Under the pieces are notes generated by a model. It saw only the letters and a program-made list of their open reading frames with translations, did no database searches and was not told where the DNA came from. Shown piece by piece: positions 1 through 64,000 of a DNA stretch of 64,000 bases (within the stretch, counting starts at the first letter, position 1; each line of letters starts with the position of its first letter). A program made the position numbers and the translations under genes. This stretch comes from Candidatus Asgardarchaeum abyssi (GTDB taxonomy: Archaea > Asgardarchaeota > Asgardarchaeia > Asgardarchaeales > Asgardarchaeaceae): the NCBI GenBank assembly GCA_040225955.1, contig JBECUL010000007.1:1-64000 (forward strand), given 5' to 3'.

Positions 1-201
1 ATCGGCGGTGAAGAGGATGTTTGGTGAGACGGTGCGGGCACACAAGTGGGACCAGATGGTCAAGGAGGTGATATTCCGTTTCATATTTTATAACGTTGTT
101 ATATCGATATGAAAAGTTGTTGATGTGAGGCTCGTGGGAACCTGAGTTGAGTTCGAATGTGAAGTCATCTCAGACTCAAACTTTATTTGTTCAACAAAGC
201 A
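1..201 (+). mobile_element. Right end of an IS5-family (IS903-like) insertion sequence, cut by the window start
   Basis: Frame +2 encodes a transposase-like C-terminus. Bases 187-201 (TTGTTCAACAAAGCA) reverse-complement to TGCTTTGTTGAACAA, close to the IS903 terminal repeat GGCTTTGTTGAATAA. The segment is more GC-rich than its flank. Confidence 0.85.
2..112 (+). CDS. IS5-family DDE transposase, C-terminal fragment (5' part outside the window)
   Basis: My translation: SAVKRMFGETVRAHKWDQMVKEVIFRFIFYNVVISI*. This fits the IS5-type 'FSxxKRxFGE...E...YN' C-terminus. Not in the ORF track. Confidence 0.8.
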   Translation, partial: SAVKRMFGETVRAHKWDQMVKEVIFRFIFYNVVISI

Positions 202-209
202 TCACTTTA

Positions 210-269
210 GAAAAATTTAAATAGAAGTTCTAAATACAAAATCGTGGAATTCTAATTAATTTGGAGGTG
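210..269 (+). promoter_or_regulatory. BRE/TATA promoter and Shine-Dalgarno of the thermosome gene
   Basis: GAAAAA (210-215), TTTAAATA (216-223), GGAGGTG (263-269), ATG at 275. Confidence 0.7.
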
Positions 270-274
270 TAACT

Positions 275-1921
275 ATGGCCGTACATCCTGCGCAATTGGG
301 TGGAATACCAGTGCTTATCTTAAAAGAAGGTACTAAAAGAACAACTGGACGAGACGCTATGAAAAATAATATTATGGCCGCTAGGGCAATTGCAGAAGCC
401 ATAAGAACATCACTAGGTCCACATGGTATGGATAAAATGCTTGTTGATAGCTTTGGAGACGTAACTATAACAAATGACGGGCGAGCAATTCTAGATGAAA
501 TAGAGGTTCAGCATCCTGCAGCAAAGATGATGGTACAAGTTGCAAAGACTCAAGACGAGGAGGTTGGTGATGGTACAACAACAGCTGTGGTGTTAGCTGG
601 AGAACTACTAAAGAATGCTGAAGAGCTTCTTGACCAGGATATTCATCCAAGTGTTATAGTTGATGGTTACAGAGCCGCTACGGATCAAGCATTAAAACTA
701 TTAAATGATATAGCAATTGATGCTGACATAGAGGATGAAGAACTTCTTAAAAATGTAGCAGCTACTTCGATGATGTCCAAGGTTGTTTCTGGTGCGAAAG
801 ATAAGCTTGCAGAAATCGCAGTAAAGGCAATAAAAGCTGTTGTTACCGAAGTGGACGGAAAACGTGTTGTTGATCTAGACGATGTCAAGGTTGAGAAAAA
901 ACATGGTGGCAGCATAGAAGATACTCAATTGATATATGGTATTGTGCTTGACAAAGAAGTGGTCCATCCAGGAATGCCAAAACGTGTGGAAAATGCAAAA
1001 ATTGCACTCATCCAAGCGTCATTAGAGGTCGAAAAAACAGAGTTTGACGCAAAGTTGAACATAACTTCTCCAGAGCAGATAGAGAAGTTCATAAAAGCTG
1101 AAGAAAATATGTTAAAAGAAATGGTTGAAAAAATTGCTGCAACTGGTGCTAATGTTGTATTTTGTCAGAAAGGTATCGATGATATAGCACAACATTTCCT
1201 AGCCAAAAAGGGAATCCTAGCGGTAAGAAGAGTTAAAAAGAGCGACATGGAGAAATTGGCAAAGGCTACTGGTGCAAGGATAATTACAAACCTTGATGAT
1301 ATGAGTGAAAAAGATCTAGGTGAAGCAAAACTTGTAGAAGAAAGAAAAGTTGCTGACGATTACATGGTTTTCATTGAGGGTTGTAAGAATCCAAGATCGG
1401 TTACAATTCTTGTGCGAGGCGGTACAGAATTAATAGTAGATGAAGTTGAGCGATCGTTACACGATGCTCTTTCAGTGGTCAGAAATATCGTAGTTAATCC
1501 TAAAGTCGTAGCCGGTGGCGGTGCTCCTGAGATATACTTAGCACTGCAACTAAGAAAATTCGCAGAGAAAGTAGGTGGGAAAGAACAATTAGCTGTTGAG
1601 AAATACGCTGAAGCATTAGAAGTGATTCCCAGAACCTTAGCTGAAAATGCTGGATTGGATCCAATTGATATTATTGCTACATTAAGGGCTGAGCATGACA
1701 AGGGTCACTATTGGATGGGCGTGAATGGATTTGAAGGCAAAATTGATGACATGCGAAAACTTAATGTATATGAACCATTAGTAGTCAAACAACAAGCATT
1801 GAAATCCGCAAGTGAAGCGGCTATAATGATCTTGAGAATCGATGATGTAATAGCCGCTTCAGAGCTTGGCAAAGAAAAGGAAAAAGAAGGCGGTGAAGGT
1901 GGCTTCTCAGGAGAAGAGTAA
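275..1921 (+). CDS. ths: Thermosome subunit (group II chaperonin)
   Basis: Motifs [28 protein letters not shown] and ILRIDD; 548 aa. Confidence 0.98.
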
Positions 1922-2237
1922 AACTTCCTCCTCTTCTTTATTTAGTGAATCTATAACTAAGGAAGAAGTTGAAATAAAAATAGGTCCTCCATGGCTTACT
2001 AGATTTGAGATTTCTCGTATTATTGGTGCTAGAGCTTTACAACTATCAATGGGAGCCCCTGTTCTTATAGAATTACCTAAAGGTTATGATGATCCTATAG
2101 AGATTGCGGAATATGAATTTAAGAAAGGGATACTTCCAATATCCATAAGAAGAGCTCTTCCTAATGGAAGATATCAAGATATACCATTAAAAGTACTTCT
2201 TGAACTCAGTAAGAAACATAATATTTTTGTAGAGTAA
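1866..2237 (+). CDS. rpoK: RNA polymerase subunit Rpo6/K (RPB6 homolog); start uncertain
   Basis: [31 protein letters not shown] and [10 protein letters not shown] are RPB6 signatures. Confidence 0.93.
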
Positions 2238-2296
2238 GTAAATTATTATTCTGCTTTTATTCTTATTTTTAAAGATTAATATGGATGTTGAACTAA

Positions 2297-2878
2297 GTGG
2301 TTTCTAAAAAAATTGTCATATTAATTACAGGAACACCAGGAACAGGTAAAACTATTATTGCGAAACTCTTATCAGAAAGATTAAATGCTGAATATTTATC
2401 CTTAAATGATCTTGCGTTTAAGTATAATTTCATAGAATCTTATGATAAAGATAGAGATACATGGGTAATTAAAGAGAAGGAGCTTTCTGCTTTTGTGAAA
2501 GAAAAAATTCTAAAATCAGAGAAAAATATCGTGATAGATTCTCACATGGGTGAGATATTGGATCCTAAAATTATTGATTACATTATTATTCTACGCACTC
2601 GTCCAAAAGTATTAAAAGAACGTCTATCTGAACGTAATTGGAAGGAGAGTAAAGTTGATGAAAACGTGCAAGCTGAAATTCTTGGCATTGTTACATATAA
2701 CATATTACAACATTTCCCTAAGGAGCGAATATTTGAAATTGATACCTCTGACAAATCTCCTAACGAAGTAGTAGAAATAATAGAAAAAATTATTAAACAT
2801 GAGAAGAGCTTTAAAAAGTACTTAGTTGGTAAAATCGATTGGTTAGATGAGGAAGCCATTTCCAAATTTTTTGATTAA
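2297..2878 (+). CDS. Adenylate kinase, AK6/Fap7/hCINAP family
   Basis: ITGTPGTGKT P-loop, VIDSH motif, RLSERNWKESKVDENVQAEI. Confidence 0.88.
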   Translation: MVSKKIVILITGTPGTGKTIIAKLLSERLNAEYLSLNDLAFKYNFIESYDKDRDTWVIKEKELSAFVKEKILKSEKNIVIDSHMGEILDPKIIDYIIILRTRPKVLKERLSERNWKESKVDENVQAEILGIVTYNILQHFPKERIFEIDTSDKSPNEVVEIIEKIIKHEKSFKKYLVGKIDWLDEEAISKFFD

Positions 2879-3013
2879 TTTAAATGGCAAAAATAGAAAA
2901 AAAATAAATAAGCTTAAAACAATAGTAGAAGTGAATTGATATATTGTTATTGAGCCTGCATTTAATAAAGGGGTATAGGGAATAAGACATTTATTCTATA
3001 TGGTGAAGAAGTA

Positions 3014-3904
3014 ATGCAAGCATATAATATCGTTGAAGATGGGACTCTTGCAGAGATTAAGCTTACAAAGGACGAACTAAAGCCAGATCGTGTTATAATA
3101 GTTGTTGATGATAATAACGAACGTATATACATATGGCAAGGGTCAACTGCAAATGTTAGAAAGAAATTTATCGCATCACGTCAAGCTCTGAATATCCGCG
3201 CCAGAAAAGGAATGAATTATCGTGTTCATCCAGTCACTCAAGGAGACGAATCTATTGAATTTCTTCAACTAATCGAAGGAAAAGCCATCGCTAAACCATC
3301 TATTCCTAAACCAAAAGTTGAAAAGAAAGTTGAAGAGAGACGAGCGACACTATCTTTACCTAAACCAGTTACACCATCTGTACCCTCGATAAAAGAACCA
3401 CCATCTTTACCTAAGCCTGTAACAAAGGTGCAGACGGTACCATCTCGGGCTATAGAGAGTGTTCCGAGAGCAGAGCCAAGTGTAGCTGTACAAAAACAGA
3501 TAGCACCGCCACCTCCAGCATATCCTGTAGCGGAACCAAAAAAGATCTCCGATGTGTCATCAGTTTTAAAATCACTAGATAATGTTGATGTACCAACTGG
3601 TTTTCGTAGAGAGATGGTTATTGTGGGGGATACTTTATTTACAATAACTGAAAAACGTAAGAAGTTTTTTGGTGAAACTTCTATTGAGCGGACTATAGAG
3701 CCAATTTCTTCGCCACCAGATGGGGAGTTTTATGTAGAAGATTATAAAATTAGAGTGATTATACGTAATCACAAGGTATACGCTATAGAATTTTTGCGTC
3801 CTGAATCACCAGAGGTAATATTAGAAGAAATCGAACCTGCTGCAAAGAAGCATTTAAGTGAGCTCATAGATGTTTTTGAAGAATTGAAAAAGAAAAAGAA
3901 ATAA
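3014..3904 (+). CDS. Gelsolin-domain protein (single gelsolin domain, Pro-rich linker, C-terminal domain)
   Basis: LKPDRVIIVVD...IYIWQGSTA...A..A..I...VTQGDESIEFLQL follows the gelsolin repeat pattern. Confidence 0.8.
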   Translation: MQAYNIVEDGTLAEIKLTKDELKPDRVIIVVDDNNERIYIWQGSTANVRKKFIASRQALNIRARKGMNYRVHPVTQGDESIEFLQLIEGKAIAKPSIPKPKVEKKVEERRATLSLPKPVTPSVPSIKEPPSLPKPVTKVQTVPSRAIESVPRAEPSVAVQKQIAPPPPAYPVAEPKKISDVSSVLKSLDNVDVPTGFRREMVIVGDTLFTITEKRKKFFGETSIERTIEPISSPPDGEFYVEDYKIRVIIRNHKVYAIEFLRPESPEVILEEIEPAAKKHLSELIDVFEELKKKKK

Positions 3905-3926
3905 TACTCTTTATTTTTTCTTCCTT

Positions 3927-4184
3927 TTACTGTTCTCTAATTTTTAATTGAGCATAGAGGTAGTTTTCTATCATCTTAAATATTATTTTAAGGAGAATTA
4001 CACCTATCACTCCTGCTAATAAAAGATTAACCACATTTGCTAAAACACGATTATTAATGATCATTATTGTAAAATCAATTATTTTATCTATTAGAAAAAG
4101 TGTAAGTAGCATAAAAATCCAAGTTAATGTAATTATTCCACTTAATTCTATAATATGTGATAAAAGTCCACTTCTAGCAGTCAT
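3927..4184 (-). CDS. Small two-TM membrane protein (~85 aa)
   Basis: ATG at 4184 overlaps the upstream stop (TAATG). Two hydrophobic segments. The ORF-track start at 4262 lies inside the upstream gene. Confidence 0.6.
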   Translation of the reverse strand: MTARSGLLSHIIELSGIITLTWIFMLLTLFLIDKIIDFTIMIINNRVLANVVNLLLAGVIGVILLKIIFKMIENYLYAQLKIREQ

Positions 4185-5185
4185 TACATGAACCCTCCAA
4201 CTATCAGCAGCTCGCTTATTATTGCTAGAATACATGACAGTATTGTTAAAATTATAAAACATTTAACTATTTCATTCTCTTTCAACGGACCCTTAGCTAG
4301 AACAAGTCTAGCCAATGTAATCGGCGCAGATTTACTACTGGAAGCCATAATGGTTCCATTGTCTAAAACTATTGTTGGTCTCTCTTTTATTTGTCTCCTT
4401 TCTTTTAATCCACCAATAGAAAATATAATTTCGTATGAGTTTAATATGAACGGTAGCATAGCGACTACTAAAATAAATTCCAACCTTGCCATTATTGCAA
4501 TGGACACCAGACCCGCACCAACTGACAGTGACCCTACATCTCCTGCAAAGGCTTTTGCTGGATACTTATTATAATATAAATATGCACTTATGCTTCCTAA
4601 AAGAATAAGCGAGAGAATAACACCTATATCGCTATTTCTAAGAATTGATATTATTAATAGTGTTATTATAACAATTAACGTAGTGCCTGGCATAGCACCA
4701 TTATAAACATCTAGCATGTTTACCGTATTTGTACCTAAGCTCATAGCTATTAGAATTATTAAGGGATATACTATGAAAAGACGAGCATTCCCTATAAATG
4801 GTAACCTTAGGTATGGTATATAGGCACCTAGTAAAATTATAGGCAATCCAGCTAATGTAACAATTATTGGTTTAATTTTAGGTCCAAGTACCTTGAAATC
4901 GTCTATTATTCCTATTATGCCAGCTATTAATACAGACATAGACAATGCAGAGAAATACTTCCATAAATCAGGATATAAGAGAATTGCGATTATTGACGCT
5001 ATAATTATACCAAGAACGATTGCCACTCCACCCGATTCTGGAATTTCTGGCTTATCTGGTTTATGTTCATCTCTCCCTACGTGTCCTATTTTCTTCATAT
5101 ATTTCATTATAAAAGGAAGAATCATAAAAGTTGTAATGAACGCGACTATAGGTATTAATAGAACTTCATATGTCATTTTTGGCAT
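4184..5185 (-). CDS. Polyprenol-phosphate GlcNAc-1-phosphate transferase (MraY/GPT/AglH family)
   Basis: IPESGG, GIIDD, NTVNMLDVYNG, YPAKAFAGDVGS; many TM helices. Confidence 0.9.
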   Translation of the reverse strand: MPKMTYEVLLIPIVAFITTFMILPFIMKYMKKIGHVGRDEHKPDKPEIPESGGVAIVLGIIIASIIAILLYPDLWKYFSALSMSVLIAGIIGIIDDFKVLGPKIKPIIVTLAGLPIILLGAYIPYLRLPFIGNARLFIVYPLIILIAMSLGTNTVNMLDVYNGAMPGTTLIVIITLLIISILRNSDIGVILSLILLGSISAYLYYNKYPAKAFAGDVGSLSVGAGLVSIAIMARLEFILVVAMLPFILNSYEIIFSIGGLKERRQIKERPTIVLDNGTIMASSSKSAPITLARLVLAKGPLKENEIVKCFIILTILSCILAIISELLIVGGFM

Positions 5186-5289
5186 CCCAATAACTTTCTA
5201 AGTATATAGTGAAAAATCATACATCTAATATAAAATTATCCCTATTATTATTTTATTTCAAAAAAATAGATAGAAATAACAACATGAAC

Positions 5290-6267
5290 TTAAGAGGTAA
5301 GTGGTGGTGGCGTCCTTCTTTTTATTTCCGGCTCTAACTTTGTCCAGTTAATAAAATCCTCTGTTGGAGGGTCCTCCTCCCAAAGTAGTTGTCTATTTAT
5401 TTCCAGCAATCGAGGTTCGACTCCTATCTTTTCTGCAACGGTTAAAATTTTATGGGGGTTACTGATTTTTGCTTTCAAGCTGTCTATAAATTTTGGACCA
5501 GCTTTACTTCTAAAGACATGATGATCTATTATCATCTCTGAAACGTTTCTTATTATAGACTCCAAATTACGTTCGACTTTCCTTAATGAAATCCTCCCAA
5601 ACCCTAAATCCTTTAGGTATAATGGCGGCCCGTCTAAATAGATAACATCTGGCATTTCTTTTAAAATTATATCCAACACGTTTGATGAGATTGGCCCGTA
5701 AACATCTGGAACAAACATGAATTTTTCAATAGAATACATAATCACAGGAAGAATTACATAGCCGAGGAATTTTTTACCTACACCATGCTCTACAGCTATT
5801 GTTGTCTTAAGGATAGTATTTCCTATCTCATATCTATAATTATCTGCCCATATAACCTCTTTGCTAAATCTTTTAAGAAGTTTATTTAAACTCCCACCAC
5901 GTTTTTTCTGAACAGGCGTAATATTCGCTTCAATACTCTTTAATAGTACAACCTTATCGCTATACAATTCGCTTGCCAATTCATAATCTGTCCATTGTGT
6001 TGAATAGTTTTTAAAAAACGGTAAATAATGATCAAAATGATAATGCGATATAAAAATGATCTCAGCTTTGTCAGCAATTTTCAGTATTTTTTCAGTTTCT
6101 TCTTTTAATATTCTATATTCTGTAGGATGTGGGGGTAGTTTAAACCTAGGTCCTACTGCAGCTCCGGGGTCTAGAAGTATTCCTACATCTGGCGTTTTTA
6201 CGAAAGTGGCCATTGAGCGCACACCAGTACTCTCTGCAACTATAGGATAGATTTTAATATACTCCAA
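5290..6267 (-). CDS. Metallo-beta-lactamase-fold hydrolase (UPF0282-like)
   Basis: AESTGVRSMAT, LLDPG, ISHYHFDH, EHG, IDHH. Confidence 0.85.
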   Translation of the reverse strand: MEYIKIYPIVAESTGVRSMATFVKTPDVGILLDPGAAVGPRFKLPPHPTEYRILKEETEKILKIADKAEIIFISHYHFDHYLPFFKNYSTQWTDYELASELYSDKVVLLKSIEANITPVQKKRGGSLNKLLKRFSKEVIWADNYRYEIGNTILKTTIAVEHGVGKKFLGYVILPVIMYSIEKFMFVPDVYGPISSNVLDIILKEMPDVIYLDGPPLYLKDLGFGRISLRKVERNLESIIRNVSEMIIDHHVFRSKAGPKFIDSLKAKISNPHKILTVAEKIGVEPRLLEINRQLLWEEDPPTEDFINWTKLEPEIKRRTPPPLTS

Positions 6268-6278
6268 AGGTACCCCCC

Positions 6279-7931
6279 TTAGTAAAGTCTAATGATTCTT
6301 CCTACGGCCCGCGTATTCGCCTCTCTAAGAACAATCGTATCATTTGTTAATAACGCCTCTGGGCTCCTAAGAAAACGTAATCTAACACGTGCGGTATCTC
6401 CAATAACTAGATATGGTTTATCATATATTTCAACTATCTCAACGGTTTGGTTAATCGTCCTGCAATGAAGGACTGGTTTATATCCCTTTTTAATTAATGT
6501 AGGATGTTTTGTAACAATTATTTGCGCATCGAACTCCATTACTGGTGTTATTGGAAAATCTAAGTCTGCAATTACTTGTCCTCTTCTAATAATACTTGAA
6601 TCTATTTTCTTTAATTCGGCACCAAAGACATCCCCTGCTATAACAGTACTTACTCGTTGATTAAAAATTTCCAAACTTTTAATCTTTGCATTATAGAAAT
6701 TCCCTATGTCATCTGGTCCTACTTTTACTGTTTGTCCTTCTTTTAAAACACCACTGACAATGGTTCCAGTTATTACTACATTGGTTCCAGGTATGTCTCG
6801 ATAGATTTTATCGATATATGCTAAAGCTGGTTTTTTGAGAATATTCTCACTTATATTAGGTTCTAAGTTTCCAAGAATTCTAACTAAAAAATCTATATTT
6901 GTTCCGTTTACTGTGCTGATTAAAAGTATAGGAACAATAATATTTCTCTTTATTTCTTTTAGAACTATTTCTATATCAGTTTCAGAACGTACAACAAGAG
7001 GTATTTTCCCAACTCTCTTTAATGTATGCTTTACAACACTAAGTACAAAAGATAATTTATCTTCAGAAACCTTATCTATCTTGTTTAAAACTATAAAAAA
7101 TGGGGTTTCTCTGCTTATCATCAGTAATATATGTTCCCTTGTAATGTTATCTAATTTCGCCTCACCAGTGCTTTGTAAAGCACTCATAATTAACTCATAT
7201 TCATCATCAACTGGGATCAACACAATACCATATTGATTAAAAGCACCTAGGACAGATCTAATCATAGTTTTTGCAAATTCCTCATGACCTGGAGCGTCAA
7301 CTAAAGTTGCAATCTTTCTAGCAATTCCTAATATTCTTTTTCTTTCGTCAACCGATAAAGGGTTTCTAGGGTAAAGAGGTTTGCCTTGTTCATCAAAAGC
7401 TAAAAACAGAACATGTAAATCGGCAGTTTGACCTTTTATTAATTCTTGAGGATGTTTTAATAAAAAGCTTCTTCTATCACCTTTTCCGTCATCTAATCGT
7501 CCACTAGCAAGAACTCCAATTAGTGTAGATTTCCCAGCATTAACTCTTCCTAGGAAGTTAACGTTTATCATATGGATTTCTGAATTTGTATCTTGTTCAA
7601 GTTTGTATATACCAACAAATCCTTTTTCGGTTTTTACTCTGATTCTCTCTTTTATTTTTATCTTTGCAGAGTCGCATAGCTTTTGAAGAATATTCTCAGA
7701 TACTACTAGTTCTTTTTCCTTAAGACCGTAAATCTCCCATTTTTTATTATTTATATCTTCTACTCCTAATACAAAAAGTCCTGTATGTTCATCTGTTATA
7801 TATCTAAGTTGAGCAATAATTTTCCTCTTTCTATTCTCAACTAAATCCTTCTCGGTCAGAATTCTCTTCATTTCAATATGTTCGTTTTCTCCTTCTTCCA
7901 AAATTTTATTCAAAAGATGTCTTTCATTCAC
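6279..7931 (-). CDS. GTPBP1-family translational GTPase
   Basis: G1 GRVNAGKST, G3 DAPGH, G4 NKID; EF-Tu-like domains II/III; N-terminal GExxxIExK domain typical of GTPBP1. Confidence 0.88.
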   Translation of the reverse strand: MNERHLLNKILEEGENEHIEMKRILTEKDLVENRKRKIIAQLRYITDEHTGLFVLGVEDINNKKWEIYGLKEKELVVSENILQKLCDSAKIKIKERIRVKTEKGFVGIYKLEQDTNSEIHMINVNFLGRVNAGKSTLIGVLASGRLDDGKGDRRSFLLKHPQELIKGQTADLHVLFLAFDEQGKPLYPRNPLSVDERKRILGIARKIATLVDAPGHEEFAKTMIRSVLGAFNQYGIVLIPVDDEYELIMSALQSTGEAKLDNITREHILLMISRETPFFIVLNKIDKVSEDKLSFVLSVVKHTLKRVGKIPLVVRSETDIEIVLKEIKRNIIVPILLISTVNGTNIDFLVRILGNLEPNISENILKKPALAYIDKIYRDIPGTNVVITGTIVSGVLKEGQTVKVGPDDIGNFYNAKIKSLEIFNQRVSTVIAGDVFGAELKKIDSSIIRRGQVIADLDFPITPVMEFDAQIIVTKHPTLIKKGYKPVLHCRTINQTVEIVEIYDKPYLVIGDTARVRLRFLRSPEALLTNDTIVLREANTRAVGRIIRLY

Positions 7932-8077
7932 ACTATTGCACCATATATTATATAATAGTTTAATAATATCTTTGAATAAATATTTTTAAAGGTATATTTA
8001 TAAATAAATCTTATATCCTTGAGAATCGTAGAGTTTATTAGCTTAAAATACCCACTATATTTTTAGGAGGAGTTGCG

Positions 8078-8902
8078 TTGATTCGTGAGATCTTTATAAG
8101 GAAGGTATCTGATGGTGAAATGATCTTTCACGCAGCATTTACTGAAACAAAGGATATAGCTGTAGAAGCGCTTGAGAAGGCTTTTTTTGAAGCATCTAGA
8201 GGGCTTAAGGAGGGCGAGATTGAACACACAGAGATTGTTAGATATGCTTTTTCATACATGCACACAAGTGGCTACTACTTTGCAATACTTTTTGATAGAG
8301 TTGTCTCTCAACCCGAGCGTATGGAAAGCATGATATTTCTATCAACTCGTTTTCTTGCAGATATCATAGACTATAATGATTTTAACCAAGAAAAAATGAA
8401 ATCCATAGCTATCAAGACTATTCAGCGATTGCCTGTAAAAATTGGATTAATAGGCTTTGGTGGTGTAGGAAAAACTACAACTCTTAAACTTATAAGGCAG
8501 GAGGAAGTTCCTCTAGAGTATGTCCCAACAATTTTTGGCGATAGAAAACCTCTTGCTGTTCCGATTGGTCCCTATAGGGTTATAGTTTTTGATTTTGCTG
8601 GCCAAAAGCGTTTTATGTCAGCATGGGATATACTAATTAGAGGTTCTGAAGTGATTTTTGTTATGACAGATAGTACTCCCGCTAATGTTGAAGCAACAAA
8701 ACAAGAAATTCTTCCTCTTGTCTATTCCAAGGCTCCGTATGCAAAAAAGTATGCTATTGCAAACAAACAAGATCTTCCAGGTGCTCTTCCTCCTAGTGAG
8801 GTTGGTCGAAGATTAGGATTAAAAGCGTTTGGTATGGTAGCAATAGATCCATCCTATAGAGAGAAAATGTTAAATATTATAAGAGAGGCGGTTTTAGAAT
8901 GA
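8078..8902 (+). CDS. Arf/Ras-like small GTPase with N-terminal longin-like domain
   Basis: G1 GFGGVGKT, G2 PTI, G3 DFAGQ, G4 NKQD. The ~115-aa N-domain begins MIREIFI...G..IF, which is longin-like (less certain). Confidence 0.85.
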   Translation: MIREIFIRKVSDGEMIFHAAFTETKDIAVEALEKAFFEASRGLKEGEIEHTEIVRYAFSYMHTSGYYFAILFDRVVSQPERMESMIFLSTRFLADIIDYNDFNQEKMKSIAIKTIQRLPVKIGLIGFGGVGKTTTLKLIRQEEVPLEYVPTIFGDRKPLAVPIGPYRVIVFDFAGQKRFMSAWDILIRGSEVIFVMTDSTPANVEATKQEILPLVYSKAPYAKKYAIANKQDLPGALPPSEVGRRLGLKAFGMVAIDPSYREKMLNIIREAVLE

Positions 8903-9540
8903 GTGAGATGTTAAAAAAAGAGATAAATTCTCTAAAAGAAGTTTTTAATAAACTTATAGAGATTCTCAATAATTTAGTTTCTGAGATGGAAGAGATCAAG
9001 GAAAAAACGACTCCAGCAACTCCTGTGGAAGAACGATTGGCTAGAATCGAAGAAAAATTAGAACTCTTATCTCAAAAGATATCGTTAGCTCAAACAATGC
9101 CTGTTACTGAGAAAACTGAGAAAGTAGCTCCACCTGTCGCAAAACCCGTAGAAAAAGCAGTTTCTGAGCCTGTTGTAGAGGAACCAATTTTTGCAGGACC
9201 GGAAGAAGAGTCTCCAAAGATCGAAGAAATTGAGCCTACTTCAGAAATACCTGCTGAGATACCATCTCCTGAAGAGCCTGAACGTCTTAGTGAGGTTCCA
9301 ATGCCAGAGGAATTGCCACCAGAGGAGCCTATATCCATGGATGCGGCGACAATACAACAAAAGATATCTGAATACGAGGAACAATTGGTATCCTTAGAGC
9401 GCCAAATAAGTGACCTAGAGTTTAACTATGAAGGTGGATTTCTTGATCAGCGCGAATACCAGACACAAATGACAGAACTTCAAAAAAAGAAAGAGGATTT
9501 GAGAAGGAAAATTGCTGAGCTTAGAAAACGGTTATCCTAA
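8899..9540 (+). CDS. Hypothetical: coiled coil, Pro/Glu-rich linker, coiled coil with a SHOCT-like turn
   Basis: ATGA overlap with the GTPase stop; heptad pattern at both ends; LEFNYEGGFLDQREY. Confidence 0.75.
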   Translation: MSEMLKKEINSLKEVFNKLIEILNNLVSEMEEIKEKTTPATPVEERLARIEEKLELLSQKISLAQTMPVTEKTEKVAPPVAKPVEKAVSEPVVEEPIFAGPEEESPKIEEIEPTSEIPAEIPSPEEPERLSEVPMPEELPPEEPISMDAATIQQKISEYEEQLVSLERQISDLEFNYEGGFLDQREYQTQMTELQKKKEDLRRKIAELRKRLS

Positions 9541-9583
9541 ATGGAGTGTAACAAATATTAAAAAATAAAAAATAATGTAATTA

Positions 9584-11251
9584 CTACCCTTTTTTCTCTA
9601 AAATTTTTTCTAACCTTGATATAAACCATTCTTGCCCTAGTGCTTCTATTAACGGCCCAACTCTAGGTCCAAATTTTTTATTTAAAATCACAAGATATAT
9701 GGCCTCAAAAATCTGTTTTACAGTTAGTCCTTCAGTATTTCTCCCAATTTCAAATATCAATGCTTGAATCTCTTCTCCTGATAGTCTTTTTTCTTTAAAG
9801 ATTTGAAGAAGTTTCTCTAAACCTGCTTTTTGGGCTTCCGATAGTTTTTTCTTTATGTCCTCTACATCTTCAGTGATTACTATTTTATATTGTTCTGGTC
9901 CAAATTGCTCGACCCAATTTTTTGCAAGGTGTAAAGTCTTCTTAATAGAACTTAATACATATTCACTATGTGCATCTATTTCAATATCTTTGTATATCTT
10001 CTTAATAACTTGAACGCACTTTTCAAGGACCTTTTCTTCACCTAGTAATGACTCAAGTTGAGCCATTATTATAGCAAACCTAAAAGGAAGTCTTATCGGT
10101 CTTTGTGAGATATTTTCATTTGGCATAACTAGTGGATATAAAAATTTAACTAACCGTTTTGTCTCGTCATCGGCATCAATTTCATCATAAAATATCTTCT
10201 CAAATCTTTCAAAATCATCTATTAATTGAGGCAAGTTTTCAGGTCTCACTGAGATTGACTTCATTGGGTGCGTTCTAAGAATTACATATCTTAGTATTTC
10301 GGGCCAAGCTATTTCAAGAAACTCTTTAGGGGTGAATACTATACCTTTATGCGTCTTCATATCCCTTTCTCCAAGTCGAATCCACTCATAGGGCACTTTT
10401 ACAGGTCCTCTATATCCGAAAACTTCTTTTGCGATTTCTAATCCGGTATCATAAGCCCCTCCTTTAACACAATGATCTTTTCCAGCTGGCTCGCAAGATA
10501 CCTTCATAACAGACCATTTAGCTGGCCAGTCCACTCTCCATGTTAGTTTTACTCTTAAATTATCAAGTTTATCTGTTTTTTCATAGCCGCAGGCATTGCA
10601 CTTGTAGGTTACAGTATCTGCCTCAGGATCGTACTTTTGTACCCTATTTGGCATAATTTTTCTCTCTTTTACTAGTTGTAGCTTACCACATTTTTCGCAG
10701 ACAACACTAGCTGGCATCCATGTCTTTAATTGCTCAATATATTTTTCTTTTTGCTCTGGACCAAGTGTTGGCGCAACGTATTTTTCATAAATTTTTCTTA
10801 TCTTGTCAACATTTCTAAGAGCTACTCTAACAGCATTTTTCATCTCCCTCGATTCATAAAATTTGCTAGTCCAAACGATTTTAGGGTTTAATCCAAAATC
10901 AGGAAATGTTTCAATCAGTTCCATAGCAAAGTGTTCTCCATAACTTCTATGGCAACCATATGGATCTGGAATATCTGAAAAAGGCATGCCTAGATATTTT
11001 TCAAACTCCTTTGGAACATATGAAGGAAAATGTTTTGCAGGATCAAAATCGTCGATAAAAAACGTAAAAATTACATTTTTACCCATATTTTTCAGAATCC
11101 TATAAAGAGCGTCGGAAATAATAAGCTCTCTCATAATACCAATATGAATCCTACCACTAGTCGTTTTTCCAGTATTAATTACAATGTGTTCATCGTTACG
11201 TTTTAATATTTCATCTACTATATCAAGTAACCAGTGCGAAATGTTCTCCAT
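9584..11251 (-). CDS. lysS: Lysyl-tRNA synthetase, class I
   Basis: SGRIHIG, KLTWRVDWPAKW, EPAGKDH, GPRVG. Start moved to ATG 11251, which has a GGTGA SD. Confidence 0.96.
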   Translation of the reverse strand: MENISHWLLDIVDEILKRNDEHIVINTGKTTSGRIHIGIMRELIISDALYRILKNMGKNVIFTFFIDDFDPAKHFPSYVPKEFEKYLGMPFSDIPDPYGCHRSYGEHFAMELIETFPDFGLNPKIVWTSKFYESREMKNAVRVALRNVDKIRKIYEKYVAPTLGPEQKEKYIEQLKTWMPASVVCEKCGKLQLVKERKIMPNRVQKYDPEADTVTYKCNACGYEKTDKLDNLRVKLTWRVDWPAKWSVMKVSCEPAGKDHCVKGGAYDTGLEIAKEVFGYRGPVKVPYEWIRLGERDMKTHKGIVFTPKEFLEIAWPEILRYVILRTHPMKSISVRPENLPQLIDDFERFEKIFYDEIDADDETKRLVKFLYPLVMPNENISQRPIRLPFRFAIIMAQLESLLGEEKVLEKCVQVIKKIYKDIEIDAHSEYVLSSIKKTLHLAKNWVEQFGPEQYKIVITEDVEDIKKKLSEAQKAGLEKLLQIFKEKRLSGEEIQALIFEIGRNTEGLTVKQIFEAIYLVILNKKFGPRVGPLIEALGQEWFISRLEKILEKKG

Positions 11252-11300
11252 ATAGTTCACCTTACTCTTAGGAGAATAAAAATATAAAATAAATATTTTT

Positions 11301-11849
11301 GTGATCCACATGAATAAAAATATAAAAATTCTTATCACTGGACCGCCAGGTAGTGGAAAAAGCACATTTGTCTCAAGGTTAATCGATGATCTAATTTCGA
11401 GAGGGTATACTGTTGGTGGAATATTAACGCCTGAAATTCGAGAGCGCAGGAGAAGAATAGGATTTAAAATAATTGATCTACTTAAAAAAAGGGAGGGTGT
11501 AATGGCTAGTGTTTTTATATCTTCCCCCTATAAAGTAGGTCGATACTCCGTAGATATCTCAGCCATAGAAGAGGTAGGTGTACCTGCATTGCAGGATGCT
11601 ATCTTACAAGCTGATTTTGTTGTTATTGACGAGATTGGGAAAATGGAGTTATTTTCAAGAAGGTTCGTAAAATCTCTTTCTGACTGTTTTTCGTCAAGTA
11701 AACCCGTTATCGCTACTATAGGTGAAAAAGTTATCTCTTTCTTTTTCTCAAAGATTGTAAAAGATAGACACAATGTAAAACTTGTTCGAATAAAACCCAA
11801 AAATTGGGAAAATGAATATAACTTTGTAAAAAAACTCTTAGAACTTTAG
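11301..11849 (+). CDS. THEP1/COG1618-type nucleoside triphosphatase
   Basis: ITGPPGSGKST, VGRYSV, VIDEIGKME. Likely start ATG 11310. Confidence 0.92.
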   Translation: MIHMNKNIKILITGPPGSGKSTFVSRLIDDLISRGYTVGGILTPEIRERRRRIGFKIIDLLKKREGVMASVFISSPYKVGRYSVDISAIEEVGVPALQDAILQADFVVIDEIGKMELFSRRFVKSLSDCFSSSKPVIATIGEKVISFFFSKIVKDRHNVKLVRIKPKNWENEYNFVKKLLEL

Positions 11850-11863
11850 ATTTAGAGACTTTC

Positions 11864-12529
11864 CTAAGGATCCACCACTTGAAGAATATCTTTTAAATCA
11901 TTTAAAACTACCTCAGCGCCCTCTTTTATTAGTAAATCTTTGGTTGAATATCCTCCAGAAATTCCCCATCCTCTTATTCTTGCGTTTTTTGCTGCCTGAA
12001 TATCAATTATACTATCTCCTATAAAGATCACATTTTGCTTGTCCACTTTAATTCTCTCTAAGATTCTTTCAATACCAAGCGGATCTGGCTTTAAGGTGTT
12101 AATATCATCCCTTGTTACTATACAATCAAAAAACTCTTTTAAACCAAAACGATTAAGGATTATCTCGGTAGATTTTCTTCCATCATTTGTTAAAATGGCA
12201 ATCTTATAATTCTTTCTTCTTAATGCTTTTAAAACATCTTTTACATCAGCTTTAAGTTTCGAGTTGATTGCAGCATCTATTTCATATTTATCTGCGATTT
12301 GTGAGATTTCTTGAAATATTGTATTATATGTCTTATCATCTACATTATCCTTTGCATATTCTAATATCTCTACAACTCTTCTTCTTAAAAAAAGCTCTTC
12401 ATCTATGTTTAAACCGTACTTTTTTATCAATAACTTTATTATTTCTCTTTTCATGGAAACAAAATCTATTTTATTATCAACCAAAGTTCCTTGGAGATCA
12501 AATATTATTAGTTCTATTCTCCCTTGCAC
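11864..12529 (-). CDS. HAD-superfamily phosphatase
   Basis: FDLQGTL, ILTN, KPDP, IGDSIID. Confidence 0.88.
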   Translation of the reverse strand: MQGRIELIIFDLQGTLVDNKIDFVSMKREIIKLLIKKYGLNIDEELFLRRRVVEILEYAKDNVDDKTYNTIFQEISQIADKYEIDAAINSKLKADVKDVLKALRRKNYKIAILTNDGRKSTEIILNRFGLKEFFDCIVTRDDINTLKPDPLGIERILERIKVDKQNVIFIGDSIIDIQAAKNARIRGWGISGGYSTKDLLIKEGAEVVLNDLKDILQVVDP

Positions 12530-13536
12530 TTTTCAAGAGCCTCCCATAATTCATCTTGGCGAGGCCATTCAATACTTTCTTCTGAGCCGTCCCCCCTAAC
12601 GAGAATAAGATCGGGAGAGTCTATAAATTCTCCTATAACTGATGCATCAATACTGTTTTGTTTTAATCTTTCGACGACTAATGATTCCTTTCCTTTCTCG
12701 ACAGCAATGAGCATCGTGCCAGAGCTAATTAAATAATAAGGATTTATTTCAAATATATTTGCTATCTTTCTCGTAATTTCACTAATTTTAATGTTTTTCT
12801 CATAAACTCTTATTCCTAATTTAGAGGCCTCTGCAATTTCGCAAATTCCTCCTAAGATTCCTCCCTCTGTAGGGTCGTGCATTGCATGAACTACCCCAGT
12901 CTCCATAGCGGTTAAGCCATCTTTTACGACAGATATCCAATTCTTAAATTCTTTAGCCTTTTGAATTTCAATTTCACTCAGTCCTCTATTTCTTAAAAAC
13001 TCTTCACCGTCCTCAGCTAATATCGCAGTACCTTCTATTGCCGCCATTTTCGTCATTATCAATTTATCTCCTACCTTTGCTCCACCCGAAGTAACATATC
13101 CGTTATAAACAATTTCACCTACCATAAATCCAACTGCTATTGGATTCTTAATATCTGGAGTGAATTCTGTATGGCCCCCCACTATAGCTACGCCTATCTT
13201 TTTTGCTTCAGTATCCATCTGCTCTGCAATATATTTCAGTTTTTCTAAATCGAAATTTTGAGGAAGTAGCAACGTAACCAGAAGAAAAACAGGTTTCATG
13301 CCTCTAGTAGCAATGTCATTAGCGTTTATATGAACCACTAGTCTTCCTAAGTCCTTATAGGCACCTGTAATAGGATCTGTTGTGAGCCCTATTATATTAT
13401 CCTTAATTTTTACTACAGCAGCATCCTCTCCTATTGCTGGTCCAAGTAGTATATTATCATTAGGCGAGCCCAATCTCTTAAAAATAATATTTCTCAATGA
13501 TTCTGGTGGCAGTTTACCATATTTTATTTTATTCAT
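12514..13536 (-). CDS. AIR synthase-related (PurM/HypE-like) protein
   Basis: GEDAAV, TTDPITG, NANDIA, GGHTE, MHDPTEGG. Confidence 0.85.
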   Translation of the reverse strand: MNKIKYGKLPPESLRNIIFKRLGSPNDNILLGPAIGEDAAVVKIKDNIIGLTTDPITGAYKDLGRLVVHINANDIATRGMKPVFLLVTLLLPQNFDLEKLKYIAEQMDTEAKKIGVAIVGGHTEFTPDIKNPIAVGFMVGEIVYNGYVTSGGAKVGDKLIMTKMAAIEGTAILAEDGEEFLRNRGLSEIEIQKAKEFKNWISVVKDGLTAMETGVVHAMHDPTEGGILGGICEIAEASKLGIRVYEKNIKISEITRKIANIFEINPYYLISSGTMLIAVEKGKESLVVERLKQNSIDASVIGEFIDSPDLILVRGDGSEESIEWPRQDELWEALEKCKGE

Positions 13537-14680
13537 TTGCGTTCACCACAATCTTTTCCAAATGTTCTGCAATCTTATTAATAATATCCATATCAACATC
13601 GTGTAAAAAGAACCGATCAATTTTATTTATTAGCTCCATCTTCTTTTTTCTATGCTCCTTTAATATAGTAATTATATCTTTTGTAAGCTCTTTTTTACAC
13701 TGCCCACAGAATCTATCTCCACTCTTACACTCATTATAAATGATTTTCAAATCATCATCGCTTCTAAGTGAGTAAGCTCTAAACCACTCATAGACTACAC
13801 ATTTATCAGGATTTCCTCCAAATTTTCTTTGCTTCGCTAATGTCCCTTGCCCTCCAGTAAGCGCTTTCCAAATTTTGCGTTTAATGGTCTTATTATCATC
13901 ATCTGTGAAAATGGCTGTCTCGGGCTTTGATGCAGACATAGGTTTTCCATCCAATCCACTTAAGAATTTACTATGCAATGCTGCTGGTTTGAAGTAGTCC
14001 AATCTTTCAGCAATATCTCTTGTAAGACGAATATATGGGTCTTGATCTATTGCTATTGGAACAACAACTGGCAGCCCTTTTTCTATTGTAGGCAGCAATA
14101 TATGTGCTGATTGAACTATTGGATAGAAAATTGCACCTGGATTCGTATCATGTGTGAAGCCAAAAATAGCTTTTATTGTGCTAAAAGTTGTATATCTGGA
14201 TAGCCTCACAGAATATTCATATAGTGGGGGATATTTCGTAGAGACAAAAAAATGTGTAATTTTTGTTTTATATCCCAATGCAGCAATATCAAGTGCATTA
14301 TCATATGCATAATATAGCGCATCCCTTAATCCATTTATCTTCCTAAATACATATTTTTCATCATCACTTAATGGAATATACACTTCCGCATCATATTCAT
14401 CTTGGATCCATTTCACTACACTAAAAACTCCTAAATGACCTAAATGAATTTTATTCGAGGGTCCTCGTCCGCTTACAACAGAAAATCTTTTTCCTTTCTC
14501 TCTCAAATCTAAAATCTTGTCAAAATCTCTATGCGCAAATATAATCTCACGTCTTATCCAAGTATGAGGATTCTTTATTCTTTTCATGATATTCCTTAGG
14601 TATGATAACCCAAACTTCGTAACAAGGCGGTCATAATCTGTAGATTTCTCAAGGTCTGTAGTGTTCATGCTTTCACCCAT
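13529..14680 (-). CDS. trpS: Tryptophanyl-tRNA synthetase
   Basis: GRGPS, HLGH, IDQDPY, PMSAS, ALTGG. Confidence 0.95.
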   Translation of the reverse strand: MGESMNTTDLEKSTDYDRLVTKFGLSYLRNIMKRIKNPHTWIRREIIFAHRDFDKILDLREKGKRFSVVSGRGPSNKIHLGHLGVFSVVKWIQDEYDAEVYIPLSDDEKYVFRKINGLRDALYYAYDNALDIAALGYKTKITHFFVSTKYPPLYEYSVRLSRYTTFSTIKAIFGFTHDTNPGAIFYPIVQSAHILLPTIEKGLPVVVPIAIDQDPYIRLTRDIAERLDYFKPAALHSKFLSGLDGKPMSASKPETAIFTDDDNKTIKRKIWKALTGGQGTLAKQRKFGGNPDKCVVYEWFRAYSLRSDDDLKIIYNECKSGDRFCGQCKKELTKDIITILKEHRKKKMELINKIDRFFLHDVDMDIINKIAEHLEKIVVNANE

Positions 14681-14809
14681 TCATAGTGTTTAGCATACAA
14701 ATTTAGTAATTACCTCTAATTTTATACATCGATTAAAGAGAGAAAATATTATTATATATCTCTTTCTTGATATAGAAAATAAATATAAACATTAAATTAT
14801 TGATATAAG

Positions 14810-15511
14810 GTGTTTAAATTGGCAGAGAAAGAAAAACCCAAGGATGTTAAAGAATTAATAAAAGAACTAAGTTCTCAGTCAACACAAATACTTTCAAACC
14901 TAAATAGTATAATTATAAGTATGGGAGAACTCCGCGATAATCTCAAATCATTTTCCAACACCATTTCTAAGATTCTAGAAATTATAACCGTTGCGCCACC
15001 AGTGCAAGTTGTTACTGAAGTACCTACACCCCCTCCTTCAAAGGAAGAAATACTTCCAACACCCACCCCTACACCTCCCAAACCACCTCAACAGATAGCT
15101 CCAGAGGCTCCCACTCCCGAAAAAGTATCTGCTCCTCCAACTCCTTCAGTTCCTCCAGAAAAAAAGCCACCAACAGAAGCTAAAGTACCTGCATTACCTA
15201 CCGTTCCCCCAACTGAAGTTGCCGTAACTGAAGCAGAAAAAATTAGGCAAAGAAATATTTTGATAACTCATGAACTAGGTAACCTAGTTAAGCTGGCACA
15301 GAGCGGGACATTAAGTGGAAAAACTCTTGCTGAAAAAATTCTTGAGACGAGAGATAAAATACAACAAGTACTTCCTTATAGCCCAGTCTACCATGAGATG
15401 TTAATGTTATCTCAGAGAATGAAAAGCTTTGGTGATGGGACTCCAGATAGTAGTACTATAATGGAGCTTTTAACAAGAGTTGAAGAATGGAAGAAAAGAT
15501 TAATAAAGTAA
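14810..15511 (+). CDS. Hypothetical: coiled coil, Pro-rich linker, helical C-domain
   Basis: 233-aa ORF with PTPTPTPPKPP-type linker and amphipathic helices at both ends. Confidence 0.75.
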   Translation: MFKLAEKEKPKDVKELIKELSSQSTQILSNLNSIIISMGELRDNLKSFSNTISKILEIITVAPPVQVVTEVPTPPPSKEEILPTPTPTPPKPPQQIAPEAPTPEKVSAPPTPSVPPEKKPPTEAKVPALPTVPPTEVAVTEAEKIRQRNILITHELGNLVKLAQSGTLSGKTLAEKILETRDKIQQVLPYSPVYHEMLMLSQRMKSFGDGTPDSSTIMELLTRVEEWKKRLIK

Positions 15512-15554
15512 TTTCAAATCATTGTTAGAGATTACAGTAAAGGAGTGAAGTGAA

Positions 15555-15806
15555 ATGCCATACAAAAAGAGACGAGTAGAACGAGAAAAAGTTGTTAGGG
15601 GAATTCTAATTAATGATGAGGATATGGCAAGAATAGAATCTATAATTTCAAAAAGCAAATTTATTATACCTACCGCTCTAGCTAATCAACTGGGAATTAG
15701 AGTAAGCATAATTAAAGATATTCTAGAGGATTTAGAGAAAAGAGGCAAAATTAAAGTATATGATAAATCAAGAAGAATACAAATTTATGTCCCTGTGAAG
15801 CAATAG
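15555..15806 (+). CDS. rps25e: Ribosomal protein eS25
   Basis: Basic N-terminus and FIIPTALANQLGIRVSIIKDILEDLEKRGKIK winged-helix pattern; SD AGGAG/GTGA. Confidence 0.82.
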   Translation: MPYKKRRVEREKVVRGILINDEDMARIESIISKSKFIIPTALANQLGIRVSIIKDILEDLEKRGKIKVYDKSRRIQIYVPVKQ

Positions 15807-15874
15807 AAATTTCATCATTTACTTCTTATTTTCTTATTCATTTTATATTGAATCATTAAGCTGCAAATGTAAAA

Positions 15875-17371
15875 TCATATTGGAAACGATAGATGTTTTT
15901 CCAAATAGCTTATAATCTCATCCTCGCTTACTCTTATTTGTTTCATAGTATCCCTATCTCGAATTGTAACAGTTTCATCCTCAAGAGTTTGATAATCTAT
16001 TGTTATTTCAAATGGGGTTCCAACTTCATCCATTCTTCTATATCTTCTTCCTATGCTTCCATCCTCATCATAAATAGCAAAGAAACCTTTGTTCTTTATC
16101 TTATTGTATATCTCCTTTGCTATCTCTGGCAATTTATCTTTCTTCATCAATGGAAATACTCCTACTTGTATTGGGGCTAAAAATCTTGGTAATTGAAGCC
16201 AAATCCTTTTTTCGTCCTCTCTATATGCATATTCTAGAATCACATAGAGTGTTCTTTCTATGCCATATGCGATTTCCAATACATGTGGCACCACATAAGT
16301 TCCATCTTGCAGTCTCACGGAAAGCCTTTGCTTTGAGAACTCTTGATGTCTTGATAAATCGTAGTCTCCTCTATCATGGATTCCGCAAACTTCTACCCAA
16401 CCAAACCGTTGTGTCATAACTTCAATATCCCAAGCATCTCTTGCATAGTGGGCTCTCTCTTCTGGTACATGCTGTCTAATTCTGATGCTTCCTTTAGGAA
16501 TATTTAAAAACTCATAAAATTTAAAACCAACCCATAGATGCCATCCAAACGCAGGATTTTCTATATGCCCTTCCTCCAATAGTTCATAGATTTTCATGTA
16601 AACAAAATCTTCTTTATTACTTGATTGCTGTAGTTTATAGGGGAGCACAGGTAGCTCATAATCTTTTATTTCATCGAAATATGGAAAATTATTTTTCTGT
16701 TCTGGTAGTATAAAGGTTTGTGCTTCCGCTTGTGTGAATTCTCTCAATCGCAAAACTCCTTGTCTAGGTGATATCTCATTTCTGTAGGCCTTACCCATCT
16801 GAAAAACGTAGATAGGTAATTTTTCTCTAAAAAAAGTAAACAATCTATTAAAAAGAACATATGTAGTTGTAGCAGTTTCTGGTCTAAGAATGCAATCACT
16901 ATCAAGTCCGACTGTAGTTTTTAACATAAGATTGTATTCTTTTACTTCACTCAATTCGCCTTTGCATTTAGGACATCTAATATTTTCTTGTTTGATTATT
17001 TTATTTAATTCATCAAAATTAAGTCCAAATGTTTTAATATGAGGTCTAAATTCCTCAATTAGCTTATCCGCACGATATATACTGCCACATTTTTTACATT
17101 CCACAATTGGATCTACAAATCCTTCAACATGTCCAGAAGCTATCCAAACACTAATAGGTGAGATTGTATTTGATTCTATCTCCCAAAAATTATTTTTCAC
17201 TAACCACCTACGGAGTAGTTTTTCAATATTCGTCTTTAATCCCTTTCCAAGAGGACCAATATCATAGAATCCTGACAGCCCACCGTATATCTCTGGACTT
17301 GGACCCCATATGTACCCTCTTCTCTTAGCAAGTGTCATTACCTTCATGTATAAATCATTCTTGGTCGGCAT
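15875..17371 (-). CDS. glyS: Glycyl-tRNA synthetase (alpha2 type)
   Basis: EIYGG, LRPETA, RNEISPR, LRLREF, SIGRRYRRMDEVG. Start moved to ATG 17371. Confidence 0.96.
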   Translation of the reverse strand: MPTKNDLYMKVMTLAKRRGYIWGPSPEIYGGLSGFYDIGPLGKGLKTNIEKLLRRWLVKNNFWEIESNTISPISVWIASGHVEGFVDPIVECKKCGSIYRADKLIEEFRPHIKTFGLNFDELNKIIKQENIRCPKCKGELSEVKEYNLMLKTTVGLDSDCILRPETATTTYVLFNRLFTFFREKLPIYVFQMGKAYRNEISPRQGVLRLREFTQAEAQTFILPEQKNNFPYFDEIKDYELPVLPYKLQQSSNKEDFVYMKIYELLEEGHIENPAFGWHLWVGFKFYEFLNIPKGSIRIRQHVPEERAHYARDAWDIEVMTQRFGWVEVCGIHDRGDYDLSRHQEFSKQRLSVRLQDGTYVVPHVLEIAYGIERTLYVILEYAYREDEKRIWLQLPRFLAPIQVGVFPLMKKDKLPEIAKEIYNKIKNKGFFAIYDEDGSIGRRYRRMDEVGTPFEITIDYQTLEDETVTIRDRDTMKQIRVSEDEIISYLEKHLSFPI

Positions 17372-17485
17372 TAGAATTTTCACCACGTTAATGCTTTTTT
17401 GATAATTCAAATATTTTTCGTTAATGTTTTAGTAAAATTTATTATTTTCCTTTATGTTTTTTCTCTTAGTCATATATAGGTCAAC

Positions 17486-18157
17486 TTGTCTGGTAGATTC
17501 TTTATGATAAAACATAGGCGTTTTATACATTATAAGCATCCTTTTGATTTTAAATGGAATGTCAGCCATAATGAGCAATTGCTAGATTTTTCTGAAGGTA
17601 GAGCACTTTATTCATTTTTAAATGAAATATATCTGGGGCACGTTCCTGATTATAAATTTAATTCGGATAATGTTAAAAAAGCTTCTCAGTTTGTTTTGAA
17701 AAATATTAGGAAAGAGGAGATTCAAATATTAGCTAAGAAGCTTGAAATAAAAGGGTTGATCAAGAGTAAGAGAAATGAACTCCTTTCTAAATTAACTCAA
17801 GATGTTTTTAAACGTTTTGAAAAACCAAGTAAAGACATTATATTAAGATATTTACTAGTAAAGAACGAAAATGCACTAGCAATTCAAATACCTGTCTGGT
17901 CAGATAAAGAACCAGTTGTAGGTCATATAGATTTATTACTCTTTAATACTGATAACAAACAAACTATAATTGCTGAGCTCGTAAAAGGAGATTTACTTAT
18001 AAAATATCTTCCCGTATTAATAAAATATATGGAGCTTTTAATCGAACGCATACCAACAATAAAAAATCTTAGTGGGGTCTTGTTCAATAGATACACAGCT
18101 ATTTTCATTAATTATAGTTCGGTTGGTGATATAATTAACTTCCTTAATATTAAGTAG
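17486..18157 (+). CDS. PD-(D/E)XK-fold-like protein with a degenerate active site
   Basis: LAIQIPVW...GHIDLLL...IIAELV; the expected E and (D/E)xK residues are replaced. Confidence 0.55.
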   Translation: MSGRFFMIKHRRFIHYKHPFDFKWNVSHNEQLLDFSEGRALYSFLNEIYLGHVPDYKFNSDNVKKASQFVLKNIRKEEIQILAKKLEIKGLIKSKRNELLSKLTQDVFKRFEKPSKDIILRYLLVKNENALAIQIPVWSDKEPVVGHIDLLLFNTDNKQTIIAELVKGDLLIKYLPVLIKYMELLIERIPTIKNLSGVLFNRYTAIFINYSSVGDIINFLNIK

Positions 18158-18434
18158 TAGTTCCTTCTATAGCTGTATCGTCGCTTTTCATTTTCTCTAA
18201 GAAATCTGTTATTGAGTCCGCTTTAATTATCCTTTTAGTAACTACGAATTTTTCTCTTAACAATCTTAAAATGCGCCCTACCTCCGTATCACTTAACTTA
18301 GTAAGATCTATAAAGAACATAAATCCAAAATATTGAGCAAACATAAAAGGATCGACTCTAATAACAAAAGTTGCCTTTTCTGCTATCTTCAAAAAAACAT
18401 CTGGACTTGTTATCTCCAGAAATTCCTTTACCAT
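18150..18434 (-). CDS. Hypothetical protein (94 aa)
   Basis: AGGTGA SD before the ATG; normal codon usage. Confidence 0.7.
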   Translation of the reverse strand: MVKEFLEITSPDVFLKIAEKATFVIRVDPFMFAQYFGFMFFIDLTKLSDTEVGRILRLLREKFVVTKRIIKADSITDFLEKMKSDDTAIEGTTT

Positions 18435-18519
18435 TTTTCACACCTATTATGTGTAGTAATTGGTTATAGATTCACTACATTAATAATCAATAGTTAAAAA
18501 TTAATATACCTTCTATTTA

Positions 18520-19617
18520 ATGAAATTTGGGTGTTTGTTTATGTCTTTACTTTCAGAAATTCTTACTAAACTGAATCAAGCTCCCAAGAGTGATGAGGAT
18601 CACTACACTCTCCTTTTCAGAATCTTAGTTATATATATACTTGGTTTTTCTGTATTCTATTTTCTCTTACCAGAATATTCTCTTGGTTTATTTCTTTATC
18701 CAATTAATATTATAGAACGATTAATAATTATATTTGTCATAGGGCCGCTTATCGCTGTTGTTTATACAATTCTATCGTCTCCAATTATTTATTTCATATG
18801 GCATTATTACTGTAAAAGTAAATACAGAATTCTTGCTGATTTTGTAACATTAGTTCTTTCATATGTTTTTTCAGTTTTACTTATGAGTGTTTTAGGAATA
18901 GTTTATTTATCATTTAGCAATCAGAACGTATCACTTTTCACTAGGTCACTTTATGTGGATTTTATTAGATTGATTCCAGCTCCCTTCATTGGTTTAACTC
19001 TTTTTTATCTTATTTCTATTGGATATAATGCTATTCTTTATAAGTATAATCTAATAGATGTGAGTGGAAATGATGGTGGGCTCCTAAAGAAAATAAAAAA
19101 GCATGAACATGATATAAAAATCGTAATTATAATATTACTAATTTCTGGAGCCATTATAGGTGTAAATTTCGGACTTTCGAGACTTCTTAATACATCTTAC
19201 CCGATAGTAGTTGTTAGCTCCCAAAGTATGGTTCCAAATCTGAATGTCGGAGATATACTAATTCTAAAAGGGGTAGACCCTTCAGAAATTCACGTAGGTG
19301 ACATAATAGTCTTTAGGGCAACATGGCTGCCTGCTAGAAGCCCGCTTGTTGTCCATCGCGTTGTTGAAATTGAAATCATAAATAATCATTATTATTTCTA
19401 TACGAAGGGAGATAATAATTTACTTCCAGATCCAGAACCAACTCCTGATATGAATGTTGTTGGTGTTGTTGTATTTGTTATTCCAAAAATAGGAACAATA
19501 ACTTTATTTCTTCAGTCTAGTGGTCTTACAGTTCCTATAATCATAATTTTATTGATTCTTCTGATCTACAGTTTTTTAAGTGAGAAAAAGGAGGAGAAAC
19601 CAAAAAATAAAAATTAG
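18520..19617 (+). CDS. Signal peptidase I (Sec11/S26B type) with a multi-TM N-terminal extension
   Basis: VVVSSQSMVP (Ser), VVHRV (His), TKGDNN. Confidence 0.88.
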   Translation: MKFGCLFMSLLSEILTKLNQAPKSDEDHYTLLFRILVIYILGFSVFYFLLPEYSLGLFLYPINIIERLIIIFVIGPLIAVVYTILSSPIIYFIWHYYCKSKYRILADFVTLVLSYVFSVLLMSVLGIVYLSFSNQNVSLFTRSLYVDFIRLIPAPFIGLTLFYLISIGYNAILYKYNLIDVSGNDGGLLKKIKKHEHDIKIVIIILLISGAIIGVNFGLSRLLNTSYPIVVVSSQSMVPNLNVGDILILKGVDPSEIHVGDIIVFRATWLPARSPLVVHRVVEIEIINNHYYFYTKGDNNLLPDPEPTPDMNVVGVVVFVIPKIGTITLFLQSSGLTVPIIIILLILLIYSFLSEKKEEKPKNKN

Positions 19618-20601
19618 CTATAATGTGCAGCATTTCTTATGAACCACTACTTCATATCCTTCATTTTTAAGTCTTGATACGGCATCATGTGACGGAACAG
19701 CTATCCTATCCGCAATGTACCTAATCGCCATATAATCTAATGTTTTTCTTAAGTTACCTGATGGACGCATGCATCCTAGTGAGATCGATGAATCTAAAAC
19801 TAATCTAGAAAGGGCCATGACCGATAAAATTTCTCTAAGAGAGGGAGGTGTTATATTTTCAAAAGGGGTGCTTGGGGTAGGGCGGATAATTATAAATACC
19901 AGTTCTGGGGGAGCTATTTTTCTTACAAATTCGAGCGATACAAATTCATGTTCTGTAATCTTTCCATAATAAAATCCAATTCCGATATGTGGTGCAACTG
20001 TCAAATTGTTTCTTTTTAAATTGATTAGTGTCTTCAGATAATCTTCGGGTGTCTTTTTTAACCCGTAAACATCCTTTATTATTTTTATATCACCTGAAAC
20101 ATCAACGGATACCGAATCTATACCAGCATATTTTAGTAGTTTAGCCATTTTCTCATTAGCAAGTCCCGTATGAACATTAATAAGCAGATTAGTATTCTCC
20201 TTTATCCATTTTATTGCGTCTATAAAAGGTTCTAATGGTACATATCCTTCAGTTGTATATCCACCACTTATGAGACACCCGACTCCTCCACTCTTTTCAT
20301 GTTTTAAGCAAAATTCTTTTAACTTTTGAGGATTGGTTATTGGTATCATGTGTTGCAGATACTTACCCATACAGTGTTTGCATTGTAGCGCACAGAATCC
20401 TCCGGTTATCGATACGGATGGAAATTCTTTTCCTGGATAGAATACCTCGATCTTTTTTCCAAATAATTGCTCTCTCTTACTTTTCGCTAATAGTAAAAGA
20501 TTATTGTAGAATATATCATCTCTAATAGCTTTATTAAATATCTCCCTAAAATTTCCACTTTTAATTGCTCGGAATATTTCATCTATATATTGTTCTCTCA
20601 A
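19618..20601 (-). CDS. Radical SAM lipoyl synthase subunit, LipS1-like
   Basis: CALQCKHC, GCMR and terminal CC motifs; adjacent to the lipoate ligase. The S1/S2 naming is from memory of the Thermococcus pair. Confidence 0.8.
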   Translation of the reverse strand: MREQYIDEIFRAIKSGNFREIFNKAIRDDIFYNNLLLLAKSKREQLFGKKIEVFYPGKEFPSVSITGGFCALQCKHCMGKYLQHMIPITNPQKLKEFCLKHEKSGGVGCLISGGYTTEGYVPLEPFIDAIKWIKENTNLLINVHTGLANEKMAKLLKYAGIDSVSVDVSGDIKIIKDVYGLKKTPEDYLKTLINLKRNNLTVAPHIGIGFYYGKITEHEFVSLEFVRKIAPPELVFIIIRPTPSTPFENITPPSLREILSVMALSRLVLDSSISLGCMRPSGNLRKTLDYMAIRYIADRIAVPSHDAVSRLKNEGYEVVVHKKCCTL

Positions 20602-20607
20602 GTATCG

Positions 20608-21372
20608 TCACCTTAGGCCGATCCATTTTATGTCGCTGTATTTTTTCATCAATTCATCTGCCAATTTTTTCTCGTATTCTGTAAGTTCGCTTTCAATTAA
20701 AGTGACTTCTAGGGCATCCTCGAATCCTTTTTTAAGATATTTTGCGACATCATCAAAATCTGGCTTATAGCCAAGTAGGTCCTTCATAGAGGTTACTCTT
20801 TCTTTGACTGACTGCACAATTTTATCTCTTATTTTCTCATTTGGTACCTTTAGAAGAGTAAACATCGTGTCAACATCAACATCTATAAGTAGAGTTCCAT
20901 GCTGTAGCAGTATATTTCCTTTTCGTGTTTGTGCGCTTCCTGAAATTTTTCTGTTTCCGACAATTATATCATTATATGGTCTGAAATCGGCCTCAATAGA
21001 AAATTTTCTTAGAGCAAAAATAATTCCACTACAAATTTTTCTATATGATTCAATTAAATCTCTTGGAATTGTCCTATTATCAATGAGCGCAATAGTACTA
21101 TATGTAATCTCTCCATTATAATCATGATAAACAGCACCTCCGCCTGTAATTCTTCTTGTCACATCTACACCCACTTTTTTAGTAGCGTATGTATCAACTT
21201 CAAGTTCTAAACTTTGAAAGTAGCCTATTGTTACAGCAGATGGATTCCATCTATATAATCTAACAGTATTGGGTACGAGATTTTTTATTCTAGCTCTTAG
21301 AATGGCCTCATCTATTGCCATATTCATATAAGCATTTCTAACTTCTAATGGCAAAAAACGCCACTTATTCAT
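20608..21372 (-). CDS. lplA: Lipoate-protein ligase, catalytic domain
   Basis: NMAIDEA, RRITGGGAVYHD, ND, KISGSAQ, QHGTL. Confidence 0.92.
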   Translation of the reverse strand: MNKWRFLPLEVRNAYMNMAIDEAILRARIKNLVPNTVRLYRWNPSAVTIGYFQSLELEVDTYATKKVGVDVTRRITGGGAVYHDYNGEITYSTIALIDNRTIPRDLIESYRKICSGIIFALRKFSIEADFRPYNDIIVGNRKISGSAQTRKGNILLQHGTLLIDVDVDTMFTLLKVPNEKIRDKIVQSVKERVTSMKDLLGYKPDFDDVAKYLKKGFEDALEVTLIESELTEYEKKLADELMKKYSDIKWIGLR

Positions 21373-22369
21373 CCTCAACACCCAATTCTTTTCTTATCCT
21401 TCTTATATCATCCTCATCTGGCCTCATGGGAAAATTATAAATTATACCACTAGGAGACTCATTATAATAGGGTCTATTACAATAAGAACATCCAGTTGTA
21501 ATAAATGGATATCCGCTTTTTATAACTTTTTTCAGAATTTCCTTGGAAACTCCAAAATTTAAAAGGTTGCCGCTGTCGTCGAAGGTCATTTTTTCAAAAT
21601 TTGTAATTTTATGCCTTATAAGATAATATGCTAGTTGGATTTTCCTGTATAAGGAAATATCTGGAGGTTTCATATTTTCTATTTTCGTTCCTCTTATCGG
21701 TGTCAATGCCATAATTCCAACTATTACGCCAAGGTCATTCATTTTTTGAAGAAAGTTAATAGCATCTCTCTCCGACTCCCCAAAACCAATGATTATATGT
21801 GTACTCACATGCCATTTTCCATAAATGTCTAAAGCATCTAGTAATGCTCTCCAATGTCCTTCCCATGTATAATTATTCCCTGTGCTTTTGCCCTTTATTT
21901 TTTCAAAAATTTCAGGTGTTACAGCATCAAAGGAGATCGATAAATCACTTACTCCTAGCTTTTTTAACTTTTTCATATCTTCCTTAGAAATTGGATGAAT
22001 TGCTAAAGAGAGAGGAACTTTACCCTTAATTTTTGTTGCTATTTTCTCTAATTGGTACTCTAAAATGTTCATTAAGTTAGGAATATTTATAGTCTGCACA
22101 CAAATTCTGAAGATCTTCCTATTGTTTATTGCTTCATTTATTTTCTCAATAACTTCATCAAGAGGATATTTTGGCCATATAACCCGTGAAAGATAATCGT
22201 TACTTATTTTACTCTCCCTAGCTTGAACACAAAAGATACAATTTGCAGTACATTTATTTTCTGAATATGTCATCAGATATGCGGTTGTGGGCAAAGCTTT
22301 TACTTTAATTCTTACTAAACCTATTGCCGCTGCTGTGCCTATTGATACTCGTATAAATTCTCGTTCCAA
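21365..22369 (-). CDS. Radical SAM lipoyl synthase subunit, LipS2-like
   Basis: CTANCIFC and C-terminal TTGCSYCNRP. Probable TTG start at 22369 behind GGTGA; alternative ATG at 22411. Confidence 0.8.
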   Translation of the reverse strand: MEREFIRVSIGTAAAIGLVRIKVKALPTTAYLMTYSENKCTANCIFCVQARESKISNDYLSRVIWPKYPLDEVIEKINEAINNRKIFRICVQTINIPNLMNILEYQLEKIATKIKGKVPLSLAIHPISKEDMKKLKKLGVSDLSISFDAVTPEIFEKIKGKSTGNNYTWEGHWRALLDALDIYGKWHVSTHIIIGFGESERDAINFLQKMNDLGVIVGIMALTPIRGTKIENMKPPDISLYRKIQLAYYLIRHKITNFEKMTFDDSGNLLNFGVSKEILKKVIKSGYPFITTGCSYCNRPYYNESPSGIIYNFPMRPDEDDIRRIRKELGVEDE

Positions 22370-22376
22370 AATTATC

Positions 22377-22907
22377 TCACCTTGATAAATCTTTTTCTTG
22401 GTAGTAACCATTATATGTCTCATCTGTCGGGTTTTCGATACGCAAAAATACCATCTGTACCCAAGCCTCGGATTTGTGTATTTTTGCACTTATTGGAAAA
22501 TAAAATGTTTGTGTTGGAGTTCCAGAAAATCCAGCATCAAGCACACCAGTTTGGCTTTTAATTATTCCAAGTCTATTAAAGGTACTTCTCGGAAAGATAA
22601 GTGCTATCATATCTTTAGGGATTGATACCTTTGGTAATACAATTTCGATAATACTTCCTTTTTGAATTTTGTAATATCCATCACTGTCAGGATGTATCTC
22701 AACTCTGTTATCATAAATTTCGATGAATGTTTCATCCTCTTTTATGTAGCCTCTCATATTTTTATGAAGAAACGCAACGGAGTTATCGGGTATTTTAAAA
22801 ACTCTCAATGGTGCCAAGTCGATACCATTTGGGTTTATTTTTACAAAGTCGCTTAAGTAATTTGCTACCTCTTTTCCACTGATAATCATAAATATCACCG
22901 AAATCAA
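22377..22907 (-). CDS. Trimeric dUTPase/dCTP deaminase family protein
   Basis: NGIDL, PRSTFNRLG, GVLDAGFSG, QMVF, YNGYYQ. Confidence 0.88.
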   Translation of the reverse strand: MISVIFMIISGKEVANYLSDFVKINPNGIDLAPLRVFKIPDNSVAFLHKNMRGYIKEDETFIEIYDNRVEIHPDSDGYYKIQKGSIIEIVLPKVSIPKDMIALIFPRSTFNRLGIIKSQTGVLDAGFSGTPTQTFYFPISAKIHKSEAWVQMVFLRIENPTDETYNGYYQEKDLSR

Positions 22908-23012
22908 TAAATATTTACGAAAATCTAATATCTAAGGCTCTGAAAATAAGCATACAGTTTAAATATTTAAAAAATCTGTTATGCTTTAAAATAAATCTGA
23001 GCGGAGCTAAAG

Positions 23013-23687
23013 ATGTTTATAGAAGTAATATCAAAATTATTTCTCCAGATAATGGATTTCCTAGACTGGTTAATGCATTTTTTGGGTTTATTAGGATACT
23101 TTTTAGTTCTGGTACTTCAGGCTATAATAGCCCCCATACCAAGTGAAGCAACTTTGATGCTTGGTGGGTGGTCTTATGGTTTCTTTTTAGGAGGTTTAGT
23201 TGGATGGCTAGGTACCACAACGGGATCTGTTATTACATTTTTTATTTCAAGAAAGGGCGGGCGCCCTATAGTAGTAAAATTTGTTGGTGAGAAGTCGGTT
23301 TCTTTTGCTGATAAATGGTTCGAACGGTGGGGAGGCTGGGCAGTTCTTTTTGGTCGATTAATTCCATTTATTCCGTTCGATGCCATATCTTATGGAGCAG
23401 GGTTAACGAAAATAGACTTTAGATCATTTATAATTGCTAGTACTTTAGGGGGTGTTCCCCGCTCCTTCTTTTATGCTTGGCTTGGGTATACCTTTAGACG
23501 ACAAGTAGAGAGAATCACTTTAGAAGAAATTCTACAGGACCCATCTATGACATTCTCTGTATCAATTTTGGTGGTAGTTTCTTTGATAATTATAGTAGGA
23601 TATTATATCATTAGTAAGAAGTATTCATCCATTCTCGCATACAATAGAGAGTTGGGAGCGGTAGACATTGATACTTCTCAAGGATAA
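23013..23687 (+). CDS. TVP38/TMEM64 (DedA/VTT domain) membrane protein
   Basis: LQAIIAPIPSE, GRLIPFIPFDAISYGAG. Confidence 0.9.
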   Translation: MFIEVISKLFLQIMDFLDWLMHFLGLLGYFLVLVLQAIIAPIPSEATLMLGGWSYGFFLGGLVGWLGTTTGSVITFFISRKGGRPIVVKFVGEKSVSFADKWFERWGGWAVLFGRLIPFIPFDAISYGAGLTKIDFRSFIIASTLGGVPRSFFYAWLGYTFRRQVERITLEEILQDPSMTFSVSILVVVSLIIIVGYYIISKKYSSILAYNRELGAVDIDTSQG

Positions 23688-25116
23688 AGAATCTGATAAA
23701 GTATATAAACTATACATTATTGACGCTCATCATCATGTAGGTAAGGAAAAAAATATTGAAAATAAACCCTCTGATGTCTATCGCTTCTTTGAGAGGATTG
23801 AAAATTATATCTTATCAAAATTTGAAAAGTTATCCTCTAGGGAGCTTGAACGTTATCGTTTCATTCCAATTAAAGTTGAATCATCTATAAGTTATCTTAC
23901 AACCTTTTTAGAAGATATACCATCCTGGAGAGAATCAAATATCGGCTGGTTAGTAGATAAAAGTGTAGTTTTCCCCTTAAATGATATATACGCTTATACG
24001 ACTGATGTTGCTTTTGAAAAAAGTAATAGGATAATCTCAAGCATAACTACGAAGCTTCCAGATTCTTTGCGTCTTTATGGATTCGCAAGAGTAGATCCTA
24101 AAGATGGTCTGAAAGCGGCTAAAGAGTTTCAAAAATCCATAAGTGAATTGAAGCTTAGAGGATTAAAATTACATCCTATATCTCAAATGTTTATTGATAG
24201 ATTGCTTGGAGAAGAGGTAATCTCTCTAACTTGTGAAGCTACAAAATTTAATGTTCCCGTAATTATCGATGCTCGATTCATCGCTACTGCAAGGCGAATC
24301 AAAGAATTAGCAATTATTACATCAGAGAAAATAACTCATAATAAAGATTCCCAGCCAAAAATCATAATAGCTCACTGTGGTAGGTCCTTTGGGAACCCAG
24401 AGCTCTTTTCAGATATTTTATCCAATAAATTTGTTTATGGTGAAACTTCAACGCTCTCTGGGAGTGATATTCCTATATTTTATGAGCTAGCTTCAGAAAT
24501 ATTAGGTAACGTGAAAAACATTGAGGATTCTTGGTCATCAAAAATAATTTTTGGTACAGATTCTCCTTTAATGGGCGAAATTCAAGCAATAGAGCACTTA
24601 ATGTTCCTTTTCACTTATGATTTTTATTCGATAACTGGTGGTGGTTTTTTTGAAATTCAACAAATTCTAGCGGGTAATATTCTACGCTTAATCCCTTATC
24701 CTGTCTTTCTTTCCCCCTCAGAAAATGATAAAAAAGTCCATGTAATAGAATTCACGAGTATAAGAGATTTTGAAAATTTCATGAAAGCAATAATGATGAG
24801 TGCGATGAAAGGGGAGATTAATATTATATCCGTTGACAATCTAATTGGCCCATATGGATCTATAGTTTACAATAACAAAATAATCTTATCCCTATTCTAT
24901 CAAAAAAGTAAAGTTGAAAGAGTTCTATTTATAGATATAGATGAATCTGAGAGTATTTATCGTATATTTCTAATACCAAGTGAGATGCTTGAAGGGGTGA
25001 CAAGAGTTGCAGATTACACGGAGAATAAATTATATCGTATCTATGAAGAGTATATATTGTCCGAGGTTAATTATAGTAATATAAAAGAATTTTTTAATGG
25101 TAAACGACAAAATTAA
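23668..25116 (+). CDS. Amidohydrolase_2-family metallohydrolase with a C-terminal extension
   Basis: IIDAHHH, GLKLHP, IIAHCG, FGTDSP, ILAGNILRL. Confidence 0.85.
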   Translation: MILLKDKESDKVYKLYIIDAHHHVGKEKNIENKPSDVYRFFERIENYILSKFEKLSSRELERYRFIPIKVESSISYLTTFLEDIPSWRESNIGWLVDKSVVFPLNDIYAYTTDVAFEKSNRIISSITTKLPDSLRLYGFARVDPKDGLKAAKEFQKSISELKLRGLKLHPISQMFIDRLLGEEVISLTCEATKFNVPVIIDARFIATARRIKELAIITSEKITHNKDSQPKIIIAHCGRSFGNPELFSDILSNKFVYGETSTLSGSDIPIFYELASEILGNVKNIEDSWSSKIIFGTDSPLMGEIQAIEHLMFLFTYDFYSITGGGFFEIQQILAGNILRLIPYPVFLSPSENDKKVHVIEFTSIRDFENFMKAIMMSAMKGEINIISVDNLIGPYGSIVYNNKIILSLFYQKSKVERVLFIDIDESESIYRIFLIPSEMLEGVTRVADYTENKLYRIYEEYILSEVNYSNIKEFFNGKRQN

Positions 25117-25161
25117 CGAATAGAAAAAAATGATTTTTTATAATAATGAGAGGGATAAATC

Positions 25162-26442
25162 ATGGATGACTTCTTTCGTGTTATTGAAGGTGGTGATCTA
25201 AAAGGGAATATACATATGAATCCCAAAGATATGGAGGATTTAGACATTTCCACTTTAAGTGTAATAATTTTTAAGCATGAGTTTGGCTATTTTGGAGCGG
25301 GACGAGTTAAAAAGGATCAGACTGTTGAAAGAGGCACTATTAAGGTTGATAGCTACCTACTTGAGAGTAGCCATATAAAACATGGCGATGAGGTTGAAAT
25401 AATAAAGTATGAAAAGCCGGTAAACCCTATTAGTAAAGTTGAATTTATTCTAGAGCCTAGAAGACCTGATATTCCAGCAGAAGAACTAAAAGCAATTGCT
25501 GAGGAGCGTTCTAATGAACTTAAATTACTTCTTGATAATAAAATTGTATTCGAAGGGATGGAAATTAATTGGCCTACTCTTGATGTTACTGTCAAAATAA
25601 TGTCCAAGGAACCCAAATTAGGTGCGTATGAAGTTGGATTATTAACATGGGAAGAGTTAAGTTATTCATTTTCAGTTAAGGGTATGGCTGAAAGATTCGA
25701 TGCAATATTACTTATAGATACTTCTGGAAGTATGCAACAAAGAGATTTACTTGTTAAAAATATCTCTCCTGTCATTGAAAGTCTTAAAGATTACGCCCGT
25801 GATGATCCATCTTTTCAAGCATTTTTAAATCAATTTAAGGAAGGGACTCGTGTGACACGCATAATGGGTGCTGCATTAGCTGCGCAATTATATTTGCAAC
25901 GGAAAATAGAACGAGGGTTTGGGGAACGTGTCGCTGTAATAACATTTGCCAGAGAGGCCGATGAGTTGACATTCAAACCTCGCGGCTCTCCCACATTACA
26001 ACCATGGGTTGAGTGTAAAGGTGAGGGTGCCGAGATAGGGATAAAGGTGGTTTCTCGGTTTATTCAAGAGAAATGTCAGAGTGGTGAAGGACTTACAGAC
26101 ATGGGCGCTGCTCTTGAGAAAGCTGCAGAAATAGTAGACCAATTTAAACCATTACCAGATGGTCGAAAATTGCCTGTGATGCTATTACTCCTTACAGATG
26201 GTTTACCAACCAAAGGGCGAAATCCTATTGACGTTGTTAAGGAAAAATTTGCAAAAAGAAAAGATGTTGTAATATATACCCTAGGAATAGGTAATCCTGA
26301 AGAGATAGATGAAGATTTACTTCGAGAAATTGCTGCTCTAACAAAGGGGCAATACTCTTTATGTGCTGACCTAGGCGATTTAATGGACTGGTTTGATAGG
26401 TTAGCTCAAGAATTTACTAGAGTATTAGGTAAAATGATTTAA
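25162..26442 (+). CDS. CDC48-N-like (double-psi barrel) domain fused to a VWA domain
   Basis: IHMNPKDMEDLDI...GTIKVD...IKHGDEVEI..., then MIDAS motif DTSGS, GLTDM, LLTDG, YTLGIG. Confidence 0.8.
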   Translation: MDDFFRVIEGGDLKGNIHMNPKDMEDLDISTLSVIIFKHEFGYFGAGRVKKDQTVERGTIKVDSYLLESSHIKHGDEVEIIKYEKPVNPISKVEFILEPRRPDIPAEELKAIAEERSNELKLLLDNKIVFEGMEINWPTLDVTVKIMSKEPKLGAYEVGLLTWEELSYSFSVKGMAERFDAILLIDTSGSMQQRDLLVKNISPVIESLKDYARDDPSFQAFLNQFKEGTRVTRIMGAALAAQLYLQRKIERGFGERVAVITFAREADELTFKPRGSPTLQPWVECKGEGAEIGIKVVSRFIQEKCQSGEGLTDMGAALEKAAEIVDQFKPLPDGRKLPVMLLLLTDGLPTKGRNPIDVVKEKFAKRKDVVIYTLGIGNPEEIDEDLLREIAALTKGQYSLCADLGDLMDWFDRLAQEFTRVLGKMI

Positions 26443-26444
26443 TG

Positions 26445-29400
26445 CTATTCTGGGATCACGAAAAATACTTTTTCACTTACTTTTGTGCTCTTAATTTTTA
26501 TTCCTTTTTGATAGACCTCTCCAAATATTCTAATTTTTGTTAAGGTCTTTGATATGGTTATATCTATTTTTGCTATTTTTAATCGCTTAATTTCTCCTTT
26601 TTTAATTGTGAAGGGAGGATACGAGATTTTATAAGATTTACCTGGGGAAATATCAACATGAATAATAAGTTGAATGGGTGAACTTATATCTGTGTCACTT
26701 TTAATGGTAGGTTCTATTATTATTTTCTCTAAGGAGGTTATCACATCTGGTATTGGTAAATTATCTTCTGTTTTTATATCAAGCGTTACTTTTAACAAGG
26801 GTGATTTTGGGAGTTTTATTTTAGCTTGCTTTTGCGTTTCATCTATTTTTTCCTCTCCACTAAAAAGCATTGCTTGGATAATGCATAATTTTGATGCCTC
26901 GGCAAATAAAGGAACATGAATACTAATTTTTTTATCGACGAATTCTCCTTTTTTAATTTTAAGGGGTTCTTCCAGTTCATTAATAGTTCCAATATTTGGG
27001 GAAAAAAGCCTAATAATAAGTCTGAGATTAGAATTTTCTCTATTCCATATAATTTTGCATGGTATTTCTAATACCTTGCCTATCTCCACTTCATCTGGAA
27101 TGGTTACATTAAGAACTTTGGTTTCTTTAATTTTTCCACTCTTCACTAAAATTGGAGTAGAATACCTTATAATTTGTTTATTATTTTCATAAATTTCAGC
27201 AACGATTTCCATATATCCCTCTGGATAGTTTATTAGCACAGGCTCTATTTCTATGATCATCGAGGTCTTGGGTTCTAAGATACCCTCCTCAAGGACTATT
27301 TCTTTATTTATTTGTGGAACATGCAATTTTATAGTGTATCTGCTTCCTTTTGCTAAGGTTTTTTGTGTTTCAAAGAAAACGGATCCACTTAAATAATCGC
27401 CCTGCATTATTACCCTAGGAACATCTAGTATGGCTCTCACAATAGGTAATGACTTTTGTATATTAATATAAGCAGATTCATAATATCCAACAATCTTACC
27501 ATTTGAAATAGCTTTAATTATAAAGCGAGCATAGTCTTCTCCCTCATGAAGAATAAGATCTTCTGGAATCTTCCAAGAAAGTGAAAATGGAATCTCACCC
27601 AAGTCGCTGTCAAATATAGAATCGTAAATTGTGATAACTCCACTTTTCTCGGAGACAAAATCTATTTTTAGCTCAAATTTTTTATCTGGAAAGTATCCCT
27701 TTGTTGAAAGAACGAAGTTGAAAAATACATTTTCTCCCAGATAATATATTGATTTTAGTGGATTTATGATAGGTGTCGTGTTATTTATTTGGCGTATATT
27801 TACCTCAGGAGGTATTGTAAGGATTACTATCTTTCCACTTTTTGATGATGCTATCTTCTGTCCTCTTTCATCATAAACTTCCAGATATAACCTGCAGGTT
27901 TTATTTATAAGCTCTAATGGCACATTTTCAACTACAAGAGGCCCTAGTTTCCTAGATGTTAGCTCTATTTTTGAATTCTCTGGAATTGTTATCCTTCTCT
28001 CAAGACTTGATAAAATATTTCTTCCCTCTTCATCTATTACAACTATGGCGATTCTTGCATTTATCTTAACTGGACTATTATTTTTTAGCTCAGCGTGGTA
28101 ATCTATAGGTGTATCTGGCTCTACAGCAAAAATATCAGTTGAGATTCTTGCCTCCAAGGAGTAGGTACTTACGATTCTTGTCACAGATATCTTGGCATTT
28201 TTAACTTTTAGTTCAGCAATAATATTATAGCTTTTTATTTCTTCACCTGCAAAAAATTCAAACAAAAAAAGGGCTTTTTCATTTTTTCTTAAGATTGATA
28301 TATGTTTCGTAAAGCTCTTTATGACATTTCCGAATACATCTTCTATTTTACAGTATAGAGAAAGATTTTCGAAATCTTTCTCTGAGCTATTAATAATCCT
28401 AATAGACACTGGAACTGTTCTGTTTGAGAAAGCAATCTCTGGTGCTTCGATTTTAAGCGATATGGCTCTTTCTGGAAGCAAATATATAGGTAATGACGGA
28501 CTTTCCTGTAGGGGGTCGTATTTCAAATTTTCACAGCTTTTTGATAAAATTCCCTCAACAATTTCTAAAAGCTTAATACCGTCTCTACCATGCTCAATAA
28601 AAGCTCGAAGCAGATAATCTGCGGGAGTATACATAGGTGGAATTTTTTCAGATCCAAATATCGTAACTAACAGCGGCTGAGTCAGAGGATTTTCAAAAAA
28701 TCCTAATTCTTCAAGTTCTTCCTTAATAAAATAAATTAGCCCAATAACAGCATCATTTAAAAATCGGTTTTCCTCAGAAAAGTTAGAACCTGCTTTGTAA
28801 TTATAAATTTTGGCAAAAACTGGATCTTTCTTTTCTAGATTCTTATCTGGATGAAACATACCTTGAAGCCCAAGTTGGATAGCTTCTTCTCTATTTTTTA
28901 CTATAATTTCAGATGAAACAGATGGTATTCCAGATAATCCTTTACTTTGATAAATTTTCTTAGCTTTTAATGCGATAGCTTCTAAGAGAAGGGCTAATGA
29001 TATCATTCTTGAAATACTATATTGTGTATCAAATATTCTAATTTCTATTGTTCCATGAATAGTAAATGGATATAAATCAACTAAGCGTCCTCCATGTTTT
29101 CTCCTACCTGTAGTTTCTACAAAATAATTTATGTCTGGTGACTTTAAGTATGGTACATAGTGTAGATGTGACGAGGGGCCTAATTGATGATCATTCTTTA
29201 ATAATCTAATACTCCTAATACAATTAGGTGCTATCAAGTACCCTCTTCTATTAATTTCTATTGCATTATCGGTTGGCAGTCCATCTTCAAATGGAGAATT
29301 TGCACTTAGTGCAATTAAATGAGGTATAAAATTTCTAATCATATTATATACAGCAATTCGTTCGTTCATATCTTCAATGCCTAAATGATGATGTTCACCA

Positions 29401-29879
29401 TAACTAAGTCCGACTGAGTATTTCTGAAGCGGGTTAAGACCAATTCCAATTAAAACGTATGGTGTAATCGCTTTTACAGCTACATTTACAGAGCGAATTA
29501 ATTTATGTAACCACCAAATCAATTCCCCTAAAAATTCACAAGGTGGTGTTGCAATTTCTAGAATGAAGGTCCTAGAGATATTAGGGTCTCGTGAGATTAA
29601 GTCTACTTTCACCTCCCTATTTCCAAGTTTATAAACAAGTTGAAAAGAAAAACCTTTCTTTTCTAACATAACAAAATCGTAACCGATTATCTTATTTCTT
29701 ATATACTCAGGTGCGTGCTCTATGTCTCTTTTGATAAGATCACCTGCTTCTTTAATTATTCTCTTAAATTTTTCAATAAATTCTTCTTCCATTATCCACT
29801 TTCCATCATTTTTAATTATTCCAAGCTCTACTTCGATTCCTTGAGTATATGGTAGTTTTACTTGATTTTTAGTAACCAT
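26445..29879 (-). CDS. YbdK/GCS2-type carboxylate-amine ligase fused to tandem Ig-like beta-sandwich domains
   Basis: GIEVE, LEIAT, GEHHHLG, IPHLIALSANSPF, GTIEIRIFD. The last ~670 aa are repeated beta-strand-rich units. Confidence 0.82.
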   Translation of the reverse strand: MVTKNQVKLPYTQGIEVELGIIKNDGKWIMEEEFIEKFKRIIKEAGDLIKRDIEHAPEYIRNKIIGYDFVMLEKKGFSFQLVYKLGNREVKVDLISRDPNISRTFILEIATPPCEFLGELIWWLHKLIRSVNVAVKAITPYVLIGIGLNPLQKYSVGLSYGEHHHLGIEDMNERIAVYNMIRNFIPHLIALSANSPFEDGLPTDNAIEINRRGYLIAPNCIRSIRLLKNDHQLGPSSHLHYVPYLKSPDINYFVETTGRRKHGGRLVDLYPFTIHGTIEIRIFDTQYSISRMISLALLLEAIALKAKKIYQSKGLSGIPSVSSEIIVKNREEAIQLGLQGMFHPDKNLEKKDPVFAKIYNYKAGSNFSEENRFLNDAVIGLIYFIKEELEELGFFENPLTQPLLVTIFGSEKIPPMYTPADYLLRAFIEHGRDGIKLLEIVEGILSKSCENLKYDPLQESPSLPIYLLPERAISLKIEAPEIAFSNRTVPVSIRIINSSEKDFENLSLYCKIEDVFGNVIKSFTKHISILRKNEKALFLFEFFAGEEIKSYNIIAELKVKNAKISVTRIVSTYSLEARISTDIFAVEPDTPIDYHAELKNNSPVKINARIAIVVIDEEGRNILSSLERRITIPENSKIELTSRKLGPLVVENVPLELINKTCRLYLEVYDERGQKIASSKSGKIVILTIPPEVNIRQINNTTPIINPLKSIYYLGENVFFNFVLSTKGYFPDKKFELKIDFVSEKSGVITIYDSIFDSDLGEIPFSLSWKIPEDLILHEGEDYARFIIKAISNGKIVGYYESAYINIQKSLPIVRAILDVPRVIMQGDYLSGSVFFETQKTLAKGSRYTIKLHVPQINKEIVLEEGILEPKTSMIIEIEPVLINYPEGYMEIVAEIYENNKQIIRYSTPILVKSGKIKETKVLNVTIPDEVEIGKVLEIPCKIIWNRENSNLRLIIRLFSPNIGTINELEEPLKIKKGEFVDKKISIHVPLFAEASKLCIIQAMLFSGEEKIDETQKQAKIKLPKSPLLKVTLDIKTEDNLPIPDVITSLEKIIIEPTIKSDTDISSPIQLIIHVDISPGKSYKISYPPFTIKKGEIKRLKIAKIDITISKTLTKIRIFGEVYQKGIKIKSTKVSEKVFFVIPE

Positions 29880-29892
29880 ATAAATCCCCGTA

Positions 29893-38855: not shown

Positions 38856-41800
38856 ATGTTTAAACCAGTAAAGCCTACTGTAGATTTTCCAAAACTTGAG
38901 GAAGAAGTTCTAAAACTATGGAAAAAGATAAGGGCCTTTGAAAAACAACTAGAGTTACGAAAAAATGCACCAAAATTTGTTTTTCTAGAAGGACCACCTA
39001 CAGCAAATGGTTTACCTCATCCAGGCCACGTATTAACCAGAACTGTAAAAGATTTAGTTTGTCGTTTCAAAGCAATGGATGGCTACTTTGTACCAAGAAA
39101 AGCCGGCTGGGATACCCACGGACTCCCTGTAGAGATAGAAGTAGAGAAAATGTTAGGAATAAACAGCAAGAAAGAAATTGAAGATTTTGGAATTGAGAAA
39201 TTTAACAAACTTTGTAAGGAAAGTGTCTTCAAATATGAGAAAGCATGGGTTAACATGACTGAACGACTTGGGTTCTGGATTGACATGGAGCATCCTTATA
39301 TAACACTCGACAATGACTATATTGAAAGTGTTTGGTGGAGCTTAAAAACATTATATGAAAAAGGTCTTCTGTATAGGGGATATAAAATAGTATGGTATTG
39401 TCCTCGTTGCGGGACCCCTCTGAGTAGCCATGAAGTATCTTTAGGATACAAATCTGTAAAAGACCCATCACTTTATGTTAAGTTTAAAGTAAAAGGAGAA
39501 GACAATACATACTTTCTAGCTTGGACTACTACTCCATGGACTTTATTATCCAACGTGGCTCTTGCAGTCCATCCAGAGCTTGATTATGTTTTAATTCAGC
39601 AAGGAAATGATAAATACATATTGGCAAAAGAACTGGTTGAGGAGGTCATAGAAGGAGACTATAAAATACTGAAAACTTTCAAAGGTAGAGAATTAGAGAG
39701 AAAAGAGTATGAGCCGTTGTTTAAATATGTAGAACTTGATGCGCCTGCATATTATGTGGTATTGGCTGATTTTGTAACAGTAGAAGAAGGCACTGGGATT
39801 GTTCATATAGCTCCTGCATATGGTCAAGAGGACTATGAGGTTGGTAAGGAATATGGTTTACCAATCTTGCAACTAGTTAGAGAGGATGGTATAGTCAAGG
39901 ATGAAGCTGTTGACTTCAAAGGATTGTTCTTTAAAGAAGCCGACAAACTTATCATAAAAGATCTTGAGAAAAGAGGTATGCTCTATAAGAAGGGTCTTTA
40001 TGAACACGATTATCCGTTTTGCTGGCGGTGTGAAACACCATTAATTAACTATGCCAGAAAGGCTTGGTTCATTGAAATGTCTAAGCTGAAAGAAGATTTA
40101 TTGAAAAATAATGAGCTAATAAATTGGGTTCCTGAAAATATAAAATATGGGCGTTTTGGCAATTTTCTTGAAAATGTAGTCGACTGGGCTCTTAGTAGAG
40201 AGAGATACTGGGGTACACCTTTACCAATATGGACTTGTGAGAAATGCGGACATATACAAGTAATTGGCAGTAGACAAGAGATAAAAAGCATGGCATTAAA
40301 TGATGTGGATTTGAGTGATTTGCATAAACCTTACATAGATAAAGTGAAGCTTAAATGTCCAAAATGTGGAGGAACTATGAATAGAGTACCTGATGTTATA
40401 GACGTGTGGTATGATTCAGGAGCGGCTCCATTTGCTCAACATCATTATCCGTTTGAAGGTAAGGAAAGATTTGAAGAGGAATTTCCTGTAGACTTTATAA
40501 GCGAAGCTGTGGATCAAACAAGAGGTTGGTTTTACAGCTTACTAGCGATATCTACAGCTCTTTTCAATAAACCTGCGTACAAGAATGTTGTTGTTTTGGG
40601 TCTAATTCTTGATAAATATGGGCGAAAGATGAGTAAAAGTAAAGGAAATGTTATAGATCCATGGGAATTCTTCAAAAGAGATGGTGCGGATAGTCTTCGC
40701 TGGTATCTTTTAACCAATAGTGCTCCATGGGAGCCCATGCGATTTATACCTGAGGTTGTTTCAGAAATTCGTAATCGTTTCATAGGCACGCTTTGGAATA
40801 CATATACTTTCTTTGTGACCTATGCAAATATAGATAACTTTAATCCGATGGAGTTTTCATTGCCCTATGAAAAAAGAAGTGAGCTCGATAGGTGGCTAAT
40901 ATCGCGGTTAAATTCAGTTATACAAGAAGTGAGAAATTATCTAAATTCTTATGAGTTACATAAGGCTGGGAGAGCGATCGAACACTTTGTTGTTGACGAG
41001 TTAAGTAATTGGTATGTCAGAAGATCAAGAAGAAGATTCTGGGAGGAAGAATTAACAGAAGATAAAATATCTGCTTACTTAACTTTATATGAAACTCTTG
41101 TAACAGTTATCAAATTATTAGCTCCATTCATTCCATTTGTAACCGAAGCAATATACCAAAATCTAGTAAGGACTGTTGATAAAAGTGCTCCTGAAAGCAT
41201 ACATCATACAGATTATCCGAAGCCTAATGAAAAAATGATAGATAAAGAGCTTGAAGAGAGAATGAATCTTGCAATAACTGTGGTTGAAGCGGGCAGAGCT
41301 GCCAGATTTCTAGCAAAAATAAAAGCTAGACAACCCCTCTATACATTATACGTTAAGTTTCCATCTAAGGAAGATCAAAAGAAGGTTGAAACTTTACTTG
41401 ATGTAATCAAGGAAGAGCTTAATGTAAAGGAGATAAAATTTGCAGATGATCTATCAGAATTTATTGAGGTAACAGTTAAATTGAACTATAAAAAGGTAGG
41501 GCCGAAGTTTAAAGAACTCGTTAAGGTATTAGAGAAGAAGATTTCAAGTATGCGCCCTGAAGATGTTGAAAAGCATATAATGAAAGATGGAGAACTTAAA
41601 TTAACTATAGATACACAAGAAGTAACTCTGACAGCCGAAGATTTGGATATCCGTAAATTACCAAAAGAGGGCTACTCATACTCCTCGAAGGGCAAAGTGG
41701 AAGTAGTTCTTGATACAAAAATAGATGAGGCATTACTTCTTGAAGGTCTATCACGCGATATTGTTAGACGGATACAAGAAATGAGAAAACAGTTAGATCT

Positions 41801-41993
41801 TCAATATACGCAACAAATAGACGTCTATTACGATGGGGACCCACTAATAGAGGAGACAATAAACAAATTCATGGAGTATATCAAAGGCGAAACCCTAGCA
41901 AGGATAGTCTCAAAAGGAATACAAAATAAGGGACTGGTAAAAGAATGGAACATTGAAAAACTAAAAGTAAAGCTTGAGATAGTTCCTCAATAA
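38856..41993 (+). CDS. ileS: Isoleucyl-tRNA synthetase
   Basis: EGPPTANG, HPGH, GWDTHGLP, WTTTPWT, DWALSRERYWGTP, KMSKS. Confidence 0.97.
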   Translation: MFKPVKPTVDFPKLEEEVLKLWKKIRAFEKQLELRKNAPKFVFLEGPPTANGLPHPGHVLTRTVKDLVCRFKAMDGYFVPRKAGWDTHGLPVEIEVEKMLGINSKKEIEDFGIEKFNKLCKESVFKYEKAWVNMTERLGFWIDMEHPYITLDNDYIESVWWSLKTLYEKGLLYRGYKIVWYCPRCGTPLSSHEVSLGYKSVKDPSLYVKFKVKGEDNTYFLAWTTTPWTLLSNVALAVHPELDYVLIQQGNDKYILAKELVEEVIEGDYKILKTFKGRELERKEYEPLFKYVELDAPAYYVVLADFVTVEEGTGIVHIAPAYGQEDYEVGKEYGLPILQLVREDGIVKDEAVDFKGLFFKEADKLIIKDLEKRGMLYKKGLYEHDYPFCWRCETPLINYARKAWFIEMSKLKEDLLKNNELINWVPENIKYGRFGNFLENVVDWALSRERYWGTPLPIWTCEKCGHIQVIGSRQEIKSMALNDVDLSDLHKPYIDKVKLKCPKCGGTMNRVPDVIDVWYDSGAAPFAQHHYPFEGKERFEEEFPVDFISEAVDQTRGWFYSLLAISTALFNKPAYKNVVVLGLILDKYGRKMSKSKGNVIDPWEFFKRDGADSLRWYLLTNSAPWEPMRFIPEVVSEIRNRFIGTLWNTYTFFVTYANIDNFNPMEFSLPYEKRSELDRWLISRLNSVIQEVRNYLNSYELHKAGRAIEHFVVDELSNWYVRRSRRRFWEEELTEDKISAYLTLYETLVTVIKLLAPFIPFVTEAIYQNLVRTVDKSAPESIHHTDYPKPNEKMIDKELEERMNLAITVVEAGRAARFLAKIKARQPLYTLYVKFPSKEDQKKVETLLDVIKEELNVKEIKFADDLSEFIEVTVKLNYKKVGPKFKELVKVLEKKISSMRPEDVEKHIMKDGELKLTIDTQEVTLTAEDLDIRKLPKEGYSYSSKGKVEVVLDTKIDEALLLEGLSRDIVRRIQEMRKQLDLQYTQQIDVYYDGDPLIEETINKFMEYIKGETLARIVSKGIQNKGLVKEWNIEKLKVKLEIVPQ

Positions 41994-42002
41994 TTTTTTC
42001 TA

Positions 42003-42482
42003 TCATACTATAATTTTTGTCATTATTTCTCCAGTTGAATTCAAAACATAATTGTGTTTCTTAAAGAAATGAATAGAACTATTAGAAATTGCGTAGAGTC
42101 TTAATTCTTTTATTCCTTTTAACATTAAGTATTCTTCTACATCCTTTAAAAGTATTGCCCCGTACCCTCTGCCTCTAAAATCTTTTCTAATATAGATGTT
42201 GGTAATGATCGCGGTTACTTTAGAAATAATGTGATATGTTATAAAACCAATAATTTTTTCTTTTTGCAAAAGAATTGTTACCCCACTATTAGAATCTGCT
42301 AAGTTCTTGATTACATTCTTAATCTTATTAATTGTAATATTAACCTCCCCATTGCTATTCTTAACATGATATCTCTTCTGTATAGTAGTTTCATTTTCGA
42401 TCATGTACTCTAACCAAATTTCACTCAACGCTTGTAATAATTTCTCATCTCTGATCATGTGTGAAAATCTGATAATTTTCAT
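42003..42482 (-). CDS. GNAT-family acetyltransferase
   Basis: IYIRKDFRGRGYG acetyl-CoA motif; FFKKHNY. Confidence 0.82.
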   Translation of the reverse strand: MKIIRFSHMIRDEKLLQALSEIWLEYMIENETTIQKRYHVKNSNGEVNITINKIKNVIKNLADSNSGVTILLQKEKIIGFITYHIISKVTAIITNIYIRKDFRGRGYGAILLKDVEEYLMLKGIKELRLYAISNSSIHFFKKHNYVLNSTGEIMTKIIV

Positions 42483-42606
42483 TTTATATCACCTCTCCAA
42501 GACATACGGTTACTCTTAAATACTTTTTGTTTTGATTTATCCATAGATAATTGTAATATAATGCAGAACATCATTTTGTCATTTCAATTAATTATGCGCA
42601 TATGAG

Positions 42607-43956
42607 GTGATCTTTTTGAGTGACGAGCTTGGATATTTTGGTAAAGTAGGTGAATTATTAAACCGTTTGTCTATTAAGATTGGTGATAAAGTTTTAGTTG
42701 AAAGGATCGATGGTTTAAAAATCGAGGGTATTGTATTACCTCGTGGGGAAATTGGTTTAGATGATAAATACCTTCTAATTAAACTAAAAAATGGTTATAA
42801 TATGGGTATTCATGTTGATAATATAAAAAGTATTAAAAAATTAGGAATCTCTGTAAAGGTAGAACCAAAACCACCTGAAGTTCCAATTATTACAAAAAAG
42901 GAATTACCAAAAGTAGCTATATTAACAACGGGGGGTACTATTGCAAGCCGAGTTGATTATCATAGCGGCGCTGTTTATCCAGCTTATGATGCTCGAGATT
43001 TGTATAATATAGTCCCAGAATTAGGTGAATTGGCTGAATTAGATGCTAAGTTATTGTTTTCAGTTTTTAGTGAAAATATTACAGCTAAACATTGGATAAC
43101 GATGGTAAATGAGATAAAAGAGTATATTAAAAGGGGGTTTGATGGGATAGTTATAACTCATGGTACTGATACTATGGGATATACAGCAGCTGCATTAAGT
43201 TTCGCGTTAAGGAATTTACCAGTTACTATAGCTCTTGTTGGAGCTCAAAGAAGTAGTGATAGGCCGAGCAGCGATGCAGCATTGAATTTAAAAAGCGCAG
43301 TACTAGTTGCAGGGCGGGCACCATTCGCTTACGTCACTGTTGTTATGCATGCTACTAGTGAGGACAAATATTGTTATGTTCATTTAGGTACAAAAGTTAG
43401 AAAAAATCATACCAGTAGAAGAGATGCTTTTCAGTCTGTAAATGTCTCTCCGATTGCTAGAACTGATAGCAAAAGTATTGAAGTGTTGTGGAGGGATTTT
43501 ATTCCTAGAGATAAGTCTCGAGAATTAGAAGTTGTTGCAAAGTTTGATGAAAAAGTAGCACTTATAAAAACTTATCCTAGCTTTAATCCTGAAATAATTG
43601 ATTATCTTATAGATAAAGGCTATCATGGTATAGTTCTAGAGGGGACTGGATTAGGACACGCTCCAACTGTAATTTATGATAGCCTTAGGCGAGCTAAAAA
43701 AGAAAACATTCCTGTAGTTATGACAAGTCAGTGTATTTGGGGACGAATAAACATGAACGTTTATAGAACTGGTCGAGAATTACAAGCTCTTGGCGTAATT
43801 CCTGGTGAGGATATGCTTCCCGAAACAGCTTATGTGAAATTGATGTGGGTATTGGGCCAAACTAGAGATTATGATGAAGTTAGAAAACTTATGTTAATGA
43901 ATATAGCTGGTGAGATAACAGATCAGACGCTCTATAATGAATATTCTAATAGGTGA
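42607..43956 (+). CDS. gatD: Glu-tRNA(Gln) amidotransferase subunit D
   Basis: KLKNGYNMG, TGGTIAS, HGTDT, GAQRSSDRPSSD. Confidence 0.96.
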   Translation: MIFLSDELGYFGKVGELLNRLSIKIGDKVLVERIDGLKIEGIVLPRGEIGLDDKYLLIKLKNGYNMGIHVDNIKSIKKLGISVKVEPKPPEVPIITKKELPKVAILTTGGTIASRVDYHSGAVYPAYDARDLYNIVPELGELAELDAKLLFSVFSENITAKHWITMVNEIKEYIKRGFDGIVITHGTDTMGYTAAALSFALRNLPVTIALVGAQRSSDRPSSDAALNLKSAVLVAGRAPFAYVTVVMHATSEDKYCYVHLGTKVRKNHTSRRDAFQSVNVSPIARTDSKSIEVLWRDFIPRDKSRELEVVAKFDEKVALIKTYPSFNPEIIDYLIDKGYHGIVLEGTGLGHAPTVIYDSLRRAKKENIPVVMTSQCIWGRINMNVYRTGRELQALGVIPGEDMLPETAYVKLMWVLGQTRDYDEVRKLMLMNIAGEITDQTLYNEYSNR

Positions 43957-45884
43957 TAATCATGGATAAAATAAATATTGACTATGATAAAATAGGCTTA
44001 AAAGTTGGCTTAGAAATACATCAACAGCTTAATACCACCTGTAAGCTTTTCTGCGCATGCCCTACGATACTAAGAGAAGATGATCCACATTTTAAGATTA
44101 TAAGAGAATTAAGACCAACTCAGAGTGAGCTTGGTGAGATAGACCCAGCTGCACGTTTTGAGTATGAGAAAGGGAAAAAATACGTGTATGAGGGATACAA
44201 TGATACTGTGTGTCTTGTTGAGTTAGATGAAGAGCCCCCACATCCTTTAAATAGAGAAGCCATAGAAATTGCATTAACTGTTGCAATGTTATTAAATTCA
44301 AATATAGTTGATGAAATTCATGTTATGAGAAAGATAGTTATTGATGGTTCTAATACTGCAGGTTTTCAGAGAACATCAATAATCGCACTAGGGGGCTATG
44401 TAGAGGATTTAGAAACTGGGAAGAAAATTGGTATTCAAACGATATGTTTGGAGGAAGACGCGGCTAGGAAAATCTCAGAAGACGATAAATTTGTGACTTA
44501 TCGTCTTGATAGATTGGGTATACCATTAATAGAAATTGCTACTGCACCTGATATAAACTCTCCAGATGAAGCACGTAGGATTGCACTTAGAATAGGTCAA
44601 ATTCTTCGTGCAACAAAGAAAGTTAAACGTGGATTAGGCACAATTAGACAAGATCTAAATGTGTCTATTAAAGACGGTGCTATAATTGAAATAAAAGGTG
44701 TACAAAAGCTAGAACTAATCGATAAGATCGTAAAATATGAGGCATTGCGTCAGATAAGGTTATTGGAATTAAAGAAAAAACTTATAGAAAGAAACGCGGA
44801 TTCTGATAAATTAACGTATGATTTCAAGGTGTTGAATGAGATATTCCACGATACGAAATCAAAAATTTTAAGGCGAGCACTAGATAAGGGACAAGTAATT
44901 CTTGGTGTTAAACTGCCAAAATTTGGTGGGCTTCTTGGTTATGAATTACAACCAAATAGACGATTTGGTACAGAGCTTGCTGATTATGTCAAATTTTGGG
45001 CTGGACTCAAAGGTATCTTTCATACAGATGAACTACCAAATTATGGTATAACACAAACAGAAGTTGAAAAATTAAGACAATTTTTCACAGCTAATGATGA
45101 GGATGCTATTGTAATTGTTGCAGGCCCAAAAGAAAAGACAGAACAAGCACTTAAGGTTGTAGTGGATCGTTGTAAAGAAGCATTTAAAGGGGTTCCAGAG
45201 GAAACGAGAGCTGCAAATCCTGATGGAACAACGCATTATTCTCGCCCTCGACCTGGTGCAGCTAGAATGTATCCCGAAACTGATATACCTCCAGTAAAGG
45301 TTACTAAGGATTGGCTTACAAGGATTAAAGAAAATCTTCCTGAACTTCCAGAGAAAAAATTAGATCGTTTTATAAAAGAGTATAAGCTTAGTGAGCAGCT
45401 AGCAATGAGTTTAGTTAAGTCTTTAAATGTTGATTTATTTGAATATATTGTTTCCACAATCAAAGTCCCCCCAGTTTTAGTAGCGACAACTTTAGAAAAT
45501 ACATTAAAGAGTTTGAAAAGAGATGGAGTGCCTGTTGAAAATATAAGTGAAGAGAAAATAATTGAAATGTTTAAATTAATAGCTGATGGAAAAATCGTAA
45601 AAGAGGCGATTCCTCAAGTTTTATCATGGATAGCTAAAAATCCAGATAAGGACGTTAACTTAGCAATTACTGCATTGGGTCTAAGTCAGATGACAGATGA
45701 AGAAATAATTTCACTAATAGATAAAACGATTAAGGAGAATATCGATTACATCAAAGAACGTGGGGAGAGGGCAATGGGGAAACTAATGGGTGAACTGATG
45801 CGCATTATACGTGGCCGGGCTGATGGAAAAAGAGTCAGTATCTTACTTAAAGAAAGGTTAGCTAAATACTTAACCTCTCAATAG
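43953..45884 (+). CDS. gatE: Glu-tRNA(Gln) amidotransferase subunit E
   Basis: GLEIHQQL, DGSNTAGFQRT, LDRLGIPLIEI, GTIRQD, RMYPETD. Confidence 0.97.
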   Translation: MIIMDKINIDYDKIGLKVGLEIHQQLNTTCKLFCACPTILREDDPHFKIIRELRPTQSELGEIDPAARFEYEKGKKYVYEGYNDTVCLVELDEEPPHPLNREAIEIALTVAMLLNSNIVDEIHVMRKIVIDGSNTAGFQRTSIIALGGYVEDLETGKKIGIQTICLEEDAARKISEDDKFVTYRLDRLGIPLIEIATAPDINSPDEARRIALRIGQILRATKKVKRGLGTIRQDLNVSIKDGAIIEIKGVQKLELIDKIVKYEALRQIRLLELKKKLIERNADSDKLTYDFKVLNEIFHDTKSKILRRALDKGQVILGVKLPKFGGLLGYELQPNRRFGTELADYVKFWAGLKGIFHTDELPNYGITQTEVEKLRQFFTANDEDAIVIVAGPKEKTEQALKVVVDRCKEAFKGVPEETRAANPDGTTHYSRPRPGAARMYPETDIPPVKVTKDWLTRIKENLPELPEKKLDRFIKEYKLSEQLAMSLVKSLNVDLFEYIVSTIKVPPVLVATTLENTLKSLKRDGVPVENISEEKIIEMFKLIADGKIVKEAIPQVLSWIAKNPDKDVNLAITALGLSQMTDEEIISLIDKTIKENIDYIKERGERAMGKLMGELMRIIRGRADGKRVSILLKERLAKYLTSQ

Positions 45885-46385
45885 CTTATCATACACTTTT
45901 CTTAAAACTTTAATTACCTTATTGTGATTCTTTCTTAAAAAATCCAATCTTTCCTTATCATTCACACTTTTTAAAAATGTTAAAAGAGTTTCTCTTTCAT
46001 CAGATTCAAGGTTTACGAATTTTATACCCAAGCTTGCTAAGTGCATGAGCTCATCTAATATTACTCCAAAATTGATGATCCTATCAACCCTAAAATGTAT
46101 AATATAGACATCATCATCCTCCGATAACTCTGGATAGTACTTTTTTAAAGCTTTTTTGAGGGACTTTATACTCTCAAATCCATCACTTTGGGCATGTCTG
46201 TCTGTTAGTTTTCTCATAGTAACTAATTCTATATCAGTAACATGAGCTTCAGCAAAAGCGTCATCATTTACAGTTAACATTACTTTTTCTCCTACTTCTG
46301 CTTTGCGTTTATTCCTGATTGTAGTTTGTTTTATTCCTAATGCAATGAGTAAAGCATATCTTTTATCAAAGTTAATTCTTTTCAT
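45870..46385 (-). CDS. ASCH-domain protein (YqfB-like motif) with helical C-tail
   Basis: MKRINF...GIKQTTIR...LTDRHAQSDGF...IHF. Start moved to ATG 46385, overlapping the tmcA 3' end. Confidence 0.82.
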   Translation of the reverse strand: MKRINFDKRYALLIALGIKQTTIRNKRKAEVGEKVMLTVNDDAFAEAHVTDIELVTMRKLTDRHAQSDGFESIKSLKKALKKYYPELSEDDDVYIIHFRVDRIINFGVILDELMHLASLGIKFVNLESDERETLLTFLKSVNDKERLDFLRKNHNKVIKVLRKVYDKLLRG

Positions 46386-48879
46386 CTCTTTTCTCTTCCT
46401 CTTTTCCTTTTTCTGTAATTGAAGCTGGCTTTGCTCTCTTGTATCTAACTCCGATTTTTTCCCAAACTTCAACTGTTGTATAGAATTTTAATAGACTACG
46501 TGTAATATGCATTAGTTCAATAAGACACCATTTTACACTTGTATTAAGAATGTCACTTACATATCTCCAATCTCGAGCTTGGAAAAGTTTAGATATAGCT
46601 AAAGCTTTTTGTTTAATATTTAACTTGGGTTTTTCAGGACTATTGTCTAGAAAATACATTTTGAAAAGTTCTCTTAGGGCATCACTTGTTGCCTCATATG
46701 TCATTAACTCTAATGCATATCCATGAAGGCGCTCCCATTGAATAATCGAAAGTTTTGGGGGTTGTATGGGAAATCTCTTACTATTATCCCATGGATATAA
46801 TAACATAGCTGCAATACTAGGGCTCATATCTCTAAGTTGCTCATATAGCCATCCCATCATTTTTATTCTCAATTCGTTATTTGCATCTATCACGAACTTT
46901 GAAGCGCGTTTAGTTAGCGGTTTTATTACAACAACGCTATATTCACCAGAAATAGGATTTCTATCAGGAGATATATGAACTGGGATAAACCCATTTTTCA
47001 TCCAAAATCGAAGTAACTCCTCATTTGCACCAAATACAGCACCTATATAATGATATCCTCTCTCTCGTGCGATTCTTATTAGCTCTTTTAGCGCTTGACT
47101 CCCTAGTCCCCGTCTCATAACTTCTGGATGTGTTGCAATTCTAACAATTCTTAAACCCTTAAGATATCCAAACTTAGGACATCGCTGGTGAATTATCATG
47201 GCATGTGGAATTATTTGTCCATGAAAATCTTTTCTTTCTTTATATATCGCATTTATTATATCATCAGGAAGAGAACCCTCAATTGCAACTTGTATTGCAA
47301 CAACAATTTTACCAGTTGATAAGTGTAGAGCAAATGCACGATGATGTGGGGCATCTGCTAAAATAAGTACATCTCTTGGTCTATTTCGATAGTGAGCATA
47401 GACATAGATTCCAATAAAGTTCTTTGCTTCATTTTCATTTTTTCCAGTAAACCAGGAATCTAAATCTTTTTCTTCAAGATATGTTTGAAGCTTTGAAATG
47501 GCCTCCATATCTTTTTCATCTAAGCTAGTAGGTTCTGCATCTAAGAATAATGTATCAAAAAGCCAAGCTTCTATTGGATCTTCTGAAGCATATCTTATAG
47601 GTTCTTCAAGTGTATATGTTATAAACTCTACATCTTTTATGGTTTCAAGTTTTTTCATAAACCTGATAGAAAATCCTCTTCCAGCTCCCTCATATCCATG
47701 AATTGTTGATGAGTATATAATTCTTCTATGTTTCTTAAGGATGGAATAAAGAATATATACAGGAATTCCAGCCGCTTCATCAACTACAACCACGTCTACA
47801 TTACTTTGTAGCGAAGCATAAAGCGGTGAAACGTACTTAAGAAAGCCATAACTACTGTCAACAAAAATCAACTCTCCGTCATTATTTTTTTCGATTTTTA
47901 TATTGGGTATATTAAGATATTCTAAGGCTTTAACATAAAACTCAAATAATGGTTGAACATTGCTGGGTTCAGGTGATGTTACAATCAAAGAAATTCTTCT
48001 TTCTATTTCGGAGTGCAAAACGTATAGAATACCTGCTAGTGCGAGGCCTAATAAAACAGACTTCCCTCTTCCTCTATCTGCAGTAATTATAACGATCCGT
48101 TTCTTATCACTCTTATCACTTAGGATGTATTCACATTTGTTTATGGCAATAACTTGATCTCTTGTGATCGCTAAGTTATAAATATCAATAGGAAGAATAT
48201 GATTTTTCGGAGGCTCTGGTTTTTCATATACAAATTCTATTTCGTCATGCGTTTTTTCCTCTTTAAGAAATGATTCATTATCCGTATCAAAGATAGTTAT
48301 CCCTTCATGTTCAAATAGTTTTTTTATGAATCTGAGTAAATACCTATGTTTAACATCTTGAAGTGTAAAAGGTGGGCTAACAATTACTTTATGCAACCCT
48401 AAAGTTTTATTTGACCATTCAGATAAGTTTGGTGTTATGAAAACTATAAGCCCTCCTCCTCTGACAGTTTCAACTAACCTTCCCAAATCGTCAGGATGCA
48501 AATTATTTGACAAGTCCAGAATTAAAAAGTCAAAGGTCCTCCCCATCAACTTCTGTGATGAGTAAAAATCATACACTTTTAAAGAAAGAGTCGCCTTTGT
48601 TTCATCATTACACTCCTTAATAATATCTTTAATCATCTTGCCTCGTTTTTCAACATCTTCTCTAGTCAATACAAAGATTCCTAATGCGGATGGATTTTTT
48701 CTCGCGAAAACTTTTAATGTTTCTCTTAGATAGGCAATTATTCTTTTAAAATCATTTCCTGAAAGGACTAATAGTCTTCTATGATGCTTTTTTTTCGCTG
48801 CGGACAAACACATATCCAGTTTCTCTGAAAAAGACTTTAATACCGTGCTGTTTACAGGGCTAGCGTTTGACGTGTTCAT
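46372..48879 (-). CDS. tmcA: RNA cytidine acetyltransferase TmcA/NAT10
   Basis: HRRLLV, ETVRGGG, ADRGRGKS, DEAA, STIHGYEGAGRGF, AHYRNRP, RIVRIATHP, GLGS. Confidence 0.94.
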   Translation of the reverse strand: MNTSNASPVNSTVLKSFSEKLDMCLSAAKKKHHRRLLVLSGNDFKRIIAYLRETLKVFARKNPSALGIFVLTREDVEKRGKMIKDIIKECNDETKATLSLKVYDFYSSQKLMGRTFDFLILDLSNNLHPDDLGRLVETVRGGGLIVFITPNLSEWSNKTLGLHKVIVSPPFTLQDVKHRYLLRFIKKLFEHEGITIFDTDNESFLKEEKTHDEIEFVYEKPEPPKNHILPIDIYNLAITRDQVIAINKCEYILSDKSDKKRIVIITADRGRGKSVLLGLALAGILYVLHSEIERRISLIVTSPEPSNVQPLFEFYVKALEYLNIPNIKIEKNNDGELIFVDSSYGFLKYVSPLYASLQSNVDVVVVDEAAGIPVYILYSILKKHRRIIYSSTIHGYEGAGRGFSIRFMKKLETIKDVEFITYTLEEPIRYASEDPIEAWLFDTLFLDAEPTSLDEKDMEAISKLQTYLEEKDLDSWFTGKNENEAKNFIGIYVYAHYRNRPRDVLILADAPHHRAFALHLSTGKIVVAIQVAIEGSLPDDIINAIYKERKDFHGQIIPHAMIIHQRCPKFGYLKGLRIVRIATHPEVMRRGLGSQALKELIRIARERGYHYIGAVFGANEELLRFWMKNGFIPVHISPDRNPISGEYSVVVIKPLTKRASKFVIDANNELRIKMMGWLYEQLRDMSPSIAAMLLYPWDNSKRFPIQPPKLSIIQWERLHGYALELMTYEATSDALRELFKMYFLDNSPEKPKLNIKQKALAISKLFQARDWRYVSDILNTSVKWCLIELMHITRSLLKFYTTVEVWEKIGVRYKRAKPASITEKGKEEEKRDEKN

Positions 48880-48974
48880 GAAATCACCTTATTCTTTTCT
48901 TTTTTAGGATTTCTATTATTGATATAAAAAGATTTATTTAATCGTTTTAGAATTTTTAACAACAAAAAAACAAG

Positions 48975-49706
48975 GTGAAGATGATGATACCTCAAGAATC
49001 ACTTGGTTACGATAGAGCAATAACTATTTTTGCACCAGATGGTAGATTATATCAAGTAGAATATGCTAACGAAGCAGTTAAAAGAGGGACCCCTGCTGTT
49101 GGTGTAAAGGTTCGAGACGGCGTGATTCTTGCAGCCCTTAAAAAAGCATCTAGCAAGTTAGAGGATGTTAGATATCTTCATAAAATTTATAGAGTGGATG
49201 AACACATAGGTGCCGCTATTTCTGGTTTACACGCTGATGGCCGTAGGTTAATTGATTATGCCCGTGTTGTTGCTCAGTGGCATCGTCTAAATTATGATGA
49301 TCCTATTCCTATAAAGATGTTAACTAAATATATTGGTGATTTAGAACAATATTATACTCAACATGCATTTGCTAGGCCGTTTGGTGTAGCGTTGATCATT
49401 GCAGGTGTTGATACTCAACCACAATTATATTCAACTGGCGCAAGTGGTAGCTATTGGGGCTGGAAAGCAACAGTTATAGGTTCTGGTTCCGATGTAGCTC
49501 AAGATTATCTAGAAAAACACTATAAAGCAGATTTAACATTATCAGATGCTATTATCCTAGCTCTTTCGGCTTTAAGTAAAGCAGCTCGTGAAGCGTTAGA
49601 TCCTCTATATGTTGATGTTGCTATTGTCACAACTGAAAAGAAGGTTTACGAGGAAATTCCAAAGGAAAAAATCAAGGAATATATATCAAAATTGCCTAAA
49701 GAATAA
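48975..49706 (+). CDS. psmA: Proteasome alpha subunit
   Basis: GYDRAITIFAPDGRLYQVEYA, RPFGVAL. Confidence 0.96.
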   Translation: MKMMIPQESLGYDRAITIFAPDGRLYQVEYANEAVKRGTPAVGVKVRDGVILAALKKASSKLEDVRYLHKIYRVDEHIGAAISGLHADGRRLIDYARVVAQWHRLNYDDPIPIKMLTKYIGDLEQYYTQHAFARPFGVALIIAGVDTQPQLYSTGASGSYWGWKATVIGSGSDVAQDYLEKHYKADLTLSDAIILALSALSKAAREALDPLYVDVAIVTTEKKVYEEIPKEKIKEYISKLPKE

Positions 49707-49708
49707 AT

Positions 49709-50140
49709 CTAACCATTTTCTTCTAAATATGTTTTCAAAAGCAACTTTAAAGATTTGGTTATTCTCATAAAATTAATTGGTGGCTGAAATCCGCCTATTA
49801 GTTCTCTGATATCTTTTAGTAAAATTTTATTTTTATACTCCTTAGGATCTTTTATTTCTATTGCATATCCATATCTATATCCCTGAAAATAAGTTAAGAA
49901 TTCTTCTTTAGTAATACCTCCATCATCTTTTACTAATTTCCAAAGTTCATTTTTCGGAAGGTAAAGTACCTTACCTACTCTAAATTCACCAACTATTGCT
50001 TTGGTTCTTCCAGACACGTACATTACTATCCTTGTTTTAGGAGGCATGTATGGAACTTTCTTCCTAAGTTCATACTTCTTTTCTCCCTTTAGTATTAGTT
50101 TTGCGTATTTTGGTTTTATTGACATTAAGTATTCTGGCAT
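49709..50140 (-). CDS. ASCH/PUA-like domain protein (COG4933-like)
   Basis: LMSIKPKYA..IL.GEKKYELRK, IVGEF, GITKEEF..YF, PPINF. Confidence 0.82.
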   Translation of the reverse strand: MPEYLMSIKPKYAKLILKGEKKYELRKKVPYMPPKTRIVMYVSGRTKAIVGEFRVGKVLYLPKNELWKLVKDDGGITKEEFLTYFQGYRYGYAIEIKDPKEYKNKILLKDIRELIGGFQPPINFMRITKSLKLLLKTYLEENG

Positions 50141-50206
50141 CTTAACATCACCCTATACAGAAGAATTTAATAATAGAATTTATTTTATATACTAGTAGAG
50201 GATATC

Positions 50207-50331
50207 GCCCACTCCACCCGGTCCTCTCCTCAAGAGCTTTAGCCGGAGAGGCTAGCGATGAGAAGAGGTGTCCTGGAGTGGGCACATGATGAGGCCCAGT
50301 AAGGCTTCATATAAGCCTTATCTGGGTCACA
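50207..50331 (+). ncRNA. H/ACA-like pseudouridylation guide RNA (two ACA-terminated hairpins)
   Basis: GC-rich island. Perfect 10-bp stem 50207-50216/50274-50283 followed by ACA (50284-50286), with an internal pocket and a K-turn-like GA/GA element. Second hairpin 50293-50328 followed by ACA (50329-50331). Confidence 0.78.
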
Positions 50332-50364
50332 TATTATTTATTCTTATGTAAAATTTTATTTGTA

Positions 50365-50766
50365 ATGTTAATATTACTTATGGGGATAGTCATGGAATCT
50401 AAATTTCTTATAAAGATTACTTTTATTGGTATAGGCGATGTGCTTTTTGAACTAAGGCGAATTTACGCTCCGAGAACAATAGATCATTTAGTAAATAAAT
50501 TACCTTTCAAGGGTAGAGCAATACCTCAAAGAAATACAATTAGTATACCTATAGGCCTTAAAATGAGTGTTGAAAAAGGACATACATTTGTAAAATCGGG
50601 AGATATAGCCTATTGGCCTCTGAATGATACATTAGTTATTTACATGGTTGATTCTAAAACATATAGCCCTGTTAATCTGCTTGGAAAATCAATGAATGAT
50701 ATTCTCGAAATTGGAAGAAAAATTAGAACAGGCACAATGGTTACTATAGAAGCTGTCAATAGCTAA
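50365..50766 (+). CDS. Cyclophilin-like fold protein (DUF369/TM1367-like)
   Basis: APRT...LP, GDIAYWP, SPVNLLGK. Likely start ATG 50392. Confidence 0.78.
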   Translation: MLILLMGIVMESKFLIKITFIGIGDVLFELRRIYAPRTIDHLVNKLPFKGRAIPQRNTISIPIGLKMSVEKGHTFVKSGDIAYWPLNDTLVIYMVDSKTYSPVNLLGKSMNDILEIGRKIRTGTMVTIEAVNS

Positions 50767-50802
50767 TCAAAACATAATAACGGGAAAATTTTCAAGCTTA
50801 CC

Positions 50803-51333
50803 CTATTCCACTACAACTTCTGTTTTTTTGTTTTTCTTTAACTCTGGAATTATTATTAGACCCTCGCCATCAGATTCAACAATAGCTCCTATTCCCGTAG
50901 AATAAACCCTAGTAATTCTATGTGGTACTTCAGCTCTGATCTCAACTTTTTTAACTGGTAGCTTTATTCTCTCAAATTTTGTTTCTTTTATAGCCTCAAC
51001 AGTAATTCCCTTTCTAACACTTTCGAGTTCTTGCTGTAGTTGTGCTATCTTTAATGTTAACGTTTCTTTTTCCTCTTTTAGTTTCTCAACAAGATCTACT
51101 AACTGTGATATCTTTTTAGATGGTTCGGGCAAGGATTCCATCCAATATAATCTTGACCCGCCTTTCTCCCTTTTAACTTTAATAAGATTTGCAGCACTAA
51201 ATACTGCAATTATATCATATATCCTTCTTCTCGGAATTCCCAATTTCTGAATTAATTCGTTGCTATGGATACCTTCTGGTCCTGATTCCTGAAGAATCTT
51301 TATAGCTCTTGCTGCGATTTCATATAACTTCAT
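50803..51333 (-). CDS. E2F/DP-like winged-helix protein with leucine zipper
   Basis: ILQESGPEGIHSNELIQKLGIPRRRIYDIIAVFSAANLIK...LYW, then a heptad coiled coil. Start ATG 51333 behind GAGGTG. Confidence 0.78.
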   Translation of the reverse strand: MKLYEIAARAIKILQESGPEGIHSNELIQKLGIPRRRIYDIIAVFSAANLIKVKREKGGSRLYWMESLPEPSKKISQLVDLVEKLKEEKETLTLKIAQLQQELESVRKGITVEAIKETKFERIKLPVKKVEIRAEVPHRITRVYSTGIGAIVESDGEGLIIIPELKKNKKTEVVVE

Positions 51334-51518
51334 TCCATGCACCTCTGCTGGCGCCTTAATTAAATAATCACTAATAAAATTATCTGATTATATATTTATT
51401 TTTCGAATTTGATAATCTTTTTCATAACAGTTAGTATAATATCTGTAATCTTTTTATATTTTAAATATTTCCTTTATTTAACCGACTTAAATCAAAAATC
51501 AAGAAAACTTAAAGAGCC

Positions 51519-51848
51519 TTAATCTCTTTCTCTAACAATCCGAAAAATTCCATTTTTACTATTAAGAATTCTAAATCCAAATTTACTATACCATCTTATT
51601 CTTTCAGAAAATGTCTCAACATATATATTTTTCTGGTTGAATCTGCTAAGAATTTTAAGTAGCAACATGGTTCCAATGCCATTTCCTCTGTACTCTCTTG
51701 AAACATTAATGTATTTGATTTCTACAAAGTTATCATATTCATATATAATTGCGTTTGCAATTATAGAAATTTCTTCTTTATCAAGCAAATTAAACATCCA
51801 TTCTTTATATTCATTATTTTCCCTCAGTAATTTTTGCCTTAAAATCAT
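51519..51848 (-). CDS. GNAT-family acetyltransferase
   Basis: INVSREYRGNGIGT, WYSKFGF. Confidence 0.82.
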   Translation of the reverse strand: MILRQKLLRENNEYKEWMFNLLDKEEISIIANAIIYEYDNFVEIKYINVSREYRGNGIGTMLLLKILSRFNQKNIYVETFSERIRWYSKFGFRILNSKNGIFRIVRERD

Positions 51849-51970
51849 TGCAAATCACCTAAATATAGCGGCTTAAAGAAAACAGAATGATTTATAAATC
51901 TTATCTAAATTTAAAGAATGGAAATACTAAGATACGAAAAAATATACATGAGAAATAACTCTAATTTATA

Positions 51971-53293
51971 ATGGAAATTGAGGAGATACATCAAATGAAT
52001 GTAAAAATAGCATTTCTTGGCGGAGCTAGAGAAGTAGGAGCATCAGCAGTAGAGGTAACAGCTAACGGAGAGTCTATTCTCTTAGACTTTGGTGTAAGGC
52101 TTAGAAGTGAAAATCCTCTCCCCTTAATTATCAATGGGGACAAATTAAAAGCAGCTATAATAACCCATGCTCACCTGGATCATTCTGGAGCTATACCATT
52201 TCTTGCGAAGAAATATCCTCATGTTAAAATAATCTCTTCCGATCTAACAATGGAACTATTTAAAATCTTAATAAACGACATGTTAAATCTATATAGAAAA
52301 CGGTACCCTTTTGGGTTTAAGGATGCTAAAAAAGCATATAAAAAGGCCAAGAGAATAGCATTTTATGAAACATACGTCCTTAATGATTTTCAGATAGAGT
52401 TACTACATGCAGGACATATCCCAGGATCGGGATCAATATATCTAACTATTGATAAGGATCTAAAGATTTGGTATTCTGGTGATATTAATACCTATAGAAC
52501 ATTACTTTTAAACCCCGCAAGTAAAATAATCCCCGAAAGCGATATTATAATTATCGAATCAACATATGCTTTAAGGAATCATCCTCCTCGAGAGGATGTT
52601 GAAAGAGAGTTTATTGAATCCCTAAAAGAGTGTATTGAAAGAGGAGGCATTGCTCTTGTTCCAGCGTTTTCAGTTGCTCGCGCTCAGGAAGTACTAAGTA
52701 TTTTAACAAAATACAATTTTCCTTATCCTATAGTACTTGATGGTATGGCTAGAAGAATAAGTGAAATCATCCTACGATATCCCGAATATATAAGGGATGT
52801 GGCTCTTTATAAGAAGGCTATTAACAGAGCATATTGGATTGAAGATCCTAAAGAGAGAAAACATATGATTGTAGAGCCGAAAGTTATAGTTTCTCCAGCT
52901 GGAATGTTGCAAGGAGGATCTGCAGAATACTATGCAAAACACATTTATTCCGATGAAAATAGTGGAATATTTCTGGTGGGTTATCAAATTCCTGGAACCA
53001 GCGGATATAGGCTTCTAAATGAAAGGAAAATAAGAGTAGGTAATAAATTGAAAAAAGTTAAGGCTGAAATCAAATCATTTGAATTGTCCTCGCATACAGA
53101 CCGCAGACATTTGTTTGAAATGCTTAAAAAAGTTAATGGTTCACCACTTGTATTCGTAATGCATGGAGATCCCGAAAGTTGCATTCAATTTGCATATGAC
53201 ATTAAAAATGAAATAGGATTAAATGCCATTGCTCCTCAAAATGGACAATTTTTTTCGATAAGTAAAGGTGTTTTGCAAGGTGATTTACAATGA
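51971..53293 (+). CDS. MBL/beta-CASP ribonuclease (aCPSF2-like, no KH domains)
   Basis: GGAREVGAS, THAHLDHSG, AGHIPGS, SGD, ESTY, SSHTD, MHGD. Confidence 0.9.
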   Translation: MEIEEIHQMNVKIAFLGGAREVGASAVEVTANGESILLDFGVRLRSENPLPLIINGDKLKAAIITHAHLDHSGAIPFLAKKYPHVKIISSDLTMELFKILINDMLNLYRKRYPFGFKDAKKAYKKAKRIAFYETYVLNDFQIELLHAGHIPGSGSIYLTIDKDLKIWYSGDINTYRTLLLNPASKIIPESDIIIIESTYALRNHPPREDVEREFIESLKECIERGGIALVPAFSVARAQEVLSILTKYNFPYPIVLDGMARRISEIILRYPEYIRDVALYKKAINRAYWIEDPKERKHMIVEPKVIVSPAGMLQGGSAEYYAKHIYSDENSGIFLVGYQIPGTSGYRLLNERKIRVGNKLKKVKAEIKSFELSSHTDRRHLFEMLKKVNGSPLVFVMHGDPESCIQFAYDIKNEIGLNAIAPQNGQFFSISKGVLQGDLQ

Positions 53294-53646
53294 AGCGATC
53301 TATGTTTTTGATGTTTATGGGAATGCTTTTAATAATAGTTGGTTCTGTATTAATATTTTTAGGCGAATTTGCAGGTGGACAATTCTCTGGGGTTATAATT
53401 ATTTTCCCCTTTGTTTTCCTAATAGGCGAAGATGTATCGTCAAGCTTGCTATTCATAATAGTTGCTATTGTAATCGTCTTTCTAATCCTTTTTCTATTAC
53501 CAGCTATGTTCTTTAAATATCAAGTTAGAGATTTATCCGACATAGGTATGTCATATATAAGATGTCCTAGTTGCGGATCTATAGTACCATCTTCATATAG
53601 ATATTGCCCTATTTGTGGAGAGGAATTAAGTGCTCATACTGTATAA
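53290..53646 (+). CDS. Small membrane protein (DUF131-like) with C-terminal zinc ribbon
   Basis: Hydrophobic segments, SGVIIIFP, CPSCG...YCPICG; ATGA overlap with the upstream gene. Confidence 0.75.
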   Translation: MKRSMFLMFMGMLLIIVGSVLIFLGEFAGGQFSGVIIIFPFVFLIGEDVSSSLLFIIVAIVIVFLILFLLPAMFFKYQVRDLSDIGMSYIRCPSCGSIVPSSYRYCPICGEELSAHTV

Positions 53647-53768
53647 GCAATAATAGAATTTATTATTAAAAAATAATTTTTTAATAATAAATTTAACTTT
53701 AAAATGAATATTCAAAATATTCTTTATATTCTTTAAGTTAATAAAAAATTATAGTGGGTGTTTTATAT

Positions 53769-53921
53769 ATGGCAGGTCAACAATTTGGAATGGATTATAT
53801 GCTTCTGTTGTTGTTATGGTTAATCATTCCAATATTAATTATAACATTACAAGGGCTTAGGGCAAAGTACCGAGCTTGGATTGAAGCTAGACGGTTAAAA
53901 GAGATTGAGAGCAGTCCATAA
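53769..53921 (+). CDS. 50-aa single-TM small protein
   Basis: My translation: MAGQQFGMDYMLLLLLWLIIPILIITLQGLRAKYRAWIEARRLKEIESSP*. GGGTG SD. Below the ORF-track cutoff. Confidence 0.6.
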   Translation: MAGQQFGMDYMLLLLLWLIIPILIITLQGLRAKYRAWIEARRLKEIESSP

Positions 53922-53942
53922 ACAAATGTAATCCTATTTACC

Positions 53943-54084
53943 TGCTTTGTTGACCAAAACATTGTTATATTGAAGTTATGAAATCGGAATTTAGAGCAAG
54001 TTATTATGATATCGCATATAACACATTTATCAGCGATACTATTATAACATTACGCAACCATTCATTGAATTGTTCAACAAAGCA
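53943..54084. mobile_element. 142-bp MITE with IS903-like TIRs and an 8-bp target-site duplication
   Basis: Left end TGCTTTGTTGACCAA, right end TTGTTCAACAAAGCA (14/15 inverted match). Flanked by TATTTACC at 53935-53942 and 54085-54092. Right TIR is identical to 187-201. Confidence 0.9.
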
Positions 54085-54093
54085 TATTTACCC

Positions 54094-54106
54094 AAAAATT
54101 TATAAT
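54094..54106 (+). promoter_or_regulatory. BRE/TATA upstream of the Roadblock gene
   Basis: AAAAA followed by TTTATAAT, ~45 nt before ATG 54152. Confidence 0.6.
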
Positions 54107-54151
54107 TAACCATCTAATAAATTTTGGTTAATGTCCTAAGAGGGAAATAAT

Positions 54152-54526
54152 ATGCCATTAGAATTTGATAATCTTCAGCGCGCTCTTGAAGATTTTGTAT
54201 ATACATATGGTTTTCTAGCAAGCGTGGTTTCAACTAGTGATGGACTTGTAGTGGCTTCCGCTATTAAAGAAGGTCTGGATCAAAATCTTGCTGCAGCTTT
54301 ATCCGCACTGGTCGATCAGACTATTGATAGAGTAAAAAATGATCTTAAATTAGGTAATGTTAAACACTTTTTAATTGAAGCAGAATTAGGAATTTTAATT
54401 TTTAAGAAGATAATCATTAATGAAGAACCTATATTATTAACAGTTCTAGCTCCCAAAAGTATGCGCTACTTTAAAAGAAAATTAAATAGAATTTCTAAAT
54501 CTATTATTAACTTTCTATCGCCATAG
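54152..54526 (+). CDS. Roadblock/LC7 (MglB-like) protein
   Basis: SVVSTSDGLVVAS...LAAALSAL...LGNVKHFLIEAELG. Confidence 0.88.
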   Translation: MPLEFDNLQRALEDFVYTYGFLASVVSTSDGLVVASAIKEGLDQNLAAALSALVDQTIDRVKNDLKLGNVKHFLIEAELGILIFKKIIINEEPILLTVLAPKSMRYFKRKLNRISKSIINFLSP

Positions 54527-54535
54527 TGATGGATA

Positions 54536-55285
54536 ATGATTTTTTCTCCGAGATTGAATCTTTTCTTTAAATTATTATTTTCTGAGAGTAGTAGTAAGGA
54601 TTATCCGTTGTTTCTTTCGTTTGAAGTTCTTTCTAAATTTTTCGATGAGGATGACTTAAAGAAAATTAAAAATGACATAGAAACGATTTCTGATGGTCGT
54701 ATTAGAGCATCCCTACGTGACGATGGTTTTTATCTATTTTATCCTTTCTTTGATATAGTATTTCTTCTTCTTGAGAAAGGCTATCCCTACACTGAGTTAT
54801 CATATATGCTTGACTGGCGCGATTTCGAAAGATATGTAGCTAATATTTTTATGAAGATTGGTTTTGAAACAGTTCTAAACTTTCATTTTTCCTATAACCA
54901 AGTTAGAAGAGAGATTGATATTCTTGCAAAAATAGATAATACATTGTTATGCATTGATGCTAAGCATTGGAAAAAAGGCGTGTTGGAATCAAAATTAAAA
55001 ATTCTTGCGACTCAACAAAAAGATCGCTGTTCACTTTTAGCTGAATATATTAGTAAGTGTCGTAAAAATATAGATTCTATATTTTCATCAAATTATGTAC
55101 ACTCTAAATTACATATTTTCCCCTTAATTATAACTTTATATAGGACGAAATATTGTATAATTGAAAAGATTCCCATAGTCCCTGCAAATCTTTTAAAGCA
55201 ATTTCCCACTTGGTTTGATATTAATAAATATTCTCTTTGGCATATATCCATAATGATTAATAAGAAATCTAAAAATAACTGGTGA
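54536..55285 (+). CDS. Mrr-like/NERD PD-(D/E)XK endonuclease-domain protein
   Basis: LDWRDFERYVA..F...G, REIDILA, CIDAKHW. Confidence 0.8.
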   Translation: MIFSPRLNLFFKLLFSESSSKDYPLFLSFEVLSKFFDEDDLKKIKNDIETISDGRIRASLRDDGFYLFYPFFDIVFLLLEKGYPYTELSYMLDWRDFERYVANIFMKIGFETVLNFHFSYNQVRREIDILAKIDNTLLCIDAKHWKKGVLESKLKILATQQKDRCSLLAEYISKCRKNIDSIFSSNYVHSKLHIFPLIITLYRTKYCIIEKIPIVPANLLKQFPTWFDINKYSLWHISIMINKKSKNNW

Positions 55286-55881
55286 TTATGATGGCAAATA
55301 TTGGTGATTTAGAAATTCAGCTTGGACGAATGCCAGTAAAAATTGCTGCTATCATGTCAGAAGCTAAAACCCAAATATATAATGCTATGAGAGTGCTTTT
55401 AAAAGAATATACATCTAGCCAAGAAAATCTGTACCTTCAAGAAGAGCAAATAGATAAATGTCAACATTTCTTAGATAGCATCATCGAGATTATAAATAAA
55501 ACATTAGATAATACTACAATTCAGATAGTTACTTTAGTCCAAAGTTCTAATAGCAGAGTGATAGAAATTTTTAATCAACTATCAAGTTATAAATCGGTTG
55601 AAGAGTTATTTGAGAAATTAAATAGAGAGATAAAAGAATGCAAAATTGAAAACGAGAGGCTAAGGGGACTTCTCATTCAAAAATCTGACTTTTTTAAAAT
55701 ATTATCTATAGTTGAGGAGAGAAAGAGTTTAACAAAATCAGAGTTGTTGACCATTACAGGCTTGTCTAATAAGAAAATATCTAGAGTTTTAAAAGAACTA
55801 GAAGGAGAAGGGTATATTAAAATAGATAAATCACGCAGACCTTACCGTATTATATTTTTAAAGTCTCCTTGGAGGATTTAG
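55282..55881 (+). CDS. Coiled-coil protein with C-terminal winged HTH
   Basis: LTKSELLTITGLSNKKISRVLKELEGEGYIK. Confidence 0.75.
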   Translation: MIMMANIGDLEIQLGRMPVKIAAIMSEAKTQIYNAMRVLLKEYTSSQENLYLQEEQIDKCQHFLDSIIEIINKTLDNTTIQIVTLVQSSNSRVIEIFNQLSSYKSVEELFEKLNREIKECKIENERLRGLLIQKSDFFKILSIVEERKSLTKSELLTITGLSNKKISRVLKELEGEGYIKIDKSRRPYRIIFLKSPWRI

Positions 55882-55882
55882 T

Positions 55883-56785
55883 ATGAAAATAGGTATTATA
55901 TATAAGGTCCTTGATTTTAAGGAAACTCCCTGGCCTATAGAACAACTTAAGAAATCAATATTTTGTCAAGGTCACACGCCTCTTATTATTGACATTAATA
56001 GAATATACTCCTATATTGGATTTGAAAAACATGGTGTTTGGTATGGCGAAATAAACTTATCAAAAGAACTTTCTGGTGGGTTTTTGAGATCCTTTGGGCG
56101 TGGAAGTTGTGATGCTATAACGTATAGAATTAGTGCCATGGAACAATTAGAAGTAGATGGTGTTTACTTAATGAACTCTACATATAATTTTAGAAAGGCT
56201 AAGGATAAATATGCAGCTCTCTTTCATCTATACTCTCATGGAATTCCTGTTCCTAGGACTTTTATTACAAGAGATTTTGATTCTGCAATATGTGCTATCC
56301 AGTCAGAGTTTAAAGACTTTGTTGTAAAACCTCTTATTGGTTCTCGTGGATTAGGGAGTCTTCATATTTCAAATTTTGACCTAGCTTATGAGGCAATAAA
56401 AACTCTAGATAAACTTAATAAGGTATTCTACATTCAAGAGTTTATTGACAAGCCGGAACGTGACATCCGAGTGTTAGTATTAGGCGACCAAGTTGTAAAC
56501 GGTATGTATCGTGTTGCATCAAGTGACTCTTGGAAAACTAACATTTCCCTGGGGGCTGAACCTAAACCCCTAAAAATTACAGCAGAGCTTGAAGAATTAG
56601 CCATAAAAGCAACAAAAATTTTAGGTTTGGATTATGCAGGTGTTGATATTATTGAAACAAAAAATAGTGGTTATCTAGTACTTGAAGTTAATGCGGCTCC
56701 ATCGTGGGAGGGATTACAAAAAGTAACCCCCTTTTCTATTTCGGATAAAATTGTTAATTACTTGTTAGATAAATTAAAAAGATAA
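55883..56785 (+). CDS. RimK-family ATP-grasp amino-acid ligase
   Basis: DK, IPVPRT, VVKPLIGSRGLG, QEFI, DIRV, WKTN, GVD, LEVN. Confidence 0.9.
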   Translation: MKIGIIYKVLDFKETPWPIEQLKKSIFCQGHTPLIIDINRIYSYIGFEKHGVWYGEINLSKELSGGFLRSFGRGSCDAITYRISAMEQLEVDGVYLMNSTYNFRKAKDKYAALFHLYSHGIPVPRTFITRDFDSAICAIQSEFKDFVVKPLIGSRGLGSLHISNFDLAYEAIKTLDKLNKVFYIQEFIDKPERDIRVLVLGDQVVNGMYRVASSDSWKTNISLGAEPKPLKITAELEELAIKATKILGLDYAGVDIIETKNSGYLVLEVNAAPSWEGLQKVTPFSISDKIVNYLLDKLKR

Positions 56786-56826
56786 ATCTAATATATTCTA
56801 GCAATACACATTTCACAATAGGTGGT

Positions 56827-57312
56827 TTGATGTCTAAAAAAATCAGAATCAGAGGGATTCTCTCACGGAAAAGAAAGGTTGCACTGTTCGTAGATGGTCC
56901 AAACATTTTAAGAAAAGACTTTAATATTCGTCTTGAAGATCTATTGGAGTTAGCTTCTAAATATGGAAAGGTTAGCATTGCCAAGGTTTATCTTAATCCT
57001 CATGCTCCGAAAAAACTTACTGAAGCTATTTCAAATAGCGGATTAACTCCTGAAATCGTTACAAGCGATATTCATATAAAAATGGCTGTTGATGCAATTT
57101 CTTTGATCCTAAAAGGGAAAATTGACATATTAACTATTGCTAGTAGGCATGCAAGATGTGTACCTATATTAAGACGAGCGAAAGAGCTTGGTATTGAGAC
57201 TGTTGTTATTGGTTTTAATCCAGGATTTAGTGTAGCACTTAAGAACACAGCAGATCATTCTGAAGAATTAAAGATATCTCCCCCCTCATCTCATAACATC
57301 CATCAGAAGTAA
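56827..57312 (+). CDS. NYN/PIN-domain protein (TIGR00288-like) with an altered active site
   Basis: ALFVDGPNI, AKELG.ETVVIG..PGFS.AL...AD; SDIH and RHARC where DxD and RDADF are usual. Confidence 0.8.
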   Translation: MMSKKIRIRGILSRKRKVALFVDGPNILRKDFNIRLEDLLELASKYGKVSIAKVYLNPHAPKKLTEAISNSGLTPEIVTSDIHIKMAVDAISLILKGKIDILTIASRHARCVPILRRAKELGIETVVIGFNPGFSVALKNTADHSEELKISPPSSHNIHQK

Positions 57313-57379
57313 ACATTATATTAGTAAGAGCTAAACAGAAATGTTATATAAGATAAAAAACAGGAAATAAAATTCATTA

Positions 57380-58093
57380 TTACTCTCCCTTTAATATGAT
57401 TCTTGCATCTACCACCTTTATTCCGTTTCTATAAGTCATGATTGGGTTTAAGTCCAATTCTTTTATTTCTTGATTCTCATAAAGTAATTTGCCCACATTA
57501 ACTAGTGCCTTTTTAATTTCTTCGATATCTACAGGCTCGGCTCCTCTATATCCAGTTAGTAATTTGTAGCCCTTTATCTCTTTTATCATTTCATCAGCTT
57601 CTCTTTCGTCTATTGGTGCCAACCTGAATGTGACATCTTTTAAGAGTTCGACCCATATTCCGCCTAAACCGAACATTATAACTGGTCCAAAAAATTGATC
57701 AAATAATCCACCAATTATTACTTCTAGTCCGTCTGGAGCAAATTCTTGTACTACAACACCTTCTATACGTGCATTGGGTACTCTGCTTTTTACATTATTC
57801 ATTATCTCTTCATAGGCTTTCCTTAATTCCTCCTCGTTTTTCAAGTTTACTTTTACTCCTCCTACATCACTTTTGTGAAGGATATCAGGAGAAAATATTT
57901 TCAGCACTACTGGAAAGCCTATCTCTTTTGCTTTTTCAATGGCCTCATCAACGTTTCTTGCAACATCAACTTTTACAACAGGAATATTATATGCAGCAAC
58001 AATTTTTTTAGATTCTATCTCATTAAGATAAATCCTACCCTCTTTTTTTGCTTTTTCAATAATATTTCTCACAGTATCGATATCTGTATGCAT
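57380..58093 (-). CDS. acdB: ADP-forming acyl-CoA synthetase beta subunit (ATP-grasp)
   Basis: IGFPVVLKI, HKSDVGGV, FGPVIMFGLGG, ELDLNP, DARI. Confidence 0.92.
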   Translation of the reverse strand: MHTDIDTVRNIIEKAKKEGRIYLNEIESKKIVAAYNIPVVKVDVARNVDEAIEKAKEIGFPVVLKIFSPDILHKSDVGGVKVNLKNEEELRKAYEEIMNNVKSRVPNARIEGVVVQEFAPDGLEVIIGGLFDQFFGPVIMFGLGGIWVELLKDVTFRLAPIDEREADEMIKEIKGYKLLTGYRGAEPVDIEEIKKALVNVGKLLYENQEIKELDLNPIMTYRNGIKVVDARIILKGE

Positions 58094-58402
58094 TCTTAAA
58101 ACCTCTTGACATTTTTCATACTTACAAAGATTGATTTAATAATTAAGTATTACGAAATTTTAGCGTAAAATAATTCACTAAAAGTAAAAAAATAGTTCAA
58201 TTTATCCAATAAATTAAAATGAAAAACATAAGCATAGTATACAATTTTAAATATCTTAACGCGCCAGAAAAGGGGCTATCAGCTATTTTTATTTCAGAAT
58301 TGGCATGATACTTAAGATCATTGTATTTCTAAATTTAGTGGATTAAATATCGCATAAAATTTAAAATACAAAAGAAAGGGAGTATTATATGGAGGTATTA
58401 GT

Positions 58403-59206
58403 TTGCATTTAGAGAAATTTGATGAATCTATCAGGAAAAAGCTTCAATCGATTCTAAGAAAGATAGAAACTGAAACAGACTTATACGAAGTGTCTATCAT
58501 AACTCGAGATGGTATTTGCATCGCTAGTGCGACATCATCAACAATAGATGCTAATGAGAACTCTGCAGCAGTGGCAGCTATGTTAAACATAGCTCAAGAC
58601 ACCTCTAAGCGTATGGAACAAGGTAGATTAATACAAGTCGTGGTTCGGGGAGAGAAAGGGTTTACTATAATTACTCGTGTTGGTCCTGAACTTGTCCTAG
58701 CAGCGTCTAGTAGGTCTCAATATAAACTAGGTCTCTATTTGAGGATGTTGGTTAACTATGCATATGAAATAGCCTCATTACTTCATAGAGTTTCCACAGA
58801 GGCTGTAACTCCAATAACTGCTGTATCATCCGAGTCAATAAAAAAGACACAACCATTATTTGCAAGTATAGAAAAAGAAGCTCCCAAGACAACAAAACTC
58901 GTAAGCTCTGGACTTTTTGATAGCCTAGGAGAGGCTTCTGAAGCAGAGGAAATTCCTATGCCTGATTCAGAAGTGGTAACAATTAAAGGCACTCACGAAG
59001 TAGAAACAGTAAAACTTCCAGAGCAACCTTTACAAACAGAACCCGTATCTCCTGTAGAGAAACATCCAGTCACCATAGAACGACCTATGACCGTTAAGCC
59101 CATGAAAAAAGAGGCTCGTGCAGCTCCTAATGTTGATGAAGAGGAAAGAAAAGCAATCTTGGAAGCTTTAAGAATTATAGGTATGATTGGTAAAAAGAAG
59201 AGTTGA
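58403..59206 (+). CDS. Roadblock/LC7 domain protein with long low-complexity C-terminal tail
   Basis: SIITRDGICIAS...SAAVAAML...GRLIQVVVRGEKG...KLGL, then ~140 aa S/T/E/P-rich tail; GGAGGT SD. Confidence 0.85.
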   Translation: MHLEKFDESIRKKLQSILRKIETETDLYEVSIITRDGICIASATSSTIDANENSAAVAAMLNIAQDTSKRMEQGRLIQVVVRGEKGFTIITRVGPELVLAASSRSQYKLGLYLRMLVNYAYEIASLLHRVSTEAVTPITAVSSESIKKTQPLFASIEKEAPKTTKLVSSGLFDSLGEASEAEEIPMPDSEVVTIKGTHEVETVKLPEQPLQTEPVSPVEKHPVTIERPMTVKPMKKEARAAPNVDEEERKAILEALRIIGMIGKKKS

Positions 59207-59377
59207 TAATAGTTTGGTTCTTAGTTAGAAAATAAATAACTATTTTTAGATGATGAAATAATTGAACACAAAATGTTAAAACAAATATAACGCAAAAGTT
59301 ATTATAAGGATTAGTAAAAAATGGATTATATATTTACGCATGGAGATTCTCAATTGTCATATAAGGTTGGTGATATT

Positions 59378-59986
59378 ATGGTTGAGGACCCAAAAATACT
59401 AAAAACCGGCACTACCACAGTAGGTATTATTACAAAAGAAGGAGTTATTCTTGCAACAGAATCTCAAGCCACTATGGGCTATCTTATTGCAACAACAAAA
59501 GCACCAAAGATATATGAAATTACTCCTATGATTGCTATGACAATCTCAGGATCGGTTGCTGATTGCCAACAAATAGTTCGTGTAGTTCGTGCTAATGCAA
59601 GATTACACGAATTAGAAAGTGGAGCCCCAATCCCAGTTAGATCCGTTGCTAGGCTTACAGCAAATATACTTTTTCAAAATCGTTTGTCTCCCTACATTTC
59701 GCAACTTCTAATTGGTGGTATTGACGAGGCAGGACCACACTTATATTCTTTGGATCCCTTAGGAAGTTTATTAGAGGAGTCCGAGTTTGCATCTACAGGA
59801 TCAGGGTCTGTAATCGCTTATGGCGTACTAGAATCTGATTATAAGAAAGACATGTCAATTGATGAAGCCATAGCTCTCGCTAAAAAAGCTATAAGTGCTG
59901 CTAGAAAAAGAGATGCTGCTAGTGGTGGAGAAATTCAAATAGTTAAAATAACAAGGAATGGTATTGAGTGGGTAAGCAAAAAATAA
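59378..59986 (+). CDS. psmB: Proteasome beta subunit
   Basis: KTG|TTTVG propeptide junction, SGSVAD, GSGS, RDAASG. Start ATG 59378 behind GGTGA. Confidence 0.96.
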   Translation: MVEDPKILKTGTTTVGIITKEGVILATESQATMGYLIATTKAPKIYEITPMIAMTISGSVADCQQIVRVVRANARLHELESGAPIPVRSVARLTANILFQNRLSPYISQLLIGGIDEAGPHLYSLDPLGSLLEESEFASTGSGSVIAYGVLESDYKKDMSIDEAIALAKKAISAARKRDAASGGEIQIVKITRNGIEWVSKK

Positions 59987-60281
59987 AAATTAGTTTTTAA
60001 ACATAATTTCTTTATACTTTAAATTTTATTAAATAATGATTGATTGTTATGAGATATAACTTTTAATAATAAATACAAAGTAAATACATAAGTGGCTGTA
60101 TTAATACGGAGCTTTAATAAGTGATAGTTCTAGTAATAAGATGTTTGGGGAATAACGACTCGGTAGTTAATAAAGTTGATAAATATAATTGTCATAAATA
60201 AGTGTTGCTTACATTATTTAATAATTTATAATATAATGGCTTGCAGTTTATTAATACTATCAATTACATGAGTGTGATTTT

Positions 60282-61505
60282 ATGAGCGTAGATCGTAAAA
60301 ATGAGAAAGCAATAGCTGAGCAGATAAAACAATTTAGTATGTCTATTGCAGCTATTAGTACATATGATGTCAGTGGAGGTCTTCTTTTTAATACTCCTAT
60401 TATTCTTGGAGGAGAGAAACTAGTTGAAGATTTGAGCTTGTTATCCCTTGTTGAACAAGGTTTTGGCCAGCTAAATATTGTAGATCTCTTTTTAGGAAAA
60501 GATTACATATTAAAAACGGCATCTTACTTTGCTGAGCCATTATATCAATTTGAGCATCTAATTCCCAATTTGTACTTAGTGAAAACAAATTATCGTGACG
60601 CTTATCTACTTGGACTTTTAATAACTCCTTACTCCGATATTAATATAGTTGAATATCTTAAAGAAAGTAGCTTTATTATAAAAAGCTATTTTGGAACATT
60701 TAGACGATCAACATCACAGTATGAGGCAGGACAGATCGACGACCCTACTAGAAGAATGGAATGTTATGATACCGCCAGAACATTAATGTCCTTACTACAT
60801 TATAGAGTTTTTGATATCCGTAGATTAAGAGGTGGTAGCGAAATTCCCGGAAGGCAATCTTACTTTACAGCTGTAATGATTCTAGATGCGAAAGTTTATC
60901 ATTCCGATTTTATATGTTTGCAATGTGGTAGCGTTTACGATTCTGAGCCTGAGAATAGTAAGTGTTCCTCATGTGGCGGACAAGTAGTGAAGGCCCCCCC
61001 AGTTTTTGAATTTGAAAATATTTCGTTCATATTCCCAGATGTACTGGCTGATCGAAGCGAAGTAAAAATGACACCTCTTGATTATCTAACGTTATATGTA
61101 CAATCTGAAATACCTCCATCAGTAAAATTAGCAGTTCACAGAATAAATCCATTTATATTTTCTAATATTTTATATATCCCACGGCGAGTTATATTTGAAT
61201 ATAAAGGTACAAATGATGTCATTGACCTATTTAGTTTATGGAATTCTGAGAATAATAAATTTAGATTATTTATTGCTATTTCTGATAGTCGATTCAAGGA
61301 TTTTGACTTAATGCCTTATATGGCTGAGCGTGTTTTCTTAAGAGATCTTTCTGAAGGGCTAAATAAAAAATTATCTATTGAAGAAATTGTTAAAAAATCA
61401 GTTATAAAAGATTGGAATATTATACCTCCAATTTCGTTAAGTGAGTTAGATTCAAATGAGAAGTATCACACATGGGCTGGGTTGAGGGATGTTGTCAAAG
61501 AATAG
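60282..61505 (+). CDS. Hypothetical protein with an inserted zinc ribbon
   Basis: 407-aa ORF; CLQCG...KCSSCG. Confidence 0.75.
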   Translation: MSVDRKNEKAIAEQIKQFSMSIAAISTYDVSGGLLFNTPIILGGEKLVEDLSLLSLVEQGFGQLNIVDLFLGKDYILKTASYFAEPLYQFEHLIPNLYLVKTNYRDAYLLGLLITPYSDINIVEYLKESSFIIKSYFGTFRRSTSQYEAGQIDDPTRRMECYDTARTLMSLLHYRVFDIRRLRGGSEIPGRQSYFTAVMILDAKVYHSDFICLQCGSVYDSEPENSKCSSCGGQVVKAPPVFEFENISFIFPDVLADRSEVKMTPLDYLTLYVQSEIPPSVKLAVHRINPFIFSNILYIPRRVIFEYKGTNDVIDLFSLWNSENNKFRLFIAISDSRFKDFDLMPYMAERVFLRDLSEGLNKKLSIEEIVKKSVIKDWNIIPPISLSELDSNEKYHTWAGLRDVVKE

Positions 61506-62841
61506 TAGCGAGTTTTTAGAAAAGTTGATTGAAGAGCTACGAAGAAAATCTATGTCTTTACCTAGTCAGCTTGAAAGAATAACAAGGGTGAATCCACAAA
61601 TTGAAACTCTTGCAAGAAAAGTACAATTAAATTTCAAGACTGACGATGAAAGTAAAAAAATAATAGCTGCACTTTATCACTTAATGAGGTTGAATGAGGT
61701 AATTGATGAGCAGTATGGTTTTGAAGATTTTGTTAAAGATATAAATATCTTATTTGAAATTTTGTTGCCCAAATCTTCGGTTCTTACAAAGGATACTGTC
61801 TTTCAAATTTCCGATCTTTACTTAAAATTATTTTTAGATAGCGCTATAATTTCGTATGCAACTTTTATTAGATTGATTAATGAAAAGGGAAAAGAACTTA
61901 GCGATAACGTTATAAAAGCATTGTTAATTCGCGAGGAAATATTGGATACTTTTCTTCTAATAATTTCAAGTTTTGAGGATTTAAATAGAGACTTAGATTT
62001 ACGATTCTTTGTAGCAGCAGTTAGATATAGATTTCTTTATTCATTATATAGGATGAAGCGGAGTATTGAGCAACGGAAAATAGAAGAGTGGAAAAGAGGA
62101 AGAGAAGGAAAGGAATGGCTTAGAATAGTTGGAGACGAGCCTCCAAAACTTGTTGATATAGAATTAAGGCCAATTCATAAAATTTACGAAGAAATTAAGA
62201 AAGAATACCCGATTCGTTCAGGAGACGATGTCTTTTACGATATCTTATTCTTCGAAATAATATCTCCCATTTATGATATAATGGTAAAAATAGCTGCTGA
62301 CGCAATTCAAGAAAAAAGGAAAGAGATAGCCTCTTTAACAAGTAGCGGACTATCACTACAAAGACAGATAGCTGCTAGAACCGAATTTAAAGCTGATGAG
62401 ACCAGTATGCCTAGAATGAATCTTGAACTTATGATAGATTCTGCTTTCAGAATTACGGGTGAACTAACAGAGAGAAATAAGAGTGCTATTAGACATACAA
62501 TTGATACTCTGCTAAGAAGAAGAATGCTTAAGCTTTATGGGCAACTTTACATACCAGATATGTCTAAGCTTCTTGATGTTGCATTTGAAGAAGTGTATCA
62601 CTTATTACTATCCGAGCCATATATTGCGCTTTCTGTTTTATCTCCTGAAGAAATTAACATTTTTATGGAAAATCCAAAAGAGTATGTAAAATCAAAACGT
62701 AATACGCTTTGGGAATTATTTAAGAGGAAATTTAGAGCTTATGTTGGCGTAAATATCTCTTACTTTACAATTGCAGAAGCTCTAGTTAAAATAATAGATG
62801 AAGCTTTGCAACGTTATAACCGAATATTTAAACATAAATAG
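61489..62841 (+). CDS. Hypothetical helical protein
   Basis: 450-aa ORF overlapping the previous gene by 17 nt. Confidence 0.75.
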   Translation: MLSKNSSEFLEKLIEELRRKSMSLPSQLERITRVNPQIETLARKVQLNFKTDDESKKIIAALYHLMRLNEVIDEQYGFEDFVKDINILFEILLPKSSVLTKDTVFQISDLYLKLFLDSAIISYATFIRLINEKGKELSDNVIKALLIREEILDTFLLIISSFEDLNRDLDLRFFVAAVRYRFLYSLYRMKRSIEQRKIEEWKRGREGKEWLRIVGDEPPKLVDIELRPIHKIYEEIKKEYPIRSGDDVFYDILFFEIISPIYDIMVKIAADAIQEKRKEIASLTSSGLSLQRQIAARTEFKADETSMPRMNLELMIDSAFRITGELTERNKSAIRHTIDTLLRRRMLKLYGQLYIPDMSKLLDVAFEEVYHLLLSEPYIALSVLSPEEINIFMENPKEYVKSKRNTLWELFKRKFRAYVGVNISYFTIAEALVKIIDEALQRYNRIFKHK

Positions 62842-62924
62842 TGTCAGTTTATGAAATTCTGGAAGAGCTAACTATATTTTATTTACATATTTATTTATTG
62901 TACTCTTAAAATTGGGTGATCCGT

Positions 62925-64000
62925 ATGGAGCTCAATGAACCAGAATTATTTCTGACTATTGACAATTTCGAAATAGCAAATAAAAGTGTGCTTCTTAGAG
63001 TTGATATGAATAGTCCTGTAGATCATAATAGCGGTAAAATAATCGAAACTTCTAAGATAAAAGCCTATACAGATACTATCAAAGAGCTACTAAATAGAGA
63101 TGCTAAAATAGTTTTATTGACTCACCAAGGAAGACCCGGCGATTACGACTTTATAGAAACAAAGCAACATGCCGAAATACTATCTGAGATACTAAATTAT
63201 CATGTTCTGTATTATGATGGTCTCTTTGATTCCCACGCTATAGAGCTTATCAAGAAATTGAATTCAGGAGAAATATTAATGCTTCAGAATGTAAGATTTT
63301 ATTCAGAAGAAATAATAGATAAACCCCCCGAAGAGCAAGCAAAAACGCACTTGGTTAGAAAACTAGCTCCTCTTTTTGACTTATTTGTAGTTGACGCAGC
63401 TGGTGCTATGCATAGATCACAACCTAGTTTGGTCGGCTTTCCAGAGGTACTACCAACAGCGGCTGGAAGATTAATGGAGTACGAATTGACGAGACTTAGT
63501 ATTTTAAAAGCTAATTCCATGCGACCATATGTTTTTATTTTAGGTGGAGGAAAAGTAACAGATGCCATTACGTATATAAAAGCACTACTGGAAAATCAAG
63601 TTGCTGATAAGCTAATTCTTGTTGGTTTAGTCGGAAATCTTTTCCTAGCAGCTCTTGGTGTCGAATTAGGTAAAAGCATGAAGTTTTTGAAAAAGAAAAA
63701 CATGAATATATTATTCCCTATAGCAAGGGAAATATTCAGAAAATATGATGATAAAATAATGTTGCCAATTGACTTTACTGTACTAGACTTAAAAAATAAC
63801 GAAATTAAAGAGATAAGCCTTGACGATCTACCAATTAATGCATTTATATATGACATAGGATCTGATACTATAAACTATATTTCAGAAGTAATAGGAGACG
63901 CCGGATTAGTTGTAATGCGGGGGCCTGCCGGATTTATCGAGGACGAACGCTTTAGGCGAGGTACTGAAGAAATAATCAAAGCAATGGCAAAATCTAATGC
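62925..64000 (+). CDS. pgk: Phosphoglycerate kinase, cut by the window end
   Basis: My translation: VLLRVDMNSP, THQGRPG, LQNVRF, AMHRSQPS, LGGGKV. GGGTGA SD; no stop within the window. Confidence 0.93.
   Translation, partial: MELNEPELFLTIDNFEIANKSVLLRVDMNSPVDHNSGKIIETSKIKAYTDTIKELLNRDAKIVLLTHQGRPGDYDFIETKQHAEILSEILNYHVLYYDGLFDSHAIELIKKLNSGEILMLQNVRFYSEEIIDKPPEEQAKTHLVRKLAPLFDLFVVDAAGAMHRSQPSLVGFPEVLPTAAGRLMEYELTRLSILKANSMRPYVFILGGGKVTDAITYIKALLENQVADKLILVGLVGNLFLAALGVELGKSMKFLKKKNMNILFPIAREIFRKYDDKIMLPIDFTVLDLKNNEIKEISLDDLPINAFIYDIGSDTINYISEVIGDAGLVVMRGPAGFIEDERFRRGTEEIIKAMAKSN

Follow-up and report, generated by a model that had tools for sequence, protein, structure and literature searches.

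In the genome of Candidatus Asgardarchaeum abyssi, insertion sequences (IS) of the IS5 family and the MITEs that share their ends are inserted at a base-precise distance upstream of BRE-TATA promoters, and the same register recurs in other Asgard genomes, in metagenomes and in Saccharolobus. The targeting of promoter edges is real, widespread and precise; the mechanism proposed for it is probable but unproven. Little has been written on how archaeal insertion sequences choose their targets. A literature search found no report of promoter-aimed insertion in archaea, with the proviso that older papers on Sulfolobus elements may mention it, and the terms "promoter" and "target site" are both absent from the main text of a 2026 pan-archaeal IS survey (PMC13343696). 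New here are the Asgard hosts and a named element from a model species, together with pairs of empty and filled sites, a bacterial control, a register anchored at the proximal cut, and several element families that converge, with internal negative controls.

Two related elements upstream of intact genes

The window is the whole stretch of DNA analysed, positions 1 to 64,000 of contig JBECUL010000007.1. The features that concern us are:

1 to 201, plus strand: right end of an IS5-family IS (IS903 group, ISC1058-like), truncated by the contig start
2 to 112, plus strand: 3' end of the transposase gene, final 36 codons and stop codon (35/35 identity to P0123)
181 to 201, plus strand: right terminal inverted repeat of the IS, terminating in CAACAAAGCA (192-201)
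202 to 209, plus strand: putative 8-bp target-site duplication TCACTTTA, its partner copy absent from the assembly
210 to 223, plus strand: thermosome-gene promoter, BRE (GAAAAA) and TATA box TTTAAATA, 11.2 bits with the tRNA-promoter matrix
275 to 1921, plus strand: thermosome (Cpn60/TCP1) gene, intact (PF00118, E 1e-197)
53935 to 53942, plus strand: left copy of the 8-bp duplication TATTTACC
53943 to 54084, no strand assigned: 142-bp non-autonomous MITE with ends as in the IS (end at 54075-54084)
54085 to 54092, plus strand: right copy of the 8-bp duplication TATTTACC
54093 to 54106, plus strand: BRE (CAAAAA) and TATA box TTTATAAT, 11.1 bits with the tRNA-promoter matrix
54152 to 54526, plus strand: Roadblock/LC7-like gene, intact, heading a co-directional cluster (PF03259, E 4.5e-4, below the curated cut-off)

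The first-pass annotation placed the IS end at 201 with a TATA box at 216, and the MITE end at 54084 with a TATA box at 54099, each facing a plus-strand gene, and these positions are correct. It described both flanks as 9 nt, A5 and a TATA box. The order is TCACTTTAG, AAAAA and TTTAAATA (216-223) after the IS, and TATTTACCC, AAAAA and TTTATAAT (54099-54106) after the MITE. The constant spacing stands, but the true parse is an 8-bp target duplication, a 6-bp BRE and the TATA box; the 9-nt "spacers" differ because their first 8 nt are the target-site duplication. The first base of the TATA box lies 59 nt before the thermosome ATG (216 to 275) and 53 nt before the Roadblock/LC7-like ATG (54099 to 54152). 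The cluster behind the MITE (54152-57312) encodes Roadblock/LC7-like, Mrr-like nuclease domain, winged-helix, RimK-type ATP-grasp and NYN-domain proteins.

The two elements were also proposed to be related, and they share the IS5 family, the IS903 group and 11-bp ends. As judged from sequence, both are ordinary, ISC1058-like members of the IS903 group. Four more near-identical pieces of the IS at 1-201 lie on other contigs, and full-length copies are found in other assemblies. The matching full-length transposase, P0123, belongs to a cluster with full-length members in other assemblies. It is a single DDE transposase of 299 aa that matches PF01609 and PF13737 and scores 263 bits against the IS5 model NF033579 (cut-off 140), as expected of the IS903 group, and its D119, D195 and E260 are invariant. 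In the profile search IS5 models match, and none of the IS256, ISLre2 or ISKra4 models does. The predicted fold (pLDDT 94) is without an extra domain, and a fold search returns generic DDE matches only (ISCth4, intasomes), at TM 0.44 or less. The terminal repeat, TGCTTTGTTG, agrees with the IS903-type GGCTTTGTTG at 9/10 positions, again as the group requires. The MITE is one by definition: it is 142 bp long and non-coding, has 16 copies in the genome at 93-100% identity (IS ends number about ten), shares its 11-bp ends with the IS and is flanked by an 8-bp duplication. The inverted repeat of the copy in the window is perfect over 11 bp and imperfect over 22 (18/22). The duplication is 8 bp in 14/15 two-sided MITE copies, 9 bp in one, and also 8 bp at two split IS copies; because of these, the duplication at 202-209 is taken to be 8 bp.

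A bacterial host for this archaeal transposase branch was sought and none was established; the one record labelled "Anaerolineae" is a 1.7-kb contig that may be mis-binned. Almost no members of the archaeal element group occur in the virus collections searched. The transposase of a record titled "Methanosarcinales" (L011/G302) groups with one from Woesearchaeota, and the order of this record is made up of genomes near 1 Mb, so the label looks wrong; many matches to a degenerate end pattern searched across the order of G302 are probably due to chance and were excluded. At C13:11801-13100 (L001) is a distinct DDE_Tnp_1 element, found as a single copy, whose ends resemble GAGATCTTGCC and whose coding region is split over two frames.

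A single-base register at promoters

The Asgardarchaeum assembly consists of 189 contigs at 34% GC (66% AT) with 7.8% contamination. In keeping with an Asgard host, its TFB shares 83% identity with that of a "Ca. Asgardarchaeia archaeon". Promoters were scored with a 16-column matrix trained on 34 tRNA upstream regions, from which element-flanked sites had been excluded. The tRNA set was chosen because divergent upstream regions of protein genes had yielded too diffuse a motif de novo. The motif captured is BRE-TATA, mostly 36-46 nt 5' of mature tRNAs. At 41 element ends the score has a sole peak at +15, where 18/41 reach 4 bits or more; at +14, +16 and +17 the counts are 3, 3 and 2, and at any other offset at most one. 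The two-sided MITE insertions score at least 4 bits at exactly +15 in 12 of 15 cases (80%). The background is 0.95% of intergenic sites, or 2.3% of sites with an AT content of 85% or more, and P is about 1e-17 or smaller. The fixed TATA spacing suggested by the two copies in the window thus holds for most of the other two-sided copies. From +18 to +44 the profile is flat, showing that the elements ignore further A-rich positions in these intergenic regions. IS copies interrupt short-read assemblies, and a part of the junction pairs is chimeric.

A register of this kind might arise if insertion were random and only harmless copies persisted, or by chance in AT-rich DNA, and the surviving copies are indeed nearly all intergenic in a genome rich in AT. 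However, positions farther upstream would be equally harmless and yet are empty, and the AT-matched control yields 2.3% against the 80% observed. Moreover, the motif is also found in GC-rich hosts, and the same empty sites have been independently filled elsewhere (below). We regard this explanation as very improbable, and survivor bias alone is rejected as incompatible with a single-base peak.

Checking the flanks in related genomes, as the first-pass annotation advised, bears the register out. With the matrix unchanged, the same peak appears in other Asgard genomes (34/94 ends at 2 bits or more), and elements from metagenomes have the same register. In Saccharolobus, ISC1058 and the MITE SM3 generate a 9-bp duplication and the peak is at +16 (22/66 ends). 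The 9-bp events elsewhere also shift to +16, namely 3/3 in metagenomes and the one in the Asgardarchaeum genome. Since 8 bp goes with +15 and 9 bp with +16, what stays constant is a distance of 6 bp between the TATA box and the edge of the duplication nearer to the promoter. The related genomes are only partly independent; identical flanks were merged.

When both sides of an insertion are considered, the motif, where present, is almost always on one side only. Among 82 paired insertions it is on one side in 69, on both in 1 and on neither in 12, where a symmetric model expects 40, 15 and 26, respectively (P 1e-10); the distal side is near background. In the other Asgard, Saccharolobus and metagenome sets these paired counts omit pairs lacking a matching duplication, which are probable assembly chimeras. 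Orientation of the element is free, with the left or the right end toward the motif in a ratio of 40:31. The insertions without the motif, about 15% of the pairs, are commoner in GC-rich hosts and among Methanothrix-type copies, the matrix having come from an AT-rich genome. In GC-rich hosts the motif stands out on the GC-rich background. The pooled consensus, R-W-A-A-W-N followed by Y-T-T-W-W-A-W-A, agrees with the archaeal BRE (RRAAA) and TATA box (WTTTAAAW) (PMC6640164), the BRE being directly followed by the TATA box as in an archaeal core promoter. Two near-invariant As (66/70 each) lie 3-4 bp outside the duplication. An A4 tract is absent in 32/70 targets, and a pure A-tract preference is rejected on that count.

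Several observations bear on whether the targets are promoters. In the Asgardarchaeum genome three element copies precede tRNA genes (Pro, Gly and Ala). tRNA promoters make up 5/24 targets, where sequence alone would predict 1.5-4.5% (P 3e-5 to 4e-3), an enrichment that is partly circular because targets went into the matrix used for weighting. The tRNA-Val, tRNA-Ser and L7Ae-operon promoters are empty in the Asgardarchaeum genome and hold a full IS at the identical register in other assemblies, both copies of the duplication being visible in two of them; the tRNA-Val and tRNA-Ser promoters were within the training set of the matrix. From these empty and filled pairs it follows that the motif predates insertion. 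Intergenic targets lie 30-130 nt 5' of a same-strand gene in 12/16 cases vs 32% of equal-scoring intergenic matches (P 5e-4), by gene calls that are crude; at least one of the "misses" has a short ORF overlooked by the caller. In S. solfataricus about 69% of mRNAs are leaderless (PMC5316973). The prevalence of such transcripts predicts a start codon 26-34 nt past the first base of the TATA box, and a long ORF starts there on 11/28 motif sides vs 2/31 others (P 0.004). Judged by gene positions and by this start-codon proxy, most targets are shown to be placed as real promoters would be. Insertion just upstream of the BRE with promoter and gene left intact, as first proposed from the two elements, is thus borne out by four independent data sets, by the empty and filled pairs, and by the S. 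solfataricus geometry.

One IS, split over contigs C29:26699 and C52:13769 (duplication GTAATAGA), interrupts an ORF at an antisense BRE-TATA-like match. At C9:27014 / L048 a recurrent hot spot holds a MITE in the Asgardarchaeum genome and a full IS in another assembly. Stacked insertions of the same or different families, 7-9 bp apart, occur at C22:201-210, C22:17288-17297, C119:4799-4807 and L367; such an arrangement would be expected if one promoter edge were hit repeatedly. Among the tRNA genes of this genome, the ARAGORN calls of tRNA-SeC (C10:5384-5478) and "tRNA-Stop" (C46:15459-15596) may be miscalled intron-containing tRNAs.

What defines the landing site

The register, its one-sidedness, its independence of orientation and its anchoring to the proximal cut are shown by the above counts. 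We propose that an archaeal branch of the IS903 group, with ISC1058-like DDE transposases, mobilises the IS and its MITEs. Insertion would place the promoter-proximal edge of the duplication 6 bp 5' of the first base of the TATA box, flush with the upstream edge of the BRE. The landing site would be defined by the promoter bound by TBP and TFB, either through protein contact or through adjacent bent, protein-bounded DNA, and an ancestral preference for A-rich DNA just outside the duplication would happen to suit the BRE. The benefit would be a safe harbour, in which the core promoter and the gene are unharmed and upstream regulator sites are displaced. We infer that the TBP-TFB-bound promoter probably sets the landing site, because the motif is one-sided, promoters and tRNA genes are enriched over equal-scoring sites, bacterial IS903 lacks the behavior, and several families converge on the motif. 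Counted against this mechanism are a transposase without an extra domain, the roughly 15% of pairs that lack the motif, and the one IS inside a gene at an antisense match. This last case does not separate the models, because archaea often have antisense promoters that carry BRE-TATA (PMC6640164). A structure prediction of the transposase with the TFB core and TBP scored 0.00, which counts neither way.

Alternatively, the transposase may itself recognise, on one flank, a sequence or DNA shape that resembles BRE-TATA, extending the preference of IS903 with no help from a host protein. The bias to promoters would then follow from promoters carrying the sequence and from purging of coding insertions. 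IS903 does read 5 bp of flank, as seen again in the IS903 ends that we analysed, and the near-invariant As of the archaeal targets sit where those of IS903 do. Reading of flanking bases would thus be a family trait, which counts against a need for TBP and TFB. The insertion at a coding-region match and the transposase without a targeting domain also fit direct recognition. However, the motif is strictly one-sided in spite of free element orientation, promoter-placed and tRNA sites are enriched relative to intergenic sites of equal score, and recognition by the transposase would have had to evolve repeatedly and independently in families with differing ends and duplications. We therefore consider direct recognition unlikely, both as the source of the register and as the source of the promoter bias, but still a contender.

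Convergence is seen among the other repeat families of the same genome. The CAGTAC-end family (CAGTACTTCCGCA ends), with 5-bp duplications and MITEs of about 140 bp, has BRE-TATA at +15 in 17/49 ends. The GAGCAC-end family (GAGCACTTGTAAAAA ends; e.g. C38:21107 and C18:1-99) has it at +16 in 10/19 ends. In an IS1-like family (GGTAACAT, GGTAAC ends), with MITEs of 97-99 bp, duplications of 7-8 bp and an N-terminal zinc-ribbon and HTH, it is at +17 to +19 in 14/36 ends, two of these docking sites being promoters within another repeat. The GGCACT family shows the motif weakly at +22/23. Examples are:

C14:33475-33614 and C7:64196 (the latter just beyond the window end): CAGTAC-end family
C10:53262-53360 and C16:1-439 (L469): IS1-like family

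The CAGTAC and GAGCAC families are called unrelated by their ends and duplication length only; a search for the transposases of these two and of the GGCACT family found none. No peak is seen in six further end sets of this genome, among them the two ends of an IS605-like repeat. The peakless sets serve as negative controls, and the docking families are evidence of convergence, with at least two other families docking at offsets of their own. A repeat of ~247 bp in roughly 15 copies (e.g. C3:45169-45414 and C9:36868-37114), presumably IS200/IS605-derived as judged by its ends, shows no docking at promoters at those ends; a BRE-TATA-like site within its copies has been hit twice by the IS1-like family.

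In every docking family the duplication is centred about 10.5-14 bp before the TATA box. Such agreement among several families could also reflect passive accessibility, that is, insertion into open or bent DNA bordering chromatin-free promoters, with the base-level register resulting merely from a weak A-rich preference that snaps onto the BRE. The presence of the register both in histone-bearing hosts and in Sulfolobales would fit this. However, accessible DNA should have attracted the six end sets that show no enrichment, and A-rich positions elsewhere in these intergenic regions should not have stayed unused, so that passive accessibility is improbable on either count. Under the mechanism that we prefer, the TBP-TFB complex might be a shared landing pad, at which several unrelated DDE families dock at their own distances. 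One of these families would be the ISC1058-like IS5 branch, which spans Asgard, Bathyarchaeia, Sulfolobales and further archaeal hosts. We hold this generalization tentatively, at a little under an even chance.

If insertion follows a base-precise rule, it would become clear how archaeal genomes rich in IS can bear their load. Such a rule predicts that upstream regulator sites are severed while the core promoter is spared, and element ends could serve as promoter markers in uncultured archaea. Genetic tools exist for S. solfataricus, as does an in vitro transcription system that uses TBP and TFB. The mechanism is directly testable there, because ISC1058 and SM3 obey the rule in this tractable species.

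Comparison with known systems

Among named elements, the closest relative found is ISC1058 from Saccharolobus/Sulfolobus, an IS5-family element that mobilises the MITE SM3 (PMC3718332). The terminal 10 bp are near-identical, and the transposase has the same length of 299 aa and matches the same NCBIfam model, but at 34% identity ISC1058 is a relative and not an isoform. ISC1058 and SM3 dock at BRE-TATA in the same way, as computed here, with a 9-bp duplication instead of the 8 bp of Asgardarchaeum.

Bacterial IS903, also of the IS5 family but farther removed than ISC1058, has a transposase with PF01609 and PF13737 (25-31% identity), ends of GGCTTTGTTG as against TGCTTTGTTG, and, in common with the Asgardarchaeum element, an A-rich preference just outside the duplication. 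Its duplication is 9 bp whereas that of the Asgardarchaeum MITE is mostly 8 bp, so the latter is not IS903 itself. In a quick, midpoint-rooted transposase tree, IS903 lies beyond a 99-supported branch from the archaeal elements. The IS903 target is the symmetric WTTYA-N9-TRAAW (PMC2577343), unlike the one-sided BRE-TATA of Asgardarchaeum, where the opposite side is near background. Bacterial IS903 ends from virus contigs have only the published short, symmetric A-rich flank, with a TATA core at 1/94 ends, and their hosts are without TBP and TFB.

[quoted passage not shown] TnGBS/ISLre2 (p-MULT 3) and the ISKra4 group, which have Mutator-like (IS256-related) DDE transposases, insert 15-17 bp 5' of the -35 box of sigma-A promoters, and p-MULT 3 insertion is oriented (PMC3942029). 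ISKra4-group elements with matched ends insert in both orientations, as the Asgardarchaeum elements do. The behavior is the same, but the transposase and the promoter type differ, and the Asgardarchaeum elements are not members of these groups. The sole mention of archaea in that study is an AT-rich duplicated motif for ISH6 (PMC3942029).

The first-pass annotation drew a parallel with yeast Ty3, which is a loose one. Ty3 lands downstream of TFIIIB, 2-3 bp 5' of the start site, in a chromodomain-dependent manner (doi 10.1101/2021.07.27.453949). The likeness is in integration at promoters with base precision, which in Ty3 is set by TBP and a TFIIB-family factor, and in a leaning to tRNA genes. 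The parallel breaks down in its geometry: the archaeal elements insert upstream of the BRE, outside the interval from the TBP site to the start site. Ty3 is also an LTR retrotransposon confined to Pol III genes, and its chromodomain, like a C-terminal domain, is absent from the Asgardarchaeum transposase. The bacterial TnGBS/ISLre2/ISKra4 elements are a closer precedent than Ty3. The landing pad, if true, would be an archaeal counterpart of integration tethered to basal transcription factors, in which a minimal transposase manages with no targeting domain. Between the sigma-A-anchored integration of bacteria and the TFIIIB-anchored integration of yeast, it would supply the archaeal case that is missing.
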